Under the pieces are notes generated by a model. The model ran no database searches, was not told the DNA's origin, and saw only the letters and a list, made by a program, of their open reading frames with translations. A DNA stretch of 9,222 nucleotides from Candidatus Hermodarchaeota archaeon (GTDB lineage Archaea > Asgardarchaeota > Heimdallarchaeia > Hodarchaeales > Hodarchaeaceae). The position numbers and the translations under genes were made by a program. Every line of letters starts with the position of its first letter. Positions within the stretch are counted from its first letter, which is position 1. The stretch is taken from contig JBHLKY010000051.1 in the NCBI GenBank assembly GCA_048886185.1, forward strand, positions 1 to 9,222. Reading direction: 5' to 3'. Shown piece after piece: positions 1 to 9,222 of this stretch.

Positions 1-314
1 TTTTAAAAAATTAATATCCTGTAAGTTATCCACTTCCCAAATTCTTAAGAAATAGTATCATTTTTGATCCTTATACATTTTTTTCGCTTTCGAGTACACT
101 CGTTGTCCATATTTTTTTTTCAGATTATTTGGAAAACCCTGAAATAAAGCTTAAACTATGAATTGAGATGAATATAGAAAATAATTAATTAGAAATAAAG
201 GCTTTTTGATTTGATATTCTTAATGAAAAAGCTTGAAAAAAATGTGTGTTCTACAAAATAGTTTTATCAACTTTATTAAAAAATGATTTTCTTAACTAGT
301 ATATAACTGATAAT

Positions 315-995
315 TTATATTAATGCGTCAAATAAGGTAACTGGACGACCTACAGGACTTCTCTTTTTTGGATATTCAACTGCAAATCCCCTCGTAATCA
401 ATCGTTGTAAACTGTCATAGATTGTGCTTCGTGGAGCACCTGCCAATTGAACTAACTCTGAACGGGTAAGGGGTCCGTACGCTTTTAAAATTTCTAATAG
501 AATGAGATCCAAATCATGGGTTAGTGGTAGCCTTTCTTGAGTCTTTGTAGAGTCTCTTTTAGTTGATGTTGAATCTAATAATAGATGTTTAAGAAGTAAA
601 GAATCATACCTAATCTCTAAAGAAGCAAGTCTCTCTAGAGATTCTTTCCGAATTGTGTTAATGATGTTAGAAATAGACGTTGTTTCAGGTAATCCAAGAA
701 GTTCCCGCAAATTTGTAATTTCATTATAAAATTGATTTAATTGAGAGAAATCCGAGGAGGAGAGATTTAAAGAGTTCCGAATCTCCTCTAATTTATTGTA
801 AAAACGATAATGTTGTTTAATTGGGTATATTGATGGGAGCTCTAATTCAGATTGCATTTTTTTGAGGAGTTGCCATATATCTCTCACTTCTTTTTCAGAA
901 ACAACTCCTTTTAGGCGTAGTAGTCTTCGTAGCTCACCTAGATTCTTGTTTCCAAATGAATCTTTTTCTGGGGAAAAACTGCTATTATAAGTCAA
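315..995 (-). CDS. TrmB-like winged helix-turn-helix transcriptional regulator with an N-terminal helical-repeat region
   Basis: C-terminal aa ~161-226 (LILLEILKAYGPLTRSELVQLAGAPRSTIYDSLQRLITRGFAVEYPKKRSPVGRPVTLF) fits the TrmB/ArsR-type wHTH pattern, including the PRSTIYD recognition helix and GRP wing. The start is TTG at 995. The frame is closed by TAA at 1038-1040 with no ATG in between, so the exact start is uncertain. Confidence 0.8.
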   Translation of the reverse strand: MTYNSSFSPEKDSFGNKNLGELRRLLRLKGVVSEKEVRDIWQLLKKMQSELELPSIYPIKQHYRFYNKLEEIRNSLNLSSSDFSQLNQFYNEITNLRELLGLPETTSISNIINTIRKESLERLASLEIRYDSLLLKHLLLDSTSTKRDSTKTQERLPLTHDLDLILLEILKAYGPLTRSELVQLAGAPRSTIYDSLQRLITRGFAVEYPKKRSPVGRPVTLFDALI

Positions 996-1025
996 ATCAA
1001 CATCAACTATAACATTAGATGGTTG

Positions 1026-1033
1026 TTTATATT
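1026..1033 (-). promoter_or_regulatory. Candidate TATA box (AATATAAA) for the wHTH regulator
   Basis: 31-38 nt upstream of TTG 995. The AT-rich background lowers specificity. Confidence 0.3.
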
Positions 1034-1119
1034 GAATTTAAGCATTCTCATTATATGAAGTGAATACTCATCCTTGTCTTTCTATAGAAAAAAATAGTTG
1101 AAAAATTAAGGAGTTCTGC

Positions 1120-1149
1120 AAAAATGACAGAATTCAAAAAAAAATGACA
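1120..1149 (+). repeat. Direct repeat AAAAATGACA x2, 20 bp apart
   Basis: Copies at 1120-1129 and 1140-1149. Confidence 0.7.
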
Positions 1150-1216
1150 CTTTCCAATCTATGGTATTCAATAAACACTTTCTTTATAAAAACTAAAGCA
1201 AGAGCGGAGTGATAAA

Positions 1217-1515
1217 TTCCGACAAAAATTTATTTACAAATTAAGTCGACATTACTTTATTTATCTCATTATAAATCTTTATTTATTAAATTTAAGTTCA
1301 TGAAAAACGTTATCATATCATAGGATAATAAAATTCTACAATAAAAGAAATATTTGACTAATATTATTTGAATAAAGTTTATTGTCGGATTCTATCATTG
1401 TATTTCGAATAGATCAACAAAATTACTTAAAACTCTTTTCTTTTAAATTCAAATCATAAATTCTCCGAAGATTTTTCCCTAAAACTCTTTTCTATATGTT
1501 TTTTATTTTGTCGGC
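1217..1515. promoter_or_regulatory. Three copies of a TTGTCGG motif, candidate transcription-factor sites
   Basis: CCGACAA at 1219-1225 (reverse orientation) and TTGTCGG at 1382-1388 and 1508-1514. Each is preceded by a T-rich flank in a very AT-rich spacer. The motif is seen directly; its function is inferred. Confidence 0.5.
1428..1493 (+). repeat. Exact 14-bp direct repeat TAAAACTCTTTTCT x2, 52 bp apart
   Basis: Copies at 1428-1441 and 1480-1493. Confidence 0.85.
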
Positions 1516-1732
1516 AACGTGATTGAACTAATCCTCAGAGGAAGACTACTTCGCCTGATATTGGAGTTTTCCATTTATCTGCTGATTAATTTTCCAGAAA
1601 GATTTTTAATCAATCTTTACTATGAAAAAATCGATAGCATGAAAACAGCTTATGTTGAAGTTAACATAATTTTGTGAGGATTTAAGCTAGTAATAGCAGG
1701 TTTTATTGAAAAGTCTGTTATTTTCTCTAATT

Positions 1733-1737
1733 GGTGA
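1733..1737 (+). promoter_or_regulatory. Archaeal-type Shine-Dalgarno GGTGA for the vWA gene
   Basis: GGTGA-ATTA-ATG (ATG at 1742). Confidence 0.65.
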
Positions 1738-1741
1738 ATTA

Positions 1742-4357
1742 ATGATACTTCCGAATCGAAGTTATATCTGGGAGGCAATTAAACAACATCCCCGGACGGT
1801 CGCTCTCATTATTACATCGATGATTACACTCCCTCTTTTTGCATTCACATCTCTACCTCCAGTCGAAGTTACTGAAGAAATTCTACAAAATACAGTGGAA
1901 GAAATTCTCATTCCAATTGAAGTCCCTGTAAATGTTTCAGTTGAGGTTCCTATCGAAATTAATCAAACTATTGAGATGGAGGTCAATAAAACAGTTGAAG
2001 TGGAGGTTAATATCACAAAAGAGGTGGTGGTCAATACAACAATAGGAGTTAATATTACAGAAGGAGGAAGTATTTTTCTGGAATCACAACCGTTACCACC
2101 ACTTATCGACATGGATATTGTCTTTTGTATCGATACCTCGGGTAGTATGGATGCGAATCGGATGCCACTAGCAAAAGCTGCTATTCGCAATACCTTAAAT
2201 TTGATCAATCAATCGTATTGGGCGAATCTATCAAATGATCAAGTGAGTTTAGTATCATTTGATTATATAAATGATGGAGATTGGACGACTGATGCTACAC
2301 TTCATGCTCCTTTAGATTATATAAGTAATCAGACACATTTATCACATCTTCTGAGTGAGGTGGAGTCTCTGAGTGGTCTCGGGGGAACGGACGCATGGGC
2401 TGGGTTGAACCTCTCATTAGATGCTTTATTCAACACACAGCGTAACTCCTCGGTTTTGAAAACCATCCTCTTTCTTACAGATGGAAAACATAATTCAGGT
2501 CCTTGGGGTACAGAGGTTAATGCGGGGAACTATGATGGCTTTATGCAACTCCCTTCAAATCGAGCACCTGCTTCAGCTAGTCCGATTGTAGTGGCTCGGA
2601 ACAATAATGTCAAGATTTACTCAATTGGGTTGTTTGAAGGAGCCATATACGATTTTGATGAGTTATTTTTAAGAAATATATCATTAGACGAGAATTATGG
2701 AACCGCTGGTGACTTCTTTGTAGGGAATGATACGTTATCTTTATCCGAGGGCTTTTTAACGGCCCGTGATCATGCATCTGGTTGGGTAACTGTGAATAGC
2801 TCGGAAGTGGTACTCCAAGACACTGGTACATTCCAAATGTTTACCTATAATGTTACAAATGATATTAGAAGGCTTAAATGGGACTTAAATTGGATTGATT
2901 CTTCTGTTGACTTTAATTTGATAATTATTGACCCCAACAAGACTTGTATCGATATTTCTACTAATATCACTAAAAATATTATTCCTATTACCCTCAAAAA
3001 ACCGAAATCTATCATTTTCGATTTCCCAATACTTGGTTTTTGGCAGTTTAATTTATCATGGCAAAATATCACAAGCCCAGGAGACCTTATTAAAGGAAGG
3101 CTCTCCTCTTACAATCCTCCAATCTTCATTGAATCTATAACGCAGTATAATTCATCAACTTTCAATACAACTTTGGAATCTTTTCCTTTAAGATCAATAT
3201 TAATGACTTCAAATACTACACAACCATTTCTGGATTCTATTTCATTTAGAGTAACTGATTTTAATGATAGTGTCTTTAGTAATCAATCAGTATATTTTTT
3301 GGTCAATGTAACGAATAAGAATCCATGGTTTACTTATAATAATATTACACCTTATGTGCTTGCAAATTTCTCTTCTTTCAACATAAGTCATACTTGGGAT
3401 CCTCCAGTTGTTAACACCTTAACAACGAACGAATCAATTTCATTTCTCTTCAATCTCACCTTTCTCGAACCTACTCTTCTTCAGGGTGATATCTTTTTTA
3501 AAGTAAACTGTTCTGAGGGTTATTACGACGCTGTAGCCCAATCAGTTACGTTGGATTATCGAATTACCACACAAAATGTGACTGTAGAAAGTCATCTTGA
3601 AAATCAAACAATAACTGTAGTTGAAAATCGTACGATTTCTGTCGTAGAAAATCAAACTATTATTACAGTGATAAGTTCTACTGGTTATGAGCTTAGAACC
3701 CAAATTACTCTTGTTCCTGGTACAACTAACGTTCTGAAATATACTTATGACCGTCAAATGTTTGATACTCTGAAATGGATAGGATTTTTTGCAACACTAG
3801 CTCTATTGATGTCTTTTTTGGTAGTCTATATTATGTCTCAAGCCCATCACTTGAAGAATCTCGCTAATAAATTTCGAGGACGATTTTTCCAAGACCAATC
3901 TGCCTTGGAATTGGCTTTACAGCGAGAAGGAATTACAATTGCTCCTGCAGACCTTAGTTCAGTTATGATGGAAGCTGATGATTTAGATCAGCTTGGAGAT
4001 AATATTTTTAATTTAACAGGAAAAAGACTATCTCCAGAAGAGTTGATTAGGTTAGCATCTGGCACCAATATGGATAAGATTGCCGATAGGATAAGTTATG
4101 TAACTGGTATGTCGAAAGATGAGATTATCTCTCATCTGAGAGATGCTCCAAGCATTGAAGTACTAATAGAACGATTAAATTTAGATAGCGAACGATTTCT
4201 AGATATAATCGCTCGTGATGAGGATGTAATAAACTTTCAAAAAAGAATTTTTAACTTAATGCCTCCCACAAAACGTGAAATATCTGGAATCCGAATATAT
4301 GATGATTTAAATGTTGATCAGTTTCGATCTCGTTTAAGAGAAAAGTTTTATTCTTAA
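1742..4357 (+). CDS. Predicted two-TM cell-surface protein: vWA domain with MIDAS, beta-rich domains, sequon-rich stalks, cytoplasmic helical tail
   Basis: MIDAS DTSGS lies at 2132-2146, followed by GGTD, LFLTDG and VKIYSIGL, all vWA hallmarks. Hydrophobic segments are at ~1799-1855 and ~3776-3835. I hand-count about 35 N-x-S/T sequons between them. ATG at 1742, preceded by GGTGA (1733-1737), is preferred over the track's in-frame TTG at 1706. Confidence 0.85.
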   Translation: MILPNRSYIWEAIKQHPRTVALIITSMITLPLFAFTSLPPVEVTEEILQNTVEEILIPIEVPVNVSVEVPIEINQTIEMEVNKTVEVEVNITKEVVVNTTIGVNITEGGSIFLESQPLPPLIDMDIVFCIDTSGSMDANRMPLAKAAIRNTLNLINQSYWANLSNDQVSLVSFDYINDGDWTTDATLHAPLDYISNQTHLSHLLSEVESLSGLGGTDAWAGLNLSLDALFNTQRNSSVLKTILFLTDGKHNSGPWGTEVNAGNYDGFMQLPSNRAPASASPIVVARNNNVKIYSIGLFEGAIYDFDELFLRNISLDENYGTAGDFFVGNDTLSLSEGFLTARDHASGWVTVNSSEVVLQDTGTFQMFTYNVTNDIRRLKWDLNWIDSSVDFNLIIIDPNKTCIDISTNITKNIIPITLKKPKSIIFDFPILGFWQFNLSWQNITSPGDLIKGRLSSYNPPIFIESITQYNSSTFNTTLESFPLRSILMTSNTTQPFLDSISFRVTDFNDSVFSNQSVYFLVNVTNKNPWFTYNNITPYVLANFSSFNISHTWDPPVVNTLTTNESISFLFNLTFLEPTLLQGDIFFKVNCSEGYYDAVAQSVTLDYRITTQNVTVESHLENQTITVVENRTISVVENQTIITVISSTGYELRTQITLVPGTTNVLKYTYDRQMFDTLKWIGFFATLALLMSFLVVYIMSQAHHLKNLANKFRGRFFQDQSALELALQREGITIAPADLSSVMMEADDLDQLGDNIFNLTGKRLSPEELIRLASGTNMDKIADRISYVTGMSKDEIISHLRDAPSIEVLIERLNLDSERFLDIIARDEDVINFQKRIFNLMPPTKREISGIRIYDDLNVDQFRSRLREKFYS
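3599..3670 (+). repeat. Three tandem 24-nt coding repeats (ENQTITVV / ENRTISVV / ENQTIITV)
   Basis: Units begin GAAAATC at 3599, 3623 and 3647. Each encodes an N-x-T sequon. Confidence 0.9.
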
Positions 4358-4385
4358 AGTAAGGATAAATGGCAGTTTATCAAAT

Positions 4386-5312
4386 TTAAAAACCATAGAT
4401 TCGGTCTTTTAGATATTCATAATGATTTTCTGTGACCTCCCGGATATTTGAGTCTTCAAAATCACGTATCATCTCTTCCGCTGTGGATTGGAAGTCTTTT
4501 GCGCACTTCATATCCATAAAAAGAGAATCAACTGTGGGAATTTGGTATTGGCTAGTTATTGTGATAAAGTGCTGATCTTCTCTAATTTTTCCATATACCT
4601 TTACTGAGTATTCATTAGCGACTCTTTCAAGCCATTTATTCATGAGGATTCTTTCAGAGACTTGATTGAATATAATCCCATTAAAAGTCAAATTAGGTTC
4701 TGCTATCGAATTATAATCTGTCACAAAAGCTAAAAGTATTTCTACCTCCCTTGATAACTCTTCATATTTCGCTTTGCTGCAATCGACCACTCCTACAATA
4801 ATATTAGAATTAAGTAATGCAGGAATAAATGAATTATTTCTCTCTCTTAGCTCGATTACTGGTAAATCAAAAAAGATATAACGAGTCCCCTCTTTTTCTA
4901 ATATCAGAGAAATATCCCAAAAGAACTTTGTTAAATCAAGGGTTTCTGTTTTTGATAAAAAACTAGTCATACCACGTGGAAAGAGAGGAATCATGAAAAA
5001 TAAAGGTTCATTTGTATCTTTATGAACAAATTTTGAGGGAAAACTACATTTTGACCAATCTGGTTCGGTTGATGATCTCATCTCTTCTATTAATGATGTT
5101 AACTCACCCATCCTCATTAAAATCTTGTCAGAAGCAAAAAATAACAAAGTAGAATACATATTTGAAAAATCAAATATACAAGCAACTGGGAAGTCAAATC
5201 GTTTTTCTTGATCTTCTTTTATCCAATTCTTCACAATTTCATAACTAATTGAAGCCATTACAGGAGTTTGACTAGCAGTTGTCCCAGTTGAAATAAATGA
5301 AACCCTGAACAT
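4386..5312 (-). CDS. MinD/ParA (SIMIBI)-like protein with degenerate Walker A, probable pseudo-ATPase
   Basis: Motif order matches MinD/ParA: an N-terminal beta-strand plus loop (VSFISTGTTASQT in place of xSGKGGxGKT), ACIFDFS (Walker A'), YIFFDLP (Walker B, cf. YIIIDTP), NIIVGVVD, GIIFNQV (cf. GVVLNRV) and GKIREDQ (cf. GxIPxD). Confidence 0.65.
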   Translation of the reverse strand: MFRVSFISTGTTASQTPVMASISYEIVKNWIKEDQEKRFDFPVACIFDFSNMYSTLLFFASDKILMRMGELTSLIEEMRSSTEPDWSKCSFPSKFVHKDTNEPLFFMIPLFPRGMTSFLSKTETLDLTKFFWDISLILEKEGTRYIFFDLPVIELRERNNSFIPALLNSNIIVGVVDCSKAKYEELSREVEILLAFVTDYNSIAEPNLTFNGIIFNQVSERILMNKWLERVANEYSVKVYGKIREDQHFITITSQYQIPTVDSLFMDMKCAKDFQSTAEEMIRDFEDSNIREVTENHYEYLKDRIYGF

Positions 5313-5473
5313 TTTTTTATTTCCAATTTTTCAATTCGACTACTTTGGAAAATCTGTCAATGCAATACTTATAATCTTCTAACTCCCTTTTAATAATTTG
5401 TGAAATAAACCTAAATTTAAATTAATTTTCCCTTTTAGTGACAAAAAAAGCATATAATAGAGAATTTATAAAA

Positions 5474-5602
5474 ATGGTCAAATGTCCAAAGTGTAAAAGT
5501 GAGTTAATATATATTGGTCCAGATTACGATGATGAGCAAGAGTTATGTTTTTGCTACTGGTGTGAAACTTGTCATAAACACTATTGGAACTATCCAAACT
5601 AA
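5474..5602 (+). CDS. 42-aa zinc-ribbon microprotein (not in ORF track)
   Basis: Manual translation from ATG 5474 to TAA 5600-5602 gives MVKCPKCKSELIYIGPDYDDEQELCFCYWCETCHKHYWNYPN. It has two CxxC knuckles (CPKC, CETC) and sits in an otherwise empty intergenic gap. Confidence 0.8.
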   Translation: MVKCPKCKSELIYIGPDYDDEQELCFCYWCETCHKHYWNYPN

Positions 5603-5635
5603 TCTTTCAAGAATGATATCCTTCTAAAAGGTATA

Positions 5636-5650
5636 TTTGTTCTCTTTTTT
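5636..5650 (+). terminator. Possible archaeal oligo-T terminator after the zinc-ribbon gene
   Basis: A pyrimidine tract ending in T6 (5645-5650), about 40 nt after TAA 5602. Confidence 0.3.
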
Positions 5651-5703
5651 GTATCCAATTCAATTAGTTACGATGTTCTTTCAGCTCACTATAAAATTAA
5701 TAA

Positions 5704-7410
5704 TTATGTCATTTTCTTTATAGCAGAGAGCATATTATCCACTTGGGTTTGATGAATCCAATTGGGAGGTGCTGCAAGTAATGCAAAACGAAAAACTTGT
5801 TCTGCTTCTCTAAAACGTCTTAGTTTGGTTAAAACAGATCCTAAATTGGCATAAGCATAAGGATCATCTGGATTTTGTTTTAAAACCTCTTGAAATGCTT
5901 CTTCTGCTTCTTTCAACCTATTTTTTTGAGTGAATAATTCTCCCAAACGCATCCAAGCTGCAATTTGGGTAGGATTGTATTTTAATAACGTTCTATATGC
6001 TTTTTCTGCCTTCCTAAAGCGATCCTGTCTTTGTAGGAGAACTCCTAGATTATATAAAGCTTCAGAATAGGTGGGATCATATCTCAATGAGTTTCTATAT
6101 GCCCCTTCAGCTTCAATTATCCGTCCTTTTCTTTCGAGTAGAATGCCCAGTTTATCCCAAGCCTTGATATGGTTTGGTTTTAATTGGATTGATGTGTGAT
6201 AAGCTTGTTCTGCTTCCATCAGATGTCCTTTTTCAGACAGAAGATTCCCCAAGTTATACCATGTACTAGCTTGATTGGGTTCAAATTTTAGGGAAGTACG
6301 ATAAGCATTTTCTGCTTCTATTAAATTTCCCCATTTATGTAGCAAACCTCCTAAATTGTTCCAAGCTTTGGCATGAAAAGGATCATTCTTTAATGCTTTT
6401 TGATAGGCTATCTCTGCTTCAGTTAAGCGATTTTGATTTTCAAGAGATATTCCAAGGTTATACCAAGCATCTACATTATTCTGGTTATTTTCTAAGATGG
6501 TTTGACAAGCTTTCTCTGCCTCAATATACTGTTTTTGCTCATTTAATACTCTACTCAGATTGATCCATGTGGCAATTTGAGAGGAGTCATGTTGTAAAGA
6601 TGTTTGATAAGCCTCTTTCGCGTCGTTGAGTCGCCCCTCCTCCTTTAATAAGTCTCCCAGTTTTGACCATGCTTGAATGTTTTTTGGTTCGAGCTTAATC
6701 GCTATTTGATAGCCTTCCATTTGTCCTTGATCCATTAATAGATCTTTCAGGCGAATTAAAGCATTTTTGTTCTTTGGTTGATACTTTAATACCATTTTAT
6801 AATCTTTTTCAGCTTCAAGAAGCTTTCCCTGCTTCTCAAGTAAAATTCCTAGGTTATACCAGCTCTTTACATTTTTTGGATTGGAATCTAAAGCTAATCG
6901 AAAAGCGTCCTCTGCTTCAGTTATACGATTCTGTTTAGTTAACAAAACTCCCAGATTTGTCAAAACTGAGGAGTGTTTACGATCATGTAATAAAGCTGAC
7001 CAAAATTCCTCTTCTGCTTCATTAATACGATTTTGCCGATATAATAGTTTTCCAAGATTATTTCGTGCATTAGTATTACTAGGTTCATAACTAATGGCTT
7101 TTCTTAAAGATCTCTCTGCTTCAATGAGTTTTTCTTGTTTGTATAGACAAATCCCTAGGTGAAACCAAGCTTGCGCTAATGCAGAATTATGCCTCAGAGC
7201 AGTTCGATAAGCCTCTTCTGCATCTGATAACAATCCTTTTTTATATAAGCAGATTCCTAAATGGAACCAAGTATTAGCATGATTAACCTCGTATTTCAGA
7301 GCTGTTCGATAGGCCTCCTCTGCTTCAGTCAAACGACCCTGTTTAAGATGAAAAGTTCCTCTTTCACACCACCTATCGGCTTCAAAAGGTTCATCTTGAA
7401 GTAAGTTCAT
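5704..7410 (-). CDS. Stand-alone tetratricopeptide repeat protein (16 TPRs plus capping helix)
   Basis: 16 consecutive repeats start at aa 11, with consensus AWxNLGxLLxxxGRLxEAExAYxxALxxxPxx. All are 34 aa except repeat 7 (30 aa). There is no catalytic domain. Confidence 0.93.
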   Translation of the reverse strand: MNLLQDEPFEADRWCERGTFHLKQGRLTEAEEAYRTALKYEVNHANTWFHLGICLYKKGLLSDAEEAYRTALRHNSALAQAWFHLGICLYKQEKLIEAERSLRKAISYEPSNTNARNNLGKLLYRQNRINEAEEEFWSALLHDRKHSSVLTNLGVLLTKQNRITEAEDAFRLALDSNPKNVKSWYNLGILLEKQGKLLEAEKDYKMVLKYQPKNKNALIRLKDLLMDQGQMEGYQIAIKLEPKNIQAWSKLGDLLKEEGRLNDAKEAYQTSLQHDSSQIATWINLSRVLNEQKQYIEAEKACQTILENNQNNVDAWYNLGISLENQNRLTEAEIAYQKALKNDPFHAKAWNNLGGLLHKWGNLIEAENAYRTSLKFEPNQASTWYNLGNLLSEKGHLMEAEQAYHTSIQLKPNHIKAWDKLGILLERKGRIIEAEGAYRNSLRYDPTYSEALYNLGVLLQRQDRFRKAEKAYRTLLKYNPTQIAAWMRLGELFTQKNRLKEAEEAFQEVLKQNPDDPYAYANLGSVLTKLRRFREAEQVFRFALLAAPPNWIHQTQVDNMLSAIKKMT

Positions 7411-7440
7411 TTACTAAATCGCTCTGATACCCTAATATGA

Positions 7441-7448
7441 ATATAAAA
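7441..7448 (-). promoter_or_regulatory. Candidate TATA box (TTTTATAT) for the TPR gene
   Basis: 31-38 nt upstream of ATG 7410. The AT-rich background lowers specificity. Confidence 0.35.
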
Positions 7449-7562
7449 TTCCCTACTGTCATATTAGACCATAAAAAGATATGTTAAGATTTATGTCCAA
7501 TATTTTTTAAAGAAGTAACAACAAAAAATAAGAATATAAATATTTCAGGGTTAAAAAATAAG

Positions 7563-7570
7563 TTTATAAT
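7563..7570 (+). promoter_or_regulatory. Candidate TATA box (TTTATAAT) with purine-rich BRE-like flank; leaderless transcript likely
   Basis: It starts 26 nt before ATG 7589, is preceded by AAAAAATAAG, and there is no SD. Confidence 0.45.
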
Positions 7571-7588
7571 TCATGGTTTGGTTCATCT

Positions 7589-7885
7589 ATGACATGGAAA
7601 CATACACTAGGAAAACCTGGTAATACTTATGTCATAACTAAACATTGGGTGAAGAAGAACATCCCAAAATCAAAAAGATTACCGAAGTTATTCTCCAAAG
7701 AAGTTTGTCCCGATTATATCTATAATATTGGGTTACATTATCTCCCTGATAATCCCAAAATTCCTCAAGAAATATGGATATGCCTGAAGACGGGAGTTCT
7801 TTTCACAAAAACTGATATTTTAATGTGGTTAAAGGAATCACGATCAAAACTTGAAAACAGCATAGTAAACAAAACAATGGAATGA
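7589..7885 (+). CDS. Small basic hypothetical protein (98 aa)
   Basis: ATG-started ORF that fills the gap between two opposite-strand genes without overlap. It is Lys/Trp-rich, with a TATA-like box 26 nt upstream. I recognise no family. Confidence 0.6.
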   Translation: MTWKHTLGKPGNTYVITKHWVKKNIPKSKRLPKLFSKEVCPDYIYNIGLHYLPDNPKIPQEIWICLKTGVLFTKTDILMWLKESRSKLENSIVNKTME

Positions 7886-7905
7886 TTTTTACTTAATATT
7901 TGTGT

Positions 7906-8679
7906 CTAGTGAGGCTTTAAATTAACTTTTAATGGTTTGGTATTTTTAACATTCTCGTAAAGATCAATTATTTTTTTCACTTCTTCATCTATTCCAGATA
8001 CTTCAAATATTGTTGCGCCGGCTCCATCGTATACCCCCCCTGCCCCTATTGGATAGATTTCAACGTTTGCCAAAGCCTCCATTGCCTCAATTTCTGAAAA
8101 TACCTCCCCACCAACCATGGGGAAAAGGCCAACTGGCATTCCACGAACGTAGTCAATCGATTGTTGTCCCCCAAGGTCTGGGACAATCTCTGTTACCGAG
8201 TATGGAACCATCTTTCCAATGGATATCGGTATTATGATTTGAATCCCTCGTGAAATAGCAATTGCATAAACAGAGCCAATTGTACCTCCAGCTGGGTGTG
8301 CACATAAAACTCCAGCAATCCAATCGGGTCCCAATGCGTTACCTCCTTTGATGATCACATCAGCTTTTTCAATCGATTGTTGGATAGGTTCAAATTTCGG
8401 TTTTCCGTTGTAAAAGGCTACTTCAGGGGTTCGTGTTTCAGAATTACTTACCCACAACGAACCTTCCACTATCCCTGCGACATAATTGTCAATATTAATT
8501 TGGAAATCAACATTATTTGTGAATTCTAGCATCTCACGAAGAATAAAAGCATTTGTTAAGCCTCGACCAATAGCTATCACACCATCGCTTAAATTCTCTT
8601 TCATAACTGGATGATTGAGGATTGCTTTAGCAATGAATGCACGACTTTCCCACGTATTGAATACTAGTTGACATCTCAT
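7906..8679 (-). CDS. Uncharacterised protein, probable NagB/RpiA/CoA-transferase-like fold
   Basis: VIAIGRGLT (cf. RpiA GLGTGST), ADVIIKGGNAL (cf. RpiA DVAIDGADEV), GGTIG and a Gly-rich GAGGVYDGAG. A GAGGTG SD lies at 8688-8693. The gene is confident; the fold assignment is inferred from motifs. Confidence 0.75.
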   Translation of the reverse strand: MRCQLVFNTWESRAFIAKAILNHPVMKENLSDGVIAIGRGLTNAFILREMLEFTNNVDFQINIDNYVAGIVEGSLWVSNSETRTPEVAFYNGKPKFEPIQQSIEKADVIIKGGNALGPDWIAGVLCAHPAGGTIGSVYAIAISRGIQIIIPISIGKMVPYSVTEIVPDLGGQQSIDYVRGMPVGLFPMVGGEVFSEIEAMEALANVEIYPIGAGGVYDGAGATIFEVSGIDEEVKKIIDLYENVKNTKPLKVNLKPH

Positions 8680-8687
8680 GATAGTTA

Positions 8688-8693
8688 CACCTC
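8688..8693 (-). promoter_or_regulatory. Shine-Dalgarno GAGGTG for the 257-aa gene
   Basis: The minus strand reads GAGGTG-TAACTATC-ATG. Confidence 0.7.
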
Positions 8694-8833
8694 ATTTTGA
8701 CTAAAACTATCTGGATTCAAGTTCAATCGTAAAATAATAATTTAACTTCCGATAATCATTGAAATGGATATTTCAAAGTAACCAACTTTACAAAAACGAA
8801 TAATTATGGCTAAATTAGATTACTTATGTTGTA

Positions 8834-9222
8834 TCATGTATTTGAAACGCTTTTTATCTGCCTTAATTCTTCAAGTGGCTTTTCTAAGACGTATTGTCGA
8901 TCAATTTTCCAATAATGGGTAGTAAAATCAAAGTTTTCTGGATAAAACCAGTAGATTGTTGATGCATTGACTGATGTATCTAATGTATAAGCGTTAAACG
9001 ACTGGAAGAGCTTCCAAATTGAAAAGGCTAGTTGATGTTCTTGAAAACTGGGAAGAGCACCACCCCATAATAAGAAGCCATTATTTTGGAGTATATCCAT
9101 ACCAAATCGAAAAGGAGGGGGAGATTCTGTAATAAGATTGAAGAAGCGATTAGTCGTCTTTTTATCCGAAGTAGGAACCCAAAATACTCGAGTATTAACT
9201 AAATTGAATAGAATTCGATCAA
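8834..9222 (-). CDS. 3' part of a hypothetical protein truncated by the window edge
   Basis: The frame of the 88-aa track ORF stays open upstream of ATG 9100 to the window end (DRILFNLVNTRVFWVPTSDKKTTNRFFNLITESPPPFRFG-MDIL...). The true start probably lies outside the window. The stop is TGA at 8834-8836. Confidence 0.7.
   Translation of the reverse strand, partial: DRILFNLVNTRVFWVPTSDKKTTNRFFNLITESPPPFRFGMDILQNNGFLLWGGALPSFQEHQLAFSIWKLFQSFNAYTLDTSVNASTIYWFYPENFDFTTHYWKIDRQYVLEKPLEELRQIKSVSNT

Follow-up and report, generated by a model that had tools for sequence, protein, structure and literature searches.

A putative two-gene receptor/adaptor module of Asgard archaea combining a vWA membrane protein with a degenerate MinD-like protein

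Introduction

Among archaea, Hodarchaeales have been discussed as close relatives of the eukaryotes. ANTXR1/2 (TEM8/CMG2), integrin β and apicomplexan TRAP share an architecture in which an extracellular vWA head with a metal-binding MIDAS is followed by one or more further domains, a single transmembrane segment and a tail that recruits partners. Among MinD-like proteins, TadZ/CpaE and BcsQ (cellulose secretion) act as fixed or monomeric adaptors of envelope machines. FlhG binds FliM as a monomer and independently of nucleotide (PMC11407121), and catalytically disrupted ParA homologues encoded beside T7SS loci have been proposed to localise the T7SS (bioRxiv 10.64898/2026.10.19.760177).

Here we analyse a locus in which a gene for a vWA membrane protein converges on a gene for a MinD-fold protein with a degenerate P-loop, hereafter pseudo-MinD. 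It lies in a 9,222-nt stretch of Hodarchaeales DNA, the whole of which is referred to as the window. A preliminary description had combined both genes with a divergent winged helix-turn-helix (wHTH) regulator into a contact-sensing unit. In the literature searched, we found no description of a vWA–MinD-like pair, and searches for Hodarchaeales with von Willebrand, or for Asgard with integrin or vWA, returned nothing relevant. All Hodarchaeales loci compared belong to one GTDB genus, of which 22 genomes were sampled; the EF-2 identity between the genomes compared is 83–97%. A second lineage is represented by family f33, labelled Wukongarchaeota and Hodarchaeota at NCBI (Wukong-type below).

Results

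Conserved pairing of two convergent genes

The regulator, the vWA gene and the MinD-like gene are all present in the window where the preliminary description had placed them (Table 1), and the MinD-like reading frame indeed ends, on the minus strand, 28 bp from the vWA stop codon. No Rfam family was found in the 9,222-nt window. The vWA reading frame spans 1706–4357 on the plus strand, and ATG 1742, just after a conserved GGTGA at 1733–1737, is probably its start rather than TTG 1706; residue numbers of the vWA protein are counted from TTG 1706 throughout.

Table 1. Features of the locus, in window coordinates
Feature	Position (nt)	Strand	Description and basis
wHTH regulator, 226 aa	315..995	-	Helical N-terminus and C-terminal TrmB/Lrs14-type winged helix; neighbour, not module member
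Composite AT-rich spacer	996..1741		blastn against G003, G015 and G010; three-genome alignment
vWA receptor-like membrane glycoprotein (predicted)	1742..4357	+	871 aa from ATG 1742; 883 aa from TTG 1706
N-terminal hydrophobic segment, aa 30-51	1793..1858	+	Kyte-Doolittle peak 2.04; signal anchor or signal peptide
vWA head, predicted extracellular, MIDAS intact, cassette-like	2114..2695	+	PF00092, PF13519
Sequon-rich region, predicted extracellular, aa 346-686	2741..3763	+	Sequon enrichment, alignment; holds conserved SEGYYDAV motif
Transmembrane helix 2, aa 688-713	3767..3844	+	Kyte-Doolittle peak 2.38; helix in AF2 tail model
Predicted cytoplasmic all-alpha tail, aa 714-883	3845..4354	+	Alignment including Wukong-type tail, AF2
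Gap between convergent stop codons	4358..4385		28 bp
Pseudo-MinD, MinD/ParA-fold protein, 308 aa	4386..5312	-	AF2, Foldseek and alignment; family without Pfam model
Degenerate Walker A loop, aa 8-16, STGTTASQT	5265..5291	-	Alignment; between strand 2-8 and helix 12-33 of the model
Walker B aspartate D149 (YIFFDLP), retained	4866..4868	-	Invariant in alignment; hhalign to Walker B strand of canonical paralogues

The two genes are convergent and therefore not co-transcribed, and on this ground the preliminary description had called the evidence for linkage weak. Linkage of the vWA gene and pseudo-MinD has far stronger support than this implied. They are convergent neighbours in 11/11 intact Hodarchaeales loci, separated by −4 to +64 bp, and the MinD-like protein is the only neighbour family common to all 11, the flanks falling into at least five unrelated contexts (AFOR, amidohydrolase, AMP-binding enzyme, SHMT-like, histidine kinase with ThiS, TPR). 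The same convergent pair, with a gap of 103 bp, is found in Wukong-type f33, where identity to Hodarchaeales is 25–31% for the MinD-like protein and 21% for the tail, and where full-length partners carry PF00092. Within the genus, tail and MinD-like protein are both found in the same 11 genomes and neither was found in 10 others; the only exception is G010, in which the gene is cut by a 100-N scaffold gap. Thus the neighbourhood-conservation and co-occurrence check that had been proposed at the outset favours the pair, with adjacency in every intact locus and joint presence or absence in 21/22 genomes, and the congruent trees described below point the same way. A 42-aa zinc-ribbon ORF and the TPR genes were considered as third members and dropped, as their conservation extends only to the nearest relatives or to a minority of the loci.

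Architecture of the vWA protein

The vWA protein has exactly two hydrophobic segments, the first preceded by KQHPR and kept in orthologues. Between them lie 35 N-x-S/T sequons (11.1 ± 2.8 in shuffles), and the predicted cytoplasmic parts hold only 2. With two hydrophobic segments and the sequons in between, the C-terminal part is therefore assigned as the cytoplasmic tail. These topology signals bear out the tail predicted earlier at 3836–4354, which we place at nt 3845–4354 (~170 aa). The prediction is thus of an extracellular vWA head and a heavily N-glycosylated ectodomain.

The only Pfam families matched in the protein are vWA families, with PF00092 at aa 137–330 (E 3.6e-13, 50.6 bits against a cut-off of 23.8). 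The MIDAS is intact, comprising D143-T-S145-G-S147, T228 (GGTD) and D259 (LTDG), and the DxSxS, the downstream T and the (T)DG aspartate are retained in 11/11 orthologues as well as in Wukong-type P0113. The region at aa 346–686 is probably β-rich; Pfam gave no match there, and ESM Atlas returned only weak leads for the mid-ectodomain (0.78–0.84; Ig_VWA7/CARDB 0.78). A PDB sequence search with the full vWA protein found no match at E <= 0.01.

The tail combines a conserved basic juxtamembrane FRxRxFxD, repeats of the type LTGKxLSxEELIRxxSG and a C-terminal FRSRLR. Its AF2 model has a pLDDT of 69 overall and about 70–87 through the helical core. A Foldseek search of this model against the PDB gave no match at E <= 0.001, and Pfam yielded sub-threshold noise only at E <= 1. 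The tail family comprises 22 proteins among 5.8 billion, all of them vWA proteins and bearing Asgard-type labels wherever labelled.

A MinD fold with a degenerate P-loop

The gene had been described as MinD-like with a dead P-loop. This holds, and the evidence is structural rather than one of overall sequence similarity. The AF2 model of the 308-aa protein (pLDDT 90.7, pTM 0.91) has MinD 3r9i as its best Foldseek match (E 1.9e-12, TMt 0.76), followed by Soj, FlhG, NifH and BcsQ, the MinD/ParA-type matches ranging from E 1.9e-12 to 1e-8 and TMt 0.72–0.78. ESM Atlas neighbours are CbiA/AAA_31/ParA. Furthermore, hhalign aligns aa 119–250, including Walker B, with the genome's own canonical MinD/ParA proteins at 92% probability (E 6.7e-7). 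Pseudo-MinD has no Pfam or NCBIfam match at E <= 0.01 among the curated models (PF01656, PF13614, PF10609, NCBIfam MinD), and PDB searches with the single sequence (phmmer) and the profile gave nothing meaningful.

Both Walker A lysines are gone, G10 standing at the position of the signature Lys and Q15 at that of the Walker A Lys, and S8, G10, Q15 and T16 of the loop are invariant across an alignment of 40 sequences. The corresponding loop of the Wukong-type relative reads HGGAGEGQTT, and the canonical paralogues in the same genome keep GKGGxGK[ST] or KGGxGKT. Given the replacement of the Walker A Lys by Gln and of the signature Lys by Gly, pseudo-MinD most likely cannot run an ATP-driven dimer cycle; presumably it has lost nucleotide binding. 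The invariance of S8, G10, Q15, T16, D48 and D149 may, however, reflect a ligand still bound in the old nucleotide pocket. A short C-terminal helix (aa 296–304) goes with conserved Q297, L301 and I305. A Get3-like role in tail-anchor targeting was considered and dropped: the best fold matches are to MinD and not Get3, 170 aa follow TM2 of the vWA protein, and the P-loop is degenerate.

The family counts 67 proteins among 5.8 billion, lacks a Pfam model and bears Asgard-type labels only. Searched against 1.84 billion representatives, its profile gave 10 matches; this search recovered family members and fragments, and one spurious low-complexity protein of 1307 aa.

Descent of tail, head and pseudo-MinD

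Pairwise identities of the tail and the MinD-like protein correlate at r = 0.98, and the partial r with EF-2 removed is 0.89; the pairs are not independent. EF-2 itself correlates with both at r = 0.90–0.93 (EF-2 versus MinD-like 0.93); vertical descent common to both accounts for much of the correlation between tail and MinD-like protein, and two genes in physical linkage would in any case have the same history of transfer. Congruent trees, with the same clades, were obtained for tail and pseudo-MinD.

The vWA head gives r = 0.22, and the head tree rejects the tail and MinD-like clades (AU p 5e-86 and 1e-40; these clades were named once the identity tables were known). Sliding-window identity places the swapped part of the vWA protein at about aa 140–340. 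Because the head tree rejects these clades, we conclude that vWA heads are exchanged between lineages like cassettes; tail and partner descend together.

The regulator and the spacer

The wHTH of the regulator lies at aa 165–220 and matches PF01978 TrmB (29.7 bits, cut-off 25.6) and also PF09339; it scores 16.1 bits against the NCBIfam TrmB equivalog (cut-off 600). Of the TrmB plan, with an N-terminal wHTH and a C-terminal sugar-binding domain, only the wHTH has a counterpart here, and it is C-terminal (aa 169–208). The regulator had been counted as a member of the unit, and neighbourhoods and phyletic distribution speak against this. Its family is multi-copy, the source genome alone giving 8 matches; homologues of full length are present in G009 and G013, two genomes in which the vWA/pseudo-MinD pair was not found, on other contigs than the pair in G004 and G008, and between other genes, away from the pair, in G010. 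A 361-aa TPR gene separates regulator and vWA gene in G003, and in G008 and G015 the same TPR gene lies upstream of the vWA gene with no regulator nearby. Thus, the regulator faces the vWA gene in the window because the TPR gene present in these three relatives is missing, and it is an unrelated neighbour of the module.

The spacer has the reported length of ~745 bp when counted from ATG 1742, and it is composite. The left part (to ~1241) corresponds to what lies upstream of the regulator itself in G003, and the right part (~1282–1741) is the conserved vWA upstream region, with 82% column identity in the three-genome alignment and an invariant block at 1577–1607; in G003, blastn places the two pieces ~1.2 kb apart with the TPR gene between them. 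The right part contains two direct copies of TTTTGTCGG, with the core TTGTCGG at 1382–1388 and 1508–1514, and both copies are also kept upstream of the vWA gene in G015, which has no regulator nearby. A third, inverted TTGTCGG lies in the regulator-proximal part. Described earlier as motif-rich, the spacer is so to a modest degree, with 3 TTGTCGG observed against 0.52 expected, a count reached in 4/200 shuffles.

Discussion

On balance, we favour the view that two genes make up the actual unit, a receptor/adaptor module restricted to Asgard archaea. Of the contact-sensing unit originally proposed, the receptor and the intracellular adaptor are retained as the reading that, we infer, fits best; since the regulator is not tied to the pair, contact sensing with transcriptional output is left without support. 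The product of the first gene would be an adhesin or surface receptor whose MIDAS-competent vWA head sits on sequon-rich stalks, followed by a single TM helix and a helical tail. Pseudo-MinD would dock on this tail without need for nucleotide, the conserved basic FRxRxF and FRSRLR helices being candidate docking elements, and, as a fixed adaptor, would serve to cluster, position or anchor the receptor within the membrane. We infer that tail and pseudo-MinD bind physically and that the module serves adhesion or positioning; exchange of heads between lineages would then change ligand specificity. A bolder version, which we consider unlikely, is a self-contained adhesion-receptor system of Hodarchaeales and the Wukong-type lineage that follows integrin/ANTXR-like logic with unrelated parts. 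The swapped MIDAS head would set specificity for a partner cell or matrix, and the tail would hand the contact to a nucleotide-blind MinD-fold adaptor that fixes the receptor at defined membrane sites or links it to the cytoskeleton.

As an alternative, a three-part sensing unit, in which the vWA receptor senses contact, pseudo-MinD adapts and the divergent regulator provides the transcriptional output, could draw on the position of the regulator within ~0.7–2 kb upstream of the vWA gene in the window and G003, and on the one inverted TTGTCGG on its side of the spacer. Gene neighbourhoods and phyletic distribution already largely refute it, namely through the multi-copy regulator family, its homologues in genomes where the pair was not found (G009, G013) or elsewhere in the genome (G004, G008, G010), the intervening TPR gene of G003 and the TTTTGTCGG copies kept in G015 away from any regulator, and we regard it as very improbable. 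It is also quite improbable that shared descent alone keeps the two genes adjacent, with no functional link, no rearrangement having happened to fall in a gap of <65 bp. In favour of this, a single genus provides all the Hodarchaeales loci, the convergent genes form no operon, and a short gap is a small breakpoint target. However, both outer flanks have been repeatedly rearranged with the pair intact, the pair persists at 21–31% identity in another Asgard family, presence and absence coincide but for an assembly gap, and both families are narrow, at 67 and 22 proteins among 5.8 billion and 10 matches among 1.84 billion representatives, with no labels other than those of Asgard lineages.

The exchanged head and constant inside would also suit a conflict or recognition system, in which a fast-changing head senses, or is targeted by, viruses or other cells (surface exclusion, kin or partner discrimination) and pseudo-MinD is a switch relaying to an effector. 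The pair is patchily distributed (11/22 genomes of the genus), an IS605 OrfB/TnpB gene adjoins the Wukong-type pair, and ParA-clade proteins have repeatedly been recruited to immunity (bioRxiv 10.64898/2026.10.19.760177). Against this, PADLOC gave no match for either protein, no effector domain occurs in the pair or any conserved neighbour, the flanks are ordinary metabolic genes, and the tracking of EF-2 by tail and MinD-like protein fits vertical descent with losses; such a role seems to us rather unlikely. Coupling at the RNA level, by which overlapping 3′ ends let transcription of one gene damp the other and the proteins need not touch, agrees with the gaps of −4 to +64 bp and with the 28 bp between the stop codons in the window, which hold no strong T-tract. 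This would leave unexplained why this particular pair stays together and why the tail and MinD-like trees are congruent whereas the head of the same gene is not, and the Wukong-type gap is 103 bp; we give it a small chance.

The receptor/adaptor pair that we favour is testable and bears on how Hodarchaeales cells attach to partners. It adds to the MinD/ParA fold a pseudo-ATPase branch that had not been modelled before and, in the cytoplasmic tail, a further domain without a known fold match, and the vWA gene is a clear case of domain-level mosaicism.

Compared with proteins of the MinD/ParA (A/D) family (MinD, Soj, FlhG, BcsQ; SIMIBI P-loop ATPases of three-layer α/β fold), pseudo-MinD is alike in fold, in the Walker B aspartate, in a switch-I-like FDFS and in a GKIREDQ segment, which we take to resemble the G-x-IPED of MinD. 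It differs in having STGTTASQT, or HGGAGEGQTT in the Wukong type, in place of the canonical deviant Walker A KGGxGK[ST], and its constant partner is a vWA membrane protein instead of MinC, MinE or ParB. As in FlhG–FliM, BcsQ, TadZ/CpaE and the inactive ParA proteins by T7SS loci, a MinD/ParA fold is tied to membrane-embedded cargo; here, however, the cargo is a single bitopic vWA glycoprotein (as predicted), the two genes converge, and degeneracy affects the entire family and not just single members. The BatA/BatB, MoxR and TPR BatC set and the MoxR–vWA ternary systems likewise have a membrane vWA gene near a gene for an NTPase fold, and there are TPR genes in the window. Their partner is an AAA+ MoxR, whereas here it is MinD/ParA-like and the head is predicted to be extracellular and glycosylated; no MoxR or DUF58 gene was found in the 11 loci among the neighbours scanned against Pfam (metabolic enzymes, histidine kinase, ThiS, TPR), and the TPR neighbours are not conserved across loci.

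The vWA protein shares the order of head, ectodomain, TM and tail with ANTXR1/2, integrin β and TRAP. Homology to integrin or ANTXR is not evident beyond the ubiquitous vWA domain: integrin hybrid, PSI and EGF domains and the ANTXR tail were not found in it by Pfam or PDB sequence search, and its tail has neither an NPxY motif nor a fold match. Integrin-type receptors work with talin, kindlin and actin, and the corresponding partner here would be pseudo-MinD. Such an integrin/ANTXR-like system, if true, would put the MinD fold to a new use and give archaea an outside-in link of a new kind.

A Conserved Convergent Gene Pair

The feature at this locus is a two-gene module with a mosaic receptor, seen only in Asgard archaea, and consists of a vWA receptor-like gene and the convergent gene of a MinD-like protein of 308 aa (pseudo-MinD). 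The window is an entire contig (G+C ~33%) of a 4.84-Mb genome that is 96% complete, and close homologues of its proteins carry the source labels Hodarchaeales, Heimdallarchaeota or Promethearchaeota. By ORF and domain matches, every gene lies where the preliminary description had put it. Of the sensing module proposed there, the link between vWA and pseudo-MinD genes is supported, and the part given to the facing wHTH regulator is not.

Features of the window (vWA protein residues counted from TTG 1706)
Feature	Positions	Strand	Remarks
wHTH regulator gene	315-995	-	C-terminal winged helix; PF01978, 29.7 bits, above cut-off
Site of segment present in relatives	~1241-1282		~1.2 kb missing
vWA receptor-like gene	1706-4357	+	PF00092 at aa 137-330
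Stalk-like stretch	~1880-2070		aa ~60-120
Stalk-like stretch	~3530-3680		aa ~610-660
pseudo-MinD gene	4386-5312	-	stop 28 bp from vWA stop
Zinc-ribbon ORF	5474-5602	+	42 aa, CPxC...CxxC; divergent from pseudo-MinD gene
TPR protein gene	5704-7410	-	568 aa, almost wholly TPR repeats
ORF	7589-7885	+	98 aa
ORF	7906-8679	-	257 aa
ORF	8834-9220	-	at least 128 aa

Neighbourhood conservation was the check by which the preliminary description would have its module refuted, and for it we clustered all ORFs in the 10-15 kb around every genomic match. In each of the 11 intact Hodarchaeales loci the vWA and MinD-like genes are convergent neighbours, with stop-to-stop gaps of -4 to +64 bp. The outer neighbours vary (aldehyde:ferredoxin oxidoreductase, amidohydrolase, AMP-binding enzyme, SHMT-like, histidine kinase with ThiS, TPR and unknowns), and no other neighbour is constant among these loci. 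Two apparent exceptions were rejected as assembly artefacts: in G010 the MinD-like gene breaks off past codon 193 at a 100-N gap (L020:7678-7777), and in G015 (loci L017 and L026) it is split, with codons 1-100 placed ~740 kb away from codons 50-308. Both relatives are single-contig "complete" genomes with scaffold errors at the module locus. The two genes also co-occur: a profile of the vWA tail recovers the same genomes as the MinD-like gene, 11 including that of the window, with the gap-broken G010 as the exception. In ten further genomes of the genus (71-95% complete) the searches gave neither gene; the two presence patterns match exactly, absence from incomplete genomes being no proof.

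The zinc-ribbon ORF was rejected as a core member since tblastn places it beside the MinD-like 5′ end in the closest relatives only (G003, G010 and G015; 71-86% identity) and did not find it at the seven more distant loci. Homologues of the 568-aa TPR protein flank the pair in a minority of loci, a grouping driven by the repeats. The three remaining ORFs match no Pfam or NCBIfam family and are 66-81% identical and syntenic in G010 only, partly in G003.

The Regulator Lies outside the Module

The regulator had been proposed as a third member of the unit, and the genomic evidence speaks against this. Its family is multi-copy (eight matches in the window genome, nine in G010), and full-length homologues (56-64% identity) are present in G009 and G013, two genomes that yielded no pair. 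Furthermore, its homologues in G004 and G008 are on contigs other than the pair's, the closest one in G010 lies between the 257-aa and 98-aa genes, and in the nearest relative, G003, a 361-aa TPR gene separates it from the vWA gene. The same TPR gene is upstream of vWA in G008 and G015, there with no regulator. The regulator is outside the module.

The ~1.2-kb segment with this TPR gene, which is oriented divergently to vWA (compare L015:2693-3927), is present in G003, G008 and G015 and missing in the window, through either a lineage-specific deletion in the window or an insertion in the relatives. The window spacer is two outer intergenic pieces joined where the TPR gene is missing. The vWA upstream region includes two TTTTGTCGG copies in direct orientation as well as an invariant block of 31 bp, and the three-genome alignment shows them conserved in G015 too, with no regulator close by. 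In the same alignment a GGTGA is conserved five bases upstream of ATG 1742, so the vWA gene probably starts there, in agreement with the ~745-bp spacer first described.

Receptor Layout and the Degenerate P-Loop

The vWA protein contains two hydrophobic segments and no more, at aa 30-51 and at aa 688-713. Between them are 35 N-x-S/T sequons, compared with 11.1 ± 2.8 in 2000 composition-preserving shuffles (maximum 21), and the predicted cytoplasmic parts contain two only. The segments and the sequon distribution point to a short N-terminus inside, a glycosylated ectodomain outside and a tail of ~170 aa inside. The MIDAS of the vWA head (D143, S145, S147, T228 and D259) is intact and conserved. 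The stalk-like stretches at the ectodomain flanks have an 8-residue period (VEVxVNxT / ENQTITVV) and are candidate substrates for recombination in the head exchange described below. The tail has no Pfam or PDB match and is found in these vWA proteins only. Its model is all-alpha, of moderate confidence (pLDDT 69 overall, about 70-87 across the helical core), and among its conserved elements are a basic FRxRxFxD next to the membrane, repeats of the LTGKxLSxEELIRxxSG type and the C-terminal motif FRSRLR.

Pseudo-MinD has no match in Pfam, NCBIfam or the PDB, and a profile from an alignment of 40 sequences does no better than the sequence alone. The AlphaFold2 model built from that alignment (pLDDT 90.7, pTM 0.91) has MinD 3r9i as its top Foldseek match (E 1.9e-12, TMt 0.76), followed by Aquifex, Archaeoglobus and Pyrococcus MinD, FlhG, Soj, NifH and BcsQ. 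The protein is MinD-like, as proposed, in its predicted structure and not in its sequence. The window genome has at least ten canonical CbiA/MinD/ParA genes, and the Walker A reads GKGGxGK[ST] or KGGxGKT in 9/9 of those with the motif region read. The pseudo-MinD family aligns with these genes by hhalign (92% probability, E 6.7e-7) over aa 119-250, which takes in the Walker B strand YIFFD149LP and leaves the N-terminal P-loop region unaligned.

In pseudo-MinD, strand 2-8 and helix 12-33 are connected by the loop S8-T-G10-T-T-A-S-Q15-T16, with S8, G10, Q15 and T16 invariant. By position, G10 would take the place of the signature lysine and Q15 that of the Walker A lysine, a mapping based on secondary structure and the intermediate form P0068. 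The earlier view of a dead P-loop is borne out on this mapping, both lysines being replaced. P0068, a divergent full-length relative, appears to be a telling intermediate: its loop (HGGAGEGQTT) keeps the MinD-type glycines, and Gln already replaces the catalytic Lys. Although the fold is that of MinD/ParA, the defining Walker A is lacking and no curated sequence model matches, and pseudo-MinD is therefore filed as a degenerate offshoot of MinD/ParA, not a MinD.

A word-indexed search of 5.8 billion proteins gave 67 family members, and such source labels as these have are all Asgard-type names. When 1.84 billion representatives were searched exhaustively with the profile, ten matches came up: family members or fragments, P0068 and a single low-complexity protein that is spurious. 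The pair also persists at far greater divergence. Genes of the P0068 type are present in f33, another Asgard family, in two of its genomes, and their proteins are labelled Wukongarchaeota and Hodarchaeota at NCBI. On a 3.1-kb contig of one f33 genome (G398), a MinD-like gene 25-31% identical to the Hodarchaeales genes is again convergent, across a 103-bp gap, with an ORF running off the contig. The end of this ORF has the same SGEGYFDAV ectodomain motif, a single TM helix and a tail alignable with the window tail over its full length (21% identity). Its full-length relatives P0113 and P0114 carry PF00092 and align with the window vWA protein from MIDAS head to tail (28% identity). An IS605 OrfB/TnpB-type gene (PF12323, PF01385; L027:2076-2834, +) directly adjoins the pair on this contig.

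A Probable Constant Inner Module with an Exchangeable Head

Across 55 non-independent pairs of loci, tail and MinD-like identities correlate with r = 0.98 (mean difference 2.6 points); for the vWA domain, on the same polypeptide as the tail, r is 0.25. Vertical descent was gauged with EF-2 from nine of the genomes, the only use made of EF-2 here. The EF-2 ORFs (L061-L079, ten genomes of the genus) are 811-840 aa, with matches to NCBIfam aEF-2 (TIGR00490) in two stretches, 6-215 and 236-717, that stay below the curated cut-off. EF-2 correlates with MinD-like (r = 0.93) and tail (r = 0.90), so most of the tail/MinD-like correlation is shared ancestry; once EF-2 is removed, a partial r of 0.89 is left. 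The head is uncoupled from all others (r = 0.22-0.32).

The tail and MinD-like trees share the clades {L021, L022, L024}, {L018, L019} and {window, L015, L016, L017}. AU tests on the head alignment reject the first (p 5e-86) and the last (1e-40), clades picked after the identity tables, with very large effect sizes. The head tree joins L016 and L021 with 100/100 support, a grouping rejected by the tail (p 1e-60) and MinD-like (3e-53) data. In sliding windows the exchanged part spans about aa 140-340, and extends to about aa 480 in L021. In our reading, the tail and pseudo-MinD would form an inner module that stays constant and bears an exchangeable ligand-binding head.

MinD/ParA proteins usually alternate between a monomer and an ATP-sandwich dimer, both of them forms to which partners bind. 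FlhG, for one, is monomeric when it binds FliM, whatever its nucleotide state (PMC11407121), and a recent survey suggests that inactive ParA homologues beside T7SS loci act in localisation (bioRxiv 10.64898/2026.10.19.760177). By analogy, we propose that pseudo-MinD docks on the receptor tail as a nucleotide-independent adaptor; once docked, it would cluster, position or anchor the receptor, and the head would set what is bound outside. Neighbourhood by descent only, a purely antisense coupling, and a conflict or recognition system are possible but less probable readings, each fitting the full observations less well than docking.

Bat and MoxR-vWA systems differ from the module, and this identity was rejected, since the neighbours of the pair that were scanned include neither MoxR nor DUF58. 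ANTXR, integrin-beta and TRAP-type receptors resemble the vWA receptor in layout only. The module extends a known theme, that of MinD-fold adaptors of envelope components.

Follow-up and report, generated by a model that had tools for sequence, protein, structure and literature searches.

The cytoplasmic tails of integrins and of SibA, an integrin-beta-like protein of Dictyostelium, dock talin. Degenerate ParA/MinD hub proteins, namely TadZ/CpaE, BcsQ, FlhG and the archaeal MinD4, localise envelope machines. In Asgard archaea, integrin-repeat ESPs are mentioned, with reference to Liu et al. 2021, in passages of PMC9197732 and PMC9258230, and the family fam15271 resembles integrin beta 4 and is always located beside tubulin/FtsZ genes (PMC9258230). 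Passages of PMC13716822 describe that Asgard archaea, including a cultured Hodarchaeales strain, adhere to and crawl on surfaces; they refer to membrane surface proteins of unknown identity and name no adhesion molecule.

In this study, a stretch of DNA of 9,222 nucleotides (the window) was analysed. The favoured reading, to which a probability of about 0.55 is assigned, is that it carries a module of two genes, restricted to a Hodarchaeales-type clade and composed of a transmembrane receptor, which would function in adhesion, and a cytoplasmic docking protein (Table 1). A preliminary description of the window had attributed to the receptor a complete MIDAS, two hydrophobic segments, about 35 sequons and a tail of about 170 aa; all of these are present where it had placed them, and they are far above chance. 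A TTG codon at 1706 is an alternative start, which would make the receptor 12 aa longer. None of the PADLOC models matched the receptor or its 308-aa neighbour at E ≤ 0.01, and no paper combining Hodarchaeales and von Willebrand was found in the literature. The available text of the literature on Asgard transmembrane vWA proteins does not appear to treat this receptor family. Public DNA runs containing the stretch are sediment and estuary metagenomes, and no RNA run is listed as containing the receptor DNA.

Table 1 Features of the receptor gene, its product and the neighbouring genes in the window (aa numbers refer to the receptor).
Feature	Position	Strand	Detail or basis
wHTH (TrmB-like) regulator	315-995	-	upstream of receptor, divergent
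Receptor ORF	1742..4357	+	871 aa, ATG start
N-terminus, aa 1-18, short, net positive, predicted cytoplasmic	1742..1795	+	flank charge in 23 homologs
TM1, aa 19-40 (approximate limits)	1796..1861	+	Kyte-Doolittle peak 2.04
N-terminal stalk, aa 41-124, acidic, 8-residue-periodic	1862..2113	+	6 sequons: 64, 74, 82, 90, 98, 104
vWA domain, aa 125-346, complete MIDAS	2114..2779	+	PF00092, PF13519
MIDAS residue D131, codon	2132-2134	+	
MIDAS residue T216, codon	2387-2389	+	
MIDAS residue D247, codon	2480-2482	+	
Beta-sandwich D1, aa 348-470	2783..3151	+	AlphaFold2, Foldseek
Variable low-confidence linker, aa 471-514	3152..3283	+	pLDDT <50
Beta-sandwich D2, aa 515-605, Ig-like	3284..3556	+	AlphaFold2, Foldseek
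C-terminal stalk, aa 606-676	3557..3769	+	4 sequons: 612, 621, 629, 637
TM2, aa 677-701 (approximate limits)	3770..3844	+	Kyte-Doolittle peak 2.38
All-helical tail, aa 702-871, predicted cytoplasmic, with stop codon	3845..4357	+	AlphaFold2 model
Putative MinD/ParA-like neighbour, 308 aa, degenerate P-loop	4386..5312	-	adjoins receptor gene

The vWA domain was recognised by two Pfam models, PF00092 (residues 125-318, E 3.5e-13, 50.6 bits against a cut-off of 23.8) and PF13519 (E 1.2e-11, 45.6 bits against a cut-off of 27), and apart from vWA models no Pfam domain was found in the receptor. The last vWA helix lies at 331-346 in the AlphaFold2 model. The MIDAS is conserved: D131, S133 and S135 (DxSxS), T216 and D247 (the Asp of the T-D-G strand) are invariant in the 23 homologs of the receptor alignment, which share 43-89% identity. 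The vWA would use its metal ion to bind an acidic ligand; a substrate, a partner cell or the surface of the receptor-bearing cell itself could present this ligand.

The preliminary description had set this domain beside integrin I-domains, anthrax toxin receptors (ANTXR) and BatA/BatB, and comparison of the vWA profile with the PDB revealed no special affinity to any of them. The profile matched 4rck with an E of 5e-6 and the BatA/BatB-type structures 4jdu and 3ibs with E 0.016-0.028, while integrin alpha-M was reached at E about 0.1, over 38 residues (profile positions 16-53 only), below collagen VI, 4rck, Mfa5, ITIH4, alpha2delta and factor B in the ranking. ANTXR chains were not found among the best 60 PDB matches, and there was no Pfam match to Integrin_beta in the receptor. 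A PDB sequence search with the whole receptor family gave matches confined to the vWA part.

The topology of the receptor was derived from hydropathy (Kyte-Doolittle, 19-aa windows), flank charge (15 aa on each side of a TM) and the distribution of N-x-S/T sequons. There are 37 sequons in all: 35 fall within residues 41-690, and the N-terminal 18 aa and the tail contain one each. The 35 between the hydrophobic segments, with a density of one per about 19 aa, compare with 10.9 ± 2.8 expected from 2000 composition-preserving shuffles. Across the 23 homologs, sequon density is 5.4 per 100 aa in the ectodomain against 0.57 in the tail (an approximately 10-fold bias), and the mean net charge is +2.5 before and -4.3 after TM1, and -0.4 before and +3.9 after TM2. 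Flank charges and sequon bias together suggest that the vWA is extracellular and that both termini are cytoplasmic; a cytoplasmic vWA, the arrangement against which the preliminary description had weighed its proposal, does not agree with them. TM1 contains the motif T-x-P-L-F-x-F-T-S-L-P-P, in which T29, P31, L32, F35 and P39 are invariant among homologs of 43-89% identity, as is E42 just beyond it. TM1 is probably a retained signal anchor, since signal peptides that are cleaved are not usually conserved to this degree. In TM2, Y696 is invariant and W679 and G681 are nearly so. STT3/AglB is encoded in the genome, an Asgard archaeon has been shown to glycosylate N-x-S/T sites (PMC11284389), and dense N-glycosylation of the receptor stalks may be expected.

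The C-terminal stalk is built of 8-residue repeats of the E-N-x-T-I-x-V-V type, and its length is coupled to that of the N-terminal stalk. Among 36 homologs, the N-stalk ranges from 52 to 96 aa and the C-stalk from 40 to 85 aa, in 17 distinct length pairs (r = 0.994), and in 35 of these homologs the N-stalk exceeds the C-stalk by 11 or 12 residues. The length changes of the two stalks are equal within 1 residue in 11 of 12 phylogenetically independent pairs, with changes of up to 38 aa, and parsimony gives at least 17 changes per stalk and just 18 joint changes. Because their lengths co-vary, the stalks are probably physically paired and run side by side, in register; this pairing is read from the lengths only, and the stalks are of low confidence in the AlphaFold2 model. 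The N-stalk would rise from TM1 and the C-stalk would descend to TM2, giving a two-stranded leg that would raise the head well above the membrane.

Between the head and the C-terminal stalk, AlphaFold2 places two beta-sandwiches. D1 (pLDDT blocks of 81-91) is a jelly roll that resembles the subtilase C-terminal domain, with Foldseek matches to Tk-SP (3afg) and KP-43 (1wmd) at E about 1e-4, rmsd 3.5-4.5 Å and 119-137 columns. For D2 (pLDDT blocks of 74-89) the Foldseek matches are Ig-like domains, among them those of GH2 enzymes and factor XIII, and the linker that separates D1 from D2 is missing from many homologs. The 170-aa tail is modelled as 11 helices, about 10 of them short, with a mean pLDDT of 70-93 in the 10-residue blocks covering tail residues 21-120 (aa 720-819), and it matched no known fold. 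Serial helical hairpins are visible in the tail model. Internal repeats were considered and rejected, as hhalign self-comparison of the tail gave a single off-diagonal match of 19 columns (E 0.038, probability 1.4%).

The 308-aa neighbour is weakly assigned as MinD/ParA-like. Its P-loop reads S-T-G-T-T-x-S-Q-T, with G10, Q15 and T16 invariant and Gln at the Walker A Lys position, and that of its ortholog in the distant genome G398 reads G-G-A-G-E-G-Q-T-T; the deviant Walker A motif K-G-G-x-G-K-[ST] is absent from both, with both lysines missing. There was no Pfam match, and PDB profile search gave no meaningful match (best E 0.18). Language-model features placed the protein at 0.94 to CbiA/ParA/AAA_31 clusters, with BcsQ and CpaE clusters among the nearest, and a weak hhalign match to the genome's own MinD-like proteins (probability 33%, E 4.6e-4) spans 108 columns, including the h-h-h-h-D (Walker B strand) and N-G regions. 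All of its 67 homologs are of the Hodarchaeales type. Since the Walker A Lys is replaced by Gln, the neighbour probably serves as a static scaffold or adaptor for clustering, positioning or anchoring the receptor rather than as an ATP-driven oscillator.

Inside the cell, the helical tail would dock this neighbour. When the tail was modelled together with the 308-aa partner, the median ipSAE was 0.87 and the best control reached 0.00. Of 80 solved complexes, 58 attain the ipSAE mark applied, as do 2 of 110 mismatched pairs; these counts hold only roughly with the custom alignments used here. The three runs have at least 8% of contacts in common, the pLDDT of the partner is at least 68, and the predicted docking site on the tail comprises aa 775-787 and 821-843. 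Residues of the predicted interface include R783, D826, F832 and Q833 in the tail and K63, W86, F91 and F106 in the partner. On the partner side, interface residues are better conserved than the other residues (52% versus 24% at ≥90% identity, p = 4e-4); those of the tail are not significantly more conserved than the remaining tail (p = 0.26). Binding of the 308-aa protein to the receptor tail is thus a model-based prediction.

Homologs of the receptor are labelled Hodarchaeales or Heimdallarchaeota, which bears out the Asgard host suspected in the preliminary description. With 400 genomes of the phylum covered, the family was found in 11 of the 22 species genomes of one genus and in one distant genome (G398), and the receptor gene is single-copy. 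The gene pair is conserved: the partner adjoins the receptor gene in 12 of 12 receptor-bearing genomes (G398 included), 6-122 bp from the receptor 3' end, and also at loci L002-L005. In L005 the relative orientation of the two genes differs, so that the linkage is not just that of an inherited operon, and as receptor and partner are convergent, they are not co-transcribed. The closed genome G067 has lost the receptor, and its partner is reduced to a fragment. At L002, L003, L005 and L015, tblastn detected the receptor and the partner but no other gene of the window, the wHTH regulator included. A gene for a 568-aa TPR protein was also considered as a module member and rejected because of its inconsistent linkage to the pair: in G068 and G067 the ortholog is a direct neighbour, in G071 and G072 it is found at another site, and G057 and G073 possess it while lacking the pair. 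Other, shorter TPR genes occur 0.5-3 kb upstream at some loci, and the association is weak and partial. Being present in about half of one genus-level clade and in one distant genome, the receptor family is a lineage-specific invention and no precursor of eukaryotic adhesion receptors.

The preliminary description had proposed an outside-in receptor rather than a simple S-layer or secreted vWA protein. Its second part holds, as the conserved tail and its predicted binding to a conserved cytoplasmic partner make the receptor more than a passive secreted or S-layer protein, but nothing indicates an outside-in direction. A related structural explanation, which we regard as unlikely, is an S-layer-like coat glycoprotein whose main role would be to build or organise the glycocalyx and that senses no external ligand, with the vWA making lateral protein-protein contacts in the coat and the pseudo-MinD serving as an assembly or positioning factor. 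The extreme sequon density, long stalks that would give a constant height, the single-copy gene and passages of PMC13716822 that describe Asgard cells as wall-less and decorated with surface proteins fit such a coat; however, the absence of the family from about half of the same-genus genomes makes an essential coat impossible, the perfectly conserved MIDAS suggests specific ligand binding, and coat proteins do not typically have a conserved 170-aa tail and a partner dedicated to it. It is very improbable that the receptor signals outside-in to control transcription, the tail and the pseudo-MinD acting on the TrmB-like wHTH regulator. That gene does lie upstream on the other strand, and relatives with a cytoplasmic FHA or RING look like signalling receptors, but it is not beside the pair at the four loci searched with tblastn, and neither tail nor partner has a recognisable enzymatic or signalling domain.

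The anchoring of the receptor could also be read differently, as that of a type I membrane protein in which TM1 is cleaved off as a Sec signal peptide, leaving the N-terminal stalk free and TM2 as the sole anchor, all else being as in the adhesion-receptor reading. Although the positive N-terminus and the hydrophobic stretch after it look like a signal peptide, this reading is quite improbable in view of the hydrophobic stretch of about 20 aa, the six invariant residues in and just beyond TM1 despite 43-89% identity, and the exact matching of stalk lengths, which is simplest if both stalks are fixed in the membrane. Membership in a characterised prokaryotic vWA system (BatA/BatB aerotolerance, MoxR-associated vWA or chelatase subunit D-like) is exceedingly improbable. 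It would account for the weak vWA-only similarities (e.g. 4jdu, 3ibs and 4rck) and for matches of NCBIfam chelatase and sortase-target models, which are far below the cut-offs. At the sequence level, however, similarity to these systems is limited to the generic vWA core, and the vWA of the receptor is predicted to be extracellular and glycosylated. The BatA/BatB identity that the preliminary description had held up as a counter-case was rejected, as the receptor has no BatA_N domain and neither a MoxR (AAA+) nor a DUF58 neighbour occurs in the window or at L002-L005; chelatase genes were likewise absent from the window and four other loci. Bat operons also contain the TPR genes BatC-E, and the TPR genes near the receptor are without consistent linkage to it. 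In an extended form of the adhesion-receptor reading, which is unlikely as a whole, the protein would be a single-chain integrin-like mechanoreceptor, evolved independently in the archaea most closely related to eukaryotes, with a MIDAS head, an in-register two-stranded glycosylated leg, a TM hairpin, a helical tail and a pseudo-MinD scaffold tying adhesion sites to positioning or cytoskeletal systems, used for protrusion-based crawling or for attachment to a syntrophic partner.

The receptor and pseudo-MinD pair is a concrete and testable candidate for Asgard adhesion machinery. It offers a MIDAS that can be mutated in the head and a predicted tail-partner interface with named conserved residues, and its presence/absence variation inside one genus permits a natural comparison. 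Residue-exact co-variation of two separated stalks is an evolutionary trace seldom left by paired, extended structures and could guide structural work on archaeal surface glycoproteins.

Like integrins and SibA, the receptor is predicted to combine an extracellular MIDAS vWA-fold head, ligand binding through a metal ion, legs, two adjacent TM helices and a cytoplasmic tail that docks an adaptor. It differs from integrins in that (i) both TMs are in a single chain rather than in an alpha/beta heterodimer, (ii) the integrin beta-propeller, PSI, hybrid, EGF and calf/thigh domains are absent, (iii) the 170-aa tail is helical and no NPxY motif was found in its sequence, whereas integrin tails are short and have NPxY, and (iv) the predicted adaptor in the module is a degenerate, putatively MinD-like protein and not a FERM protein. 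The likeness is one of analogy, not homology, and as the family is narrow and the vWA generic, it has no bearing on the origin of eukaryotic integrins. Integrin-repeat ESPs and fam15271 are likewise Asgard candidates of the surface or adhesion type that have been discussed in connection with eukaryogenesis; compared by description and not by sequence, the receptor family differs from fam15271 in having no tubulin/FtsZ neighbour.

ANTXR1/2 (TEM8 and CMG2) share with the receptor the succession, within a single chain, of a MIDAS vWA, an Ig-like domain, a TM and a cytoplasmic tail of considerable size, but unlike it they have a cleaved signal peptide and no second stalk, and neither Anth_Ig nor Ant_C matched the receptor in Pfam at E ≤ 0.1. 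Distant relatives follow the same logic with other cytoplasmic outputs: prokaryotic vWA-TM-FHA proteins (such as P0060 and P0065) and a vWA-TM-zinc ribbon-RING protein of archaeal type (P0054) have the vWA and jelly-roll region in common with the receptor (E 1e-27 to 1e-6) and the same order of signal or TM, vWA, beta-sandwich, TM and cytoplasmic domain. They carry a recognisable cytoplasmic signalling domain in place of the family-specific helical tail and separate partner, they have few sequons (1-4 in the FHA forms), and matched double stalks were not seen in these relatives. The 308-aa partner, finally, is comparable to the degenerate ParA/MinD hubs, with a putative SIMIBI-type fold that would serve as a membrane-complex adaptor; its P-loop is more degenerate than theirs, and its client would be the tail of a vWA receptor.

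The window comprises the entire 9.2-kb contig C51; the genome to which it belongs measures 4.84 Mb, with a completeness of 96%. In this genome the receptor, an 871-aa vWA protein, is encoded by a single-copy gene. Five MIDAS residues (D131, S133, S135, T216 and D247) do not vary among 23 aligned homologs (43-89% identity) and, besides PF00092, a second Pfam vWA model matches (PF13519, E 1.2e-11), which confirms the complete MIDAS domain of the preliminary description. Its two hydrophobic segments (TM1 and TM2), the sequons between them and the long tail behind TM2 were all correctly read as well: 35 of the 37 N-x-S/T sequons lie between the segments (10.9 +/- 2.8 expected from composition-preserving shuffles), i.e. 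one per ~19 residues of the ectodomain, while the tail holds one (0.8 expected). In the 23 homologs, sequon density per 100 aa is 5.4 between the TMs versus 0.57 in the tail, and the mean net charges of the 15-aa flanks are +2.5 before and -4.3 after TM1, and -0.4 before and +3.9 after TM2. Since these charges obey the positive-inside rule and the sequons, whose N-glycosylation takes place outside the cell, are dense between the TMs, the data support an N-in, C-in topology, with the vWA head external as had been proposed. An STT3/AglB oligosaccharyltransferase is encoded in the same genome. The invariance of T29, P31, L32, F35, P39 and E42 argues that TM1 is probably a retained anchor rather than a cleaved signal peptide.

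Features of the receptor, its partner and the other genes of the window
Feature	Residues (aa)	Window (nt)	Strand	Description
TrmB-like wHTH, 226 aa		315-995	-	C-terminal TrmB/IclR-type winged HTH (PF01978, E 5.7e-7); N-terminal part helical, unassigned
Receptor, 871 aa		1742-4357	+	ATG start
TM1	about 19-40			~20 residues long
N-stalk	41-124	1862-2113		follows TM1; low-complexity, 8-residue periodicity, six sequons
vWA domain	125-318			PF00092, E 3.5e-13, 50.6 bits
Last vWA helix	331-346			added by structure model; N-terminal end of AlphaFold2 model
D1 beta-sandwich	348-470			confident (AlphaFold2)
Linker between D1 and D2				variable; low confidence (AlphaFold2)
D2 beta-sandwich	515-605			AlphaFold2
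C-stalk	606-676	3557-3769		precedes TM2; low-complexity, 8-residue periodicity, four sequons
Low-confidence stretch	608-676			AlphaFold2
TM2	about 677-701
Invariant tail motifs	773-774, 783, 788, 822-833			S-G, R783, T788, I-I-x-x-D-E-x-V-x-x-F-Q
Predicted interface, tail	775-787, 821-843
Partner, 308 aa		4386-5312	-
Predicted interface, partner	61-70, 83, 85-92, 103, 106, 137, 140-141
Zinc-ribbon ORF, 54 aa		5438-5602	+	partial match to Thaumarchaeal output domain TackOD1 (E 5e-5, below cut-off)
TPR protein, 568 aa		5704-7410	-	nearly all TPR repeats
98-aa ORF		7589-7885	+	without Pfam family
257-aa ORF		7906-8679	-	without Pfam family
ORF of at least 128 aa		8834-9220	-	open at contig end; without Pfam family

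Across 36 full-length homologs, the lengths of the two sequon-rich stalks flanking the head were measured, counting the N-stalk between the L-P-P-x-E motif and the MIDAS strand and the C-stalk between the E-G-Y-Y-D-A and D-T-L-K-W motifs. The former spans 52-96 aa and the latter 40-85 aa, and their difference is 11 or 12 residues in 35 homologs (17 distinct length pairs; r = 0.994). The only exception is P0015 (856 aa), whose C-stalk is short by one 8-aa repeat and thus off by 8. On a tree built from the receptor parts other than the stalks, parsimony gave at least 17 length changes for each stalk but no more than 18 when the two were counted jointly. Twelve phylogenetically independent pairs differed in length (by 1 to 38 residues), and in 11 of them both stalks changed equally, to within one residue; shared ancestry therefore cannot explain the coupling. 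An insertion or deletion in one stalk has a counterpart of equal size ~500 residues away. Most simply, both stalks would run side by side and in register from the membrane to the head, for instance as an antiparallel ribbon, and perhaps in an oligomer.

Residues 318-676 were modelled with AlphaFold2 from 23 sequences (mean pLDDT 67.5). D1 resembles the C-terminal jelly-roll of subtilases (Foldseek hits 3afg, 1wmd and 5fax; E ~1e-4; rmsd 3.5-4.5 A across 119-137 columns), and both sandwiches match Ig-like modules of GH2 enzymes, factor XIII and Fsx1; they are generic spacer or binding modules. The vWA part was compared with integrins, ANTXR and Bat proteins, all named in the preliminary description, by searching all PDB sequences with its profile. 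The matches at E 1e-6 to 1e-3 were collagen VI, 4rck (a membrane-spanning protein of bacteria), a hemolysin-like secreted protein, Mfa5, ITIH4, alpha2delta-1, pilus adhesins of Gram-positive bacteria and complement factor B. BatA/BatB-type domains reached E ~0.02, integrin alpha-M only E ~0.1 (limited to the first strand and the MIDAS loop), and ANTXR was absent among the best 60 matches. Scores for the NCBIfam sortase target and chelatase D models were far under the cut-offs. By these profiles, the vWA domain is generic and divergent, and it is not particularly close to integrins, ANTXR or Bat proteins.

Among 5.8 billion proteins, 42 full-length homologs were identified. They are labelled Hodarchaeales, Kariarchaeaceae, Heimdallarchaeota or Promethearchaeota, and two of the family bear Thor/Hermod labels; the Asgard host considered possible at the outset is thereby borne out. 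This Asgard lineage is held to be the closest to eukaryotes. An exhaustive HMMER scan of 1.84 billion representatives gave only 12 clusters at E < 1e-30, and no match to the tail outside the receptor family. Of 400 genomes of the phylum, those with the tail are G000, 10 of the 21 further species genomes from the same genus, and G398, which belongs to another family; it was not found in the remaining 377. The receptor family is narrow, patchy and lineage-specific. More distant relatives share the vWA domain, D1 and the layout, and differ in their cytoplasmic ends: P0060 and P0065 are vWA-TM-FHA proteins, while P0054 (798 aa) consists of an extracellular MIDAS vWA, PKD/Ig, one TM and a cytoplasmic zinc ribbon with a RING finger, which could be a receptor-E3-ligase-like design. 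An external vWA domain joined by a TM to a cytoplasmic module is a recurrent prokaryotic design, which favours a receptor-like reading in the sense of 'works like' only.

In the phylum-wide search, the partner gene was present in each of the 12 genomes that have the tail, convergent with the receptor gene and 6-122 bp away from that gene's 3' end. It directly adjoins the receptor gene in loci L002 to L005 (49-80% identity), being co-directional, not convergent, in L005. In G398 the partner is only 25% identical and still adjacent, on a 3.1-kb contig (L015, G398:C134:1-3131) whose end truncates the receptor; P0053 looks like a member of this divergent clade. All 67 partner homologs come from the same kind of archaea, many on contigs equal in size to those of receptor homologs. 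The sole additional genome with the partner, the closed 4.9-Mb G067 of the same genus, has no receptor gene anywhere, and its decayed locus (G067:C1:3643491-3646180) retains a TPR ortholog and a partner fragment (residues 1-195), which fits a joint loss of the pair. Receptor and partner are inherited and lost together. The wHTH, zinc-ribbon (divergent from the partner gene), 98-aa, 257-aa and 8834-9220 ORFs were not found beside the pair in other loci. TPR genes recur near it inconsistently: orthologs of the 568-aa gene, which outscores all other TPR genes of the genome by a wide margin (TPR_16 model), adjoin the pair in only some of the genomes. What selection acts on is the two-gene pair.

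No Pfam family matched the partner, nor did a PDB sequence search return any match. Its Walker A motif reads S-T-G-T-T-x-S-Q-T, with Gln at the lysine position, and it has an h-h-h-h-D strand and an N-G motif. Language-model features assigned it to CbiA/ParA/AAA_31 clusters (0.94), and a comparison by hhalign with five MinD-like proteins from this genome gave a probability of 33% (E 4.6e-4, 108 columns). Its motifs thus resemble those of a MinD/ParA P-loop NTPase, and on this moderate support it is called a putative "pseudo-MinD". The K-to-Q change is old, as the divergent G398 ortholog (G-G-A-G-E-G-Q-T-T) also has Gln.

The tail (residues 700-871, 23 sequences) was modelled at a mean pLDDT of 67.7, with block means of 70-93 over model residues 21-120, and is predicted to be all-helical (11 helices, ~10 of them short). 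No known fold could be assigned (Foldseek against PDB, best E 0.8; atlas structure search, TM <= 0.36; no usable match in the atlas feature search), and internal repeats had no statistical support. Fourteen tail residues are invariant and clustered in motifs. P0051 (223 aa), in which an unrelated 74-aa N-terminus is joined to the tail domain without a TM, may represent a chimera from gene calling or a tail that exists on its own.

Complex prediction with both alignments supplied gave ipSAE values of 0.76, 0.90 and 0.87 (median 0.87) for tail and partner, and 0.00 in all three controls; the calibration mark, reached by 58 of 80 solved complexes and 2 of 110 mismatched pairs, is approximate here because our own alignments were used. 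At least 8% of contacts are shared between the runs, with a partner pLDDT of at least 68. We know of no similar complex, which makes it unlikely that the prediction reproduces a solved structure. The predicted interface includes many invariant positions of the partner (K63, E70, D85, W86, S87, P92, P103 and F106) and of the tail (R783, I822, D826, V829, F832 and Q833); in the partner, conservation is higher at the interface than elsewhere (p = 4e-4), with no significant enrichment in the tail (p = 0.26). These models support a putative binding of the partner by the tail.

The receptor, a conserved protein that looks bitopic, has a head with an intact MIDAS, two beta-sandwiches, stalks of matched length and a tail that is conserved as well, and its neighbour is strictly linked. 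The head would be external and glycosylated and would bind a ligand through its metal ion, and the stalks would form one in-register leg that sets the head height and brings TM1 and TM2 together. The tail would dock pseudo-MinD, which, because it lacks the catalytic lysine, may act as a static adaptor clustering, positioning or anchoring the receptor. We give this reading, an adhesion receptor with a scaffold, a probability of about 0.55. That the protein is instead a structural coat protein is unlikely, and a type I variant with TM1 cleaved is somewhat less likely still, as the invariant TM1 residues speak against it. Coupling of a sensor to transcription, for which the window offers a wHTH gene, is improbable, as that gene was not found beside the pair in the other loci. 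Membership in Bat, MoxR or chelatase systems has hardly any claim.

Asgard archaea adhere and crawl, according to PMC13716822, and the receptor-partner module offers a candidate for the adhesion step that can be tested, its evolutionary weight being limited by the narrow distribution and by the lack of homology to eukaryotic receptors. No paper on the receptor family was found in the literature, and two of its features, a pseudo-MinD partner of its own and a double stalk locked in length, are, as far as found, unreported. The 'integrin-like' items described from Asgard archaea, the integrin-repeat ESPs (PMC9197732) and fam15271, which adjoins FtsZ/tubulin genes (PMC9258230), are set apart from the receptor family by their descriptions. 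Integrins, SibA and ANTXR have a layout analogous to that of the receptor, but membership tests place it outside all three, and it is a form of the already known transmembrane vWA receptor.
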